Assembly: GCF_015256775.1 (NCBI RefSeq)
Contig: NZ_JABZLM010000006.1
DNA length: 64,000 nucleotides
Origin: Solobacterium sp.
GTDB taxonomy: Bacteria > Bacillota_I > Bacilli_A > Erysipelotrichales > Erysipelotrichaceae
Direction: 5' to 3' (one strand)
The notes beneath the pieces are model-generated. The model worked only from the letters and a program-made list of their open reading frames with translations. It was not told where the DNA came from and searched no databases. The position numbers were made by a program, and so were the translations under genes. Below, piece by piece: positions 1 through 64,000 of this stretch (position 1 is its first letter; the number at the start of each line of letters is the position of its first letter).

Positions 1-218
1 TCATTGAGTAAGATTTCCCCTTGCAGTGTTCCTTCGACAACACGAGGAATCAGCCCATTGAGACATTTCAGGAATGTAGATTTACCACTACCACTATTAC
101 CAGTCACCAAAATGATTTCACCTGGCTGTAGCGCAAAATGAACATCTTGAATTCCTTCCGAACTATCTTGATATTGGAAGGAAATGTTCTTACCCTCTAC
201 GACATACGAACCCATAAC
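1..218 (-). CDS. ABC-type ATPase, EcfA/CbiO-like (N-terminal fragment; gene continues past the window start)
   Basis: Reverse-strand translation from an ATG at about 216-218 reads MGSYVVEGKNISFQYQDSSEGIQDV...GEIILVTGNSGSGKST. It contains a Walker A P-loop. It overlaps the stop of the upstream EcfT-like gene. Confidence 0.6.
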
Positions 219-880
219 ATCTCTCCCACCAGTCCTAAGCAAATCGCAACTGTAACAAGCACATCCTTCATTCCAAAGCGAATATTGTAATATGACGTCC
301 TTCTTCCCATGCAATCAATTCCCTTGCACAGTCCTGCAGATGTTAATTCATCTGCTAAAATCAAACAACGAAATAATTGTGGAACTACAAAATATCCAAA
401 ACTCTTTACGATACTTTTCGTTTCAAAACGAATCCCACGCAGACGCATCGATTCATTGATATATCGTAATTCTCGAAAGAATGTTGGTATATATCGTAAC
501 GTAATACTTAACGCTATAATGAACGCTCTTGGTACATGAATACTCTGTAAAGCAGAAATTACCTCAGATGGTTGATAATCATACATCAAGATAAGCGCCA
601 CAATATATGTTGGCATCAATCGAACAATCATCATGAATAACATCGAAACAAACTGCACTACCTCAACATTACTCAACATCAAAAGCTGTTGTCCTAAATA
701 GAATAAAATTGTAATTCCGATAGCTTTACATAATCTTTTATATTTCTTCATGTAAAGCAAAAACAAACTACTGACAATAAAGAAATATAAAGGAATCCAT
801 CTATCATGTACAAACATTAAAATACATGGAATCAATATATTATAGAAAATCAAAACAAGCGGATTAATACGGTATCTCAC
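197..880 (-). CDS. ecfT: ECF transporter transmembrane T component (EcfT/CbiQ family)
   Basis: 227-aa polytopic membrane protein. Its size and hydrophobic pattern are typical of CbiQ/EcfT. It is immediately followed by an ABC ATPase gene in T-then-A order. Confidence 0.6.
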   Translation of the reverse strand: MRYRINPLVLIFYNILIPCILMFVHDRWIPLYFFIVSSLFLLYMKKYKRLCKAIGITILFYLGQQLLMLSNVEVVQFVSMLFMMIVRLMPTYIVALILMYDYQPSEVISALQSIHVPRAFIIALSITLRYIPTFFRELRYINESMRLRGIRFETKSIVKSFGYFVVPQLFRCLILADELTSAGLCKGIDCMGRRTSYYNIRFGMKDVLVTVAICLGLVGEMLWVRMS

Positions 881-989
881 ATTGCCCTCTTTCTAAAGTT
901 AGTTCATATTAACTAACCGAATTATACGCTCATGTGTTTCTTCTTGCAAGAATTGCGTTAATAAATTAACAAAGGTTAGATAAGAATAT

Positions 990-1958
990 CTAACCCTGTA
1001 AAATCGATTGTAATGCTTGTTCTAAAACAGCTACTGTCATCGTTGATTTTTCTAACCACGCATTCATCTGTTCAGTATTTTTTGTGTCAATGATTTCCTG
1101 TATATATAGGAATTCATTTTTCATTGGATCTTCCTCTACAACAACATCAATTTCTTCCGTAAGATTTGTCAGACGATCATGTCGCTCTCCATATCTTACA
1201 TATCCCGGTCTTTCAGGATAGACGATTGTACCATCTTCTGCTTGAATTATTACAAATGGATCAGACGTTGAATCTTTCGCAGCAGTACATACCGCTTGAA
1301 AGTCTGGATACTCCATAATCAATATACCTGATGTATCTACACCATTTTCTGCTAGGTTTGGATAATACTGTACCTTCTTTGGCAAACCAAATAAACCAAC
1401 AACAAAATGGATGTTATATACATTTAAATCCATAAGTGCTCCACCACCATGTGCTTTGTCAAAGGTTGGTGTAATGATACCCCTTCTAAATTCATCATAA
1501 CGACTAGAGTACTTGCTAAAGTTGGCTTGTATGAGTTTGATTTTTCCAATCTTTACTATTTCATCTTTTAGATGTTCATAGTTTTTACTGTATCGAGAAA
1601 GGATTGCTTCAAATAACATGCATTCATGTTCTAGTGCTAAAGCATGCAGTTCTTTAGCTTCGGCAGTAGATATAGTAAAAGGCTTTTCTACGATAACATG
1701 TTTTCTTGCAAGGATTGCATCCTTTGCGTATTGGTAATGTAAAGCATTCGTTAAACCAATATAGACAGTATCAAATGAATCATCATCTAGAAATGCTTGA
1801 TAATCTGTGTATTGATTTTGTATCTGATATTTCTCAACAATTGGTTTCCCCTTTGCTTCATTGCGACACCATAACGCTGTTACTTCAATCTCAGCACGTA
1901 ACATCGCTTCAATTGCGATAGGGACTATCATTCCATTTCCGACAATACCAACTTTCAT
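990..1958 (-). CDS. Gfo/Idh/MocA family NAD(P)-dependent oxidoreductase
   Basis: N-terminal Rossmann motif MKVGIVGNGMIVP, then an EKP motif (VIVEKPF) typical of the Gfo/Idh/MocA fold. 322 aa. Confidence 0.75.
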   Translation of the reverse strand: MKVGIVGNGMIVPIAIEAMLRAEIEVTALWCRNEAKGKPIVEKYQIQNQYTDYQAFLDDDSFDTVYIGLTNALHYQYAKDAILARKHVIVEKPFTISTAEAKELHALALEHECMLFEAILSRYSKNYEHLKDEIVKIGKIKLIQANFSKYSSRYDEFRRGIITPTFDKAHGGGALMDLNVYNIHFVVGLFGLPKKVQYYPNLAENGVDTSGILIMEYPDFQAVCTAAKDSTSDPFVIIQAEDGTIVYPERPGYVRYGERHDRLTNLTEEIDVVVEEDPMKNEFLYIQEIIDTKNTEQMNAWLEKSTMTVAVLEQALQSILQG

Positions 1959-1972
1959 AGAATTTTCTCCCT

Positions 1973-2803
1973 TTAGTCGATTAGTCCAAAGTGCTTGAAT
2001 GCATGGTAAATGCCATCATCCAAAATATCTTTAGTAACATAATCCGCAATCATCTTAACACTCTCTGACCCGTTTCCCATCGCAACGGAAGTTCCACAAT
2101 AGGACAACATCGGAATATCATTTCCACTATCGCCAATACCTATCGCATCACTGCGATCAGCACAGAAATGTTCTAGAACTTTCTCAATGCCAGTTCCCTT
2201 ATTGATATCTTTATTGGTAATTTCTGCCCCATAGAATTTTTTGATAGGGTCTTCGATGACACGGGTGAGGATATATTGACTGTGTAGAGCTTTTTCTAAC
2301 TGGTCAAATTCATGTCCATCTTCGCTGTATACACAGATTTTGTATATTTCATCATCTTCATGTGCCGCTTCTTCTGGATAGATACAGTTTGCCATTGCAT
2401 TCTGTACTTTTTCTTCGTAGCTTGCATTCGGTAGCGAAAAGTATTTAAGCAGGAATTCATAACCTAATTCATTCCCATACGCCCCTGCATTTCCTTCTAA
2501 GCCATACCCTAGTTTCATACCATTAATCATATCTTTTAGATACTGTAATTCTTCTTTTGGAATTGGACTATCATAGATACATTTGCGATCGGCATAGACT
2601 TTCGCACCAGCCGCAAGGATATAACCATCAATATCATATTCTAGATATGTCACAATCTCAGCTAAGCTTCTTCCTGTACATAAGAATACTTTATGACCAT
2701 TCTGTCTTGCTTTATGAATTGCACGTAAAGCACTCTCAGGTGTTTCATTGGTTGTTGGACTATATAAGGTGCCATCAATATCTAGAAATATATATTTTGT
2801 CAT
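1973..2803 (-). CDS. Cof-type HAD-IIB family phosphatase
   Basis: HAD motif I FLDIDGTL near the N-terminus and motif IV GDSGNDIPM near the C-terminus. Start chosen at MTKYIF because GGAGG lies 8 nt upstream. The longer ORF begins at 2854. Confidence 0.75.
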   Translation of the reverse strand: MTKYIFLDIDGTLYSPTTNETPESALRAIHKARQNGHKVFLCTGRSLAEIVTYLEYDIDGYILAAGAKVYADRKCIYDSPIPKEELQYLKDMINGMKLGYGLEGNAGAYGNELGYEFLLKYFSLPNASYEEKVQNAMANCIYPEEAAHEDDEIYKICVYSEDGHEFDQLEKALHSQYILTRVIEDPIKKFYGAEITNKDINKGTGIEKVLEHFCADRSDAIGIGDSGNDIPMLSYCGTSVAMGNGSESVKMIADYVTKDILDDGIYHAFKHFGLID

Positions 2804-2858
2804 ATTAAATCCTCCGTCTCTATTATAGCCAAAAAACAGACTGGCTTGTGCCAATCTG

Positions 2859-3560
2859 TTACATTCCTTGGATATTTGCTTTTTTTATTCTGCTCATTAG
2901 TACTGGAACCATCAATAAGCAGACAATCATCGTTACTAAGTTATACCAAAGATTATAACCTAGGGAGAACGTCCACGCTGGTAAGCTTCCAGCTGCAGTG
3001 CCCTCTGCCCAGAAATACGCACCGGAAATAACCGTAGAGAAGTACTTGATGATCATTACAATCACAATACCGAAATGACCTTTTGTGCTTGTTAGGAATA
3101 GGCCTAATGCAATGACCAAGGCTGCTAATACAATGCCAGCTACTAGAGCCATTAAATTCATACCGTAAGAGTAATATACAGCAGCACATGCAGATAAACC
3201 AATTAAAGATACCACAGTTAATACAATGGGTTTGCTTGCATGTTCAAAAGGCTTAAAGAGCGAAACCATTCCAACAATACTGATTGGTAGCACGTAGTCT
3301 AATAGAATCTGTATTGGTTGAACAAAATACATTGGAAAACCTAATACAATTGTTAGTAAGAATGAAGCTAGTCCACACAGAACTCCATACTTCCAACCAA
3401 GATGATACGATGCAATCATCAGTGGAATTAACTCCAGTTCAATAGATCCACCATTTGGCATCTGTAGGAAAGGTATCATATTTCCTACCATTTTTAGCGC
3501 TACATATAACGCCATGTAGATTGCCATGAACGCAATCGTTTTAATCTGATCGTTTTTCAT
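2859..3560 (-). CDS. ECF transporter S (substrate-specific) component, thiamine or thiamine-precursor family (ThiT/YkoE-like)
   Basis: Small polytopic membrane protein directly downstream of a TPP riboswitch. Start MKNDQIK with GGAGG 9 nt upstream. The track ORF extends to 3662 but that part overlaps the riboswitch. Confidence 0.55.
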   Translation of the reverse strand: MKNDQIKTIAFMAIYMALYVALKMVGNMIPFLQMPNGGSIELELIPLMIASYHLGWKYGVLCGLASFLLTIVLGFPMYFVQPIQILLDYVLPISIVGMVSLFKPFEHASKPIVLTVVSLIGLSACAAVYYSYGMNLMALVAGIVLAALVIALGLFLTSTKGHFGIVIVMIIKYFSTVISGAYFWAEGTAAGSLPAWTFSLGYNLWYNLVTMIVCLLMVPVLMSRIKKANIQGM

Positions 3561-3574
3561 AAAAAATACACCTC

Positions 3575-3680
3575 CATTTTGAAGGCGCAAGGAATTAAAA
3601 CCTGAACTCCCTACGCTAGCTTTACCTAGATCAGGTGATAAGGGTTTTTTCTCAGCATGCATGCACCCCTGTTCACGAGT
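3575..3680 (-). promoter_or_regulatory. TPP (thiamine pyrophosphate) riboswitch, THI element
   Basis: Minus-strand sequence reads GUGAACAGGGGUGC..GCUGAGA..ACCCUUAUCACCUGAUCUAGGUAAAGCUAGCGUAGGGAGUUCAG. It has the conserved GGGGUGC, CUGAGA and ACCUGAUCU(A/G)GxUAAUxCxAGCGUAGGGA blocks. P1 closes as UGAAC/GUUCA. Confidence 0.85.
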
Positions 3681-4082
3681 TTAATCATATCACTTTTCGA
3701 AACGAAAGAAAAAAGAATATTGCTTGGATGCCCCGTCCCTACAATATTCTTTATTATTTCGCATATTCCAGTGTAATTTGAGGAGGACACGGATATGCAT
3801 GGATTTTTTCCGGACATTATGTCAATTAGATTTTTTTACAAGTCTGCCCATGACTTGTAAATAAAGGGTTCCGGAACACGCAGGTACTGATGCATAAAGG
3901 AGTGTGTGATGGAAAGAGTGAGACATCAGTTAGCCTGTGCTAACTGTATGTTAGCAAACACTAACCCTCCTGTCAACAAAGATTATCATTTTTTTGTAAA
4001 AATATTCCCAATTTTGTTTCAAATCTCAAACTCGTTACAAAAAGACAACATATGTTACGCCACATGTTGCCCTATATCTTTA

Positions 4083-5306
4083 TTAATCGCTCATCTTTTG
4101 AATGAGTTCATATTGGTCGCTTGTCATTCTAAAGTGTGCGATTCCACAGTTTGGAACGGTATTGATACCCAGTTCGGAGGCTTCTTGGAAGACATCCTCC
4201 TTCTTTAATCCAAATAAGGCTTCTAGACATACAAGATAGAAGTCTCCGTGAGAAACCAGTAATACTTTATCTTGATCTTGATGCGTATCATAAATTTCAT
4301 GAAAGATAGAATTCATGCGCTTTGTGACATCGTCATACTCCTCGCCACCAACATCACCATAGTGCGTATCCATAAAACGTTTGCCACTAGGATCTGCCTC
4401 TTTGAATGTCATACCTTCAAGGTCACCATAACTAACTTCACAAATCTTCTTTGTATAGACACTATTTCCTGGGTGATATTGAGCCATGATATCTGCAGTA
4501 TCACGCGCTCTTTCCGCTGTTGAAACATAAATCATAGAAAAAGGTATCTCCTTTAACTTCTCAGCTGCCTCTTGTGCTTCTTGAATTCCCTTTTTAGTTA
4601 AAGGACTATCACATCTGCCCTGCATACGCTCTTGGACATTAAATCTTGTTTCACCATGGCGCATCAAATAAATATCAATTGTCTTTGGATGATAGATTTG
4701 ACGATATTCATTCACATTAATTGGCTCTTGGTCTAAAAAGAACTTTCCATCCTTATAATGGAATATCAACATGCCTGTATTCGGCATGAGCCAACGATCT
4801 TGTGCCTTACAGCGTTCTACATAATCATCTAGATTCATTCCAAACAGGATTTCTAAAATACGAACCGCATACGCACCATGACCAACCAATAAAATTGTAT
4901 CGCCATCACTAGATTCCTCAACGATGTTCTGCATTGTTGTACGAACTCTTTGTGCAAATCCTGAATTTGTTTCCCCACCTTCTGATGACCAATCATCAAA
5001 GAACGGAGAGTCCAAGACCTCTTCCTTACGTGCACCATCTAAAGAGCCAAAAGAGAACTCCTTCAGGCCTTTGGTAAGGATTAATGGAATATCATGATAC
5101 TTACAGATTTCTTTTGCTGTATCCCAAGCTCTTTCAGAGGTAGAACAATATGCTCGATTAAACGGCACATTTCTGAGTGCGGACGCAACGTTTTCTGCCT
5201 GTTGAATACCCTCATCTAACAGCGGACTATCACACCAACCCTGCATACGCCCTTTCAGGTTAAATAAGGTTTTTCCGTGTCTAACAAAGTAAAATTTCAA
5301 TTCCAT
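4083..5306 (-). CDS. tandem histidine phosphatase (phosphoglycerate-mutase family) fusion protein
   Basis: Two complete RHG-motif domains in one 407-aa ORF: FYFVRHGKTLFN...HG and IYLMRHGETRFN...SHG. Confidence 0.7.
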   Translation of the reverse strand: MELKFYFVRHGKTLFNLKGRMQGWCDSPLLDEGIQQAENVASALRNVPFNRAYCSTSERAWDTAKEICKYHDIPLILTKGLKEFSFGSLDGARKEEVLDSPFFDDWSSEGGETNSGFAQRVRTTMQNIVEESSDGDTILLVGHGAYAVRILEILFGMNLDDYVERCKAQDRWLMPNTGMLIFHYKDGKFFLDQEPINVNEYRQIYHPKTIDIYLMRHGETRFNVQERMQGRCDSPLTKKGIQEAQEAAEKLKEIPFSMIYVSTAERARDTADIMAQYHPGNSVYTKKICEVSYGDLEGMTFKEADPSGKRFMDTHYGDVGGEEYDDVTKRMNSIFHEIYDTHQDQDKVLLVSHGDFYLVCLEALFGLKKEDVFQEASELGINTVPNCGIAHFRMTSDQYELIQKMSD

Positions 5307-5442
5307 GTATTTTGTACCCCAATTCTTTGTATTTTCTCTTATTTTTCACAAATAATGTTGGTAATAAACGCCGAGAATACTATAATATTTTAGTCGCTAT
5401 GATAGTATCATATACGTATATACTACATTCTGAAAGGGTATT

Positions 5443-6777
5443 ATGAATTTTCTTAGAAATAAACTACATCTAACATATCCACAGATGATTATTCTGGGAT
5501 TCGGGGCGATTATCTTATTTGGTGCATTGTTACTGACAACACCGCTTGCTAGTCAATCTGGTCAATGGACACCATTTATCAACGCACTATTTACATCAAC
5601 GTCGTGTGTTTGCGTAACGGGATTGATTGTCTACGACACCGCCACATATTGGAGCTTCTTCGGACAGCTTGTCATTATTATTTTAATCCAGATTGGTGGC
5701 CTTGGTGTTATAACGGTTATCACATCCTTGGCGCTTATTACTGGTAAACGCATTGGATATCTTGCTCGTTCTACTTTAGCAAACTCCATCTCAATCTCAG
5801 CTGTTGGTGGAATTATCCGCTTACTGCACTTTATCTTTAAGATTACATTTATGGTGGAAGGTTTCTTCGCCATACTCATGTCATTTATATTTATACCGGA
5901 TTTTGGGGTCGTTAAAGGTATTTGGTATAGTATCTTCCATTCTATCTCTGCTTTCTGTAATGCAGGATTTGACTTAATGGGTGTACGCGAACCATTCTCA
6001 TCCCTAACAAGTTATGTGTCCAATCCAATTATCAATATCTCAATTATGTCTTTAATTCTGATTGGTGGATTGAGCTTCTCCACTTGGGCAGATATCAAAG
6101 AGTACAAGTTTAATCTACACCGTTACCACATGCAGTCTAAGATCATCTTGTTAATGACCGCAATCCTAGTCGTATTCCCTGCAATCTACTTCTTCTTTGT
6201 GGATTTTACAGGCATGCCTTTAGGGTCAAGAATCCTAGCATCCTTCTTCCAATCTGTAACACCACGTACTGCTGGATTTAATACAGTAGACCTTACAAAG
6301 ATGACTGAATCCAGTATCTTCTTACAGATTATATTAATGTTAATTGGTGCTGCACCAGGTTCTACTGGTGGTGGTATGAAGATAACAACCTTCTTCGTAT
6401 TAGTCACAACAAGTATGGCAATCTTTAGAAACCGTTCCCGTACAGAGAGTTTCGGTAGAACAATTCCAGAGACAGTCGTACGTAACGCTACCACAATCTT
6501 GATGTTATATATCTCATTATGTGTAGGTGCCGCAATGATTATTAGTGTCATTGAGAATGTTCCAATGATAACCGCAATGTATGAGACCGCATCCGCAATC
6601 GCTACCGTAGGTTTAACCCTTGGTATCACACGTGATTTAACAATCATTTCAAGAATCATCTTAATCTTCCTAATGTTCGCTGGACGTATTGGAGGACTCA
6701 CCTTGATTTATGGTATGTTCCCATTCCGCAATCAATGCTTAGGTAGATGTATTGAAGAAAATGTAGCCGTAGGCTAA
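5443..6777 (+). CDS. ktrB: TrkH/KtrB family potassium uptake membrane protein
   Basis: 444-aa polytopic protein with repeated selectivity-filter-like GxG motifs (TGLIVYD, GGLGVITV, GSTGGGMKITT). An adjacent TrkA gene follows. Confidence 0.8.
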   Translation: MNFLRNKLHLTYPQMIILGFGAIILFGALLLTTPLASQSGQWTPFINALFTSTSCVCVTGLIVYDTATYWSFFGQLVIIILIQIGGLGVITVITSLALITGKRIGYLARSTLANSISISAVGGIIRLLHFIFKITFMVEGFFAILMSFIFIPDFGVVKGIWYSIFHSISAFCNAGFDLMGVREPFSSLTSYVSNPIINISIMSLILIGGLSFSTWADIKEYKFNLHRYHMQSKIILLMTAILVVFPAIYFFFVDFTGMPLGSRILASFFQSVTPRTAGFNTVDLTKMTESSIFLQIILMLIGAAPGSTGGGMKITTFFVLVTTSMAIFRNRSRTESFGRTIPETVVRNATTILMLYISLCVGAAMIISVIENVPMITAMYETASAIATVGLTLGITRDLTIISRIILIFLMFAGRIGGLTLIYGMFPFRNQCLGRCIEENVAVG

Positions 6778-6789
6778 ATAGGAGAGAGT

Positions 6790-7443
6790 ATGAAACAGAT
6801 TTTAATTATTGGTATGGGTCGTTTTGGCCGTCATATTGCCCGCAAGTTAAATGATTTAGATATTCAGGTATTAGGTATTGATAATGATGAAGATAAGGTA
6901 AGAGAAGTATTACCTTATGTTACAAACGCCGAAGTTGGTGATGCGACAAACCAAGATTTCTTAAAGACACTAGGTCTTAAGAATTTTGATGTTTGTATCG
7001 TTGCGGTTGGTGATAACTTCTTAGCTTCCCTAGAAATCACTTCTTACCTCAAGGAGTTAGGCGCAAAGAAAGTTGTATCCCGTGCTGCACGTGATACACA
7101 AGAAAAGTTCTTATTACGAAATGGCGCAGATGCAGTTGTATATCCTGAAAAGTTAATGGGTAACTTAACTGCCATGCGTTATAGCAGTGATAATATCTTT
7201 GACTATATTCAAATCGGCAAAGACTTCGCGGTATTCGAAATCGCTGTACCTAATGAATGGTTAGGTAAGACAATCGGCCAGGTTGATGTACGTAAACACT
7301 ACAACATCAACATCATTGCGATTAAGAAAGATGACGATATCTCTGTTACACCAGGTGCTTCTCATATACTCAACTCTGAAGAATCCTTATTAGTATTAGG
7401 AAAAGACAAAGATATCCGCAGTGCTTTCCATATCTTAGGTTAG
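6790..7443 (+). CDS. ktrA: TrkA/KtrA potassium uptake regulatory subunit (RCK N + C domains)
   Basis: Begins with the N-terminal Rossmann motif ILIIGMGRFGRHIA. 217 aa. Gene order is ktrB-ktrA. Confidence 0.8.
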   Translation: MKQILIIGMGRFGRHIARKLNDLDIQVLGIDNDEDKVREVLPYVTNAEVGDATNQDFLKTLGLKNFDVCIVAVGDNFLASLEITSYLKELGAKKVVSRAARDTQEKFLLRNGADAVVYPEKLMGNLTAMRYSSDNIFDYIQIGKDFAVFEIAVPNEWLGKTIGQVDVRKHYNINIIAIKKDDDISVTPGASHILNSEESLLVLGKDKDIRSAFHILG

Positions 7444-8303
7444 TTCTCTTTCGATTGTCTTCGATATGCAATATCCCCTCCTTCATTTTGATAGGTATGA
7501 CTTGGGGATATTCCAAAATGTTTCTTATACAATCGACTAAAATATAATGGATCTTGATATCCTACATTCCAAGCAGCCTCCGTTACTGAATAACCCTTCA
7601 GTAATAAATCGGCTGCTTTTCTTAATCGCAAACGAATTAGATAGTCAATTGGACGAATATGATAGACTTTATTAAACTTATAGGAGAAATGTGCCTCATC
7701 CATCTGTGCAGCTTTAGCTAAATCCTTTAACTTTAGATTCTCATGATATGAAGTTCCCATCAGTTCAATCGCATTTTCAATCTGTAATAATTCCTGATTG
7801 ATATATGAATAGCCAAAGGAACTAAGAATCAGTTGTTGAGCGATTAAGTTACGTTGAATCTGGTCATCCCAGTTTGCACGCATGACACTATTCTTCAAAC
7901 GATTTAATAACTCAATAAAACTACTATCTTGAAGTGAAGAGATTTTATATACCATATTCATGATGTCGCTACTACCGTGCCATGGAACCTCTGGATCGTA
8001 ATAAATATTCAAATGGACAAACGATTCCTTTGAAGTAACTTCAAATGTAACTCTTTGATTTTTCGCCCCGTGAATAATATCGTTTGAACTAACATGGAAT
8101 GTTTGATCATTAAAAGAAATGATTGCGGATCCCGAAAGAGGGTAAATAAAGGCACTATGCGTTGTATCATAGGAAATCTGTTTTCCACTCTCTTTGGTCT
8201 GTAAAGAAATTCCCGTAATCAATAACTTACGACTGGTATATTCTTTCTGACAAGCAATCACAAAATCCTTTTTCTGCATACTTTCACCTCTTTTTTTATA
8301 CAA
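7440..8303 (-). CDS. AraC family transcriptional regulator (cupin-like N-terminal sensor, C-terminal HTH)
   Basis: C-terminal AraC HTH signature YSVTEAAWNVGYQDPLYFSRLYKKHFGISPS. Divergent from an iron-siderophore ABC operon. Confidence 0.75.
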   Translation of the reverse strand: MYKKRGESMQKKDFVIACQKEYTSRKLLITGISLQTKESGKQISYDTTHSAFIYPLSGSAIISFNDQTFHVSSNDIIHGAKNQRVTFEVTSKESFVHLNIYYDPEVPWHGSSDIMNMVYKISSLQDSSFIELLNRLKNSVMRANWDDQIQRNLIAQQLILSSFGYSYINQELLQIENAIELMGTSYHENLKLKDLAKAAQMDEAHFSYKFNKVYHIRPIDYLIRLRLRKAADLLLKGYSVTEAAWNVGYQDPLYFSRLYKKHFGISPSHTYQNEGGDIAYRRQSKEN

Positions 8304-8314
8304 TCTTTCTTACA

Positions 8315-8340
8315 TGGATAATATTTTATATAATTATCCA
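8315..8340. promoter_or_regulatory. GATAAT..ATTATC inverted repeat (Fur-box-like or AraC operator candidate) in the divergent araC/fecCD promoter region
   Basis: tggataat-attttatata-attatcca, with 8-bp perfect arms. A second 7-bp inverted repeat, gttagtt-tgccat-aactaac, lies at 8399-8418 between a TATAAT box (8384-8389) and the fecCD RBS. Confidence 0.3.
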
Positions 8341-8445
8341 TGTTTTTTTACTATTCTACATTTAAATTCATAAACTTTCCATTTATAATGATACGGTGGT
8401 TAGTTTGCCATAACTAACTTAAGCGAAAGGTATGACATAAATTCA

Positions 8446-9477
8446 ATGATAGCGAAGTCGAAACGTGATATTACATTTCCATATCTATTACTGTTCTTAT
8501 GTGTCTGTTTGGGGATATCCTTACTAGTTGCTGTATCTCTAGGTGCTGTAAAGATTCCTATCTTAGATACATATCAAATTATCGTCAATCATCTATTTCA
8601 TATTGGAAATGTAGATCATATTGCGAAATCTACGATTGCGATTGTATGGAATATGCGTAGTCCTCGTGTCATTATGGGACTCATCGCTGGTGCAGGTCTT
8701 GCGCTTTGTGGCAGTACGATGCAGACGACGGTTAATAATCCCATCTGTGAACCATATATATTGGGAATCTCCGCAGGTGCAACCTTCGGCGCAACTCTCC
8801 TAATTATCCTAGGACTTAAATCATTGATTGGTTTTGGTGCCTTCCTTGGCGCAATTATCGCAACGATTATCGTATTGGTGATTGCTTCTGCAGGTAAAAA
8901 GATTACGACCACGAGCTTGGTATTATCTGGTGTTGTTGTCAATGCACTATTTAGTGCCATTTCCAACTTCATCATCTCTATCGGCGCAAACTCCGACAAT
9001 ATGATGACCATTAAATTCTGGACCATGGGCTCTCTTGCCAGTTCCTCTTGGGGAAGTATTCTCCTTCCATTCATCATTATCTTAGTTGCCTGTCTCTTCT
9101 TTATGACACAACACCGCATCATGAATGCGATGTTAATGGGAGATGAAGTTGCTATCACTTTAGGTATTTCTCTTCAGAAATACAGAATGATTTACATGCT
9201 AGTCATTGCGTTTATCACCGGTATTCTCGTTTCAAGTTGTGGAATTATTGGCTTTGTGGGACTCATTACGCCACACATCGCAAGAGCTCTAGTCGGAACA
9301 AGTCACCAAAAGATGATTCCTATCTCGGTAATCCTAGGCAGTCTCTTTGTGATATGGGCAGACGTACTAGCACGTTGTCTTTTACCAAATGCAGAACTAC
9401 CAATTGGTATCTTTACAGCACTGGTTGGTGCACCATTCTTTGTCTACATTGTCATTAAGAATCAGAAAGGTGGTTAA
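8446..9477 (+). CDS. FecCD-family iron-siderophore ABC transporter permease
   Basis: 343-aa polytopic protein with FecCD-type features. Followed by an ATPase and a substrate-binding lipoprotein. Confidence 0.75.
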   Translation: MIAKSKRDITFPYLLLFLCVCLGISLLVAVSLGAVKIPILDTYQIIVNHLFHIGNVDHIAKSTIAIVWNMRSPRVIMGLIAGAGLALCGSTMQTTVNNPICEPYILGISAGATFGATLLIILGLKSLIGFGAFLGAIIATIIVLVIASAGKKITTTSLVLSGVVVNALFSAISNFIISIGANSDNMMTIKFWTMGSLASSSWGSILLPFIIILVACLFFMTQHRIMNAMLMGDEVAITLGISLQKYRMIYMLVIAFITGILVSSCGIIGFVGLITPHIARALVGTSHQKMIPISVILGSLFVIWADVLARCLLPNAELPIGIFTALVGAPFFVYIVIKNQKGG

Positions 9478-9479
9478 GT

Positions 9480-10235
9480 ATGGATCTTATTTGTAAAGAT
9501 GTATGTTATTCCATCAAGGATAAAAAAATTCTAGACCACGTTTCCATCAATGTAGATAAACAGCGCTTCGTTACCATTCTCGGCCCAAACGGCTGTGGAA
9601 AAACAACCCTGCTCAAGAACATCTACCGTGTTCTAAAAAGAGATTCTGGTGAGATTGTATTCAACGGCAAAAGCATTGATGATTTGCATCTAAGAGAAGC
9701 CGCAAAGAAAATTGCAGTCGTAGCACAGTTCAACGAAATCAATTTCGATTGCAGTGTTAAAGATATGGTTCTTCTTGGTCGAACACCACATATCCCGTTT
9801 ATGCAATCGGAAACACATAAAGACTACGAAATCGTTGAAGATGCTCTCCAGAAAGTTGGCATGCTCGATAAAGCAGACCGCTCCTACCTCTCATTATCCG
9901 GAGGAGAAAAACAACGTGTTGCCTTAGCCCGTGCTATTGCACAACAACCAACTCTACTTCTATTGGATGAGCCAACCAATCACTTAGATATCCGATATCA
10001 AATTGAAATCCTACAAATCGTAAAAGACTTAAACATCAATGTTCTCGCGGTATTACACGATATTCAACTTGCATGTCGCTATTCAGATTATATCTATCTG
10101 ATGAAACAAGGTACCATCCGCTATGAAGGAACACCACAAACAACAATCACAGAACAATCGATGCACGATGTATATGGCATCAACTGTAAACTAACATGGA
10201 CCCCTGATCAACAGGCATTAATAGAGTATATATGA
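9480..10235 (+). CDS. iron-siderophore ABC transporter ATP-binding protein
   Basis: Walker [13 protein letters not shown] signature LSGGEKQRV, and Walker B LLLLDEP. Confidence 0.85.
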
Positions 10236-10246
10236 AAGGAAAACTC

Positions 10247-11266
10247 ATGAAAAAATTATTAAACGCTACACTCGCTGCAGTATTATCATTCTCATTGATT
10301 GGTTGCAGCAACAAATCCACAACATCCCAAAAGGATAGCACAACAGCTACTACAGAAAACACAGCAGAAACAAAAGCAGAAGAAACAAAGTACCCAGTAA
10401 CAATCACAACTTACAACGCTGATGGTACAGAAATCCAACAAACTTTTGAAAAAGCTCCAGAACATGTTATTACAAACAACCTATCTGCCACAAAGATCTT
10501 AATCGATTTAGGTCTACAAGATAAGATTGTAGGTATGCTTGACCCAGATAACAAGGTTACCGACAGCTACGCTGAAGCAATCGAAAAGATTCCACACATT
10601 GGCGATAAGAAGACAGTATCTCAAGAAGTAGCACTCTCCTACAATCCAGATGCAATTATCGGTAGAAATATGATGTTCTCAGACAAGTCACTTGGAACTG
10701 TAGATACATGGAACCAAAATGGTATCAGCATCTACTCCCAAAAGGCATCTGTTTCTAACACAGAACAAAGCTTAAACAACGTTATTGAAGACATCATCAA
10801 CATCGGTATCATCTTCAACGTACAAGAAAAAGCAAACGCATACGCTAAGAAGCTACAAGAAAGAGTTGATTCTGTACTATCCGCAAATAAAAATCAACCA
10901 AAGGAACTAAAGAATGCACTCATCATGTGTGCATACAATGATGAAACATATGGCGCATACAAGTCAGCACTACAAGAAAGTGTTCTAAATGTATTTGGTT
11001 ACACGAATATCGCAACAGGAACTTCTGGATTAACTCTAGAAAACTTAGTTACATCTGCACCAGAATTCATCATCTACGTTACAAGCGACCGCAATCAGAA
11101 GTTAGATGCTAACGCCGTAGAACTCATGAAGAATAACGCAGTACTCGCTGATGTTCCAGCAATCAAGAACGGTAAGATTCTAACAATCTCATATGATGAA
11201 TTAATGGATTACGGTCCATCTGTGATTGATGCACTTGAAACAATCAACTCATTCCTAAAGAAATAA
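10247..11266 (+). CDS. siderophore-type ABC substrate-binding lipoprotein
   Basis: Signal peptide with lipobox SLIGCSN. Cluster-A/FecB-like size. Start chosen at the second ATG, which has an AAAGGA RBS. Confidence 0.65.
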   Translation: MKKLLNATLAAVLSFSLIGCSNKSTTSQKDSTTATTENTAETKAEETKYPVTITTYNADGTEIQQTFEKAPEHVITNNLSATKILIDLGLQDKIVGMLDPDNKVTDSYAEAIEKIPHIGDKKTVSQEVALSYNPDAIIGRNMMFSDKSLGTVDTWNQNGISIYSQKASVSNTEQSLNNVIEDIINIGIIFNVQEKANAYAKKLQERVDSVLSANKNQPKELKNALIMCAYNDETYGAYKSALQESVLNVFGYTNIATGTSGLTLENLVTSAPEFIIYVTSDRNQKLDANAVELMKNNAVLADVPAIKNGKILTISYDELMDYGPSVIDALETINSFLKK

Positions 11267-11267
11267 A

Positions 11268-11918
11268 ATGATGATTCAAACAAAACTATCACTACCACAA
11301 CACTACGATCCAAATTACGCATATCCACTCATTCTATGCAATGATGGTAACCTACAACATCTATACACTTGCAAAGAAAAAGCAATTCTCGTAGGACTAC
11401 TACCAGAAAATAGATTAAAAGATTATACGCCATGGCAAGCAGAAGCTACCAGAGCAGGCGCAGAAAACTTTGGTGGACAAGCAGATGAATATCACAATGA
11501 ACTATTTAATAACGTTCTACCAGAACTTCAAAGTAGATATTCTATCGATACAAACAAAATCATTTATGGTGGCTATTCCTTAGGAGGATTAGCCGCCGTA
11601 TATAGTTTGTATCGAACAAACATTCCTAGTGCAGTATTCTCTATCTGTGGTTCCTTCTGGTATCCAGAGTTCGTTAACTTCTGCAAAGAGAATCCCGTTA
11701 TCAATCAAAACGCTAGCGTTTACCTATGTAACGGCAAAACAGAAGGTATTCATCACCACAATATTCTAGATACTGCTCCACAATGTGCAGAAGAGATCCA
11801 CGCTTTGATTCATAAAGAGTTAAATGGCATTACTTCTGTATTCGATGAATTTGGACATCATGAAAATCTAACCAATCGTTATAAAGCTCTATCCGATTGG
11901 TTAGAGAAACAACTATAA
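11268..11918 (+). CDS. alpha/beta-hydrolase esterase (enterochelin-esterase-like)
   Basis: Nucleophile elbow GYSLGG and the last gene of the siderophore uptake operon, as in Fes/IroE-type arrangements. Confidence 0.55.
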   Translation: MMIQTKLSLPQHYDPNYAYPLILCNDGNLQHLYTCKEKAILVGLLPENRLKDYTPWQAEATRAGAENFGGQADEYHNELFNNVLPELQSRYSIDTNKIIYGGYSLGGLAAVYSLYRTNIPSAVFSICGSFWYPEFVNFCKENPVINQNASVYLCNGKTEGIHHHNILDTAPQCAEEIHALIHKELNGITSVFDEFGHHENLTNRYKALSDWLEKQL

Positions 11919-11931
11919 GTACAACATAACA

Positions 11932-11960
11932 AAAGGCGCTAGCAATGTAGCGCCTTTTGC
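11932..11960 (+). terminator. rho-independent terminator (hairpin aggcgct-agcaatgt-agcgcct followed by a T run)
   Basis: Perfect 7-bp GC-rich stem followed by TTTTGCC. A second hairpin, agaccTCCGCATggtct, with a T run lies at 11997-12026. Both look bidirectional. Confidence 0.6.
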
Positions 11961-12163
11961 CTATATTGGATGATACTACCCCCCTATAACAAGAAAAGAC
12001 CTCCGCATGGTCTTCTCTTGTTTTTATTTAATAAGGGGATAGAATTTCACTGATGTTTGCTAAGGGGAGCAATCATTCAGGGCAGATATTCCTATCTGCA
12101 CTTATATAGTACAAATTTATTGTCACTCAAATATGGCAAGATTTTGTAAAATTATGTGATGTA

Positions 12164-13117
12164 TTATCCAAGAATTCTTGTGATGCTAGCAGCCTTATTC
12201 TTTTGTAATAATGTTACGAGTGGAGAAATTGCACCACCTATAGCAGCTACACACTGGAATGCGAACATTACATAATAGTCTGCACTATCGATAATACCCT
12301 TTTCCATCATCTCAGGAAGAACACCAAACGCATCCATCATACGAACATTCTTATAGCCTTCTTGGTGGAAAATTCGTGTGACTGTTAGGGCAAAGTCAAA
12401 CTTATTTGCATAATACACACCGATTAACATTAATACAAAACAGATCACGATACCAATCTTACTTAACTTGCCCGCACCCTTTTGGTATGCAGTTAGTGTC
12501 AAAAATCCCATCACAACACCACCAAGTAGTGAGATATATCCTAATTGTCCAACGATAACAATGAGGATTGCGCCAACAATAACACCAGCTAAAGCAAATG
12601 CTGTACCTAATGCATAGTTTTCAACTACAACAGGTGCTGCAGCTTGTTCTACAGCAAGTTCCGTCAACATCTGATTCGCAACTTCCTCTGTATAGAAGTG
12701 AATCACGCCACGATTAATAAATACTTTTGTATCTGCAGGTTCTAATGTTTCCTCTGCACAGTTAGAATAACCATTCATATAGAACCAGTTAATAACTTCA
12801 GGAATAGAAGAAATAACATTCTTCGCTTTTCCATTTGCAGTTAAAGCAGTTTTAAATGTGATAGTCACAACATTCCCACTTGCTTTTGCGCTGCCAACCT
12901 TCTTCACTGCACTTACAAGTCCACGTAGATTTAAATCATTTGGCTTACGATTGTCTTGGTCAACAAGACTGAACTTGGCGATAATTGTATATACATTTTG
13001 AAATGTTGTTAATGCATATGTATATCCCATTTCTGTAGCACAAGCTACACCAGCATCCTTATCGTATGCAATCCCTAATCCACTTACGACTCTTCCTAAA
13101 ATAGTATAGTCTTTCAT
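12164..13117 (-). CDS. hypothetical membrane protein (N-terminal soluble domain, C-terminal multi-TM region)
   Basis: 317-aa ORF with hydrophobic C-terminal helices. No family recognised. Co-oriented directly downstream of a MarR gene. Confidence 0.45.
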   Translation of the reverse strand: MKDYTILGRVVSGLGIAYDKDAGVACATEMGYTYALTTFQNVYTIIAKFSLVDQDNRKPNDLNLRGLVSAVKKVGSAKASGNVVTITFKTALTANGKAKNVISSIPEVINWFYMNGYSNCAEETLEPADTKVFINRGVIHFYTEEVANQMLTELAVEQAAAPVVVENYALGTAFALAGVIVGAILIVIVGQLGYISLLGGVVMGFLTLTAYQKGAGKLSKIGIVICFVLMLIGVYYANKFDFALTVTRIFHQEGYKNVRMMDAFGVLPEMMEKGIIDSADYYVMFAFQCVAAIGGAISPLVTLLQKNKAASITRILG

Positions 13118-13169
13118 ATTTCCTCCATATAAACAAAAAGATAGATTACTCTATCTTATTTCAACATAA

Positions 13170-13610
13170 CTATTCTACTATCTCTAGCATAGCAGATGCA
13201 ACAGTAGCCATATTTGCCACAAAAGACTTCTTTTCTTCAGCGCTTAAATGACCAAGTGCCTTTGTAAGAACCTTACCGATTCTTTCCACAATATGTTCTG
13301 TAACTTCTTTACCTGTTGTAGTTAGTACAGCATGTGCTCCATATCTGCTCTTACCGTTGCGATATTCAAAACGAATGAATTTTCCTTTTGCTAACTCGGC
13401 AAGCGATCTAGAGACAGCTGCCTTGTCCATCTTACTACATTCAACTAATTCAGTGTTTGTTAAGCCTTCAGGGTTAAAGCCTAAATATAATAGTAACATT
13501 GTTTCTGCACCCTTAAGCTTTGTTGATTTGATTTCTTCCGCCTTAATTGCTTGAATGCAATGACTGAATGCATTTGTTGCAATTACGAAATCACGGCCCT
13601 TTTTGTTCAT
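13170..13610 (-). CDS. MarR family transcriptional regulator
   Basis: Winged-helix core TNTELVECSKMDKAAVSRSLAELAKGKFIRFE. 146 aa. Confidence 0.75.
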   Translation of the reverse strand: MNKKGRDFVIATNAFSHCIQAIKAEEIKSTKLKGAETMLLLYLGFNPEGLTNTELVECSKMDKAAVSRSLAELAKGKFIRFEYRNGKSRYGAHAVLTTTGKEVTEHIVERIGKVLTKALGHLSAEEKKSFVANMATVASAMLEIVE

Positions 13611-13780
13611 TTTATTCTTTTTCCCTTCTTAATTATCATTCGAATGAGTGGCATCTAACCACCGTCACTACATACCGACAATTTCTATTATAAGTATTAT
13701 CAAAATAATTTACATAGTTTAGTCAAAATAAATTTTATTATTTTGTACATTTTTGAACATCTGTATGAAAAATTTTCAAA

Positions 13781-13818
13781 AAGTGCATGCATGTTTATCG
13801 AAAAACATGCATGCACTT
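13781..13818 (-). terminator. perfect palindrome (16-bp arms, 6-nt loop), likely rho-independent terminator for the minus-strand gene at 13844-14488. It also carries the ACATGCATGCAC motif.
   Basis: aagtgcatgcatgttt-atcgaa-aaacatgcatgcactt. On the minus strand it is followed by TTTGAAAATTTTT. Confidence 0.5.
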
Positions 13819-13843
13819 CATATAACCTGTATTATACGATCGT

Positions 13844-14488
13844 TTAAGCCTTGCCAGCCGCTTCTGTATAAGCACTGATAATCCAATCATGATTGATACG
13901 TGGAAAATCTGTTTCGTCAATCGCGAAGCGATCTTTATCTACTTTCATCTCTTCTTCAAGAACACTAACTGGTATTAGGAATGACATTCCCTTATCATCT
14001 GCCCGTACATTAATCTTCATTACATCGTTTTCGGTATGTTGATATTCAATACCAGTCACATCTTCTGTAGTTCCTTTTTTATTGTCGATATACTCAATAA
14101 AGCTATCGTATTTTGCAAGTTCTACCATGATGTCATCTACACCATCTTCAAAAATCTGTATTTTTTCGGCGAATTCTTGTACTGTTGCACAACGTCTTAA
14201 CTTAAATCCTTGCTTTACAAGCGGCTGTGCTAACTGTTTCAAAGACTCTGCAGGCTCTTGTTGACTAAGCCAAATCAAGAATTTTCTTGATGGATCAGAA
14301 TACACAAGTGGTGGTTGGATCATGAATGCATGTTGACAATGGGGGCATGTATGTCTAAAAATATCCCCACTAATGCACGCTTCCTTGAGGTCTGGATCTT
14401 GTTCGGCGTTGATTGCTGTATAGATTGTTGTATCAAATTCCTTATGACAATAAGGACAAGTATATCTAATATCTTGGCTTTGGCTCAT
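13844..14488 (-). CDS. CpXC-domain zinc-ribbon protein
   Basis: CPYCH...(x29)...CPHCQH, the paired CxxC arrangement typical of the CpXC domain. 214 aa. Confidence 0.5.
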   Translation of the reverse strand: MSQSQDIRYTCPYCHKEFDTTIYTAINAEQDPDLKEACISGDIFRHTCPHCQHAFMIQPPLVYSDPSRKFLIWLSQQEPAESLKQLAQPLVKQGFKLRRCATVQEFAEKIQIFEDGVDDIMVELAKYDSFIEYIDNKKGTTEDVTGIEYQHTENDVMKINVRADDKGMSFLIPVSVLEEEMKVDKDRFAIDETDFPRINHDWIISAYTEAAGKA

Positions 14489-14497
14489 GTTATTCTC

Positions 14498-15199
14498 CTA
14501 ACTCTTCATAGAGATTCCAGAAAAATCAATCCCTAATTTCCCTGTCTCATTTACAATTTTTTCTAACACTTCTGACTCTTCTTCGCTGAGTGTTTCTCCA
14601 CCGAATAAGATAATCAAATGTGCTTCATCATCTGTGTAATATGGGATTGCCCATACTTTATCTGTAAAGTGTAATCCAATTTCTTGACTAGGTTCTTCAT
14701 CTACTTCACCTACAACAAACGGCCCATGGATTCCTGTTAAGCGCACTGTTATCTCGTGGATAATAGAACCATGCATGACACCTGCTAGTACAGTATCTGG
14801 ATAGAATGGATCACGTAATGCGTCTAATCTTTCATCTTTTCGCAAACGTCGTAAGTCTTCATCCTTCGTTTCTGTCTTTTCAATCCATGAGGCATTCTTC
14901 TTTACCATTTGCACGGTTTCATTAACAACTCTGACTTCACGGTTACATACTTGTTCCATCGTATAGAACCCAAGCATTTCTGGATCATCCATTCCTCTAA
15001 GACATGTTTCCCATGAATTACCGATGGATAGCACATTAAACATCAACATTCCATCTTCTGTACAGTACGCTGAACATACCGCATAACAATCATCCTGATG
15101 TACTTCAATCTTATCTTTTAACAGTTCTGTTAAATCATCCGCTTCAATCGTAATATACTTCTGATACATCACTGTAAAATTTAGTTCTGCGACTTTCAT
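14498..15199 (-). CDS. hypothetical cytoplasmic protein
   Basis: 233-aa ORF with no recognisable motif. 9-nt gap to the downstream CpXC gene. Confidence 0.4.
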   Translation of the reverse strand: MKVAELNFTVMYQKYITIEADDLTELLKDKIEVHQDDCYAVCSAYCTEDGMLMFNVLSIGNSWETCLRGMDDPEMLGFYTMEQVCNREVRVVNETVQMVKKNASWIEKTETKDEDLRRLRKDERLDALRDPFYPDTVLAGVMHGSIIHEITVRLTGIHGPFVVGEVDEEPSQEIGLHFTDKVWAIPYYTDDEAHLIILFGGETLSEEESEVLEKIVNETGKLGIDFSGISMKS

Positions 15200-15271
15200 C
15201 CATCAATCCTCCTTCCTGGTGAAAAATGACAGGTCTTTACGACCTGTCATTATTTTAACATTGATTTGTGA

Positions 15272-16003
15272 TTAACGTCTTCTTCTACCTAAAATTCTTA
15301 GTAAGTATAGGAACATATTGACGAAGTCTAGATATAACTGTAATGCACCATAGATAGCTAGTTTATCTCTTTGATCTGTTCCATCAGCTGTCATGTAGTA
15401 GAACTGCTTGATACGTTGAATATCAAATGCTGTATAAATCATGAAGATAAATAGTCCAAGATATGCAATCAATAGATTATTACGTAATGCTGGAATAAAG
15501 ATAGATACGACACTTGCGATGATTAACGCAAATAATCCTCCAAGTAAGATTCCTTGATACTTTGTTAAATCAACATTTGTAACATGACCAATCACTGCAC
15601 AACTGATAAATAAGATTGCCGCAAATACAAACGCTTGGAATACAACCCCTACTCCATACGCAAGTGGAATAACGCCAAATGTAACACCACTTAGAGCTGC
15701 GTATGTTAAGAACAATGCATTACATGCGCCTTTTGATAAACGTGTAATTGCCGCATTGAGAGAAATTACTAATACAAACTGCGAAATCAATAAACCAATC
15801 TGGATAAAAAATGCAAAATCGCTAAAGAATACGATACGTGCTAATGTTCCTCTTGTGACTAAGGAGTGGTAGAAAAGATACGCAACTGCTGCTGTGATTG
15901 TTAAACCAATTCCCATGTGTGTAAATACTTTTGTTATATAAGCTTTGAGGCCAGTTTCCTCATTATAAGCTCCATAAACATTGTTTCTGTCAAATTCACT
16001 CAT
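15272..16003 (-). CDS. Bax inhibitor-1/YccA family membrane protein
   Basis: 243 aa with 7 predicted TM helices. N-terminal cytoplasmic tail, then a hydrophobic pattern and a charged C-terminus typical of the BI-1 family. Confidence 0.6.
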   Translation of the reverse strand: MSEFDRNNVYGAYNEETGLKAYITKVFTHMGIGLTITAAVAYLFYHSLVTRGTLARIVFFSDFAFFIQIGLLISQFVLVISLNAAITRLSKGACNALFLTYAALSGVTFGVIPLAYGVGVVFQAFVFAAILFISCAVIGHVTNVDLTKYQGILLGGLFALIIASVVSIFIPALRNNLLIAYLGLFIFMIYTAFDIQRIKQFYYMTADGTDQRDKLAIYGALQLYLDFVNMFLYLLRILGRRRR

Positions 16004-16077
16004 TGTTAAGTCCTCCTGACAATATTATTATATGACTATTTGACCTAAAGTCAAATTGTATATTTTAAGATTTGTTT

Positions 16078-16977
16078 TTATTTTTGATACCAATGTACCA
16101 AGTCATCTAGCATTTCTTGACGTTGTATAGCGTTGTTATTTTCAAACCATTCTACATCCATCTGATGATGGAACCACGTATACTGTCGCTTTGCGAATTG
16201 GCGAGAATGTTTCTGAATCTCTTCTTTAACTTCTTCAAGGGATTTCTTTCCTTCAAAATAGCCTTCCCATTCACGATAGCCAATTCCCTTCATACATGCA
16301 TCTGTAAAAGATACCCCATGCTGTAATAAGCTTTCTACCTCTTGTTTTAAACCTGCTTGAAACATCTTTTCTACACGTGCATTAATGCGTGCATAGAGTT
16401 CTTCACGCGGCATTGTACAGCCGATAATGCGTGCATCATACAACATACGATGATCTTGTTCTGCTATCATTTCACTCTGTACTTTTGGACTTCTTCTTGC
16501 AATAGTCAGACTTCGTAATAGGCGTTGTCGATTGTTTGGATGAATCTTCTCACTTTGTTTAGGATCCAATTCTACTAGTTGCTTGTACAGTTCTTCATTA
16601 CTGTATTTTTCTAAGTCCGCATCAATACCAGCACCACTTTCATCACTGAACTGATAATCATACAAGCATGCCTTAATATAGAGTCCAGTACCACCACAGA
16701 TAATCATCGGTTTCTCACTATTGTCTATTAAATCTCTCGCTTTTGCTTGAAAGTCCGCAACTGTATAGCTTTGTTTGGTCGTATAGATATCAATCAAATG
16801 ATGTGGTACACCATCCATCTCTTGGATTGTCACCTTACCAGAACCAATATCCAAGCCTTCATAAACCTGTATGGAATCTCCACTAATGATTTCTCCATTT
16901 AACTTCTTCGCAAGTTCAATCGCAAAATCACTCTTTCCTACTGCAGTAGGTCCAACAATGACAATTACTTTTTTCAT
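16078..16977 (-). CDS. miaA: tRNA dimethylallyltransferase
   Basis: P-loop VIVIVGPTAVGKS plus a conserved MiaA core. Overlaps the mutL stop. Confidence 0.85.
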   Translation of the reverse strand: MKKVIVIVGPTAVGKSDFAIELAKKLNGEIISGDSIQVYEGLDIGSGKVTIQEMDGVPHHLIDIYTTKQSYTVADFQAKARDLIDNSEKPMIICGGTGLYIKACLYDYQFSDESGAGIDADLEKYSNEELYKQLVELDPKQSEKIHPNNRQRLLRSLTIARRSPKVQSEMIAEQDHRMLYDARIIGCTMPREELYARINARVEKMFQAGLKQEVESLLQHGVSFTDACMKGIGYREWEGYFEGKKSLEEVKEEIQKHSRQFAKRQYTWFHHQMDVEWFENNNAIQRQEMLDDLVHWYQK

Positions 16978-18803
16978 CGCAAGAATTCCTTTACTAAAGT
17001 CTTTTCATCCAGTGTGATAAAGGTTGGTCTACCATGTGGACAATGATACGGATTTTCACATAGAGATAGTTGACGCACAACTTCCTTCATCTCATCCATT
17101 GTTAAACTACGATTAAAGCGAATGGAATGATGACAAGCCATTGTCGCAATCTTCTTCTTTTCCATGCGTGCATATTTGATATCACGATCATTCTTAAACA
17201 GATCAATTACATCATTCAAGAATTGTGTTTCATCAATATCCTGCATCCATACTGGTACACTATGTACAACTAGTGTACCTTTTCCAAATGGTTCAAATAC
17301 GACATGGATATCTTCCACTGCCGCATTGATTTCTTCAACCCGTCTTACAAGATCGTTACCAGCATGAATTGTAATTGGCACTAAACAGTCCATCATCACA
17401 GGATCTTGGTTTAACTTTGCTTTGTATTCTTCGTAATGCACACGCTCTTGTGCCGCATGTTGGTCGATGATGACTAGTCCCTTCTCTGTTGCGCAGAGAA
17501 TGAATTTCTCATGAAGTTGACCGATGACTTCCATCGGCGGAAAGACTTGTTTCTGAGGCTTATATTCTGGATATTCCTGTTCAAACTGTGTTGAGACCCG
17601 TTTGAGTTCAGCTTCTGTTTCTGCAATTTCTTGTTCTAAAGTGACTTCTTGCTTTTCCACCTTTACTTCTTGTGGTGTAGAAATAACTGGTTCAACGATG
17701 GATTGTCTACGCTGTTGTTCCTTACGATACTCTGCTTCTTGTATCAAACGGTCAGTATCGAAAGAAATTGGTTGATAATATTCTTGTCTTGCTTCACGAA
17801 CTTCCGCCGCAGGCGCAAGAACCGTGCCACGTAACATATTTGCGACATTGTTTTTAATAAGTGTTTCTAATTGAATTTCCTTTGATAAACGTACTTCCCA
17901 TTTGGAAGGATGTACGTTTACATCTAAAAGATGAGGATCCATTGCTATATCTAAGACACAAATTGGATATCTACCCTTTACAATGAAATCTTCGTAACCA
18001 TCTTGTACTGCTTTATATAATTTATATGTTCTTACCATTCTACCGTTTAGGAATAAATTCATTCCTGTACGGCTAGCACGTGTGATACTTGGCTTAATAA
18101 GATAACCCTTTACCGCATAATCAAAGTCACTAAAATCCACAGGAATCGCATTCTCTGCAGCCATTCTACCAAATACCTGATATACAACTTCTAAAAGGTT
18201 GCCCTGTCCGCTAGTGCGGAAGGATTCTCTATCATCACTGCGCAAAATAAACGCAATCTCTGGATGGGATAACGCAAACTTCGAAACAACATCCTGAATG
18301 AGAGATGCTTCATATGCAGCAGAGCGCATATGCTTAAGACGCGCAGGTGTCTGATAGAATAAACCTTCTACCGAAATCTCTGTTCCCTGATTACATGGAT
18401 ATGGTGTAACACTCTCCATTTTGCCATAGGCAACGACAACTCTTGTCGCATCCTTACCATCAGATGTGCTTAATACCATCCTAGATACAGAAGCGATCGA
18501 TGGTAGTGCTTCGCCTCGAAAGCCCAATGTATGAATGGACCATAAATCATTCTGTGATTGAATCTTTGACGTCGCATGACGACCAAAACAGAGTTGTGCA
18601 TCCTGTGCATCCATACCACAACCATTATCAATGACACTTAAGCGTTGAATTCCACCTTCTGTGATATTCACTTCAATACGAGTACTACCCGCATCGATTG
18701 CGTTCTCCACAAGTTCCTTAACGACACCCATCGGTCTTTCTACGACTTCACCAGCCGCTATCATATTCGCTGTTAATGTATCTAATTGTTTAATTTTTCC
18801 CAT
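16974..18803 (-). CDS. mutL: DNA mismatch repair protein MutL
   Basis: GHKL ATPase motifs AIDAGST and VIDNGCGM. 609 aa. mutL-miaA synteny. Confidence 0.9.
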   Translation of the reverse strand: MGKIKQLDTLTANMIAAGEVVERPMGVVKELVENAIDAGSTRIEVNITEGGIQRLSVIDNGCGMDAQDAQLCFGRHATSKIQSQNDLWSIHTLGFRGEALPSIASVSRMVLSTSDGKDATRVVVAYGKMESVTPYPCNQGTEISVEGLFYQTPARLKHMRSAAYEASLIQDVVSKFALSHPEIAFILRSDDRESFRTSGQGNLLEVVYQVFGRMAAENAIPVDFSDFDYAVKGYLIKPSITRASRTGMNLFLNGRMVRTYKLYKAVQDGYEDFIVKGRYPICVLDIAMDPHLLDVNVHPSKWEVRLSKEIQLETLIKNNVANMLRGTVLAPAAEVREARQEYYQPISFDTDRLIQEAEYRKEQQRRQSIVEPVISTPQEVKVEKQEVTLEQEIAETEAELKRVSTQFEQEYPEYKPQKQVFPPMEVIGQLHEKFILCATEKGLVIIDQHAAQERVHYEEYKAKLNQDPVMMDCLVPITIHAGNDLVRRVEEINAAVEDIHVVFEPFGKGTLVVHSVPVWMQDIDETQFLNDVIDLFKNDRDIKYARMEKKKIATMACHHSIRFNRSLTMDEMKEVVRQLSLCENPYHCPHGRPTFITLDEKTLVKEFLR

Positions 18804-18838
18804 ATTTTTTACCTGCGTATATTATACTATAATGATTT

Positions 18839-19465
18839 ATGAAAGAGGTTATCATGCGTCTAAAAAATGAATTCCGTAAAGAAACTGTCATCCAGAAATC
18901 ACGTTTTATCGCCTGTGCAACAGTCGCAAGAAGCGAAGAAGAAGCCAAAGCATACATCGACTACATCCGTGATGAATTCCGTGATGCGACGCATGTATGT
19001 ACTGCATATATCGTCGGAGAAAACGATGCTTATCAAAAATCCAATGATAATCATGAACCTGCAGGTACTGCTGGCATCCCTATCCTCGAGGCGATTCGCA
19101 AGGCAGGATTATCTGATACGGTAGTCTGCGTTGTGCGTTACTTTGGTGGAATCAAACTTGGGGCTGGCGGATTAATTCGTGCATACGGAGGCGCAACCAC
19201 AGCAGTTTTACAAGATACCTATAAAGTCATAGACGTGTCTGTCGCTACCTGGCATGTGAAATATCCATATGAATATATCGGTAGCGTAGAAAACTGGATA
19301 CGCAATCATACAAGCGATGCCAGCTTTGATTACGATGATAACGCACATGCATACTTTGCAAGTAACGAAGAAAATCTACAAGACACATTCTCGGATCTAA
19401 CAAAAGGGAGTGCAGAAATAGAAAAAACAGGTTCCACTCTTTACGAAGAACCTGTCAATGAATAA
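18839..19465 (+). CDS. yigZ: YigZ/IMPACT family protein (UPF0029)
   Basis: Conserved core KSRFIA...HVCTAY...EPAGTAG. 208 aa. Confidence 0.75.
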   Translation: MKEVIMRLKNEFRKETVIQKSRFIACATVARSEEEAKAYIDYIRDEFRDATHVCTAYIVGENDAYQKSNDNHEPAGTAGIPILEAIRKAGLSDTVVCVVRYFGGIKLGAGGLIRAYGGATTAVLQDTYKVIDVSVATWHVKYPYEYIGSVENWIRNHTSDASFDYDDNAHAYFASNEENLQDTFSDLTKGSAEIEKTGSTLYEEPVNE

Positions 19466-20305
19466 CTACTTCTTTACAAACATGATATTCATATCTACGT
19501 TTGTCGAAATACCATCTACTGTTCCAGCATCTGTATACTGCCAGATACTGAAATGATAATTAAAGTTTGGTACAGAGGAATAATCTGCTACCCAGAAATC
19601 ATAATCATGTAGATAGTTTATATCAAATACTGTCTCAAATAATTGAGAACTGCTGTATACCATTGCTTGGTAGCCAGCATTTTTTATATGGTTCATAAAT
19701 GTAACAGCTGCTTGTGTACGCTCTTCGGAAGTTGTATTTTCTACACGGTCTGTCGCATTACTTACTTCTTCTAAGTCAAATACAATTGGAAGTTGTAATT
19801 TGTATTTCTTTACGCGTTCTAAGACAAAGTCTGCCTCAGCGCGTGCTTCTTCTGCGGAAACCGCTTGGGAGAAGAAATAAACACCTACATCAATTCCATT
19901 CTCTATTGCGCCTTGGATATTCTCTTCAAAGTACGCATCATCCATGAGAGCTCCTGTTTCATATCCACGATATCCAACCTGAATCATCGCAAACTTCACA
20001 CCACTGTTTTTAACAGCTGCCCAATCGATTGACTTTTGATGAGATGAAACATCAATACCAATTTCAGATGTATATGTATCATCCTCATAGGATGGAAATC
20101 CATTACTCCATGTTAAGTTATCCCAGTTATATGTATGCATGTTTGGATCAGTCTCAACTAGCTGTTCCTCTAACAAGAATTGTCTTGCACGATATGCTTG
20201 CATATAAATATTGCGAATCGTCATTAATATAAAACAGATTACCAACGCAATAGCGATGGCCCATGTTCTCTTTACTCTTTTCTTTCTACGATAATATCTC
20301 ATCAC
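19466..20305 (-). CDS. GH25 family muramidase (lysozyme) with N-terminal membrane anchor
   Basis: GIDVSSHQKSIDW...GVKFAMIQVGYRG...DLEE motifs of the GH25 catalytic domain, after an N-terminal TM helix. Confidence 0.75.
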   Translation of the reverse strand: MMRYYRRKKRVKRTWAIAIALVICFILMTIRNIYMQAYRARQFLLEEQLVETDPNMHTYNWDNLTWSNGFPSYEDDTYTSEIGIDVSSHQKSIDWAAVKNSGVKFAMIQVGYRGYETGALMDDAYFEENIQGAIENGIDVGVYFFSQAVSAEEARAEADFVLERVKKYKLQLPIVFDLEEVSNATDRVENTTSEERTQAAVTFMNHIKNAGYQAMVYSSSQLFETVFDINYLHDYDFWVADYSSVPNFNYHFSIWQYTDAGTVDGISTNVDMNIMFVKK

Positions 20306-20956
20306 TTACCACATCGTTCTAAATCCTAGTAATGAAACTAGACCAAAGAACTTTCCAAGTGTATGTTGAGAAACGAGTATCGTAAGAATAACTGCATATA
20401 TAAACGTAATTAACGCTATCATTAAGAACTTGTTTCCTCTTTTAACTGTCGCAAAAAGAGAACCCATACAAAATGACATCGATAAAAGCATTGACCAAAC
20501 CCAGAGGGCTTCAAGCGTCTGGAAGAAAATAAATATGCCTGCAAGTAATATAAATACTGTTGGGACAAATATAATTCTCGCTACATCACAGTATACATTT
20601 TCTGGTTTTTGTCCTTCTTTGCGGTTTAGATAACAATATGTATAAATACTTCCTAAAAAGAAAATTGTTAGTCCAATGCCACAGATGATACATCTCAAGA
20701 TTAGAACATTCGCAATCAGATTCAATACCACAATAACAACTGATGCCGAAAATGATAAATCACTACCTTGGAAGGGATTTTCGGCAGTCTTCCATAGTGT
20801 AATGAGGTCAGACCTGTTGAAACAAAACCTTGAAAACATACTTTCTTTCACAGCCTCAGGCTGTGATTGTACAGTCTGTTCTACAACTTTTGCGCCGCAA
20901 TAGCCGCAGAACTTGCTTTTGTCAGATATTTCTTTTCCACAGTTCTTACAAATCAT
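20306..20956 (-). CDS. zinc-ribbon domain membrane protein
   Basis: N-terminal CKNCG...CGYCG zinc ribbon followed by about 4 TM helices. Directly abuts the GH25 gene. Confidence 0.5.
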   Translation of the reverse strand: MICKNCGKEISDKSKFCGYCGAKVVEQTVQSQPEAVKESMFSRFCFNRSDLITLWKTAENPFQGSDLSFSASVVIVVLNLIANVLILRCIICGIGLTIFFLGSIYTYCYLNRKEGQKPENVYCDVARIIFVPTVFILLAGIFIFFQTLEALWVWSMLLSMSFCMGSLFATVKRGNKFLMIALITFIYAVILTILVSQHTLGKFFGLVSLLGFRTMW

Positions 20957-21007
20957 TTGGCACCTCCGCGATGAACTTTATTATAACACCGTTAATCAAA
21001 AATCTTT

Positions 21008-21316
21008 TTATCGACGTGTATAATTTAGCAATTCTGCTAGTTTACCAGAGATAATGCCACTATCTTCTAGCATGGTCTTTGTTTTAACATTGTAACTAAA
21101 ATACAATAATAGTGTTAAGAATGTATGCCAGCTCATTTCACGTCTGCCGGTTTCCACTGCACTATATGTCTGACGAGAGATACCTAGAATCATGCATAAT
21201 TCTTCTTGCGAGATTCCAATACGAGCACGAAATACCGGTAAATCATCCGTTAACATTTTAATATATGATTTCTTATCTGATGTTGATAACATCGTAACTT
21301 TTTCATTTAACATCAC
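21008..21316 (-). CDS. XRE-family helix-turn-helix transcriptional regulator
   Basis: HTH ARIGISQEELCMILGISRQTYSAVETG. 102 aa. Confidence 0.65.
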   Translation of the reverse strand: MMLNEKVTMLSTSDKKSYIKMLTDDLPVFRARIGISQEELCMILGISRQTYSAVETGRREMSWHTFLTLLLYFSYNVKTKTMLEDSGIISGKLAELLNYTRR

Positions 21317-21533
21317 AAAACCTCCATAATAACTATAAATAAATTATGCTGTTGTTAGATTCTACGGTCAATGGACCGTTTCTTGAGATTTCCTAAATAT
21401 TGCATAAAAAAACAGCAAACCATTTAATTTACTGTTTCTAAAATTGCCCTATTCAATTAGACAAACTGAGATTTAAGGTTTTAACCCTTACAGAAAATAA
21501 ACAAGATATTCTCCTGAAGTACGTTCTATCTCA

Positions 21534-22334
21534 TTATAGTTTAATGCAAAGTGTAGCTATATAGTCACTTCCATAATGGGATAATCGATGTCTTTTATCG
21601 CACGATTCATAAAAATCTATCATAGCAAGACCATTTTTAAGTTGTCCTCTAATCTGAGTTTCTAAAGTATGACTAAATTCATATCCATATTCTGGGTTTA
21701 TGGTTATCTTGCCTTCCTCTTCAAGCTCTCTTGAATTAAAAGGGATTGAAAACTTTAAAAGTAATTCCTCATCGGGTTTGTCCCATACAGTGTCAGCATC
21801 ATACATGTATATCCAAGGGTTCATAAATCCGACCATTAATAATCCACCCTTTTTCAATACTCGAGCGGCTTCTTTATACATGTTTTCTAAATCTTCTATA
21901 TATACATTTGAAACCGGATTAAAAACAATATCAAAAGTTTCATTTTCAAATGGAAATGGTTTTGTCATATCGCCTTGAACTGTATTGATTTTTAAGCCTT
22001 CTCTTTTCGCAACCATATCATCTCTTTGTAATTGTGATTTAGAAAAATCCATTATAGTGACATCATAACCTTTTACAGCGAAAACCGGTCCCTGTTGTCC
22101 ACCGCCACAAGCTAAACCTAAGATCTTTTTCCCGTTTGTTTTTTCAAACCATTCTTTTGGAACCTTTTTCCCAACGGTTAATGCTACAGAAATTGGATTA
22201 TTTCTAACTTCTTCTAATTCTTCATGTGTCAATGGTTCCGTATAGTCATTTTTTACATTATTCCATCTATCTTGATTCATTTTTATATAATTGTTCATTT
22301 TATAATCACCCCATAATTTTATATTATCTGTCAC
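21534..22334 (-). CDS. class I SAM-dependent methyltransferase
   Basis: Motif I ILGLACGGGQQG and motif post-I TIMDFS. Confidence 0.7.
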   Translation of the reverse strand: MTDNIKLWGDYKMNNYIKMNQDRWNNVKNDYTEPLTHEELEEVRNNPISVALTVGKKVPKEWFEKTNGKKILGLACGGGQQGPVFAVKGYDVTIMDFSKSQLQRDDMVAKREGLKINTVQGDMTKPFPFENETFDIVFNPVSNVYIEDLENMYKEAARVLKKGGLLMVGFMNPWIYMYDADTVWDKPDEELLLKFSIPFNSRELEEEGKITINPEYGYEFSHTLETQIRGQLKNGLAMIDFYESCDKRHRLSHYGSDYIATLCIKL

Positions 22335-22424
22335 TTGTCGTTATCTACATAGTGGTTTTCTCCATCCATAAATAGTCTAAAACGTGTTTTACGACTTTGG
22401 AAGCTTCTTTATCGACTTAAAAAA

Positions 22425-22448
22425 AGAAGTGAAACCACTTCTTTTTTT
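22425..22448 (-). terminator. bidirectional rho-independent terminator (agaagtg-aaac-cacttct, flanked by A/T runs)
   Basis: Perfect 7-bp stem with A5 upstream and T7 downstream. Lies just after the stop of the TelA-like gene. Confidence 0.6.
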
Positions 22449-22453
22449 GGAAA

Positions 22454-23689
22454 CTATCTCTTTGTGACGTCTTTTTCTGCATTGATTTCCAATAACTTAT
22501 TTGTTAATTGGTTTTCAATACGACGTAGTTCAAGCTGTGCAGCTTCACGCTTGTCACGGCCTTCCTTCTGGATGTTCAATACTTCATCCAATGTAGAAAT
22601 TAACTGCTCGTTTGTATGTTGTAATGTTTCGATATCAACAATACCACGTTCACTCTCTTTCGCTGTATCAACTGTTGCTTGGTGCAATGTTTCCGCATTC
22701 TTCTTGAGAAGTTCATTCGTCATGTTTGTAACTTCACGTTGTGCTTCCATTGCTTGCTTGGAGTGTGTGATACCTAAAGACAATACAATCTGATTCTTCC
22801 AAAGTGGAATTGTATTCGCAAGCGTACTCTGGATCTTTTCAGTCATTAGCGTATCGTTGTTCTGTACCAAACGAATCTGTGGAGCCATCTGAATGGAAAC
22901 CTGTCTTGTTAGTTCAAGATCATAGAGTTTCTTTTCAAAACGTACACAAGCCTGTTCCAAGTCATTTGCTTTCTGTGCATCTTCAGGTAAGCCTGTCTGC
23001 TTTGCCTTTGCGATTAATGCAGGTAATTCATTTGCACGAACGTCCTTTAACTTCTTACGTCCAGCAATGATATACATGCTTAATTCCTTGATGTTTACTT
23101 GGTTACGTTCATAGAGTTCATCGAGTAAAGCGATATCCTTCAATAATTGAATTTGATGATCTTCTAAGACACCTGCAATCTTTTCAACGTTAGCTTCTGC
23201 CTTGTCATAGCGAGCTCTGAACTCTTCAACCTTTGACTTACCTTTTTCAAATAAGCTTGCGAAGAATCCCTTCTTCTCATCAGAGTCAGATGTATTCTTT
23301 AAATTTACAACAAGATCTGTGAGGATATTTCCAATCTCACCCAAGTCCTTTGTACGTACATTCTGCAATGCTGTATTGGAGAAATCCGTTACTTTCTTCT
23401 GCGCAGCAGAACCGTACTGGAGAACTGTATTGGAATCCATGATATCAATCTTCTGTGAGAAAGTATCGATTGTCTTTTGTTCTGCATCACTGAATTCTGT
23501 TGCCTCAATTGGATCAATAGATTTTAGTTTCTCATCTTCTTCAGCAGCTTTTTTTGCTTCTAAGTCAGCTAACTGCTTTTGGTTTTCTTCTTGAAGCTCA
23601 TCAGGCGTAAGCGTAAGCGTGATTTCTGGCTCTGTTTGTGTCTGTGCTTGTGCCTGTGTTTGTGTTTGATTTGTATTATTTTCGCTCAT
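22454..23689 (-). CDS. TelA/KlaA-like toxic anion resistance family protein
   Basis: 411 aa, mostly helical/coiled-coil, with TelA-like size and composition. The N-terminus has a low-complexity (QT/QA)n tract. Confidence 0.55.
   Translation of the reverse strand: MSENNTNQTQTQAQAQTQTEPEITLTLTPDELQEENQKQLADLEAKKAAEEDEKLKSIDPIEATEFSDAEQKTIDTFSQKIDIMDSNTVLQYGSAAQKKVTDFSNTALQNVRTKDLGEIGNILTDLVVNLKNTSDSDEKKGFFASLFEKGKSKVEEFRARYDKAEANVEKIAGVLEDHQIQLLKDIALLDELYERNQVNIKELSMYIIAGRKKLKDVRANELPALIAKAKQTGLPEDAQKANDLEQACVRFEKKLYDLELTRQVSIQMAPQIRLVQNNDTLMTEKIQSTLANTIPLWKNQIVLSLGITHSKQAMEAQREVTNMTNELLKKNAETLHQATVDTAKESERGIVDIETLQHTNEQLISTLDEVLNIQKEGRDKREAAQLELRRIENQLTNKLLEINAEKDVTKR
23604..23674. repeat. 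simple-sequence tract (gcgtaa x3, then a TG/TGT-rich run) encoding LTLTLT and QTQTQAQAQTQTQ within the TelA-like N-terminus
   Basis: Direct reading of 23606-23674. Confidence 0.6.
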
Positions 23690-23736
23690 GTCATTCCCCT
23701 TCTGTTGTATATAGATTTAGTATACCACGTTGTTTT

Positions 23737-25653
23737 TTAATTGATATTCATTTTTTTCTCGCGCTGTCTGCGAATCAGATATGTGATAAGTCTGATGATT
23801 CCTAGCAGTGCTGCGATTGCGATAATGATTGCTAGATAGATACGATAGCCAAAGGCTGAAGTGTTTTGGAAGAAGCGTATGAAACTAAAATGCTTATCCT
23901 TAATTTTCTGATCTCTTGTGGTTTGGTACTGCGCTTTCATCTCAGATACTCCATTTACTTTATCCATATCTGAGATATAACGTGTGATTGCTTGCCATTC
24001 TTTTAACTCAGTTCCATCCGCATTGTACAAGATCATATCTGAGAAATCTTTGATTTCATGACCTGAGGCATCATATGTATGAATGTCTAACTGATTAAAT
24101 GTCTTCTTACCTACCGATGGCAACATATTTGCGATATACAAGTTCGTTACCACTGGGTACAACTTATCTTTTTCTACAGGTATATAGAAACCTGCATTCG
24201 TGCGAACTTCCGCATCAACTACATGATTTAAGATAAAGCGGTAATCAGAGTAATGATACTGCATGCCACTAAAGAATAGTTGCCCATCCACCATCATATC
24301 TTTACCCACACTACGGTCTAACTCTGCAACTTTGATTAAATCAGAGCCCTTCATATATACACGAATCAGTGGATATCCAAGTAAGCCATCATTTCCCTTG
24401 CCAAGGTTTACCGCATCGTATACTTCTCCAACTGTGATATCACCCTTTACAAGTCCAGAGCGGATAATGCCCTTTGCGGTTAATCCTATCGTAAATGAAG
24501 TATCTTTGGTTGTTAACTTGCTTGCATATACATAGGCATCCGTAATGAGGTCTGCCATAGAGTTTCCTGTAAAGGCGGAATAATCTTCATACACATCCGT
24601 TAGCGGGAAGTTTGTATACCCAATCGATTGGTCCATTGTATATCCATATTGCTTGAGATAATTTTCATTTACATCCGTTTTATATTCTTGAATCTTTGCG
24701 TTAATTGTTTGATCGACTGGACTTTCTGCCGTAATAGGAATTAATTGATAATCAATCTTCTCTTTTGTCTTTGCGTTGATATCTAACAAACCAAGATACT
24801 TACCAAAACATCCCGCAGATACAATCCATGTTTTATTCTTATGAATCGGTTCTGTTAAAACAGTATGGGTATGACCACTGATAATAACGTCGATACCATC
24901 TACCTTCTCTGCAAGGATTTCATCCTCCGACTTACTAGGGTCTTTATTTGTGCCACTATGAGAAAGGCAAACAATCACTTGTGCACCTTCTTCTTTCAGT
25001 TTCTGAACCATCTTCTTGGCTACTTCGATACGGTCAGGGAAAGTGTTACTACCAGCAGCTGTGTAATAGACACTGTCTTCACCCATTACCCCAAATAAGC
25101 CAATCTTATATCCACCACGTTCAATGATTTTATATTCTGCACCACCGTGATCTTCCCAGGCTTTCTTTAACGCCTGCGATTCCTCATCCTCACCAAATGT
25201 AAGGTTACTACAAAGAATTGGAGGGGTATTGGTAGAACTTTCAATCATCTTTGTAAGAGAGGTGACACCATAATCAAACTCATGGTTTCCAAGTGTTGTC
25301 GCATCATAACCCATCATTCCTAATAGCGATAAATCAGGTGCACTCTTTTCAAATAAGGCATTATAGAAAGTACCCATCGAGAAATCACCCGCATCGACTA
25401 GTACCGTATGATCGTTACGATTTGCCGCAATGGTTCCTGCTAGTTGTGCATATCCACCAATCACTTCTGGTTCACCCGTCTCTGTATTCGTCACGCGATA
25501 GGAATCGATATGATCATGTAAGTCATGCGTAAATAGAATACGTACCGTCGAACTATCATCCGATTTCGATTCTTCATCAGCGTATACAACTGTGGAAATC
25601 GTACTTGTAAGTACGGTCATCACAGTTATAATTTTTAATAAAAATTTATTCAT
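23737..25653 (-). CDS. bifunctional metallophosphatase/5'-nucleotidase (UshA-like), secreted with C-terminal membrane anchor
   Basis: Signal peptide. Calcineurin-like motifs (D-x-H, GDxx, GNHEF). 638 aa with a C-terminal hydrophobic helix plus RRQREKK. Confidence 0.75.
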   Translation of the reverse strand: MNKFLLKIITVMTVLTSTISTVVYADEESKSDDSSTVRILFTHDLHDHIDSYRVTNTETGEPEVIGGYAQLAGTIAANRNDHTVLVDAGDFSMGTFYNALFEKSAPDLSLLGMMGYDATTLGNHEFDYGVTSLTKMIESSTNTPPILCSNLTFGEDEESQALKKAWEDHGGAEYKIIERGGYKIGLFGVMGEDSVYYTAAGSNTFPDRIEVAKKMVQKLKEEGAQVIVCLSHSGTNKDPSKSEDEILAEKVDGIDVIISGHTHTVLTEPIHKNKTWIVSAGCFGKYLGLLDINAKTKEKIDYQLIPITAESPVDQTINAKIQEYKTDVNENYLKQYGYTMDQSIGYTNFPLTDVYEDYSAFTGNSMADLITDAYVYASKLTTKDTSFTIGLTAKGIIRSGLVKGDITVGEVYDAVNLGKGNDGLLGYPLIRVYMKGSDLIKVAELDRSVGKDMMVDGQLFFSGMQYHYSDYRFILNHVVDAEVRTNAGFYIPVEKDKLYPVVTNLYIANMLPSVGKKTFNQLDIHTYDASGHEIKDFSDMILYNADGTELKEWQAITRYISDMDKVNGVSEMKAQYQTTRDQKIKDKHFSFIRFFQNTSAFGYRIYLAIIIAIAALLGIIRLITYLIRRQREKKMNIN

Positions 25654-25750
25654 GTTGCTAGCACCTCTGCGCTTTTGATTATATCATTTTGCATATTGAA
25701 AAGAATGAGGAAACCCCATTCTTTAACATTTTTCAACAATTTTCACTTTA

Positions 25751-27442
25751 TTATGCAAAGTTATATTCTGTCACAATTGGCTTTCTGCCCTCTGCCTTAT
25801 CTCTATAGTATTCATAGAAACTAATACCTAGATAAGAACCAGAAATATTGTAAACATTTGTATAGCCAAGCTTCTGTAATGCACAGATGACATTGTAACT
25901 ACGTTGTGAAGAACGACAGTGCAAGTATACAGGAACATCTGTAGGAATTTCACTGAGTCTTTCTCTAAACTGAGACATTGGAATATTCACCGCGTTAATC
26001 AGATGTCCCTTTTCAAACTCATCTGGTTCACGAACATCGATAATGCATGCATTATTTTCCACAAGCTCTCTTACTTTGTAAACTGGAACCTGTCTAAATT
26101 TATCATGTAAAAGATTTAGTCCTACAAGAGCTGTGTGATTCACAACATCCTTCGCTGTTGAGTAGTATGGGGAATAGCATAGCTCTAATTCCTTTAAGTC
26201 TTCAAGTGTTGCGTTCATACTAATCATAGCCGCAATCACATCGATTCTCTTATCTACACTACCCTTACCAACTGCCTGCGCTCCTAAGATTCTTCCCGTA
26301 GGCTTTTCAAAAATAAGCTTAAAGAAAAGTGGGTTACTATCTGGCATTAAGCCAACCTTATCTCCTGGGATTGTATACGCAAAGTCATAGTTATAACCGT
26401 GTTGTTGACAATCTTTTTCATTTAAACCTGTGTTTGCTACATTTAAGCCAAAGAGATGGATACAGCTTGAGCCAATAACACCTCTATTACTGTGTGTTTC
26501 ACCAAACATATGGTCAGCAGCAGCTCTTGCCTGTCTTTGTGCAGGTCCTGCAAGTGGAAGTCTAGTCTTATCATTTGTAAGTCTATTTGTAACTTCGATT
26601 GCGTCTCCTACTGCATAAATATCAGGATAGTTTGTCTGGTAGTTATAGTTTACTAAGATTGCCCCTGTCTTACCAAGCTCGATACCACAATCCTTCGCAA
26701 GCTTTGTCTCTGGCGCTACACCGATTGCCATAATCACAGCTTCAGCTGGAAGATGTTCTCCACTAGAGAGAACTACTTCACCTTCACCGACTTCTGTCAC
26801 TGTCTTTCCTAAATAAAGGTTAATACCATTATCAATAATTTCCTTGTGGAGAATCTGTGCCATATCTTCATCAAGAGGTTTCATAACCTGTGGTAAACCT
26901 TCCACTAGATTTACTTCTTTTCCTGCTTCGCGGAAATTCTCAGCCACTTCTAGACCAATAAAACCACCACCAACAACAGTTACCTTATTCACATTCTTCG
27001 CAGCTACATAAGCTTCAATCTTTTTAATGTCTGTAACATTCTTTACTACAAATACATTCTCACGGTCGATACCTTTAATTGAAGCCGGCAAGATTGCGTT
27101 CGCACCTGGTGAAAGTGCTAATTTATCATAACTTTCTGTAAAGCTTTCTCCAGTAACTAAATTCTTTACGACTACTTCTTTCTTGTCTGGATGAATCTCT
27201 GTAACCTCATGCTTTACCAAAGCCTTGATTCTGTACTTATTCCAGAACTCTTCTGGATTCATCAAAACTAGCTTATCGCTGTTATCAACGATTCCACTTA
27301 AAGCGAAAGGTAGGCAGCAGTTAGAGAAGGATACATTCTCTCCTCTTTCAAACATAATAACTTCTGCTGTTTCATCGATTCTTCTAGCTCTTGCGGCAAC
27401 ACTGGCACCACCAGCTACACCACCTATAACTACAATCTTCAT
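25751..27442 (-). CDS. CoA-disulfide reductase with C-terminal rhodanese domain (CoADR-RHD)
   Basis: FAD motif IVVIGGVAGG, an active-site Cys region (SFSNCC), a second NAD(P) motif VTVVGGGFIG, and a C-terminal rhodanese active-site loop CRSSQRS. Confidence 0.8.
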   Translation of the reverse strand: MKIVVIGGVAGGASVAARARRIDETAEVIMFERGENVSFSNCCLPFALSGIVDNSDKLVLMNPEEFWNKYRIKALVKHEVTEIHPDKKEVVVKNLVTGESFTESYDKLALSPGANAILPASIKGIDRENVFVVKNVTDIKKIEAYVAAKNVNKVTVVGGGFIGLEVAENFREAGKEVNLVEGLPQVMKPLDEDMAQILHKEIIDNGINLYLGKTVTEVGEGEVVLSSGEHLPAEAVIMAIGVAPETKLAKDCGIELGKTGAILVNYNYQTNYPDIYAVGDAIEVTNRLTNDKTRLPLAGPAQRQARAAADHMFGETHSNRGVIGSSCIHLFGLNVANTGLNEKDCQQHGYNYDFAYTIPGDKVGLMPDSNPLFFKLIFEKPTGRILGAQAVGKGSVDKRIDVIAAMISMNATLEDLKELELCYSPYYSTAKDVVNHTALVGLNLLHDKFRQVPVYKVRELVENNACIIDVREPDEFEKGHLINAVNIPMSQFRERLSEIPTDVPVYLHCRSSQRSYNVICALQKLGYTNVYNISGSYLGISFYEYYRDKAEGRKPIVTEYNFA

Positions 27443-27457
27443 ACTTTCTCCTTTTCT

Positions 27458-28783
27458 TCACGAAACATTCTTTCTTTTTCTAAATTGATATACCAAAATA
27501 CCACAAACCGTCCATAAAATTAGACTAATGAAAGCTTCCTTTGAAAGTTGTGCGGGAGATCCTGGAAACATTAACAGCACGATAAAACTGGCTGAAATCA
27601 GCGAGCCAAGCACACACAGTACTTTTTCCACCTTAGATTTCGCAAGGGATATACTGATGAAACTTACATACATATACGCTACTGCCGCAAGCACACTTGC
27701 CATATCTACAATGTAGATAATTACACGTCTACCAACAAAGGCTCCAATTAAACTAATCGCACAGACAAAGAGAATAGCATATGGTTGTACACCTTTCTCG
27801 TTTTTGATGCTGTATTTTGGGCCTAAATGCTTTCTTTGGGATAGACTTGCAATCAGTTTACTCGACGCAATCATAAAACCATTGATTCCACCAATCACAG
27901 CAGCTGCCAAAGCAATTAACATGATATAGAATCCAGCTTTACCTAAGTGTTGAATCACCGCATCCGCGACAGCCCAATGCGTCTTCATAGCTGCTTCAGG
28001 TGAAAAGCCTAATCCAGCTATAGTATTTAATGCTCCATAAATGAATATACCAATCAATACCGAAATCCCTACGAGTAACGTAGATTTTTCAGGTTTAAAG
28101 CCAAGTTCTTCTGAAACCTGTGGTACTACATCAAACCCTACAAATAAGAAGGGAGCTATCGCTACGATCTTTGAAATCTCACTGAACGAAAAGCGGTAGT
28201 TTTCCACATAGTTTTGATGAAAGGCCTGCAAATCACTTCTCATAAACATCAAACATAGAAGCCCTGATACAATGACAGCCAAAAGAATGCTCATGATATT
28301 TTGCACCTTCGTGCTAATTTTTAACCCTTGAATATTGATGTAACCAAACAAAATAATGACAGCAGACATCACAAGTACATCCGTTAGATAGATAGGATAT
28401 CCCGAAATGGAATATAGATAGAAGAAATCCATCTTCGCACCAAATATCTCACGTAACAGAAGAACAAATGCGCCTGCATTAAGTGGAACCATGCTTAAAT
28501 AACAAAGACTTAGGGACCAGCCCACTACAAAGCCATGTACCTTGCCTAAATGATTTAAAGCATAGGTAAACTCTCCACCATCTTCTCTATGATTCTCGAG
28601 CATGATGTGATAGCCATTTTGTATCACCATGATAAAGACACCACCAATCAAAAGCCCGATAAAGGTATTGATTACACCTGCTTCTTTTAAAAACTTTGTA
28701 CCTGGAAGAGTAAAGGAACCCCAGCCTATAATGGCTCCAATTACTAATCCAAGAACATCGATATATCTTAATTTTTTATCCAT
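27458..28783 (-). CDS. APC-superfamily amino acid/polyamine permease
   Basis: 441 aa with about 12 TM helices and an N-terminal GxxxGxG-like APC motif. Overlaps the neighbouring genes by a few nt. Confidence 0.6.
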   Translation of the reverse strand: MDKKLRYIDVLGLVIGAIIGWGSFTLPGTKFLKEAGVINTFIGLLIGGVFIMVIQNGYHIMLENHREDGGEFTYALNHLGKVHGFVVGWSLSLCYLSMVPLNAGAFVLLLREIFGAKMDFFYLYSISGYPIYLTDVLVMSAVIILFGYINIQGLKISTKVQNIMSILLAVIVSGLLCLMFMRSDLQAFHQNYVENYRFSFSEISKIVAIAPFLFVGFDVVPQVSEELGFKPEKSTLLVGISVLIGIFIYGALNTIAGLGFSPEAAMKTHWAVADAVIQHLGKAGFYIMLIALAAAVIGGINGFMIASSKLIASLSQRKHLGPKYSIKNEKGVQPYAILFVCAISLIGAFVGRRVIIYIVDMASVLAAVAYMYVSFISISLAKSKVEKVLCVLGSLISASFIVLLMFPGSPAQLSKEAFISLILWTVCGILVYQFRKRKNVS

Positions 28784-30086
28784 CTAAGCGAACTTTTTTA
28801 GCAATGATATTTCCTACAACACCACCGACTACTAAGACTACAAGGAAGATCCATCCGGATAGTGAGAAGTTTGCGATTGGAGTATATAGAGCTCCTACGT
28901 TACATCCGTTAGAAAGTCTTGTACCAAATCCCATCGCAAAGCCGCCAATTGCATAGAATAATGCCTGCTTTGGATTCATCTTCCAACTTGACTTGCAGAA
29001 GGAGATGAAGTTATTTGATGTAAGCATATATACAAATGTACCTAATACGATACCTACGTTCTGCACATTGATTGGGTGTTCAAAGAAAGGCATTTGGTAA
29101 GGACCTGCAGCCCCCTTTGTAAATTCAACAATTGTTTCTACCTTAACACCAAACAACATGAGTAACTTACCAAACCAGAATCCGTAAGGTGTACTTGCAC
29201 CCCAACCTGCTTTTGTAACACCCATGAGTAATACGAATACTGCAGAGATGACAAGAACAGCCGTTCTTAAACTCCAAGGACGTGCGAAGATCTTCACATA
29301 ACCTTCTTCACTGCATGGACAAACAGCTTCTGTTTCATCAAGAGACTTCTTTTCAGCAGCTAACTGTACCGTTTCACTACCAATGCCAAAGTAAGTTCCT
29401 GCTTCCTTTCTCTTCTTTTCATAGAGATAACTTAACTTCACTACGATCAAGCAAAGAATACCAGTTAGAATTAACGCACCTAAGTAACCCTGTAAACCAT
29501 CAAACGCAAATAAGTCTGGGAAGTATACACCATTCTTATCACCAAACTTGATTAAAGAATCCTGTACCCAGCTTGCTGTATTCTGAATTGGGAAGCCTAC
29601 AAATACACCAATACAGAAGAATAGTAAGGTAACAATACCTCTAGGAAATGCCGCAACTAAGTCTGTTAGTACACCTGATGCACAACATGACGCAAACGCC
29701 ATACCAAATCCGAAGAGAAGACCTCCTAAGATCAAACCTAAGTTAATTGGGTTTACCCAAAGATCAAACTGGGAAACATCCGCATTATATAGGACTGCTG
29801 TACTAACTGCAGCCGAAACGAAAAACATAAACATCAAGGCTCTCATGAGCTTTGTAGAACCACCCTTATAGGCACGATTTACACTTCCCGCAAAGCCCAT
29901 AAAGCCTCTCGCTAAAGCGTAACCTAAAATTGCGCCCATCATTAATCTGAAATACAGCATTGAGGAACTTAATCCAAACATGCCGAATAAGATTACAATT
30001 GCCAACAATATAAAGCCAGCAATTCTCTCCATTTGTTTCATACTTTTAATTTCTCCTTTTTCTTCCATGATAAAACCATCCCCCAT
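28776..30086 (-). CDS. YeeE/YedE family sulfur-compound (thiosulfate-type) transporter
   Basis: Two internal repeats, each with a conserved Cys-containing loop (ASCCASGV and LSNGCNVG). About 400 aa polytopic. The true start may be the internal MKQMER with an AAAGGAG RBS at about 30041. Confidence 0.65.
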   Translation of the reverse strand: MGDGFIMEEKGEIKSMKQMERIAGFILLAIVILFGMFGLSSSMLYFRLMMGAILGYALARGFMGFAGSVNRAYKGGSTKLMRALMFMFFVSAAVSTAVLYNADVSQFDLWVNPINLGLILGGLLFGFGMAFASCCASGVLTDLVAAFPRGIVTLLFFCIGVFVGFPIQNTASWVQDSLIKFGDKNGVYFPDLFAFDGLQGYLGALILTGILCLIVVKLSYLYEKKRKEAGTYFGIGSETVQLAAEKKSLDETEAVCPCSEEGYVKIFARPWSLRTAVLVISAVFVLLMGVTKAGWGASTPYGFWFGKLLMLFGVKVETIVEFTKGAAGPYQMPFFEHPINVQNVGIVLGTFVYMLTSNNFISFCKSSWKMNPKQALFYAIGGFAMGFGTRLSNGCNVGALYTPIANFSLSGWIFLVVLVVGGVVGNIIAKKVRLDG

Positions 30087-30256
30087 ATGGAAGCCCTATC
30101 ACCTTCATACGAATTGACATAGAAATGTGCAGAGCTAATGTAGGCTGTTTCTCTGCTCTATGTTTTTCTACTATACCACAATTCTTATTATCATATATTC
30201 CATGTTACATATACGAATCTAATCCAAAACTATTTTGTAAAATTCGCAAACAAAAA

Positions 30257-30292
30257 CCTCCATCTTTTCGAAAGAATTCTTCGAGATGGAGG
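30257..30292 (-). terminator. hairpin (cctccatc...gatggagg with a palindromic centre) followed by a T-rich tract, downstream of the 30321-31403 gene
   Basis: 8-bp GC-containing stem. The minus strand continues TTTGTTTGCGAATTTT. Confidence 0.45.
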
Positions 30293-30320
30293 AAATACCA
30301 ATCTAATTGATTATTAACTA

Positions 30321-31403
30321 TTATCCTTCTAGATAATATGCATATGCCTTATCAGCACGTCCAGCTGTATGTGAAGCACCTTCATATCTTGTTACGAAGA
30401 TTGTAGCTGCCTCAGCAGCGCCTTCTGCTGAATCTGCAACATTCTGTAATCCAACAAGAGTACTGTTATACGCACCTGTTAACTCATGTGTTAAGAAAGC
30501 TAACTGTCCTTCAACCGTTGTATAGTCGAGGCCATTATTTGCACAATAGTTAACTAAGTTTGTATATCTACCGCCACCCCATTGGCATAAACCGTAATAG
30601 GATGAACCAGCAGTTGGATTAAACTTGGATTCTTGCCACATATTCGCCAAAACACCACAAGCAGCTGCCTTAGACAAACCAAGTGTACCCGTTAGGTAAG
30701 AATAGATTGTCTGATAATTACCAGAAGTATCTACTGGTCCAGTGGACACATACGCTCTTGTGACATTAATTGTATAAGAAGCAGTAGAAACATTCCCATT
30801 CTTATCTGTTGCAGTTACAGTCGCTGTATAAGTTCCTGCTTTTGAGATATCACCATCAACCGCAACTGTATAGTTACCCTTACCATTTTCCGTTGAAGCA
30901 GTTAAACTACCATCTATTGGATCGATGACTGAGGTAATATTTGAGAAAAGGTCATACGAACTTCCTGCTTTAATATCAACTTTACTAGCAGCTAAAGTAA
31001 TCTCTGCAGGTTTCGTGTCCACAACATTTACACTCGCTGTAAATGTCTTGGAATTTGTTAAACCAAACTTAGACTCTTTACCAGATAAAATCAGTTTAAC
31101 TGGATAGGATCCAATTGCACTAGCATCAATCTGTCCATCAATCTTTAAATCACCAGTATGTTCCGCAACGAGTGTATGTACATCAAAGGTACTTCCATAC
31201 TCAGCTGTCGTAATACCACTCATGTTAAGTCGAAGTGAATCATATAACCTAGCCTGCGATAATAACATCTGTTTGTTCATATAGTCTCTTCTTGCGAGCA
31301 CATAACTAAGTGCAGTACCACCTACCATGCAAGCAGCCAAACCAAACGCAAGAAATTTCTTTGTCGTCATTTTTAATCTATGTTTCATATGAAAATGATA
31401 CAC
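30321..31403 (-). CDS. membrane-anchored extracellular protein with Ig-like (Big) repeats and a C-terminal lysozyme-like (phage tail lysozyme-type) domain
   Basis: N-terminal TM anchor. Thr/Ser-rich beta repeats (TATVTATDKNGNVSTASYTINV). A C-terminal segment LANMWQESKFNP...GLCQWGGGR resembles glycoside-hydrolase or lysozyme-like catalytic motifs. Confidence 0.5.
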   Translation of the reverse strand: MYHFHMKHRLKMTTKKFLAFGLAACMVGGTALSYVLARRDYMNKQMLLSQARLYDSLRLNMSGITTAEYGSTFDVHTLVAEHTGDLKIDGQIDASAIGSYPVKLILSGKESKFGLTNSKTFTASVNVVDTKPAEITLAASKVDIKAGSSYDLFSNITSVIDPIDGSLTASTENGKGNYTVAVDGDISKAGTYTATVTATDKNGNVSTASYTINVTRAYVSTGPVDTSGNYQTIYSYLTGTLGLSKAAACGVLANMWQESKFNPTAGSSYYGLCQWGGGRYTNLVNYCANNGLDYTTVEGQLAFLTHELTGAYNSTLVGLQNVADSAEGAAEAATIFVTRYEGASHTAGRADKAYAYYLEG

Positions 31404-31611
31404 GAAAATTATTTAAAACGTCAAATTTAGCGCATAAAATACACAATTTTCACACAAAATTAACACAATATTTATTGTGCTAAAACATGCATGCATATTA
31501 TATGTAAATTTCTTTCAACAATTTACTTGCATATCCAACTATTTTATTGATAAACGTGCATGCATGTAAACATATAAAAAGTGCTAAACTATCGCCCAGC
31601 ACTTTTTAATA

Positions 31612-33756
31612 CTATTTCTGTGTCATCTTTAATAAATCTTCTAGCGAAGGAGAATCACTTGCTTTTGGCGGTTGAACCTTAATTGTGAAATCAAAGTCAG
31701 CCTCAATAAGCTCACTCATATCGCTATCTGGATTCGATACTAATCTTGTGGATTGACGTAAGATTGCGTCTTCAATCATATTACGTGCAAGTCTACCGTT
31801 ACCAGCTTCCATAGCATTGATACTCTGTACTTCATTGAAATAAGCGGTTAGCTTATCCTTAACAGCTTCATCAATATGATAACCTTTACCCTTTGCTTGT
31901 AGACAAGCAATCTGATAGAGTTCTTCACCTGTGTAGTCCTTGAAGTTGATGATATTTGGGAAACGTGACTTTAGACCTGAGTTAGACTCTAGGAATACAG
32001 ACATTTCCTTCTTATATCCCGCTAAGATAACGATTAAGTTATCACGGTTATCTTCCATTGCCTTTACAAGTGTATCGATACACTCTAATCCAAACGCATC
32101 ATCTTTTCCACGATGTAGAGAATACGCTTCATCGATAAATAGCACACCACCAATCGCAGACTTGATTACCGACATCGTTAATGGAGCTGTCTGACCAACA
32201 TATTGCGCTACTAAGTCCGATCTAGATACTTCTACAAGCTGTCCTTGTGTTAACGCACCAATGGCCTTCATGTAACGAGAAATCAATCTCGCAATCGTTG
32301 TTTTACCAGTACCAGGATTGCCTGTAAAGATCATATGTTTAGAAAGTGTTGCTGTCTTCATGCCCTGCTCACGACGCTTTTGTTGCATCGCAACCAAGGA
32401 TTGCAAGGAAGATATATATGCCTTCACTTCATCCAGACCGATAATCTCACTTAATTCACGATTTACTTCTTCAAGTTCCTCACTACTATTGCGTGAGCGA
32501 CTCATCTGAATATCTTCTTCTTTGATTGTAGCAACAGGAATATCATTCTTCACTGTCATCTTGATTTCTTCCATATTTCCCAGGGAATGGTCTAATACTG
32601 CCTGTCCTAGAGATACATAGAAATCATAGAAGTTAGAACTAATAGAGGCAGCACCTAAATCCTTATTAAAGTGTTGAATAACCCATTCCTGAACAGAATC
32701 TTCAACTACTAATTTAATCTTTAAGTTTTCTTCCGCCTTCTTAATCAAATTTGCAGTTTGAACCTGAACAATTGAACGAATACTTTCATCATCTAACTTC
32801 TTTAAGGTAACAGTATCCAACACATGGTACATAAAATCTGCCCCAAAGGCATCTTGAACCTTTGATACACTACCTGTTGTCATAAATACAAGATACTTAC
32901 CACCAACGCTTAAAGTATCAACACTGTCCTTTACAAGACCAGTTTGATTTTCTATAAGTACACCCTTATTTAATACATAACGTTTGTTTAATACACAGCT
33001 ACCCGTCGTAACAAGTGAACTAATCATACGTAAGAATGCAGGGAAACCATTTTCAAAATTCTCAAAGCAGATAACAGAACCGTTGCCAGAGATAGCTTCA
33101 TATAAGTCCTGTAAGAAAATCTGTTCCTGTGCTGAAGATGTATAACGACTCATATCAATCGTATATACTTCATCACTGATAAATACTTGACGTTCATATA
33201 AAGAACGAGCCATCTGAGTAACTGCTTCATGTCTACCAGAACCTACAGGCCCAGAAACAAGAATAACATTCTTCGCCTTTCCTGCTTCTTCCCCCATTAA
33301 ATATGGTCTTCTAAATGCATTTACCATCTGATGGATTGCATCTTTTTGTCCCATCACCTTGGAGATAATCACATTGTAGATATCATCGAATAACTTCTGT
33401 GAGTTGAATTCCTTCTTCTCAACAGGTTTTTGTTCAACTTCAGTTAAACCATAGTCACGCTTTAAATCACGTTCTAATACATCCATACTCATTGCGGAGA
33501 TATCTAAAGGCTCATCCTTTTTCTGTAGCGCCGCATGCATATCCTCTAAATCTTTTTGTTGTTTACGCAAAATCGCATTTAGTTCCTGCATTGCTTGGTC
33601 TGGCTGTTTTAGGATGTTTAAGTTTTGACTTTGTTCATTACTATCAATACTTAATGTGATTTGTTCAGACGCATCTGTAGATTCATAAGCACGCTTTTTG
33701 CCTAAGACCTCATTCCAAAGTCTTTCTTTTTCCTCTGTTCTACGATCTTTCGACAT
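31612..33756 (-). CDS. tandem AAA+ ATPase: degenerate N-proximal AAA module plus C-terminal CbxX/CfxQ/SpoVK-type AAA module, with a coiled-coil N-terminus
   Basis: The first P-loop is GPVGSGRHEA, with Arg in place of the canonical Lys. The second module has a canonical GNPGTGKTT and Walker B VLFIDEAYSL, with CbxX-like spacing (LAGY..). 714 aa. Confidence 0.7.
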   Translation of the reverse strand: MSKDRRTEEKERLWNEVLGKKRAYESTDASEQITLSIDSNEQSQNLNILKQPDQAMQELNAILRKQQKDLEDMHAALQKKDEPLDISAMSMDVLERDLKRDYGLTEVEQKPVEKKEFNSQKLFDDIYNVIISKVMGQKDAIHQMVNAFRRPYLMGEEAGKAKNVILVSGPVGSGRHEAVTQMARSLYERQVFISDEVYTIDMSRYTSSAQEQIFLQDLYEAISGNGSVICFENFENGFPAFLRMISSLVTTGSCVLNKRYVLNKGVLIENQTGLVKDSVDTLSVGGKYLVFMTTGSVSKVQDAFGADFMYHVLDTVTLKKLDDESIRSIVQVQTANLIKKAEENLKIKLVVEDSVQEWVIQHFNKDLGAASISSNFYDFYVSLGQAVLDHSLGNMEEIKMTVKNDIPVATIKEEDIQMSRSRNSSEELEEVNRELSEIIGLDEVKAYISSLQSLVAMQQKRREQGMKTATLSKHMIFTGNPGTGKTTIARLISRYMKAIGALTQGQLVEVSRSDLVAQYVGQTAPLTMSVIKSAIGGVLFIDEAYSLHRGKDDAFGLECIDTLVKAMEDNRDNLIVILAGYKKEMSVFLESNSGLKSRFPNIINFKDYTGEELYQIACLQAKGKGYHIDEAVKDKLTAYFNEVQSINAMEAGNGRLARNMIEDAILRQSTRLVSNPDSDMSELIEADFDFTIKVQPPKASDSPSLEDLLKMTQK

Positions 33757-34721
33757 TACTCGTCTCCTTTATGTCCAACTTCAATCATACCATCACTTGT
33801 TAAGCCATCCTTCTTTAATACAGCATTCAAAGTAGCCATATCAGCAGATAGATTAATAAAGTCCTGGTCTGTATAACTTGCAATCATATTCTTCATCGCA
33901 TCATTGATTAATACAACCGTCTTTCCTAACTTCTCTTTTGTTTCTTTATAGTTAGGGTCAGTCTGTGCCGTCTGAAGAGCGTCGTATTGTTTTAGAATAC
34001 GCACAAGGATTGGCAAATAATATTCATACAACTTCTTAAGTTTTCCCTTAGATGCAGGGAAAGTTGTTTCTAACTTCTGTGCCTGTTTTAAAAGTGCACA
34101 TGTTTCAAATAATCCATTTGAGATTTCCTCATCCGGAATTGCGTCATTGAGTGCGTTAATTTGATCAATATAGCTCTGTGCACTAGAAGATGGTTCTTCA
34201 ACTTTTACTTCTTCCTTCTTCACATTTGTTGGTGTAGCTTGTACATCGATGACATCTGTATTTTGATAATCATCTGCTTGCTTAGAAACTTCTCTTAAGA
34301 TCTGTTCATAAGATTCTGGATAGTTCGCACCAAATACATTGAGTCCACTTACCAAGATACCATTGCGGTATACATCCAAATTAGAAAGTGACTTATATTC
34401 ACCATTACGTACACGTAATTCAATTCCTGTACTAACATTTAAGGCAGTATGCGTTCTAAACCACTTGCGTAAGAAGATGTTATTCTTTGCCATCTGTGAT
34501 GCGGAAATATTTGAAGCGCGATTTCCCGCATAGTATGTAGATGAGGAATAGCTAGCATATGGGTTTGATCTTTGTTCGTTTCTCTTTGAGGCATTTACCG
34601 CTGCCATTACAATCGCAAATACGATACCAACAATAATTAACATAGGTATAAATGTTCCTCCTCCTAGAAAAAATATTAAGAAGAATATCCAACCAAAATC
34701 AGAGTTCTTTCTGTTTTTCAT
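33756..34721 (-). CDS. 2TM membrane protein with a helical C-terminal domain (possibly XpaC/'5-bromo-4-chloroindolyl phosphate hydrolysis'-like)
   Basis: An N-terminal pair of TM helices (WIFFLIFFLGGGTFIPMLIIVGIVFAIVMAAV), then a soluble domain. Its stop overlaps the start of the AAA+ gene at 33756. The XpaC assignment is tentative. Confidence 0.45.
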   Translation of the reverse strand: MKNRKNSDFGWIFFLIFFLGGGTFIPMLIIVGIVFAIVMAAVNASKRNEQRSNPYASYSSSTYYAGNRASNISASQMAKNNIFLRKWFRTHTALNVSTGIELRVRNGEYKSLSNLDVYRNGILVSGLNVFGANYPESYEQILREVSKQADDYQNTDVIDVQATPTNVKKEEVKVEEPSSSAQSYIDQINALNDAIPDEEISNGLFETCALLKQAQKLETTFPASKGKLKKLYEYYLPILVRILKQYDALQTAQTDPNYKETKEKLGKTVVLINDAMKNMIASYTDQDFINLSADMATLNAVLKKDGLTSDGMIEVGHKGDE

Positions 34722-34856
34722 TTTTATAACCTCTCACCAGTGAATTATAGCATATTACACGATTTTTTATATCTCTTCAATCGCATTCTATATACTTGAT
34801 TTCATTTACGAATCAAAGAAAAAATGCTAGTGTTAAAACCGAGAATACGAGGTTGT

Positions 34857-35405
34857 ATGAATAAATTTGTAAAACTATATATTTCCTGGTTTAAAATTGG
34901 TCTATTTACCTTCGGTGGTGGGTATGCAATGATTCCGATGATTCAAAAAGAAGTTGTTGATAAACATCATTGGGTGACGGCGGAAGATATCCTAAATTAC
35001 TATGCAATCAGCCAATGTACACCAGGCGCAATCGCAGTCAACTTATCCACATTCATCGGTGGAAAGATTGATGGTTTCCTTGGGGCGCTTATTTCCACAC
35101 TCGGTGTCATTACCCCATCTATTATTATCATTAGTATCATCGCAACTTTCTTATCCAACTTCTCCTCATTAGAAGTTGTAAAACACGCACTTGCCGGAAT
35201 ACAGATTGCTGTATGTGTGTTGATGTTTGGTGCAGTCAAAAACCTATTCAAAACAAGTATTATAGATATTCCAAGTCTACTTATCTGTCTAGTGGCATTC
35301 TTGCTAGCGTATTTCACTAACATTCCTACCGTCCTATTGGTAATATTGGCCGCAGTATTTGGCTATGTATTCTATACATATAAAAATAAGATTCACCTCA
35401 AATAA
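34857..35405 (+). CDS. chrA: chromate transporter ChrA, half-size (N-type half)
   Basis: FGGGYAMIPMIQKEVVDKHHW motif, the ChrA signature GGG..IP. About 180 aa. Confidence 0.75.
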   Translation: MNKFVKLYISWFKIGLFTFGGGYAMIPMIQKEVVDKHHWVTAEDILNYYAISQCTPGAIAVNLSTFIGGKIDGFLGALISTLGVITPSIIIISIIATFLSNFSSLEVVKHALAGIQIAVCVLMFGAVKNLFKTSIIDIPSLLICLVAFLLAYFTNIPTVLLVILAAVFGYVFYTYKNKIHLK

Positions 35406-35512
35406 GCAATTCTCTTTCACAACAATCTCTAAGATTGTTGTTTTTTATAGCCTTTTGGTTATATATAACTAACTTATCGTGTAAAATAGTCTATGCGAAA
35501 GGAATTCTAAAC

Positions 35513-37252
35513 ATGATAGATAAGAAACTTTTAGCCCTTTTAGGGCATAATAAAAAATATATATTCTATGCAGTTGGTCTTATGATAGTGGGTTTATTTG
35601 CTAATCTTGCAATCACCGCATCCATCTGTTATGCCATTCAATATGCTGCAGAATATACATCCTCTGGTAGTAATGCACAAGGGTTCATTCTACCGGCGGT
35701 GATTGTAATCATTGCGATGGCAATCCGTTATGTAACTTCTCGTAGTATTGGAGACTTGAAGGATACATTAGGAAGAAATGTGAAGAAGGATTTGCGCCAG
35801 AAAATCTATGACAAAATTATCAAGCTTGGTGTTCGTACTACCGACAATATGAGTATGGCTGGTTTAACACAGTTATCCATGGAAGGTGTTGAACAGTTAG
35901 ACCTATATTATTCCGCATATATTCCACAATTCTTTTATGCGATGATTGCTCCTATCATTTTGTTTATCGTCACTGTACGTATCAATTGGGCTGTTGCACT
36001 TGTATTACTTGCATGTGTACCACTCATTCCAATGTCCATTATTGCGGTATCCCGTTACGCAAAGAAAATCTTTGCGAAGTACTGGGGTAAATACACATCC
36101 ATGGGAGATAGTTTCCTAGATAGTGTACAAGGACTAAAAGAACTAAAGATCTTCCAAGCAGACGCTGCACAAAATATCAAGATGAACGAAACAAGCGAAG
36201 AATTCCGCAAGATTACGATGAAAGTATTAGTCATGCAGCTAGCTAGTACAACAATTATGGATATGGTTGCCTATGGTGGTGCTGGTCTTGGTATTGCGCT
36301 AACGATACTTGCCGTTGTAAACGGAAGTCTTTCTGCTTACGCAGCACTATTCTTAATTCTTGTAGCAGTAGACTTCTTCTTACCACTACGTGCATTCGGT
36401 TCTGCCTTCCATATTGCCATGAATGGTGCAAGTGCTGGCAATAAGATTCTATCCCTGCTTGCTCAACCAGATCCAGTATGGGGTAATGAAACAGTAGCTA
36501 GTACAGAAATTACAGTGAAGGATGTCACATTCTCTTATGATGGAAAACGTGATGTGTTAAAACATGCATCCATGAACTTTGGTTCAACTGGCATGTGCGC
36601 AATTGTTGGTGAATCCGGTTCAGGTAAGTCTACAGTTGTAAATTTATTGTTAGGTGCATATCATCCTCAACAAGGTTCTATTCTTGTTGGGAATAAACCT
36701 TTGGAAACATTAAGTAGAGAATCATACTATTCTCACATTTCAGTTGTAAGTTATAACACCTATATCTTTAATGAAACAATCCGTCAAAACTTTATGCTAG
36801 CCAAAGACAACGTTACAGACGAAGAAATCTATAGCGCACTTAAGAAAGTAAATCTATATGATTTTATTATCGATAACGGCGGTCTAGATAAAGTCATTAC
36901 AGAAGACGCCGCAAATATTTCTGGTGGACAGAAACAACGACTAGCACTTGCAATTAATCTAGTTGCAAACAAAGATATATACATCTTCGATGAAGCCACG
37001 AGTAATATTGATATTGAAAGTGAAGCAATTATCATGAATAACATCAAGGAACTCTCCAAAGAGAAATCCGTTATCGTTATTTCACATCGTTTAGCAAATG
37101 TCATTGCGGCTGATACCATCTATTACATCGAAGATGGAGAAGTTAAAGAACATGGTACACACAATGAACTCATGAACATGCATGAAGGTTATGCAAAACT
37201 ATATACAGCGCAAAAGAACTTAGAAGATGGCTATACGGAGGTGATCGCATGA
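35513..37252 (+). CDS. ABC exporter fused permease/ATPase (CydD/CydC-like heterodimer partner 1)
   Basis: 6-TM domain, then Walker A GESGSGKST, signature ISGGQKQRL and Walker B IYIFDEAT. Start at MIDKK (AAAGGA RBS). The track ORF starts at 35435. Confidence 0.75.
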   Translation: MIDKKLLALLGHNKKYIFYAVGLMIVGLFANLAITASICYAIQYAAEYTSSGSNAQGFILPAVIVIIAMAIRYVTSRSIGDLKDTLGRNVKKDLRQKIYDKIIKLGVRTTDNMSMAGLTQLSMEGVEQLDLYYSAYIPQFFYAMIAPIILFIVTVRINWAVALVLLACVPLIPMSIIAVSRYAKKIFAKYWGKYTSMGDSFLDSVQGLKELKIFQADAAQNIKMNETSEEFRKITMKVLVMQLASTTIMDMVAYGGAGLGIALTILAVVNGSLSAYAALFLILVAVDFFLPLRAFGSAFHIAMNGASAGNKILSLLAQPDPVWGNETVASTEITVKDVTFSYDGKRDVLKHASMNFGSTGMCAIVGESGSGKSTVVNLLLGAYHPQQGSILVGNKPLETLSRESYYSHISVVSYNTYIFNETIRQNFMLAKDNVTDEEIYSALKKVNLYDFIIDNGGLDKVITEDAANISGGQKQRLALAINLVANKDIYIFDEATSNIDIESEAIIMNNIKELSKEKSVIVISHRLANVIAADTIYYIEDGEVKEHGTHNELMNMHEGYAKLYTAQKNLEDGYTEVIA

Positions 37253-38937
37253 CAAACGAGAGATATGTCCGCCGTAGTGGTGCTGTGATTATGGCAAGTC
37301 TTATTACCTTGCTAGGTTCACTAGCATACATTATGATTCTTGCTGTAATAAACGGTTCTGTAGGTTTCATTGTCGCCATGGGTGTAACTCTCATGGGTGC
37401 AGTTGGCATTGCCAAATCACTTGGGGAAGCAATCCCTCTCTCTTATGGCGCAATCATTGCCTTAACAATCGGTTTTGGTATATTACGTGGTTTCTTACGT
37501 TACCTTGAACAATACAGTAACCACTACATCGCATTTAAGCTACTAGCTGTATTACGTGACAAGATTTTCCGTGCATTACGTATTCTTTGTCCTGCAAAAC
37601 TTGAAAGCAAGCAAAAAGGCGCAATCATCTCAATGATTACAGCCGATATTGAAACATTAGAAGTATTCTACGCGCATACGATTTCTCCAATCTGTATTGC
37701 GGTAATCGTCTCAACCTGCGTTACGTTATTTGTTGGATTTACAGTAAACTGGTATCTCGCATTAATCGCATTACTTGGATATCTTTCAATCGGTATTATT
37801 GTTCCAATGATTTCTTCTAGCAGATTAAAAGAATCTGGTGTTCGTTATCGTGCTGAATTTGCTTCCTTTAACGCTTACTTCTTAGATAGTATTAAGGGTA
37901 TTAAGGATATCGTGCTTATGCACGCACAAGATCAGCGTAAAGATGAAGTAAACAAACGTTCTGATTCACTTCTTCTTGAAACAAAAAAGATGAAGCACGA
38001 TACAGCGAAAGCGACTGCAGAAACAGAACTAAGCGTTTCAATCTTCATCATCCTTACATTAATTGTAGGTATTATCCTAGTCGCAAATAACAATCTAACA
38101 ATCGGTAAGATGTTAATCGGTGTAACAGCAGTATTTGGATCATTCGGACCAGTTATTGCTATCTCTGCACTACCAGGCAACTTAACACAGACATTTGCAT
38201 CTGGTGACCGTGTACTGAACTTACTATCAGAAAAACCAGCAGTAACACCAATCACAGAAGCTAAAGATTTTACATTCGAAAACTTAGAAGTAAATCACCT
38301 ATCTTTCTCATATGATGGACAAATACAGGTACTAAAAGATATCTCTATACATGCAAAGACTGGTGAGATTGTTGGTATCGTCGGTGAGTCTGGCTGTGGT
38401 AAATCAACATTCCTAAAACTATTACTTCGATTCTGGCAAAAAGAAACAGGAGATATCCTCTACAACGGCATCGATATTAACGATATTAATACAGATAGTT
38501 TATTATCGAATGCCACAATGGTAAGCCAAACAACATATCTCTTTGATGATACGGTTGAAGAAAACCTTCGTATCGCTAAACCAAAAGCTACGTTAGAGGA
38601 AATTCAAGATGCATGCCGTATGGCATCTGTCCATGACTTTATCATGACGCTACCAGATGGCTACCAAAGCAAAGTCGGAACACTTGGAGATAATCTTTCT
38701 GCAGGCGAAAAACAACGCATTGGATTAGCCCGTGCATTTCTACGTGGTAGTAAGTTAATCTTGTTGGATGAACCTACAAGTAACGTAGATAGTATCAACG
38801 AGGGTATTATTCTTAAATCTCTAAAACAGCAAAAACACGATAAATGCATTATTTTGGTATCCCATCGTGAATCTACAATGGCAATCGCTGACCGCATCTA
38901 TCGTGCATCAGAAGGTGTCATGCATGAACAAAATTGA
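37249..38937 (+). CDS. ABC exporter fused permease/ATPase (CydD/CydC-like heterodimer partner 2)
   Basis: TM domain, then GESGCGKST, LSAGEKQRI and ILLDEPTS. Overlaps the previous gene by 4 nt. Confidence 0.75.
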   Translation: MTNERYVRRSGAVIMASLITLLGSLAYIMILAVINGSVGFIVAMGVTLMGAVGIAKSLGEAIPLSYGAIIALTIGFGILRGFLRYLEQYSNHYIAFKLLAVLRDKIFRALRILCPAKLESKQKGAIISMITADIETLEVFYAHTISPICIAVIVSTCVTLFVGFTVNWYLALIALLGYLSIGIIVPMISSSRLKESGVRYRAEFASFNAYFLDSIKGIKDIVLMHAQDQRKDEVNKRSDSLLLETKKMKHDTAKATAETELSVSIFIILTLIVGIILVANNNLTIGKMLIGVTAVFGSFGPVIAISALPGNLTQTFASGDRVLNLLSEKPAVTPITEAKDFTFENLEVNHLSFSYDGQIQVLKDISIHAKTGEIVGIVGESGCGKSTFLKLLLRFWQKETGDILYNGIDINDINTDSLLSNATMVSQTTYLFDDTVEENLRIAKPKATLEEIQDACRMASVHDFIMTLPDGYQSKVGTLGDNLSAGEKQRIGLARAFLRGSKLILLDEPTSNVDSINEGIILKSLKQQKHDKCIILVSHRESTMAIADRIYRASEGVMHEQN

Positions 38938-39265
38938 AGAAAAACGTCAACGTGAGATTTCTATCGTCACAAAGATGATTGAAGTCTATTGTAGGAAGAA
39001 ACACGGCACAAAAGATGGTCTTTGTCCTGAATGCCAGGAGTTACTTGATTACGCTACAACGCGCAGTAACCACTGCCCATTTATGGAGACAAAAACCTTC
39101 TGTGCAAACTGCCGTGTACATTGCTACAAACCAGAAATGAGAGAAAGAATTAAAAATGTGATGCGCTTTTGCGGTCCAAGAATGTTGTTATATTATCCAC
39201 TCGCAACAATTCGACATCTCATCGAAAGTATCAAAGAGAAAAGAAAACTGGAGAAACAGAAATGA
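38924..39265 (+). CDS. nitrous-oxide-stimulated promoter (YgbA) family protein
   Basis: Cys pattern CRKKHG..CPECQ...CPFMETKTFCANCRVHCYKPEMRE, characteristic of the YgbA family. About 113 aa. Confidence 0.6.
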   Translation: MNKIEEKRQREISIVTKMIEVYCRKKHGTKDGLCPECQELLDYATTRSNHCPFMETKTFCANCRVHCYKPEMRERIKNVMRFCGPRMLLYYPLATIRHLIESIKEKRKLEKQK

Positions 39266-39654
39266 ATTCAAAAAAAATATTTTGGATAGTACTAGGAAGC
39301 ATCAGCCTTGGGGTTGGTGTAATAGGAGCATTTATTCCACTACTACCTTCCTTCCCATTCTTACTACTCGCAGTATATAGCTACAGTAAGAGTTCCGAAA
39401 GACTGCACAACTGGTTTATCAACACCAAGATATACAAAAATAACTTAGAGAGCCATCTTAGCGGTAAAGGTATGACAAAAGCCGCTAAAATTCGCGTGAT
39501 GTGCACAGTTACTGTATTTATGTTATTCGGATTTATTATGATGATTCGTAAGGCATTGTATATTCCATGTGTAATTCTTGGGGTTGTATGGTTAGGCCAT
39601 ATGATTTACTTCATCTGGGGTGTCAAAACTCGAGTAGATGATTCTACAGAATAA
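39262..39654 (+). CDS. DUF454/YbaN-like small inner-membrane protein
   Basis: About 130 aa with two pairs of TM helices. Its start overlaps the YgbA stop (ATGA). Confidence 0.5.
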   Translation: MNSKKIFWIVLGSISLGVGVIGAFIPLLPSFPFLLLAVYSYSKSSERLHNWFINTKIYKNNLESHLSGKGMTKAAKIRVMCTVTVFMLFGFIMMIRKALYIPCVILGVVWLGHMIYFIWGVKTRVDDSTE

Positions 39655-39704
39655 TTGTTTTACAACAAAATTTGTCGTGATAAGATACCAGTGAGGTAAT
39701 TATC

Positions 39705-40274
39705 ATGGCAAATTTTTTATTGTTATGCTGGGAATTCTTTAAAACCGGTTTATTCTCCATCGGCGGTGGACTTGCAACAATCCCCTTCTTACAGGAGATG
39801 TCATTAAAATATGGATGGTTTAGTCTAACAGACTTAACGACCATGGTCGCTATCAGCGAGTCAACACCTGGACCAATGGGTGTCAATATGGCAACCTATG
39901 TAGGGAATCACGTATACGGTTTCTTCGGTGGTATCGCTACAACTCTATCTGTTACAGCACCAGCATTTCTATCTATTATTCTGATTGCAACAGCACTTCA
40001 AAAATTCGAAGACTCTGTGATTGTACAAAATGCATTTATGGGCTTAAGACCTGCAGTAGTTGGTTTAATTACATCTGCCGTCATAGGTATCTATTTACTT
40101 GCATTATTTGATATTACTGCATTTCAAACAACAAAATCTCTTTTAAGTTTATTTAAGTGGAAGCCTATTATCATATTTGCATGCATGTTAACTGTTTATC
40201 ACTTTAAACCAAAGACACATCCAATACTATTTATTATCGCAGCCGCAATCATTGGAATCTTATTTAAACTATAA
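39705..40274 (+). CDS. chrA: chromate transporter ChrA, half-size (second half)
   Basis: IGGGLATIPFLQEMSLKYGW motif. 189 aa. Confidence 0.75.
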   Translation: MANFLLLCWEFFKTGLFSIGGGLATIPFLQEMSLKYGWFSLTDLTTMVAISESTPGPMGVNMATYVGNHVYGFFGGIATTLSVTAPAFLSIILIATALQKFEDSVIVQNAFMGLRPAVVGLITSAVIGIYLLALFDITAFQTTKSLLSLFKWKPIIIFACMLTVYHFKPKTHPILFIIAAAIIGILFKL

Positions 40275-40786
40275 TTATGGTTAAACAATCAGCTTAATAA
40301 CTATGCACTTTTCGGCACTGATAAGACCACAGAGTAAGACATACATCTTTCCTACCATCTACCTGCCTCAATTGAGATTCGTGACCCTCGAACCAGCAGT
40401 TTGCCTAGTTCTTTCTTCAGATTCCACCTCACGATGGAAATCCTTGAATTCGGCTCAACCTTAGGGACTACATTCCTTGGTTAGAGGTACCTTTCAACCT
40501 CCAAGATATATACCATGTCTGGCACACCAAGAAAAAACCTACAGAATCTTTCGATATACGCAAAGAAAATGCATGTGTATAAAAAGTGACCGAACCGATG
40601 GAGGTTCAAAGACATTGATGCATGTATTCGACAGATTTGAGGATACGGATTTGATTACAGAACTACTGGAAGGTATGTATACGGAATTGCACGAAAAGAA
40701 ACCTATAAAATTCGTACGAATACTGTAGGGTAAGAAAAGACGTCTTTCTCTATACTAAAATATGCCGAACGAAAGAGGGAATCAAA

Positions 40787-41629
40787 ATGAATATTATTAA
40801 GTCGTTTAACAATACGATTGATTATCTTGAAACAGTTCTTGATGATGAAATTGACGAAAAGAAAGTAACTCAGTTATCCGGATACTCTTATTCAATGTCC
40901 AGCCGCTTGTTTTCTATTCTGATCGAAACAACGCTCTCAGAATATTTAAGAAGCAGAAGATTGACGGAAGCAGCCGTTATATTAAGAGATACGGACGAAA
41001 AGATTATTGATGTTGCATTCAAATTCGGATACGAGTCATCAGATTCATTTGGAACAGCGTTTAAAAATTTTCATGGATTTACTCCTTCAGAGGTGAGAAA
41101 TGGGAAACCATTTAAATTAGTTTCACGGGTGCAATTAGCACTCAGTGTAAGAGGAGGAAGAAGCATGAATATTACAATTCAAAAGAAACAAGCCTTTACA
41201 GTCGCAGGAGTAAATGAACAAAGTATTAATTCATCATTATGTCCAAGTGTATGGGATAAGCTGTATGAAAAATATAGCCACGATGAACTTGCAAGTTTGG
41301 GAAACGGTCAAAGTGTTGGCGTTTGCCATGATGTGGAAAACCCAAGCACAATAAACTATATGGCAGGCTATATTGTTAATAATGTAGACAAAGCAAGAAG
41401 CATGGGCTTAGATGTTTTAGAAATTGATGAAGCAGAGTATGCCGTTGTAGAGTTAACAGGAAGTGTTCCAGATTGCATTCATACCGGATGGAAATATGCG
41501 ATGGAAGTATTCTTTCCCGAGCATGGCTATGTTCACTCAGGAAAGTCTGACTTTGAATATTACTATGAAGGTGATATGCATAGTCCTGATTACAAAATGG
41601 AGTTATGGATTCCAATAACTAAAGCTTAA
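40787..41629 (+). CDS. AraC-family regulator with C-terminal GyrI-like effector-binding domain
   Basis: N-terminal AraC HTH (LSGYSYSMSSRLFSILIETTLSEYLRSRRLTEAAVIL...FKFGYESSDSFGTAFKNFHGFTPSEV). The C-terminal roughly 150 aa is GyrI-like. Confidence 0.7.
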   Translation: MNIIKSFNNTIDYLETVLDDEIDEKKVTQLSGYSYSMSSRLFSILIETTLSEYLRSRRLTEAAVILRDTDEKIIDVAFKFGYESSDSFGTAFKNFHGFTPSEVRNGKPFKLVSRVQLALSVRGGRSMNITIQKKQAFTVAGVNEQSINSSLCPSVWDKLYEKYSHDELASLGNGQSVGVCHDVENPSTINYMAGYIVNNVDKARSMGLDVLEIDEAEYAVVELTGSVPDCIHTGWKYAMEVFFPEHGYVHSGKSDFEYYYEGDMHSPDYKMELWIPITKA

Positions 41630-41710
41630 AATCCAATTTGCCAAGAATACAAAAAACAGTGGCAGGGATTCTTCCCCGCCGCTGTGCGTCTGAAATAGTC
41701 TGAAAATAGA

Positions 41711-41756
41711 AAAGAGAGTACTTACATAATTTAGTACTCTCTTTTGCCTTTATTTT
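41711..41756 (+). terminator. rho-independent terminator (11-bp stem aagagagtact...agtactctctt plus a T-rich tail)
   Basis: Direct reading. Sits between convergent genes. Confidence 0.6.
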
Positions 41757-41880
41757 CATTTTGAATACTCTTATTTCTAAAATAGACAAATATTCTAATT
41801 CAATTTTGTCTTGATGGGTACCAATAGAATTAATGGTTTAAATGTAAATAAAAGAACCATAATTATCCACTCTTTCAGTG

Positions 41881-42576
41881 TTATTGAATATCTTTTACTG
41901 AACGTACTTCATAGATTCCATCACAGAATAATCCATTCACTTGATGTCCACCTTTTAATGTATAGAAGGTATCTAATGGAGCTCCCATTTTATTACTGAA
42001 TGTTTCTACCCTATAACAGATTGGATAGAAATAATAAGTTATCACTCGATCACTAGCCGGTACATACTGCACTCTTTCTAAATCGAGAGAGATTTGTAGT
42101 TTAGTGTTGAAGCCAATTATCTTCTGCAACAACGACTGCATTTGAACATTATCATTTTCAAAATTTGTCGTATCGTCTGTACCAGATATTGTAATCACTT
42201 CACCCGTCGTTACTCTAAAAGATGGCGTAATTTGGATTGGTGATAGTATTACTTCGTTAAGAGAAATTTGTTGATCATCAATAAAATAATTTACATAAAG
42301 TTTTAATGATAACTCACTCGGATTAATCGGATTGCATTCCATATCATAAAACTGTGATGTATCAGAAGATACTAAATCATTCTGATTAATTTCATGTAGT
42401 TCGGACAATTTGTATGCATATCCAGATTCTTCTTCAACTTGTGTTACTTCATTACTCGAAGTTACTTCTTGACTTACTTGTCTTCGAGTAGAACAACCTG
42501 CTAGCGAACACGAAAATGATGCAATTAATATTATCGGAATCGTCTTTTTCATAGTCACCTCCAAATGATTCTTCAT
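41881..42576 (-). CDS. hypothetical lipoprotein
   Basis: Signal peptide with lipobox SLAGCS. 231 aa. No family recognised. Confidence 0.5.
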   Translation of the reverse strand: MKNHLEVTMKKTIPIILIASFSCSLAGCSTRRQVSQEVTSSNEVTQVEEESGYAYKLSELHEINQNDLVSSDTSQFYDMECNPINPSELSLKLYVNYFIDDQQISLNEVILSPIQITPSFRVTTGEVITISGTDDTTNFENDNVQMQSLLQKIIGFNTKLQISLDLERVQYVPASDRVITYYFYPICYRVETFSNKMGAPLDTFYTLKGGHQVNGLFCDGIYEVRSVKDIQ

Positions 42577-42702
42577 TTACTGACAAATCCGTAAAGTCCT
42601 ATGATTTTATCTGTAATTACATTATAGCACTACCCCCCCATAATAAAACCCTGGGACATAAGCCCAGGGAAAAGAAGGGAAAACCACAATATGTTGTTAA
42701 TG

Positions 42703-43590
42703 TTATTTGCTAGCTTTTGCGCTTGCTTCTGCGATTTGTTTTTCAATCTCAGAAATCATCTTGATATCTTCTTCAAGTGTCTTTAATTCATCTTCGGAGA
42801 AGGAAGCCTTGTTTGCTTCAACTTGTGCCTTTAATACTTCGTCATATGGCATACTCTGTGTTTGCTCAATCTGATCCTTGGACATTGTTGCGAATACTTT
42901 ATTCCAGATATCTTGATGCTTGCCGAATACTTCGCTTTCCTTTGCATAAAGATCTGTTAATTCATCATTTGCTCCTGCAGACTGTCCTTCAGTTACTGTT
43001 GTTGTAACACCGCTTCCAGATTTCACTTCTTCAATCATCTTGATGATTTCTTCTTGTTTCTTTTCATCTTCTAAGTTACCAACGATTGGATCACCAACGA
43101 TGTTACCATTCTTATCAACCATAACTGTTGTAGGGAAACTGAAGATCTTAGCTAGGTAAGCCTTCGCATCATCACCACCATTGATGACGATATTTCTATA
43201 TGTAGCACCTTGCTTTGATAGAATATCCTTTGCGTCTTTGAGAGTAGCTTCATCTGTTGCTTCTACGTTAACACCAACGATTTCTGCACCATGTTCCTTT
43301 AACTTCTTATTAAACTTTTCAAGCGCTGGCATTTCATTTACACATGCTGCACATCCATTGAACCAGAAGTTTACAAGTGTTACTTCATTCTTGCTGAATA
43401 AGGATTCATCTACATCCTTACCATCGAAATCCTTACCTTTAAACTTTGGGAATGCTTCTACGTTAGCTGTTTCAGTTGTTGTAGATGTTGTTGTCGTTGC
43501 TTTGTCTTCTTTCTTGTTGTTGCATGCTGCTAATGTAACTGCCATAACTGCTGCTACACCAACTAGGGTAAATCTCTTGAACAAATTCAT
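42703..43590 (-). CDS. TlpA/ResA-like thiol-disulfide oxidoreductase lipoprotein with a roughly 120-aa helical C-terminal extension
   Basis: Lipobox LAACNN. Thioredoxin-fold active site WFNGCAACVNEMP. 295 aa is long for TlpA. Confidence 0.65.
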   Translation of the reverse strand: MNLFKRFTLVGVAAVMAVTLAACNNKKEDKATTTTSTTTETANVEAFPKFKGKDFDGKDVDESLFSKNEVTLVNFWFNGCAACVNEMPALEKFNKKLKEHGAEIVGVNVEATDEATLKDAKDILSKQGATYRNIVINGGDDAKAYLAKIFSFPTTVMVDKNGNIVGDPIVGNLEDEKKQEEIIKMIEEVKSGSGVTTTVTEGQSAGANDELTDLYAKESEVFGKHQDIWNKVFATMSKDQIEQTQSMPYDEVLKAQVEANKASFSEDELKTLEEDIKMISEIEKQIAEASAKASK

Positions 43591-43611
43591 TTTCTTTTTC
43601 CTCTTTCTGTT

Positions 43612-44529
43612 TTATGCCTTTTGTAAATTCTTATTTGTTACTTTTGGATTCTTAGCGTCACTCTTTTTCTTAATCGCTAAGTAAGTACTGATAGCTTTGG
43701 TTGGACATGCAGTAATGCATTCTCCACAACGGATACATTCCAAGTCACCAGTATTCTTTGTAATATCGACATCCATCTTACAAACTCTTGCACACTTACC
43801 ACAGGATACACACTTGTTTTTATCTACGTTGTAGTTGAAGATTGCAATCTTGTTGAATAATGCATAGAATGCTCCAAGTGGACAAATCCATTTGCAGAAT
43901 GGACGATATACAAATATTGATAATGTTGTAATCGTGATGAGAATTGTAAACTTCCAGGTAAATAATGTACCTAATGTTGCACGAATGTTTTTATCTACGA
44001 TAGAGAGTGGAATACCACCTTCCAAGATACCTTGTGGACAAATGTATTTGCAGAAGTAAGGTAATGCAATACCTGCTTTATTTGTCATAATGATTGGAAG
44101 TAATATAACTGCTACAGCGAGAATAATAAACTTTGTATATGTTAAGAATCTTAATTTCTTCGTACTAAACTTCTTTGTTGGAATCTTATGTAATAAATCT
44201 TGATACCAACCAAATGGGCACATGAATCCACAGATCAACCTTCCAATCATCACACCAAAGAAAATTAGAATTCCACTGATGTAATAGGAGAAGTTATACT
44301 TGGATGAACCGACAACCGCTTGGAAGGAGCCTACTGGGCACGCTCCTGTAGCAGCTGGACATGAATAACAGTTTAAACCTGGTACACATACCTGCTTAAT
44401 TTTTCCATTATAGAGAACACCTTTGAAAAAGTTAGGGATATGCATGTTTGTTAGGAATGTCGCAAACATCTGAATTGTATTACGTCTCTTCAGGAATTTT
44501 AGAAACGCTCTTGATTTAGCTGATGTCAT
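43612..44529 (-). CDS. NapH/MauN-like membrane-bound 4Fe-4S polyferredoxin
   Basis: N-terminal CYSCPAATGACP motif, internal TM helices, and C-terminal ferredoxin motifs CVSCGKCARVC and CIRCGECITACP. Confidence 0.65.
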   Translation of the reverse strand: MTSAKSRAFLKFLKRRNTIQMFATFLTNMHIPNFFKGVLYNGKIKQVCVPGLNCYSCPAATGACPVGSFQAVVGSSKYNFSYYISGILIFFGVMIGRLICGFMCPFGWYQDLLHKIPTKKFSTKKLRFLTYTKFIILAVAVILLPIIMTNKAGIALPYFCKYICPQGILEGGIPLSIVDKNIRATLGTLFTWKFTILITITTLSIFVYRPFCKWICPLGAFYALFNKIAIFNYNVDKNKCVSCGKCARVCKMDVDITKNTGDLECIRCGECITACPTKAISTYLAIKKKSDAKNPKVTNKNLQKA

Positions 44530-44531
44530 AA

Positions 44532-44696
44532 CTATCCAATTCCTACACACTCCAAACAAAGACGAATTGCTTTGCCGAATACACTTTCAACTTCTCCACG
44601 AGAAGCCCCAACACAAATAAATACAATTGCTAGTACTATTAGAAATGCCTGTGTAGCAATTCTAAATTGTGTAGGATATTTATTTATTAAATCCAT
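44532..44696 (-). CDS. small (about 54 aa) single-TM membrane protein with a C-terminal CLEC motif
   Basis: Start MDLINK preceded by AAGGAGG at 8 nt. Its stop abuts the polyferredoxin start. Hydrophobic stretch AFLIVLAIVFICVGA. Confidence 0.45.
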   Translation of the reverse strand: MDLINKYPTQFRIATQAFLIVLAIVFICVGASRGEVESVFGKAIRLCLECVGIG

Positions 44697-44956
44697 TGCA
44701 TTGTCCTCCTTTACACTCATTTTCTATCTGACGTGAAAAATATAACAAAGCAGATATAAAATTTGTGTTAAGAAATTTAACAATGTAATTTTTCTGATTT
44801 CATTCATCATCATGCCTGCATAAACACTCGTTTTTAGTATAGGAATGGCTTATCTTGTTTTCTTTTGTATGTGCTATACTTGGTACAGATATACTCAGCT
44901 TCCAACAATGTGTTGGATGTTCTTCTGACAATTAGTAACAATATGAAAGGAACATT

Positions 44957-45643
44957 TTGCATATGAGAATATTAGTGGTTGAAGATGAAATCGCCCTTTG
45001 TGAAACAATCGCAAAGGGTTTACGTCTTGATGGATATGAAGTAGACACATGTTTTGATGGTGGTACAGCTTGGAATATGGCAATGGATGAAAGTTATGAC
45101 TTGATCATCCTAGATTTAAACTTACCTATCATGGATGGAATGGAAGTACTCCGTAATCTTCGTAAAGAAGATTCAGAAACGGCTGTATTAATTCTATCTG
45201 CACGTGGACATTTACAGGATAAGATTGATGGTCTCGATAGCGGTGCCAATGACTACCTATGCAAACCATTCCACTTTGAGGAGTTAGAAGCACGCGTTCG
45301 TAGTCTAACAAGAAGACGCACCGTACAAAATAATGTCATTCTCTCCTGTGGAGAACTTTCATTAGACACCAAGAGTCGAACGGTTATGGCTAAAGGTGAA
45401 AAGCTTCCATTAACACGTAAAGAGTTAGGAGTATTGGAGTACTTATTACTACATCAAGAACGTCCAGTCCCACAAGAGGAACTCATCCAACATGTTTGGG
45501 ATAGTAGTGTTGATAGCTTTAGTAATTCTATTCGTGTGCACATCTCCGCTTTGCGTAAGAAATTACGAGCTGCACTTGGCTATGACCCTATCACAAATCG
45601 CATAGGCCAAGGGTATGTCATCGGAGGACAACAAGATGAATAA
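44957..45643 (+). CDS. OmpR-family response regulator
   Basis: Receiver domain (acidic pocket EDE; phospho-acceptor Asp in LIILDLNLP; conserved K in LCKPF) plus a winged-helix output domain. Confidence 0.85.
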   Translation: MHMRILVVEDEIALCETIAKGLRLDGYEVDTCFDGGTAWNMAMDESYDLIILDLNLPIMDGMEVLRNLRKEDSETAVLILSARGHLQDKIDGLDSGANDYLCKPFHFEELEARVRSLTRRRTVQNNVILSCGELSLDTKSRTVMAKGEKLPLTRKELGVLEYLLLHQERPVPQEELIQHVWDSSVDSFSNSIRVHISALRKKLRAALGYDPITNRIGQGYVIGGQQDE

Positions 45644-46778
45644 ACGTCGTTCTCTACAGTGGAAACTCACCGTCATTACCGCAATTATCGTCATCCTATC
45701 CTGTCTTGCGATTAGTTATGCAATCAGTAAGTCCGCAATCTCCTCGATGAGTAAGATTGAAGATTCCGCAGTTGCGATATTACCAACTAGCCCTGCAACA
45801 GATACAACTGGAGAAGTTGTACAACTACAGATTTCTACCAAAGATGTCATCTCTGATATGGCAAAAGGAATTCAAGCTGATTTCTGGAAAAGTAGTTTAC
45901 TCATTACAATCATCATTACTGTCGCAAGTAGCTCTATGATGTACTTCTTCATCGGTTATGCATTAAAGCCTCTACAAAATCTCGGTGAACAGATTGAAGA
46001 CATCCAAGCAAAAAACTTAAAACATTTAGTTGTAAGTGATCAAAGTTCTATTGAAATTGAACAACTAACAAACGCATTTAATGAGATGTTAGAACGACTC
46101 AGTAATACCTTCGCAGCACAACGGCAATTCTCCGCAAACGCTGCACATGAATTACGTACACCGCTTGCGGTAATGCGTACAAAGCTGGAAGTATTTGAGA
46201 AAAACAACAATCCTAGTGCTGCGGAGTATCAAGAAACCGTCCATATGATTCGTATGCAGACATCACGTCTATCACATGTCATTGATATTCTTCTTGAGAT
46301 GACAGACCTACAATCGGCCCAAAAACAAGATCGTATCTCATTAGCCGATATGGCTGAAGAAGTCATTTGTGATTTAACAGCAGTCGCAGATAAGAAAGAA
46401 ATTACTATCACCCAAAATCCAGGGACTGCTGAAATCATCGGTAATGATACCCTTATCTACCGTGCTATCTATAACCTTGTGGAAAATGCCATCAAGTATA
46501 ACCATACCGGTGGAAATGTAACTGTATCCATCAAGGAAGATGGTGAATTTGCGACTGTTATCGTCAGTGATAATGGCCCTGGTATCCAACAAGAAGATTG
46601 GCAACACATCTTTGAACCCTTCTTTAGAGTTGATAAATCACGTAGCCGTGATATGGGTGGTGCTGGTCTTGGCCTTGCCCTTGTAAAAGAGATTGCCCGC
46701 CAACATGGTGGTGATGTATATGTCGTACAAAGCTCAAAAAACGGTACAGAAATCGCACTTAAACTGCGTCGAAAGTAA
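45615..46778 (+). CDS. sensor histidine kinase
   Basis: 2 TM helices. H-box AAHELRTPL, N box (NAIKYN), G1 DNGPGI and G2 GGAGLGL. Confidence 0.85.
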   Translation: MSSEDNKMNKRRSLQWKLTVITAIIVILSCLAISYAISKSAISSMSKIEDSAVAILPTSPATDTTGEVVQLQISTKDVISDMAKGIQADFWKSSLLITIIITVASSSMMYFFIGYALKPLQNLGEQIEDIQAKNLKHLVVSDQSSIEIEQLTNAFNEMLERLSNTFAAQRQFSANAAHELRTPLAVMRTKLEVFEKNNNPSAAEYQETVHMIRMQTSRLSHVIDILLEMTDLQSAQKQDRISLADMAEEVICDLTAVADKKEITITQNPGTAEIIGNDTLIYRAIYNLVENAIKYNHTGGNVTVSIKEDGEFATVIVSDNGPGIQQEDWQHIFEPFFRVDKSRSRDMGGAGLGLALVKEIARQHGGDVYVVQSSKNGTEIALKLRRK

Positions 46779-46783
46779 CCAAT

Positions 46784-46808
46784 AGTCGCTTGATTGGCGA
46801 CTTTTTCA
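46784..46808 (+). terminator. rho-independent terminator (agtcgc-ttgattg-gcgact, then TTTTT)
   Basis: Direct reading downstream of the kinase gene. Confidence 0.6.
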
Positions 46809-46866
46809 TTTATCTCTCCACTTGGGCGTATATGCAGGGCAATAGAAGAATGGTATAATAAAGGTT

Positions 46867-47502
46867 ATGAAAACTGGATTATTTATTACATTTGAAGGAC
46901 CTGATGGAAGCGGTAAAACAACCGTGAGTACTGCTGTCACAAAAATGCTAGAAGCAGATGGCTATCAGGTACGTTATACAAGAGAACCAGGTGGTTCCAA
47001 TATTGCCGAACAGATTCGTCATGTTATCTTAGACCCTAAGAATACAGAGATGGATGCTAGAACAGAAGCACTACTTTATGCCGCAAGTAGAAGACAGCAC
47101 CTTGTAGATAAGGTTTTACCTGTTCTTGCTCAAGGAATTCATGTCATCAGTGACCGCTTTGTGGACAGTTCCCTAGCATATCAAGGTTGTGGCCGCGAGA
47201 TTGGTATGGATGAAGTTTACGAAATCAACCAATTTGCGATTGAAAACCATATGCCTGATAAGACAATCTTCCTACAGATTGATGCGGAAACAGGTTTAAA
47301 GCGCATCCGTAAAGGAAGAGAAGTACTAGACAGACTTGATCAAGAAAGTGTTGAATTCCACGAGCGTGTTCATGAAGGTTATCAAAAAGTGATTGAGAAA
47401 TACGCTGATCGTATGATTATCGTAGATGCGACCGCTGATGTCGATACAGTGATTCAAAAGTCCTATGAAATTGTGAAAGGATTATTAGATGCGCAAGGAT
47501 GA
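46867..47502 (+). CDS. tmk: thymidylate kinase
   Basis: P-loop FEGPDGSGKTT and DRF motif (DRFVDSSLAY). Confidence 0.9.
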   Translation: MKTGLFITFEGPDGSGKTTVSTAVTKMLEADGYQVRYTREPGGSNIAEQIRHVILDPKNTEMDARTEALLYAASRRQHLVDKVLPVLAQGIHVISDRFVDSSLAYQGCGREIGMDEVYEINQFAIENHMPDKTIFLQIDAETGLKRIRKGREVLDRLDQESVEFHERVHEGYQKVIEKYADRMIIVDATADVDTVIQKSYEIVKGLLDAQG

Positions 47503-48496
47503 GTTACAGCAACAACAACCTCTGTTTTATCATGCGTTAGAAAATGCATGCATGAATCATAGAGTTGCGAATGCTTATCTTTTATCCGGCCCTCACGGAA
47601 CCCTAAAACACGAAGCTGCTCTTTTATTCGCAAAGAGTATCTTTTGCGAACAACACCATGGTATCGCTTGTGAAGAATGCAATACATGCCGGCGTGTAGA
47701 AGAGGGCTTATATGCAGACATGGTTCTACTTGATGGTTCCAAGAATGCAATCTCCAAAGATGATGTAGATACAATCCAAGAGAAATTCTCAAAGACTGCA
47801 TTAGAAGATGGAGATGGCTCACGTGTATACATTTTAGAAAACGTAGAAAACGCAAGTATCTCTGCGCAAAACAGTATGTTAAAGTTTTTGGAAGAACCAG
47901 CATCTGGTGTTGTTGCTATTCTTACTACTGATAACATCGATCGTATCTTACCAACCATTGTTTCACGCTGTACGTTAATCCCCTTCTCCCCATTATCAGA
48001 AGACTATCTACTTTCCAAAGCAAAAGAAGTTGGCGTACAAGATGTGGATGCTTACTTTATCTCTCACCTTGTAAAAGATATCAATCAGATGAAGGAATTT
48101 GCGGACAGTTCTATCTTTGAAACCTGCAAGATGATGTTTAGACAATACTTTAATCTTGAAGGAAGTCGCGAAGAACTATTGGTAGATTATGATATCTCCT
48201 ATCGTTCAAGCGAAAAAGACAGTGCAAAAGCAAAGAAAGAAAACATTTTATTACTCAATGGATTCTTCGACCTCATGTCATTATTTGCCCATGATGTTAT
48301 ATGCAAGCATGTTGAAGGACCACATTGGTACAAAGAATTATTACAACAAGAAATAAACAAACAGAAAGAATATGGAGAATTGATCATTATCTTACAAGAA
48401 CAAAAAGATAAGATTAATCGGTTTATTGATTTAAATCTATTAATGGATCAAACCTTCTATAGATTGGAGGAATTCAACCATGAACATGGAATGTGA
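47489..48496 (+). CDS. holB: DNA polymerase III delta' subunit
   Basis: AAA+-like GPHGTLK and a zinc module CEECNTC. tmk-holB synteny. Confidence 0.8.
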   Translation: MRKDELQQQQPLFYHALENACMNHRVANAYLLSGPHGTLKHEAALLFAKSIFCEQHHGIACEECNTCRRVEEGLYADMVLLDGSKNAISKDDVDTIQEKFSKTALEDGDGSRVYILENVENASISAQNSMLKFLEEPASGVVAILTTDNIDRILPTIVSRCTLIPFSPLSEDYLLSKAKEVGVQDVDAYFISHLVKDINQMKEFADSSIFETCKMMFRQYFNLEGSREELLVDYDISYRSSEKDSAKAKKENILLLNGFFDLMSLFAHDVICKHVEGPHWYKELLQQEINKQKEYGELIIILQEQKDKINRFIDLNLLMDQTFYRLEEFNHEHGM

Positions 48497-49661
48497 ACAC
48501 GGTTCATGCGGTTGTCCAATGCACCAAGAACAGGAACAACCGACAGTGAAATATGCCTATTCCGTCGCTGTGCGATTTAAGAATGCTACAAAACCGTATT
48601 CTTTTGGCTGCGATAACGCAGATATCAAAAAAGGAAGCTGGGTTGTTGTAGAAACAGCACAAGGAATCGAAATGGGTGAGGTGGATGCGGATGCTTTATG
48701 TATCGAAAGATACAATCTACATATGCCAACAAAACCAATTATTCGTATCGCTACAGAGAAAGACCAAAAGATGTACGCTGAAAACGCCATTGCGGAAAGT
48801 GAAGCGTATCGTATCTGTAACGAAGAAATTCAAAGTTTAAATCTCGATATGAATCTGATGAGTGCACAGTATACGCTTGATCGCTCAAAGGTTCTATTTG
48901 TATACCTCGCTGATCAACGTGTCGATTTCCGCGAGCTTTTAAAGGTATTAGGAACACGTCTGCACTGCCGTATTGAGCTACGTCAGATTGGTGAACGTGA
49001 TAAGGCAAAGATGGTCGGTGGTATCGGTATGTGTGGTATGGAAACATGTTGCAGCCGATTCAAGAATCACTTTGATGTTATTTCAATCAATATGGCTAAG
49101 ACACAACAGCTTGCCCTTAACGTAGAGAAACTCTCCGGTATGTGCGGTAAGTTAATGTGCTGCTTGAAGTATGAAGAAAATGATTATAAAGAACTAACAA
49201 CAGGACTTCCTAAGATGGGATCTCAAGTTGAATATGATGGTATGGTATACCGTCTTACAAGCATGAATGTCATGAAGCAAGAAGCTAAGTTAGAAAATCG
49301 CGAACAAGTACTCTTTATTTCCTTGGATAATTTACGTGAGAAAGCTATTCCACGTAAAGGCTTTGTTCAACAGAACAACCAAAAGAATGATAAACCAGTA
49401 CATCGTACGATGGTTCATGAGGGTGTAGCTGCACCAGTGAATAAAGACAAAGCGGTACATGTTTCCACTGACTTACCAACGGTAAAGGTAGAACCATCAA
49501 AACCACAAAATAACCGTTCAAACAACAAGAAACCAAACAAAGCACATTCCAACAAGCAAAATCAACCACGCCAAAACGTGGAAAAGAATAGTGCTGAACG
49601 CAAGAATGTTACTGTACGTACATTTGGACGCAAGAAAAAAGATGAGGGCGATAACGCATGA
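48480..49661 (+). CDS. ricT: PSP1/YaaT (RicT) family protein with Cys/His-rich N-terminal and low-complexity basic C-terminal extensions
   Basis: PSP1 core with MCGKLMCCLKYE. Conserved tmk-holB-yaaT-rsmI order. At 393 aa it is longer than typical YaaT. Confidence 0.7.
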   Translation: MNMECEHGSCGCPMHQEQEQPTVKYAYSVAVRFKNATKPYSFGCDNADIKKGSWVVVETAQGIEMGEVDADALCIERYNLHMPTKPIIRIATEKDQKMYAENAIAESEAYRICNEEIQSLNLDMNLMSAQYTLDRSKVLFVYLADQRVDFRELLKVLGTRLHCRIELRQIGERDKAKMVGGIGMCGMETCCSRFKNHFDVISINMAKTQQLALNVEKLSGMCGKLMCCLKYEENDYKELTTGLPKMGSQVEYDGMVYRLTSMNVMKQEAKLENREQVLFISLDNLREKAIPRKGFVQQNNQKNDKPVHRTMVHEGVAAPVNKDKAVHVSTDLPTVKVEPSKPQNNRSNNKKPNKAHSNKQNQPRQNVEKNSAERKNVTVRTFGRKKKDEGDNA

Positions 49662-50527
49662 ACCGCCAGAAATCCTTCGAAAATGAAAAACCAACGCTCT
49701 ATTTAGTACCTACTCCGATTGGGAATCTCAACGAGATGACTCCACGAGCTATTGATGTCTTAAATAGCGTCGATGTAATTGCGTGTGAAGACACACGTAA
49801 TAGTGGACAGTTACTAAAGCATTTTGGTATTTCAAAACGATTGATTGCCTATCAAAACTTTAATGAAACATCTAGCACAAAAGGCATTATTAACTTACTA
49901 TCCCAAGGAAATAATATTGCCTTAATCTCTGATGCTGGATATCCATTAATCAACGATCCAGGTCAAAGGGTTGTCAGTGAAGTGACAGCGCTTGGATACA
50001 ACGTTGTACCAATTTCAGGCTGTAGTGCTTTCTTGAACGCACTCGTTGCGTCAGGATTAATCGCACAACCATTCATCTTCATCGGTTTCTTACCACCATC
50101 CACACATGATTGTGTTAAGAAACTACGTCTATACCAATCTTATCCAATGACACTCATTATGTATGAAGCACCACATCGCATTGAAAAGATGCTTCAAAGT
50201 TGCTTAGATGTATTAGGTGATCGTCATATCTGTATCGCCCGCGAATTAACAAAGGTACATGAGGAGTTCATCCGTGGTACGATTTCCGAGATCCTGCCAA
50301 TTGCCTCAGAATTAAAAGGTGAAATGGTTGTTGTGATTGAAGGCAATCAAGATGACTATGAAAAAGATATCGATATGGGGCAAATCCTGAATATGGTAAA
50401 TACTTCTATTGAAAGTGGAATGTCTACAAGTGCCGCAATCAAAGAAGTTGCCAAACAGACAGGTATCTCAAAAAATCAGATCTATGATTTAGTTCATGGT
50501 AAAACTGATCAGAAAGGTGTGTGCTAA
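49658..50527 (+). CDS. rsmI: 16S rRNA (cytidine1402-2'-O)-methyltransferase RsmI
   Basis: Tetrapyrrole-methylase-fold motifs LYLVPTPIGNL and ISDAGYPLI. Confidence 0.85.
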   Translation: MNRQKSFENEKPTLYLVPTPIGNLNEMTPRAIDVLNSVDVIACEDTRNSGQLLKHFGISKRLIAYQNFNETSSTKGIINLLSQGNNIALISDAGYPLINDPGQRVVSEVTALGYNVVPISGCSAFLNALVASGLIAQPFIFIGFLPPSTHDCVKKLRLYQSYPMTLIMYEAPHRIEKMLQSCLDVLGDRHICIARELTKVHEEFIRGTISEILPIASELKGEMVVVIEGNQDDYEKDIDMGQILNMVNTSIESGMSTSAAIKEVAKQTGISKNQIYDLVHGKTDQKGVC

Positions 50528-50530
50528 CGA

Positions 50531-51364
50531 ATGTTAAATCAATACGGACAATTAACCTTAGAACAAACACTGTTCTATCTTGCGATTGCGATTTTACCTG
50601 CAATCTTCTTCATGATTTATATCTATCGCAATGATGATAAAGAAAAAGAACCACCACTCTTATTACTAAAATGTATTATTGGTGGTCTACTCTCTGTACC
50701 AGTCGCAATCATATTAGAGATGCTTTCTGAACAGGTAGTCTTTTATCTTTTAGAAAATGTAGTGACAGCTACACAAGTCAATTACGGTATTCTAACCGCA
50801 ATCTTTGTTGGGCTCATCGAAGAAGGCGCAAAGTTCTTCTTCCTCTATCGATTCACATGGAAAGACAAGGCATTCAATTATCGCTTTGATGGTATTGTAT
50901 ACGCTGTATTCGTATCACTTGGATTTGCGGCATTAGAAAATGTCTTCTATGTATTTAATTATGGAACAGGTGTTGCTTTACAGCGTGCACTTCTCACAAT
51001 TCCAGGACACATGAGCTTTGCGGTATACATGGGCTTATACTATGGTCATGCAAAAGTAGCTGAAGCTGTTAATAGCCCTGATGTAAAGTCACTAAACTTA
51101 AAAGCTTCTTATGCATTTGCGGTATTACTACATACAATCTTTGACGCAACACTGATGGTAGAATCCGATATCGGACTAATCTTCTTCTTTATCTTCGTTG
51201 CAATCCTAGATATCATCGTATACCGCACGATTCACTTAGAGTCCAAGAATGATATTCCTATCGTTCCACCAACAGAAGAGGATATCTACGCAGAAACCCA
51301 ATTATCACGACCATCTCCAATCGTTAAAATTACACACGATGTAAGTGAACGTGAAAAAATGTAA
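50531..51364 (+). CDS. PrsW-family intramembrane metalloprotease
   Basis: Conserved EEGAKF, FAALEN and HTIFD motifs within a polytopic membrane protein. Confidence 0.7.
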   Translation: MLNQYGQLTLEQTLFYLAIAILPAIFFMIYIYRNDDKEKEPPLLLLKCIIGGLLSVPVAIILEMLSEQVVFYLLENVVTATQVNYGILTAIFVGLIEEGAKFFFLYRFTWKDKAFNYRFDGIVYAVFVSLGFAALENVFYVFNYGTGVALQRALLTIPGHMSFAVYMGLYYGHAKVAEAVNSPDVKSLNLKASYAFAVLLHTIFDATLMVESDIGLIFFFIFVAILDIIVYRTIHLESKNDIPIVPPTEEDIYAETQLSRPSPIVKITHDVSEREKM

Positions 51365-51411
51365 GGTTTGTTGTATTATAAGGTTAACGATATTAATAAG
51401 AGGAGTAATTT

Positions 51412-52128
51412 ATGTTAAGTGATCCAACAATTGTCAAATTGATTATCATGGGCCTAGTAGGCACAAACGTTGTCTTACTTGCGGCCGTTATCTTCTTGGC
51501 ATTTAAGAAAAATACATATTATGTAGATGCGGACGGAAACGATGTAGGTACAACAAGAAAGCCACAAGTTAAGAAAGTTGTACAAGCTACACCAATCGCT
51601 CCAAAACCAGAACCAATGCAACAACCAAAGCAGAATGTAGAGGACTCACTCGCTGCGACAACAGTTCTTACTGACTTAGAAAGACCTGTTATGCCAGTAT
51701 CCCCAGCAATCAAACCAGTAAAGGTTGATTCCTTGGATACACCAATCCGCGAAAAGAATAATGATGATTCCGCAACACTATTCGAGGAAATCTTCTCTAC
51801 AACAAATCTAGATGAAGCTGATCCAAAGATTCTCGTTACAATCAAAGTTGCAGGGCAAACAAAGGACCATACAATTAGTAAATTACCATGCTTGATCGGT
51901 CGTGAAGCTGCTAGTTGTGACCTTGTCATCAATGAACCAGCAATCAGCCGTAAACATGCACGCATATTAATCGAAAGTGATACATTCTATTTAGCAGATG
52001 TTTCCGAACACAATGGAACATACCTAAATGGAATTAAACTACCACCGCTTGGTAAAGCTCGTATCCATGAGGGAGATCACATCAACCTAGGGCGTGCAGA
52101 AATTGTCATCAATCAAATTATTGACTAA
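51412..52128 (+). CDS. membrane-anchored FHA-domain protein
   Basis: N-terminal TM helix, a Pro/Lys-rich linker, and a C-terminal FHA motif (IGREAASCDLVINEPAISRKHARI...NGTYLNG). Confidence 0.7.
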   Translation: MLSDPTIVKLIIMGLVGTNVVLLAAVIFLAFKKNTYYVDADGNDVGTTRKPQVKKVVQATPIAPKPEPMQQPKQNVEDSLAATTVLTDLERPVMPVSPAIKPVKVDSLDTPIREKNNDDSATLFEEIFSTTNLDEADPKILVTIKVAGQTKDHTISKLPCLIGREAASCDLVINEPAISRKHARILIESDTFYLADVSEHNGTYLNGIKLPPLGKARIHEGDHINLGRAEIVINQIID

Positions 52129-52129
52129 A

Positions 52130-52151
52130 GATGCTTACGAGCATCTTTTTT
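52130..52151 (+). terminator. rho-independent terminator (gatgct-tacg-agcatc plus T6). Copy 1 of a duplicated 22-bp element.
   Basis: An identical 22-mer, gatgcttacgagcatctttttt, recurs at 52494-52515. Confidence 0.6.
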
Positions 52152-52218
52152 CTTCATATAAAGAGGCAGGATAACTCTATTCGAAATACCCTACCTTTTC
52201 TATGAATATTCAATTTAT

Positions 52219-52386
52219 TTAATGCTGCTTATTTTGTAATTTACGATATATAAGTATATATAAAAGAGAAAGTATGATAGTAATCAAAATAGAGAGGTCT
52301 GGCAACTTCATCTTAACTAAGAAAAAATATTGTTGTATTCCATTAATTACTGCATATATCATAAACAATTTTATGTCATTCTTCAT
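52219..52386 (-). CDS. small hydrophobic peptide (55 aa; MKNDIKLFMIYAVINGIQQYFFLVKMKLPDLSILITIILSLLYILIYRKLQNKQH)
   Basis: AAAGGGGAAG RBS 7 nt upstream of ATG. Single predicted TM helix. Lies in an AT-rich segment between the two copies of the duplicated terminator element. Too short to appear in the >=60-aa ORF track. Confidence 0.4.
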   Translation of the reverse strand: MKNDIKLFMIYAVINGIQQYFFLVKMKLPDLSILITIILSLLYILIYRKLQNKQH

Positions 52387-52493
52387 TTTTCTTCCCCTTT
52401 GTTTTATCTAATTAAATTGTATGCCTATCATGGATAAATAACCAGACTTCAAACTCTTGTTTCTAAGTTGCATAATTACTCATATTGTTCAAT

Positions 52494-52515
52494 GATGCTT
52501 ACGAGCATCTTTTTT
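52494..52515 (+). terminator. copy 2 of the duplicated terminator hairpin (gatgct-tacg-agcatc plus T6)
   Basis: Identical to 52130-52151. Confidence 0.5.
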
Positions 52516-52564
52516 ATGATTCTGTACAATAATGCTGTATGATTAACAGGTATGGAGGTTCAGT

Positions 52565-55462
52565 ATGAATTTAGAACTAAACAACAAGCTACATGGATTT
52601 GTCCTTGAACAAATCAAAGATATTGAAGACGCAAAAGGAACTTTATATATGTTCCGCCACGTTCAAACAAACGCAGAACTCTGTTGGTTAAAACGTGATG
52701 ATAAAAATAAGACCTTTGCGATTACCTTCAAAACAATCCCTGATAACGATACAGGTGTTTTCCACATTCTAGAACATAGTGTTCTAAATGGTTCAAAGAA
52801 GTATCCTGTACGTGAACCATTTGTAGAACTATTAAAGAGTAGTTTACAAACATTCTTAAATGCTTTTACGTATCCAGATAAGACAATGTATCCGGTAAGT
52901 AGTCGCAATGACAAAGACTATATGAACCTCATTTCTGTATATATGGATGCGGTATTTCAACCAGCAATCTATACGAATCCAAATATCTTCTTACAAGAAG
53001 GTTGGCATTATCAGATTCATGATGTAAATGAAGAGATGGAATATAGTGGTGTTGTACTCAATGAAATGAAGGGTGCCTTCTCCTCTGTTGATGAAACAAT
53101 CGTAGATGAACTTAATCGTATGCTATTCCCAGATAACTGCTATAAATATGTATCTGGCGGTGATCCACGTTACATCACAGATTTAACTTATGAGAAGTTT
53201 ATCGAAACACATCAGAAGTTCTATCATCCATCCAACGCTCGTATTTGGGTAGATGGTAACCTAGATATTGATGAAGTACTTCGTTTTATCCATGAAGAAT
53301 ACTTTGTTAACTATCAAAAGGAAGAGATGGATTTCGCAATTCCTATGCAGAAGGTTCTACCAGCTGTACACAATCGTATATCCTACGAAGTCAGTGAAAA
53401 TGAACCTACAGAGAATCGCTCTCATATCTCTTTTGCAAAGATTATTTCTACATACGATTCTTATGTACAAAATATCGCATGGTCTACACTATCTTCCACA
53501 CTTGTGGCCAACAATGAATCACCATTAAAGAAGGCTATCCTCGATAACAATCTCGGTGAAGATGTTGATTTAGACTTATATGATGGTATTCAACAGCCAT
53601 GGCTTGTCTTAACTATTCGTAATACAGACGCAGACAAGTATAATGCAATCCGAGAAACGTTACGCTCTGCCACAAGCGAGCTTGTAAAGAATGGACTAGA
53701 CCACGAAGAATTACACGCAACAATCAACCAGATGGAATTCCGTTATCGTGAAAGTCATGAACCAGCAGGTTTAATGTATGGACAACGCGCAATGGATAGT
53801 TGGTTATACGGTGGTGATCCAGCAGAACCACTATCTAATGGAAAGATATTTGATATCTTACGTGAAAAGATTGAACAAGGATATTTCGAGGAACTATTAT
53901 CATCCTTCTTATTGGACGAAGAACATCTAAACTCTCTTACTGTCGTGCCATCCACAACAATGGGAGCTGAACGTATCGCAGATGAAAAGAAACGTCTAGC
54001 AGATATCAAGGCTTCCAGCAAAGAGAATGTTCTAAAGTATATTGAACAAAACAAGGCATTAGACCTCTGGCAGCAGTCCTCTGACACAAAGGAACAATTA
54101 GCTACCCTACCTAAGATTCATCTTTCAGAGATTGATGAAAAACCAGAAGATTTACCACTACAAATTGAAAAAGTGCAGTCTGTTAAGACACTGGTCCACC
54201 CAGCGCAAGAATCAGGTATTGTATACCTATTCTTCTACTTCTCACTTGCAGGAATTACAATCAAGCATTTACCAGCGGTTGGTTTATTTACTGATTTACT
54301 CATGAACTTACCAACTACCAAGAAAACAGTTCGCCAGTTACAACGTGCTGTACGCAAGGACCTTGGTTCCTTAAATATTGTAACAGACGTATACTCACCA
54401 GATAATCGTTCTGATGCATGCATTCCAGTCCTTGCGGTATCCTGTTCTGTACTTGAAAGAAATATAGATAAGGTTGTCCCACTCATTTTAGAAGTAATCA
54501 AAGATACAAAGTTTACAAAGGAAGAAATCTTACCTATCCTCAAACAAGGTAACGAAGGCGCAAGACAATCCATCATCATGAATGGACACTCCTTCGCAAT
54601 GCGTCGTGTATCTGCGCACCATAGTGCAGAAGGTGTATTCCGTGAATATATCGGTGGATATGAGAATGCATTATTTAGTAAGCAGTTAGAAGATAACTAC
54701 GATGAAATGATTGATGAAGTCCTCAATGAATTTGAGATGTACCAGGAAGTATTATTCTCTAAGGATCGTCTGATTGCGAGTGTAACTGGTAATCATTTAG
54801 ATGTGGTAGAAGAATTTGTCGCTGGTATCAATCGCATTGAAGCACAGGGAAATGTTGTACACTACCCACTCTTACAAGAACCAAAAGAAGCACTTCAAAT
54901 CCCAGCAGGTATCTCCTACTCTGCTGCAGGTACTAACATTAAGTCATTCAACTTTGAATACGATCCATGCTTGCAGGTAATCGCTCATCTATTGACCTAT
55001 GATTATCTATGGACTGAAGTTCGTGTGAAAGGCAATGCGTATGGTACAGGCTTTAGTGCAAATCCAAATGGAAATATCGCCGCATACTCCTACCGTGACC
55101 CAAGTCCTCTACATTCCATTGAGGTTTACCGCGATATATACAAACGTATCAAGCAACTCGCTGAAGATGAACATACCGACTTAGCAGGATATATCATTGG
55201 AACAATTGCGGCAGCAGAGCCACTCTTAGCACCAGCTGCAAAAGTTCGACTAGCAGATATTCGCTACTTCCGTAACACCACATACGAAAACTTATGTGCT
55301 GCACGCAAAAAAATTCTCTCTATGACAAGAGAAGATCTTGCAAGATACGTAGAACTCTTTGAAAAGGCATTACAAGAGCCAACATCCTGCATTGTCGCAA
55401 ACGCAGAAACAATCGAACAATGTAAGGAAGAAGGATACACTATCCTTGATCCAATCTCTTAA
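52565..55462 (+). CDS. M16-family zinc metallopeptidase, large PreP/falcilysin-like (M16C) type
   Basis: Inverted zinc motif HILEHSVLNGS (HxxEH) plus ENE-region. 965 aa. Confidence 0.8.
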   Translation: MNLELNNKLHGFVLEQIKDIEDAKGTLYMFRHVQTNAELCWLKRDDKNKTFAITFKTIPDNDTGVFHILEHSVLNGSKKYPVREPFVELLKSSLQTFLNAFTYPDKTMYPVSSRNDKDYMNLISVYMDAVFQPAIYTNPNIFLQEGWHYQIHDVNEEMEYSGVVLNEMKGAFSSVDETIVDELNRMLFPDNCYKYVSGGDPRYITDLTYEKFIETHQKFYHPSNARIWVDGNLDIDEVLRFIHEEYFVNYQKEEMDFAIPMQKVLPAVHNRISYEVSENEPTENRSHISFAKIISTYDSYVQNIAWSTLSSTLVANNESPLKKAILDNNLGEDVDLDLYDGIQQPWLVLTIRNTDADKYNAIRETLRSATSELVKNGLDHEELHATINQMEFRYRESHEPAGLMYGQRAMDSWLYGGDPAEPLSNGKIFDILREKIEQGYFEELLSSFLLDEEHLNSLTVVPSTTMGAERIADEKKRLADIKASSKENVLKYIEQNKALDLWQQSSDTKEQLATLPKIHLSEIDEKPEDLPLQIEKVQSVKTLVHPAQESGIVYLFFYFSLAGITIKHLPAVGLFTDLLMNLPTTKKTVRQLQRAVRKDLGSLNIVTDVYSPDNRSDACIPVLAVSCSVLERNIDKVVPLILEVIKDTKFTKEEILPILKQGNEGARQSIIMNGHSFAMRRVSAHHSAEGVFREYIGGYENALFSKQLEDNYDEMIDEVLNEFEMYQEVLFSKDRLIASVTGNHLDVVEEFVAGINRIEAQGNVVHYPLLQEPKEALQIPAGISYSAAGTNIKSFNFEYDPCLQVIAHLLTYDYLWTEVRVKGNAYGTGFSANPNGNIAAYSYRDPSPLHSIEVYRDIYKRIKQLAEDEHTDLAGYIIGTIAAAEPLLAPAAKVRLADIRYFRNTTYENLCAARKKILSMTREDLARYVELFEKALQEPTSCIVANAETIEQCKEEGYTILDPIS

Positions 55463-55463
55463 A

Positions 55464-55487
55464 ACGGCAGAAATGCCGTTTTTTATT
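55464..55487 (+). terminator. rho-independent terminator (acggcag-aaa-tgccgt plus T6)
   Basis: Direct reading after the M16 gene stop. Confidence 0.65.
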
Positions 55488-55628
55488 GTTTAAATGTGTC
55501 TAACTTTCATTAAAAATGAAATATTTTCAGGTTAGTTAGTTCTAACATGCGAAAAAATCACAAACTTCTTTGAGCAAAGGTGTTGAATTCAAAACAAATC
55601 ATTCTATAATGATAATGGTTCTCAATAA

Positions 55629-56057
55629 GTGGTGATTATGAAAAGAAGACAGACTTATCAAAAACAGGAAATATTGAATATCATCCAAGGAGTTGGAACG
55701 CATATGACTGCGGAAGAAGTTAAGTCTGCTTTAGATCAAAAGGAGACCGGCATTGGTTTAGCGACTGTATATCGCAATCTCAATCTTCTCGTCCAAGAAG
55801 GTGTGATTCGTAAGTATACAGGTGAAGGCTACAACTTCTATGACGGTAACCCTGCTCCACACGATCACTTACGTTGCACAAAGTGCGGTAAGATGATTGA
55901 CCTTGGTGAAATGCCTTATGATTCTTGCCCAGATGAAAAGGTAGAAAAATTCACCGGTGGAAAAGTATTCAGTCATGTCACTATTTTTGAGGGAATTTGC
56001 AAAGATTGTCTAAATGAGGAGGACACAAGCAATGGAATTAAAGGGTTCAAAAACTGA
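55629..56057 (+). CDS. perR: Fur-family metalloregulator (PerR-like)
   Basis: HTH region, then HHDH and CxxC...CxxC (CTKCG...CKDC) metal sites. Adjacent to rubrerythrin. Confidence 0.7.
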
Positions 56058-56571
56058 AAAGAATTTAAATGATGCATTCGCTGGCGAGTCAATGGCTCGC
56101 AACAAGTACACTTTCTTCGCTGAGAAGGCTCGTGAAGAAGGTTACGAACAAATCGCAAACATCTTCTTAGAAACAGCACGTAACGAACAGGAACACGCTA
56201 AGCAGTGGTTCATCGCATTATGCGGTGGCGCTATCCCAACAACTCATGAATGCTTACAGATGGGTGCTGATGGTGAAAACTACGAGTGGACAGACATGTA
56301 CAAGAGAATGGCTGCAGAAGCTCGTGAAGAAGGATTCACACGTATCGCAGCTCAAATGGATATGGTAGCTAAGGTTGAAAAGGAACACGAAGAAAGATAC
56401 GAGAAGTTAAAGGCTAATGTCTTAAACTCACAAGTATTCGAAAAGGACGAGCCAGTAGTATGGCAGTGCGAAATCTGTGGTTACACAATTGAGTCCAAGA
56501 AGGCTCCTAAGATCTGCCCACTATGCAGCTACAAGGAAAGCTTCTTCGAAGTTAAGAAGGAAAATTACTAA
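56032..56571 (+). CDS. rbr: rubrerythrin
   Basis: Di-iron ExxH motifs (EQEH, EHEE) and a C-terminal rubredoxin-like CEICG...CPLC. Start at MELKGS with a GAGGAGG RBS. Confidence 0.85.
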
Positions 56572-56592
56572 AATAAAATGGAAGCCAAATTG

Positions 56593-57522
56593 TTATAATG
56601 TAAGGCTTCCTTTTATTTTGTTACGTAGTCTTTCTGGAAGTAATGATGAGTATTCATCTATTTCATGCATTTTCATCCAGATAATTGTCTTTTTCAGTTT
56701 TTCTAAGAATATACTATTTTCAGTGGTTTGGCACAATTCTTCCAATTTATCTGTAGCATCTTCTTTAAAATATATTGCTTTTAATATTATCTCTCCATAA
56801 AGATATAGCGAAGCATCAACATCCCACTTATCAAATTCAATCTCTCTTTGAAGAGTATGATGGTTATAATCCCATATCATTTTCTTTATGAGCAGATCTG
56901 CCTTTTTATAATCTTTATTATCGTCTTGATAAATATATTGTATTAAGGCTTGATGAATCGCGGGAGCATGTACATCTTGTAAGAGCGCCTGTTCGATATA
57001 TAGACTATAAAATAAGTAGTTAGCATTTTTACATATAGTATTGTTTTTTATCGCCAGAACAAACAGTAATGCACTGATACATATCAGATATAAATCATTG
57101 TGTGCCCAAAAAAATCCTACCAATAATAATGCGCAAATAAATATAAGTATCAGTAAAACTGTTCTTTCAAACCGGAGCAGTTTATTTTGATAAGTTTCCA
57201 GTGTGTCACTTTCTTCAATAACAGAACCGTTGAAGTCACTTGCCAATCCATCAATGGATTTATCAATCATCATCTTGTTATGGGCGAATCGAAAACAGAG
57301 GAAAATATAATTCGAGTTTTTAAAGATTAATTTTACTGTTATCGCAGAAATAAATCGTATAAATATCCAACCAATCATGATAAATGCAATCAATTGAATA
57401 TAATCAATTAGATATTCCCTATATATTCTTAGCGGCCTAGCAATATTCTCCAAATACAATACTAATAGAAAAGTTGATGTTGCTAAAACATCTAAAATAT
57501 AATATCTTTTTCTCTTCATCAT
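56593..57522 (-). CDS. hypothetical polytopic membrane protein (AT-rich islet)
   Basis: 309 aa, about 4 TM helices, and a C-terminal soluble region. No recognisable family. Strongly AT-biased codon usage. Confidence 0.45.
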   Translation of the reverse strand: MMKRKRYYILDVLATSTFLLVLYLENIARPLRIYREYLIDYIQLIAFIMIGWIFIRFISAITVKLIFKNSNYIFLCFRFAHNKMMIDKSIDGLASDFNGSVIEESDTLETYQNKLLRFERTVLLILIFICALLLVGFFWAHNDLYLICISALLFVLAIKNNTICKNANYLFYSLYIEQALLQDVHAPAIHQALIQYIYQDDNKDYKKADLLIKKMIWDYNHHTLQREIEFDKWDVDASLYLYGEIILKAIYFKEDATDKLEELCQTTENSIFLEKLKKTIIWMKMHEIDEYSSLLPERLRNKIKGSLTL

Positions 57523-57548
57523 ATTTTCCTTAGTTTAATATTAGAAAA

Positions 57549-57869
57549 TCACTTATGCTCATACATTAAAATCATTAACAGAATGATTGCTATAAAACAT
57601 CCTAAAACAAATAATATCTTTCCTTTTCTTGAGTGGAATATCTTATTTTTATTTGGATTATTCTTGATAGAAAGCATATATGTAACAATTGATATAGCCA
57701 ATAATCCAAAAGATCCAAGAAAACCAAGAAAACCAAGAATATCAAATCTTTCGTATTTACTAAAAAATGTTCCGACAGCGTAGGAAATCATCAAACTTAT
57801 AAAAGAGATAATCTCATATTTAGTGTGTTTCTTTATCTTAAATTTTTTTAGCATAAATATCCCCTTCAC
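57549..57869 (-). CDS. hypothetical small 3-TM membrane protein
   Basis: 106 aa. Contains a LGFLGFLGS repeat encoded by three tandem ccaagaaaa units (57713-57739). Confidence 0.4.
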   Translation of the reverse strand: MKGIFMLKKFKIKKHTKYEIISFISLMISYAVGTFFSKYERFDILGFLGFLGSFGLLAISIVTYMLSIKNNPNKNKIFHSRKGKILFVLGCFIAIILLMILMYEHK

Positions 57870-58122
57870 ATAATTATTCGGTGATACTAATTCTATATTT
57901 CTCTGTCAATTGAATTGTCTTTAAAATACTTGCTTATTTTTTATCACATTAATACACATTCAGTATTTTGTCAAAATTATTCATTTGCGTTATCTTTACT
58001 AAATCAGAATACTATATCCTAAATATCTCTAGCATGAATATAACAGAAGATATTTCATCAAAGCGGTTTGAAAATACCATCTTTTTCTTTATGATTATGT
58101 TAGTGAAAAAGAGGAACATCAT

Positions 58123-59001
58123 ATGTCACAAGAAATCTATGTAAAACCCAAGAAAGTTACAGCCTTAAATATCCTACTTATCTTAATTGGATCATCCTTA
58201 TATGCATTATCAGTCAACTTCTTCTTAGTACCTTTAAAGCTTTACTCTGGTGGAGTGCCTGGTACAGCCCAGATGTTACGTACATTATTCTTTTCCAATA
58301 TTCAAAATGTAGATACAGCAGGTATTATCAACCTTGCGTTTAATATTCCACTCTTTCTTCTCGCTTTAAAGACAATGAAGAAACGCATGGTTGTAGGAAC
58401 AGTGCTATCTGTAGCCTTACAGACAATTATCTTTACATATATTATTGCGCCTACTGTGCCTATCCTCGATGATAAACTTGCATGCATTGTGATTGCTGGA
58501 TTATTAGGTGGTGTTGGATGTGGACTAATACTTACCAATAGCGCAAGTGCAGGAGGTTTAGATTTATTAGGCCTATATCTAAGCCATAAGTCAAAGAAGA
58601 TTTCTGTTGGAATCTTTAATATTATTTACAATATTATTCTCTATACATTAATGGCAATATTATTTGATGTATCAACCGCGCTATATTCGATTATCTATAT
58701 CGTTGTATTCTCTGTGACGATTGATCGTTGGCATTATCAAAACATTGAAGTTGAACTAATGATTTTCACACATGTGCCTGAAGTGAAAGAGATGATCATG
58801 CATGAATACGCAAGAGGTGTTACCTGCTGGGATGGTAAGGGTGCTTATACCAATCAACAAACAGAAGTACTCGTAACAATTGTCGCAAAAAGTGAGGTAT
58901 CTTCTGTCCAAAGAGAGATTCGAAAACTTGATCCAAATGCCTTCGTAATCGCACATACACGTGTTTCTGTATCTGGAGGTTATCAAAAACGCCTTGTATA
59001 A
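58123..59001 (+). CDS. YitT-family membrane protein (DUF161 plus C-terminal DUF2179)
   Basis: Typical YitT N-terminal membrane repeats (LYSGGVPG) and a soluble C-terminal domain. Confidence 0.65.
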   Translation: MSQEIYVKPKKVTALNILLILIGSSLYALSVNFFLVPLKLYSGGVPGTAQMLRTLFFSNIQNVDTAGIINLAFNIPLFLLALKTMKKRMVVGTVLSVALQTIIFTYIIAPTVPILDDKLACIVIAGLLGGVGCGLILTNSASAGGLDLLGLYLSHKSKKISVGIFNIIYNIILYTLMAILFDVSTALYSIIYIVVFSVTIDRWHYQNIEVELMIFTHVPEVKEMIMHEYARGVTCWDGKGAYTNQQTEVLVTIVAKSEVSSVQREIRKLDPNAFVIAHTRVSVSGGYQKRLV

Positions 59002-59076
59002 CGCAAAAATACGTTAAATAGTGGAATTATTTTTTCTTTGTGATACATTTTGTAGTATAGAAATCGTGAGGAACAT

Positions 59077-59790
59077 ATGAAAACAACACATACAATTTTA
59101 ATTGTTGATGACGATGTCGATATTTTAGAAGCCCTAAAAATCTATTTATCCAAAGATGAGTATCAATTACTAACAGCTCGAAATGGAAAAGATGCAGTTG
59201 ATATCGTTAAGACAGAAGATGTTGATTTGGTATTAATGGATATTATGATGCCTATCATGGATGGTATTAAAGCGACAAAGGAAATTCGCAAACTTACAAA
59301 TATCCCAATTATTTTACTAACCGCAAAGAGTGAAGATCAGGATAAAGTAAACGGTCTTGATATTGGTGCAGATGACTATATCACAAAACCATTCAATCCA
59401 TCCGAAGTTTTAGCACGTGTTAACTCACAGTTAAGAAGATATCACCAACTTGGTGGTGTTAGTGCAGATACTGATGAACTTATGATTGGTGGAATCATTT
59501 TAGATGACACCACAAAGAAAGTATCTGTTGATGGTAATGAAGTCACGCTTACACCGATGGAGTTTGGTATTTTAAAGATGTTAATGAAACAGCCAGGAAA
59601 AGTATTTACTTCCGCTGAGATTTATAAAAATGTATGGAATGATGAACCAATTGGTAGCGAATCTGTTATCGCTGTTCATATCCGTCACTTACGTGAAAAG
59701 ATTGAGATTGATCCATCTGAGCCAAGATACATCAAAGTAGTTTGGGGACAAGGCTATAAGATGGAGGATAGTCATGAAAGAGCGCAATAA
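59077..59790 (+). CDS. OmpR-family response regulator
   Basis: Receiver domain (LIVDDD...LVLMDIMMP...ITKPF) plus a winged-helix domain. Confidence 0.85.
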   Translation: MKTTHTILIVDDDVDILEALKIYLSKDEYQLLTARNGKDAVDIVKTEDVDLVLMDIMMPIMDGIKATKEIRKLTNIPIILLTAKSEDQDKVNGLDIGADDYITKPFNPSEVLARVNSQLRRYHQLGGVSADTDELMIGGIILDDTTKKVSVDGNEVTLTPMEFGILKMLMKQPGKVFTSAEIYKNVWNDEPIGSESVIAVHIRHLREKIEIDPSEPRYIKVVWGQGYKMEDSHERAQ

Positions 59791-61753
59791 AAAAAGATTA
59801 CGTTCAAGTTATCTATGTAAAGTCATTGCATTCATCCTTTTTGCGCTTGCGGCAACAGCAGACATCGTTGGAATGAATGCAATTTCATACTTATCTACTG
59901 CAGGTGCTTATGATGGTATTTCTAAATATAGTGATACAGCAGACGCAAGGGCTCGAGCAGCAGTAACAGCTAATAACTATGTCTTATATGCATTAGATAT
60001 TAATACTAATTTTGTTGGCGACCAGTACAAAAGTTTCGACCGTGAAAACTCTAACCTTTCTGTCGAAATCTACGAAGTTGCCACAAATCAATTAATTCAT
60101 AAAAATTTTGATGTTGAAGAGTCCACACTACATGGTACCGCATATTTCTATGGTAATAATTCTGATGGTTACTTCCAAGACTACATCGAAAAAAATAATG
60201 AACCAACATACCGTATTGAATACTCCCTTGCGAAAGATTTAAACGCAAGAGATGACTTCTATTACTGTGACACAGTTTATAATCTTCAATATAGATTCCG
60301 CTATATCATATTCCCGATTGAGTTTTTTAGTATCATCATCCTTATCGGTTCTGTTATATTCCTATTCTATGGAGCAGGGCATGTAGATGATAAACCAGGT
60401 ATTACCTTATCGTGGATTGATAAAATACCACTTGATATCTTTGCCTTCATTGTTTTGATGGTTTGGACTTACGCAAGTTTTTATACATATAATAATGGCT
60501 TCCCCGATATCGCAATCAACTTCTATCAACAGGGATACTATTATGGCTTTGCGAAAGCAAGTATTATTAAATACATCATGGTAATTGTTGGAGGTGTAGT
60601 CCCATTCCTATACTTCACATTATTATTCTTCCTAAGTCTTGCGACACGCATTAAATATGGTAATTGGTATAAGAATACATTGATATACTATATCGGTACA
60701 ATCATCTCAGACCTTCTACAAATTGGTGGCTATTTCCCTGCCTTCTTACTAGGTTCCTTTGTGTTCTGGGTGGCTTTCTACTTCTTAGTACAGCTACAGT
60801 TATATGCATTATTAGGTCTCTTCTTATTTATCGCTTCCTACGCCCTTTTCTGGCGTGCATATGAAGCAGCTTTGTTAAAGAAGGCGATTCATAAATTCGC
60901 AAATGGAGAAACAGACTTCTCATTTCATACTTCAAGACTTTCTCATTTCTTCAAAATACAGGCACTTGACCTATATAAGATCAAAGATTTTGCGGAAGCA
61001 GCTGCTAAAAAATCTATTCGTGCAGAGCACTTGCAGAATGAATTAATCACAAATGTCAGTCATGATATTAAGACACCTCTTACCTCAATCATTAACTATG
61101 TACACCTCTTACAACATGTTGAAGATCCTGAGCAAGCCAAAAAATATATTGCGGTATTGGAGAAACAATCAAAACGTCTTCAAAAATTAACAGAAGATCT
61201 TATTGAAGCCTCTAAAGCAAGTACTGGTAATATTACGGTAAATATCATGCCTAATGATTTACATGAGTTACTTGAACAAGCTGTCGGTGAATATTCTGAT
61301 CGCTTTGACGCATGTAAACTAGAGATTGTGACAAGCATCCCAGAAAGTGCACGTTCTGTTATGGCAGATGGTAGACTTCTATGGCGTGTATTTTCTAATC
61401 TATTCTCTAACTTAGTGAAATATGCACAGCCAGAAACCAGAGTATATATCAATAGTGTCCGTACAATCGACAATAACATTATGATTTCAATTAAGAATGT
61501 AAGTCGTGAAGCACTCAACATTTCCGCAGAGGAATTAACGCAACGCTTTGTACGTGGTGATGAATCACGCCATAGCGAAGGCAGTGGTCTTGGCTTAAAT
61601 ATTGTAGAGAACCTAGTACACCTACAAAATGGTTATTTCAATATCGTTATTGATGGAGACCTCTTTAGAACAAATATTATCTTACCAGCAAAACCCGAAG
61701 AAGTTCCTACACAGGATTCTTCGGCAGAATCTAACGTATTCGATAAAGATTAA
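59774..61753 (+). CDS. sensor histidine kinase with a large multi-TM sensor region
   Basis: About 8 TM helices, then H-box SHDIKTPLTSI, N box and G box (GSGLGLNI). Confidence 0.8.
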   Translation: MKERNKKRLRSSYLCKVIAFILFALAATADIVGMNAISYLSTAGAYDGISKYSDTADARARAAVTANNYVLYALDINTNFVGDQYKSFDRENSNLSVEIYEVATNQLIHKNFDVEESTLHGTAYFYGNNSDGYFQDYIEKNNEPTYRIEYSLAKDLNARDDFYYCDTVYNLQYRFRYIIFPIEFFSIIILIGSVIFLFYGAGHVDDKPGITLSWIDKIPLDIFAFIVLMVWTYASFYTYNNGFPDIAINFYQQGYYYGFAKASIIKYIMVIVGGVVPFLYFTLLFFLSLATRIKYGNWYKNTLIYYIGTIISDLLQIGGYFPAFLLGSFVFWVAFYFLVQLQLYALLGLFLFIASYALFWRAYEAALLKKAIHKFANGETDFSFHTSRLSHFFKIQALDLYKIKDFAEAAAKKSIRAEHLQNELITNVSHDIKTPLTSIINYVHLLQHVEDPEQAKKYIAVLEKQSKRLQKLTEDLIEASKASTGNITVNIMPNDLHELLEQAVGEYSDRFDACKLEIVTSIPESARSVMADGRLLWRVFSNLFSNLVKYAQPETRVYINSVRTIDNNIMISIKNVSREALNISAEELTQRFVRGDESRHSEGSGLGLNIVENLVHLQNGYFNIVIDGDLFRTNIILPAKPEEVPTQDSSAESNVFDKD

Positions 61754-61786
61754 AGATGGAGATTACACTATTCTCCATCTTTTCTC

Positions 61787-64000
61787 TTATTCAATTTCGA
61801 TTGCTTGGTCATGATGTACAGACCATGCATACGCATCAATTGTTTTATCTGGGTAAATCAATTGTAATGCTCTTCTGTATGTATTGATTTGTTCTGTATA
61901 CAACGATTTGATTTTAGATAATTCTGCGTTATCCGTCTTAAAATCAATCAAGATAATTCTATCTTCTAAGATTGACACAAAGTCCATAATTCCATGTATC
62001 TTTTCTTTCTCTGTTTGTACATAGAAAGGATATTCATGATGAATTTCACCTTCTACAGCTTGGTGATAAATCGTTGAATTACCGAATGCTAGCAGATGTT
62101 TTAATTCTGTTGCAGATATACTTAAGAATGTTAAATCATCTGCGTTAAATAATCTAGAAGGAAGTTCTTCAAAACATGCATGAATGCGTGTACCATATTC
62201 TCTCCCAGCGTTTGTTTCTGTTAAGTCTAATGCTGGTAAACTACTACCAAACTCAGTAGAACTTGGGGTTAATACTTCCTTCTCTTCTATGCTTGTATAT
62301 CCATAGTGTGGTAGTTTCGTAACGGTCTCTGTTTCTTTATGTTCTAGGAATACATTCCATGATGGATCAATATCCACCTGCTTCATAATTGGTTCATTTG
62401 CCATTGTGCTAAGAATCAATCCAGACATACCATTACGAATAAGTAAATCACCTAGCATGAACTTCTTCCCACGATATGGGATTGGTTTTGGTAATGCATC
62501 TACGATATATAGTCTTCGTACTGCACGTGTAACTGCTACGTATAAGATACGAATAAATTCTTCCGCATCTTCGAGATTTGCTTTATATTCGATTGCACGT
62601 TTATGAATTGTCTTTCGTTTTGCACGATATGGATTTGTACATAAGAAGTTTAATCCTAAATATAAATCATCATCGACGTTGACTGCTTCTGCGCTGTCTC
62701 TAAACTGATTTGTCGCATTACTCCATAGGAATACATACTTATATTGCAATCCCTTCGAATGGTGAATTGTTGTGACAGTAACGATATCATCTGCCGACCC
62801 TTTTGAAACAGCTTCATTCGATACTTCGTCTTCAACTGCTTTTAATGCATTTAAGAATTCCGCTACAGAATTGTACTTCGCAGATACTGTCATTTCAAAT
62901 AGATAATCAAAGTTTGACTGTTGACTGATATTTAAACGATTGAAGTACGTATTATGATTCGCAAGTTCTGATAACATTCTTGGAATACCATAGGTATCCG
63001 CAATTTCTTTATACATCTGTAAATCATCATAGATACCAAACTCTTTGGCAACTGCTTTGATTGAACCCAGTCGTATCTTTGCCTTGGCAATCTCTTCATC
63101 ACTATAGTTGTAGAGATTAGAAACCATGCATGCAAATAGAGCTGAATCCGCTTCTTCGTCTAACATAGCAGTACATAATGCGATGACTGTCTGACATAAT
63201 TCTGAACGATAGAATCCCTCACGTGTATCAATGCTGTAAGGAATTCCCTTCGCTTCAAAGGCTGCTTTCAAATATGCTTTATCACCATGACTTCGTAAAA
63301 GTATCGCAAAGTCATGGAAAGATGGTAACTTTGTATCATTCTTCTTTGCAAGTTCAAGTTCTTGATTATAGGTATCAATAATCTTATTGGCAATCCAGTT
63401 TGCCTTAATCATTTTGATATCCTCATCTTCGTCCTCATCATCACTGACAATCGATGTTTTATTCTTCGGAGTATAACTTGCAAACTCAATGAGTGCATCT
63501 GGACTATCATTCTTTGGGAACCAGTCAACGATATCATCTTCACCATACTTTTCTGTACTCTCTTTTACATTCATAATCTTTTGAAAGAGTATGTTTGTAA
63601 ATTGAATAATACGTGCATCTGAACGGTAGTTTCTAGATAGGATAATCTTCGCTGATTGCCTTGATGTATCAATTGTTTCTTCAACAATCTTTTCTGACTC
63701 ATTTAATTTAGAACGCATTAGCGCAGGCTTTGCCTGACGGAAACGATAGATAGATTGTTTCGTGTCACCTACCCGGAAGATACAGTTAGGGCTAGCAATC
63801 ATCTCAATAATTGTATCCTGTAGTTTACTTGTGTCTTGGAACTCATCAATCATGACTTCTTGTAAGTTATCGCGGATAACCTTCGCAACATTTTCATGTT
63901 TGAGGATTTCGTATGCATATCGTTCCATATCAGAGAAATACATCGCAGTATTTTCTTGTTTGATACGCACACAATTTTGATATGTATTCTTCGCTAGATT
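61787..64000 (-). CDS. addA: ATP-dependent helicase/nuclease subunit A (AddA/RexA), C-terminal part. The N-terminal part lies beyond the window end.
   Basis: UvrD-like helicase C-terminal motifs (VTTIHHSKGLQYKYVF, VAVTRA) plus a C-terminal PD-(D/E)xK nuclease region (IDFKTD). Confidence 0.7.
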   Translation of the reverse strand, partial: NLAKNTYQNCVRIKQENTAMYFSDMERYAYEILKHENVAKVIRDNLQEVMIDEFQDTSKLQDTIIEMIASPNCIFRVGDTKQSIYRFRQAKPALMRSKLNESEKIVEETIDTSRQSAKIILSRNYRSDARIIQFTNILFQKIMNVKESTEKYGEDDIVDWFPKNDSPDALIEFASYTPKNKTSIVSDDEDEDEDIKMIKANWIANKIIDTYNQELELAKKNDTKLPSFHDFAILLRSHGDKAYLKAAFEAKGIPYSIDTREGFYRSELCQTVIALCTAMLDEEADSALFACMVSNLYNYSDEEIAKAKIRLGSIKAVAKEFGIYDDLQMYKEIADTYGIPRMLSELANHNTYFNRLNISQQSNFDYLFEMTVSAKYNSVAEFLNALKAVEDEVSNEAVSKGSADDIVTVTTIHHSKGLQYKYVFLWSNATNQFRDSAEAVNVDDDLYLGLNFLCTNPYRAKRKTIHKRAIEYKANLEDAEEFIRILYVAVTRAVRRLYIVDALPKPIPYRGKKFMLGDLLIRNGMSGLILSTMANEPIMKQVDIDPSWNVFLEHKETETVTKLPHYGYTSIEEKEVLTPSSTEFGSSLPALDLTETNAGREYGTRIHACFEELPSRLFNADDLTFLSISATELKHLLAFGNSTIYHQAVEGEIHHEYPFYVQTEKEKIHGIMDFVSILEDRIILIDFKTDNAELSKIKSLYTEQINTYRRALQLIYPDKTIDAYAWSVHHDQAIEIE

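Follow-up and report, generated by a model that had tools for sequence, protein, structure and literature searches.

A polymorphic 364-bp insertion in a Solobacterium terminator carries a gene for a putative orphan bacteriocin-immunity-like membrane protein

Solobacterium, of the family Erysipelotrichaceae, is an anaerobe of the mouth and gut. In a 64-kb stretch of its DNA (64,000 nucleotides, hereafter the window), the terminator hairpin that follows a gene for an FHA-domain protein is found a second time ahead of a gene for an M16-family peptidase, and the DNA between the two copies encodes a 55-residue hydrophobic protein on the opposite strand. How did this arrangement arise, and what does the small gene do for the cell that carries it? 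We conclude that the 364 bp are an old insertion in the FHA-domain gene terminator of a Solobacterium lineage. For the locus as a whole, the best explanation combines such an insertion with an orphan gene for a bacteriocin-immunity-like membrane protein, and we give this combined reading about an even chance of being right.

The hairpin, GATGCTTACGAGCATCTTTTTT, occurs on the plus strand as an exact direct repeat, and both of the positions given for it in the first-pass annotation of this DNA, 52130 and 52494, are correct (Table 1). The window holds these two copies and no others, even when 3 mismatches are allowed; shuffled sequences give a chance expectation of 0.01 matches, and none of 100 shuffles contained two or more. 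Both copies score as intrinsic-terminator-like, with a stem of 9 bp on the left (AAAGATGCT/AGCATCTTT) and of 6 bp on the right. The stop codon of the FHA-domain gene ends 1 nt ahead of the left hairpin, and it is an A-run at 52127-52129 beside this hairpin that extends the stem to 9 bp. With the longer stem that the flanking A-run provides, the left hairpin, which folds on both strands in RNA folding, may terminate transcription in both directions. A repeat-finding tool proposed a longer repeat, of 33 nt at 88%, and ungapped comparison of the upstream sequences gave 7/11 and 15/31 matches (p ~0.03), with gapped alignment not significant. Any continuation of the repeat into the 3' end of the FHA-domain gene is thus marginal, and we take 22 bp as the secure repeat.

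Table 1. Features of the insertion and its flanking genes, in window coordinates
Feature	Coordinates	Strand	Description and basis
FHA-domain gene	51412..52128	+	238-aa membrane-anchored protein; Pfam FHA E=1e-18, Yop-YscD_cpl E=3.5e-10
Left hairpin and T-run	52130..52151	+	Intrinsic terminator of the FHA-domain gene; repeat search, terminator scoring
Indel body	52152..52493		342 bp; with one hairpin copy, the 364-bp polymorphic unit
Peptide gene terminator hairpin	52164..52196	-	10-bp stem AGGUAGGGUA / UAUCCUGCCU, then CUUUAUAU (52163-52156)
55-aa ORF, MKNDIKLFMIYAVINGIQQYFFLVKMKLPDLSILITIILSLLYILIYRKLQNKQH	52219..52386	-	Coordinates include the stop codon; ORF list, conservation
Shine-Dalgarno AAGGGGA	52393..52399	-	7 nt from G-run to ATG; read from sequence
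Candidate peptide promoter	52416..52444	-	TGGTTA-17 nt-TACAAT; motif match
Promoter-like site	52448..52476	+	TTCA(A/C)A-17 nt-CATAAT; top-scoring such motif in the segment
Right hairpin and T-run	52494..52515	+	Followed by the M16 gene leader, as in empty alleles
M16-family (PreP-like) peptidase gene	52565..55462	+	965 aa; ORF list

The repeat had been suggested to mark a duplication junction with a small module inserted, and comparison with other Solobacterium contigs and genomes bears this out. Because these contain precise empty sites, the 364-bp segment is a presence/absence polymorphism in Solobacterium. An empty site consists of the FHA-domain gene, a single hairpin and the M16 peptidase gene; it is exactly 364 bp shorter and has no scar, and the intergenic length is 73 bp, against 434-439 bp in filled alleles. 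For example, in an alignment of 14 distinct intergenic sequences, the empty allele L014 has one perfect hairpin. Filled and empty alleles both occur within the same species and are interspersed in the trees of both flanks, and of seven representatives of related species six are empty and one, L038, is filled. The segment is present once in the window, and close homologues of the peptide (clusters at least 78% identical) lie at the junction of the FHA-domain and M16 genes at every place examined. In more distant genera the junction is occupied either by another gene or by a short spacer of unrelated sequence, with no peptide gene. Bulleidia-like relatives have a larger gene at the junction, which was considered as a larger version of the insert and encodes an unrelated protein of 570-583 aa.

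In all filled alleles seen, the left copy still forms a hairpin: it is fully paired in L013 and L038, with a wobble or loop change, and its stem is cut to 5 bp in L001 and L016. The right copy carries stem-breaking point mutations in L007, L009, L010/L017 and L026-L031, and its T-run, 7 T in most alleles, is 6 T in the window. We propose that the left copy would still terminate the FHA-domain gene while the right copy would preserve the upstream context of the M16 gene, and that the 22-bp direct repeat would permit precise loss of the insert through recombination or slippage, which fits the scattered empty alleles. A gene entering a terminator in this way would leave the signals of its neighbours intact and could be lost without a scar. 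The inner ends at 52152 and 52493 are not joined by terminal inverted repeats, the palindromic hairpin itself being the sole long pair, and a reading of the segment as a MITE or IS was dropped for this reason and for its single site.

What does the insert encode? The segment is indeed AT-rich, with 26% G+C in the 342-bp body versus 37% in the window, and the ORF stands at 24% versus 39-40% in the flanking genes; the M16 gene matches the Pfam families Peptidase_M16_C, M16C_assoc and PreP_C (precomputed for an identical gene in related contigs). The small minus-strand ORF follows a ribosome binding site, as had been noted, and this Shine-Dalgarno sequence is kept in all alleles, barring single-base variants. 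Downstream of the ORF, the stem of the hairpin contains two G-U pairs that are possible in minus-strand RNA only, and the fold is stronger for the minus strand (-33.4 kcal/mol, z -6.2) than for the plus strand (-23.9). A comparison of five haplotypes found pairing in all cells, with four one-sided wobble-compatible changes, and two divergent haplotypes have UUUUUAUG or UUUUUGUG 3' of the stem. The candidate promoter, scoring 8/12, is present in 7/7 alleles scanned, with an invariant -10 and a weak -35; promoter-like sites between 51000 and 53500 are not commoner than in shuffles in a built-in scan. The 364-bp insert is thus a complete minus-strand gene with its ribosome binding site and its own terminator, and with a candidate promoter. 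A plus-strand ORF of 45 aa (52274-52411) is unconserved and lost in 4/6 alleles, and the 55-aa ORF is the only one in the segment that is open in every allele.

The exact 55-aa sequence was found on 433 contigs, and the alleles of the protein form 24 clusters; 54-aa and 55-aa forms are separated by a 3-bp in-frame indel. Relatives thus conserve the peptide, whose absence from them the first-pass annotation had named as a refutation of its reading. Substitutions in the ORF show a synonymous excess (dN/dS 0.13-0.6; Fisher p 0.0007 to 0.025), and the gene is under moderate purifying selection; constraint on the flanking genes is far stronger (omega 0.01-0.14). An AlphaFold2 model from 20 aligned sequences (mean pLDDT 80) has helices at residues 2-25 and 29-54, and the 54-55-aa protein is thus predicted to be a two-helix membrane hairpin. 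The hydropathy profile has a strong hydrophobic segment at about residues 30-47 and a moderately hydrophobic N-terminal helix. The earlier description of a hydrophobic membrane peptide therefore stands, with two predicted helices in place of the single transmembrane segment that it had proposed. The N-terminal helix carries an invariant polar motif (N15, G16, Q18 and Q19; NG.QQY in the family). The peptide has no significant match in Pfam, NCBIfam, PADLOC or PHROGs. Nor does it look like a secreted class II bacteriocin: it has neither a GG motif nor a signal-peptide cleavage site, its sequence opens with the conserved helix, and its neighbours are the FHA-domain and M16 genes. Two other candidate homologues were set aside. 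P0023, apparently a distant relative (53%), lies at the same site and is probably an indel-error artefact, because genes are broken throughout its assembly; P0026 (388 aa, E=3e-4) is a spurious match to a low-complexity repeat protein.

Similar peptides were sought beyond the junction and found, in two other settings only. In a profile search of 1.84 billion representatives, the sole match outside the Solobacterium clusters was P0025 (E=1e-11), whose start overlaps the stop (TAATG) of a gene for a 256-aa protein with a signal peptide. This pair is cargo of a mobilizable element, with MobL/VirD4 genes on one side and serine recombinases plus AbiH on the other. Beside it are genes for two thiol-disulfide oxidoreductase lipoproteins, one PedC/BrcD-like (E=5e-6) and one ResA-like (E=9e-8), both thioredoxin-like matches that score under curated cut-offs and that are also similar to TrbB/TraF conjugation proteins. 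The third family member, of 53 aa and 45% identical, likewise starts within the stop (TGATG) of a gene for a 263-aa homologue of the secreted protein, directly behind an agrD-like ORF and opposite genes for AgrB, a LytTR regulator and a kinase, in an agr-type quorum-sensing locus. Across the family, identity is 45-56% overall, with the NG.QQY motif still invariant. Homology between the window segment and the coupled copies is confined to the ORF (73% over 135 nt).

Relatives of the secreted protein have its signal peptide and differ from it in their mature parts. Profile and sequence searches with these 256-263-aa partners returned no family match and no PDB match, and an AlphaFold2 model from 4 sequences is unusable (pLDDT 34). 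In tblastn, which sampled this locus only, neither homologue found anything in the window or at the Solobacterium loci, and viral contigs and plasmids yielded no match to the hairpin, the junction, the secreted-protein gene or the operon. The 107-bp region upstream of the ORF, which has a visual resemblance to the 3' end of the secreted-protein gene, was considered as a decayed form of it and dropped, since its local alignment to these 3' ends in L064 and L060 scores below most shuffles. The 256-aa protein of the mobile element is not a paralogue of a 138-aa secreted protein there, and a 57-aa membrane protein encoded after the 138-aa gene is unconvincing as a family member (31% identity in a forced alignment).

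Based upon these gene contexts, the 55-aa gene is most likely a putative orphan bacteriocin-immunity-like gene. The coupled secreted protein would be a bacteriocin-like toxin and the small protein its membrane immunity factor; in Solobacterium, the 55-aa protein would reside in the membrane and shield the cell from the secreted protein, or a variant of it, of neighbouring bacteria, and the protected cell would not itself make the toxin. Immunity is likelier than toxicity because all other known copies are encoded immediately after a secreted, bacteriocin-like protein. That this partner is antibacterial is suggested by context alone, since it has no family or structure match and its model is unusable. 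The small size of the protein, its integral membrane character and the lack of a partner gene at the locus all agree with an orphan immunity gene. The first-pass annotation had compared the peptide with bacteriocins; a bacteriocin link is probably correct, and the position of the homologues fits a protector rather than the weapon. Features that count against an immunity role are the weak candidate promoter, the existence of truncated variants, and constraint below that on the neighbouring genes.

The protein could also be a real small membrane protein with a different role: a helper in export or maturation, an entry-exclusion-type factor, or a modulator of host membrane proteins. Coupling to a secreted protein is known for the family, and coupling does not imply a function; a small protein coupled in this way could aid maturation or export instead. 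The element that carries P0025 contains conjugation-related genes, with the TrbB/TraF-like thioredoxin matches, and the neighbours in the window are membrane-associated (a PrsW protease and the membrane-anchored FHA protein). Against a helper, however, the partner carries its own Sec-type signal peptide, which makes a dedicated exporter needless, and a helper that lacks its client is hard to explain as a polymorphic gene standing alone with its own promoter. Many strains have identical neighbours and lack the gene, which places it outside the function of the FHA, PrsW and M16 proteins. We consider a non-immunity role of this kind rather unlikely.

Still less likely is a type I toxin-antitoxin system, in which the 55-aa protein would be a membrane-damaging toxin whose mRNA is repressed by an antisense RNA transcribed from the plus strand as far as the right hairpin. 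The first-pass annotation had likened the locus to small toxins and to such systems, and in several respects the comparison is apt: the peptide has the size (<60 aa) and hydrophobicity, the gene is self-contained between two terminators, and loci of this type are commonly presence/absence polymorphic. The right hairpin could end a plus-strand RNA begun inside the segment, which holds two weak plus-strand promoter-like sites. The one listed in Table 1 scores 9-10/12 in 6/7 alleles scanned and 8/12 in L022, and lies back-to-back with the candidate peptide promoter, facing the right hairpin and the M16 gene; the other, at 52181-52210, scores 8/12 in all alleles. However, a transcript from the best of these would begin downstream of where the peptide mRNA probably starts and would have no overlap with that mRNA, and with promoter-like motifs at shuffle-level frequency we found no convincing conserved antisense promoter in the segment. 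Neither Pfam nor NCBIfam has a type I toxin family that matches the peptide, and Rfam gave no antitoxin RNA, a search of the whole segment at permissive thresholds returning just a chance-level match (E=0.55). The 107-nt 5' region is unstructured (-9.5 kcal/mol, z +0.8) and folds no better than shuffles. Translational coupling of the homologues to a secreted-protein gene in operons is not a type I layout, and a motif that stays invariant at 45-56% identity suggests a specific partner over generic membrane damage. The earlier toxin reading is thus unsupported.

Alternatively, the segment might be a neutral relic of a decayed integrative element or of illegitimate recombination, its ORF dead and its distribution set by drift and repeat-mediated deletion. 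Several features are those of a relic: there is no recombinase, the site is single, and the 22-bp direct repeat is like the attL/attR of a decayed element; P0018, P0024 and P0044 are truncated or frameshifted variants (P0018 and P0044 truncated), and some alleles have a decaying right hairpin. Yet the ORF, the Shine-Dalgarno sequence, the -10 and the terminator have persisted through divergence great enough to saturate about 30% of neutral sites, the changes in the ORF are significantly skewed towards synonymous ones, and its indel is in frame. Between lineages with a flank dS of 0.36, just 6/107 sites differ in the 5' region. A neutral relic is improbable in our judgement.

It is likewise improbable that the two-hairpin state is ancestral, with a gene between two independent terminators and the empty alleles as the sole derived state. 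The module has diverged about as much as its flanks and is hence old (between the window and L038, ORF dS is 0.27, the 3'UTR differs at 16/67 sites and flank dS is 0.36), and empty alleles that branch among filled ones, L014 for instance, resemble recent losses. Independent terminators, however, would not match at 22 bases including loop and T-run; the distant genera have no peptide gene at the junction; and the ORF has 24% G+C beside neighbours of 39-40%, with its only relatives on mobile or accessory DNA. Very improbable, finally, is that the duplicated hairpin is the footprint of an undescribed integration route that inserts small cassettes into terminators, leaves both neighbours undisturbed and is reversible by precise excision, whether by staggered cleavage on both sides of the terminator hairpin or by a small circle recombining there; were it general, terminators would serve as insertion sites for an unseen stock of small accessory genes, orphan immunity genes among them.

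If an old insertion with an immunity-like gene is the right reading, it adds an unannotated protein family of 52-55 aa and its secreted partner of 256-263 aa, neither of which has a Pfam or NCBIfam model, and a candidate bacteriocin/immunity pair on mobile DNA of human-associated Erysipelotrichaceae. The filled and empty alleles of Solobacterium would be a natural pair in which to probe the effect of the 55-aa protein on competitive fitness. Automated annotation and gene-level pan-genomes miss variation of this kind, owing to the shortness of the gene and the 'intergenic' location of the indel.

How does the locus compare with known systems? Spacer insertion by Cas1-Cas2 duplicates the CRISPR repeat, and casposons likewise duplicate their target. 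By analogy, the insert here has a direct copy of a partly palindromic target, ~20-35 bp long, on each side; unlike a spacer, it is ten times spacer length, comes from a single event, and has no array and no cas genes among the ORFs of the window. In cis-mobilizable elements (CIMEs) and decayed integrative elements, DNA at a gene's 3' end lies between attL/attR direct repeats and lacks its own recombinase. The locus is like them in its direct repeats at the 3' end and terminator of a host gene, around AT-rich foreign DNA, and in its precise empty sites. It differs in its 342 bp only, with no adjacent recombinase, no other copies, and marginal similarity between the right arm and the FHA-domain gene end. 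With the type I toxin-antitoxin systems of Firmicutes (Fst/RNAII, TxpA/RatA, BsrG/SR4) it shares a short, hydrophobic, intergenic ORF that is terminator-flanked and variably present, but unlike them it has an unstructured leader, no family match, and homologues in operons behind a secreted protein.

The closest parallels are with bacteriocin immunity. In Streptococcus dysgalactiae, the class III bacteriocin dysgalacticin (DysA), which has 220 aa and is exported by Sec, is encoded beside dysI, the gene for a membrane-associated immunity factor (PMC8308785). The two family members that are coupled to a secreted protein resemble DysA/DysI in combining a protein of ~220-260 aa with a Sec leader and an adjacent small membrane protein, and in their carriage on mobile DNA; unlike DysA/DysI, neither partner has detectable sequence similarity to its counterpart, and the window has the small gene alone. 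Orphan immunity genes, with no cognate toxin, are described for streptococci and lactic acid bacteria, at their class II loci, and for colicins and pyocins. Unlike these, the putative Solobacterium immunity gene lies outside a bacteriocin locus or immunity array, as a single gene with its own candidate promoter and terminator inside a housekeeping terminator. It resembles them in being a stand-alone version of a downstream partner that is strain-variable, allelically diverse and set in a mosaic core.

The 22-mer GATGCTTACGAGCATCTTTTTT occurs twice in the window, both times on the plus strand, and a whole-window search allowing up to three mismatches found no further copies (0.01 matches expected from shuffled sequence). 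Each copy scores as an intrinsic terminator, with a stem of 9 bp on the left, because a run of A residues flanks that copy, and of 6 bp on the right. The first-pass annotation described two hairpin copies around an AT-rich segment with a small minus-strand ORF, and our repeat search, ORF list and G+C content agree with this. The adjoining genes place the window in Solobacterium (Erysipelotrichaceae): over its first 500 residues, the M16 protein to the right is 97-98% identical to those of seven Solobacterium species representatives. In one strain (L003/L011, a single contig) about 107 bp are missing near the start of the M16 gene, whose 5' region aligns in two pieces and whose gene call is 858 rather than 965 aa.

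Features of the insert and its flanking genes
Feature	Position	Strand	Remarks
FHA-domain protein gene	51412-52128	+	238 aa; left flank; stop codon 1 nt before left hairpin
Left hairpin copy	52130-52151	+	22-mer
Insert body	52152-52493		342 bp between hairpins; 26% G+C versus 37% for the window
Peptide gene hairpin	52196-52164	-	10 bp, then U-rich tract; 3' of stop codon; RNA fold
Peptide ORF	52219-52386	-	55 aa; 24% G+C; AAGGGGA upstream
Candidate promoter	52444-52416	-	invariant TACAAT, weak -35; motif match only
Promoter-like TTCA(A/C)A-17-CATAAT	52448-52476	+	back-to-back with minus-strand candidate, facing right hairpin and M16 gene; better motif match
Right hairpin copy	52494-52515	+	22-mer
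M16 (PreP-like) peptidase gene	52565-55462	+	965 aa; right flank; starts 49 nt after right hairpin

Contigs whose FHA-domain protein is identical to that of the window have one of two spacer types. In the majority, the spacer measures 434-439 bp and carries both hairpins; at locus L014 and three similar places it is 73 bp long and consists of the stop codon, an A, a single perfect hairpin and the M16 leader. The empty spacer is shorter by exactly 364 bp (342 bp plus one 22-bp copy) and has no scar. Among the seven species representatives, six show this empty arrangement, and the filled one, L038, encodes a peptide 82% identical to the window's. The suggestion that the repeats mark the junction of a small inserted module was therefore right. 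Each of the seven distinct empty sequences has a perfect hairpin, and in filled alleles the copies drift independently of each other. A hairpin survives in the left copy of every filled allele seen, fully paired in L013 and L038 and with a stem shortened to 5 bp in L001 and L016; mutations break the stem of the right copy in L007, L009, L010/L017 and L026-L031.

Between the window and L038, dS is 0.27 for the ORF and 0.36 for the FHA-domain and M16 genes, with 16 of 67 sites differing in the 3' UTR and 6 of 107 in the region 5' of the ORF. By the ORF and the 3' UTR, the module has diverged at silent sites about as far as its flanks, so it predates the split of these lineages, and the presence/absence polymorphism is, judged by these divergences, old. 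Filled and empty alleles are intermixed in neighbour-joining trees of either flank, and the left-flank and right-flank trees disagree, which indicates that the population recombines; the empty L014 allele is nested among filled ones sharing an identical FHA-domain protein. The simplest account is a single ancient insertion at the FHA|M16 junction, after which the insert was lost repeatedly and precisely between its direct repeats and homologous recombination shuffled filled and empty states.

The duplication of the hairpin could have arisen in several ways. The insert has no terminal inverted repeats, no recombinase lies nearby and no copies of the insert were found elsewhere. Target duplications of transposons are usually shorter than 22 bp. 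Candidate routes are staggered cleavage flanking the hairpin on both sides, replication template switching, and recombination of a small circle at the hairpin, which would make the insert a CIME-like remnant of some larger element. Extension of the repeat upstream, into the end of the FHA-domain gene, is only marginally above chance, and if real would favour an att-type origin; integration of cassettes targeted to terminators seems a very improbable route. The insertion footprint is unusual.

Related genomes differ at the same place. In Bulleidia-like and other related genera (L040-L042, L044 and L047) a gene for a 570-583-aa protein sits at the junction (e.g. L042 2097-3848); by eye, the protein shows a CxxC pair resembling a zinc ribbon at its N-terminus, then a membrane segment, and a C-terminus rich in repeats. 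A short unrelated spacer is found in L039 and L055. The content of the FHA|M16 junction thus varies across the family. A second strain-variable region lies 1-2 kb past the end of the M16 gene, beyond the Fur and rubrerythrin genes (window ~56590-58120 and the equivalent parts of L001-L020), where otherwise identical adjoining genes enclose a 309-aa gene with a 98/101/107-aa gene, a 251-aa with a 117-aa gene, or one gene of ~616 aa. Elsewhere in the window, positions 40339-40438 (minus strand), in a 512-bp inter-ORF gap, match Rfam group II intron domains D1-D4 (57.6 bits, E=6e-9) and may represent part of an intron or an intron that lacks an ORF. A TPP riboswitch (3591-3680, minus strand, 73 bits) overlaps the annotated start of a 267-aa ORF (2859-3662), whose true start probably lies further downstream.

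The small ORF is conserved as a protein. Its 24 protein clusters are all 54-55 aa long except for a few truncated or frameshifted variants, and the two main allele types are distinguished by an in-frame 3-bp indel (FFLVKMK versus FLFKMK/FLFNMK). Among six DNA alleles pairwise dN/dS is 0.13-0.6, except in the closest pair (six differences, uninformative); the synonymous excess per site is significant in the five pairs tested (Fisher p 0.0007-0.025), and segregating sites at codon positions 1, 2 and 3 number 12, 6 and 14. No other conserved ORF was found in the segment. Two divergent haplotypes differ at four stem positions of the 10-bp hairpin behind the gene, and G-U pairing keeps all of them paired on the minus strand, whereas the same changes would give A-C or C-A mismatches on the plus strand. 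This strand-specific pairing is modest evidence (two haplotypes, roughly 1 in 16) and points in the same direction as the ORF. The plus-strand promoter-like site is the best sigma-A-like motif in the insert and is present in all seven alleles scanned, but promoter-like sites are no commoner in this region than in shuffled sequence. The right hairpin copy, directly after this motif, is stem-broken in several filled alleles. Given these stem mutations and a motif facing the M16 gene, the insert may alter M16 expression. Read from its sequence, the insert is a complete minus-strand gene whose promoter is a candidate only.

The first-pass annotation called the product a hydrophobic single-TM peptide. 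It is a hydrophobic membrane peptide, but instead of one transmembrane helix a hairpin of two helices is predicted (residues 2-25 and 29-54, mean pLDDT 80). Of these, the second is strongly hydrophobic; the first, which bears an invariant polar motif, is moderately so. Searches of Pfam, NCBIfam, PADLOC and PHROGs with the peptide gave nothing significant, and the segment matched no Rfam family. Every close homologue examined lies at the same FHA|M16 junction. All conserved-neighbourhood genes are split into fragments in L021 (GCA_015473145.1, contig BNJS01003634.1), which suggests indel errors throughout the assembly. Clusters taken from it (P0023, for example) resemble distant homologues but are probably not. 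A profile search of 1.84 billion representative proteins added a single cluster, P0025 (52 aa, E=1e-11, 56% identical), and a third family member, MKNNSKLFIVYAIINGIQQYYFYRIHQPELAFFNCILLSILYCYLVYRFNKKQ, is 45% identical to the window's peptide. At the DNA level, the window segment resembles these copies only within the ORF (73% over 135 nt; 84% over 50 nt with L070).

Both relatives are coupled to genes for secreted proteins. P0025 is the last of a four-gene run on a mobilizable element, bounded by a MobL relaxase and VirD4-type coupling protein and by AbiH and serine recombinases. The run encodes a 113-aa secreted protein, a 202-aa lipoprotein with a CPWC motif (best match the PedC/BrcD bacteriocin-maturation disulfide isomerase, E=5e-6, under the curated cut-off), a 256-aa protein with a Sec-type signal peptide, and P0025, whose ATG overlaps the preceding stop codon (TAATG). 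Directly after it comes a second set, comprising a ResA-like lipoprotein, a 138-aa secreted cysteine-containing protein and a 57-aa membrane protein. In the cargo (L060 4116-7656, also L061-L063), the combination of a thioredoxin-like lipoprotein, a secreted protein and a small two-helix membrane protein thus occurs twice in succession, and its 113-aa and 256-aa proteins have an identical signal peptide. Distant relatives of the 256-aa protein have the signal peptide in common and differ in their mature parts. By its sequence features the cargo looks like a polymorphic secreted-effector system without a family model. The element-bearing contigs and the Solobacterium contigs belong to one metagenome series.

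A homologue of the 256-aa protein, P0030 (263 aa, 63% identical), is encoded directly behind an agrD-like ORF (…SPVLCRGLWFEAEEPEEL…), opposite AgrB, a LytTR response regulator and a histidine kinase, and is followed by the MKNNSKLFIVYAIINGIQQYYFYRIHQPELAFFNCILLSILYCYLVYRFNKKQ gene with a stop/start overlap (TGATG). AgrD-like autoinducer precursor ORFs (…SPVLCRGLWFE(A/S)EE…) at L064 3657-3809, L068 2004-2186 and L070 7784-7936 adjoin AgrB, the LytTR regulator and the kinase, directly upstream of the 263-aa gene. Behind the peptide gene, these agr-linked loci carry a ParE/Phd toxin-antitoxin pair.

A variable secreted protein, disulfide-forming helpers, quorum-sensing control, mobile or accessory DNA and a tandem-translated small membrane protein together match a bacteriocin-like protein with its immunity factor. 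The indel, the conservation of the gene, its predicted fold and these genomic contexts are direct results of the analysis; that the secreted partner is antibacterial and that the peptide protects against it we infer. On these genomic contexts, we give an even chance that the window's gene is an orphan of the immunity type. It would be the small membrane partner of a secreted antibacterial protein, standing here without that protein and under expression signals of its own, and would protect the cell against the secreted protein, which would circulate in the same habitats. This reading fits the presence/absence polymorphism, the existence of two allele types and the mosaic core of the ORF (untranslated regions identical between the window and L026, yet 16 differences and the indel inside the ORF). 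Another membrane role, such as a maturation helper or exclusion factor, is less probable. A type I toxin-antitoxin locus, as first proposed, is doubtful, as every specific feature of such loci that could be tested is missing. The gene for the secreted partner, the putative toxin, was not found in the window or in the Solobacterium loci searched. The original toxin reading is probably inverted, since the coupled relatives sit in the position of an immunity gene. That the gene is a functionless relic is equally doubtful, and the conservation data oppose it. For the secreted protein with its coupled peptide, the nearest described precedent by architecture is dysgalacticin, a 220-aa Sec-exported protein with an adjacent gene, dysI, for a membrane-associated immunity factor (PMC8308785).
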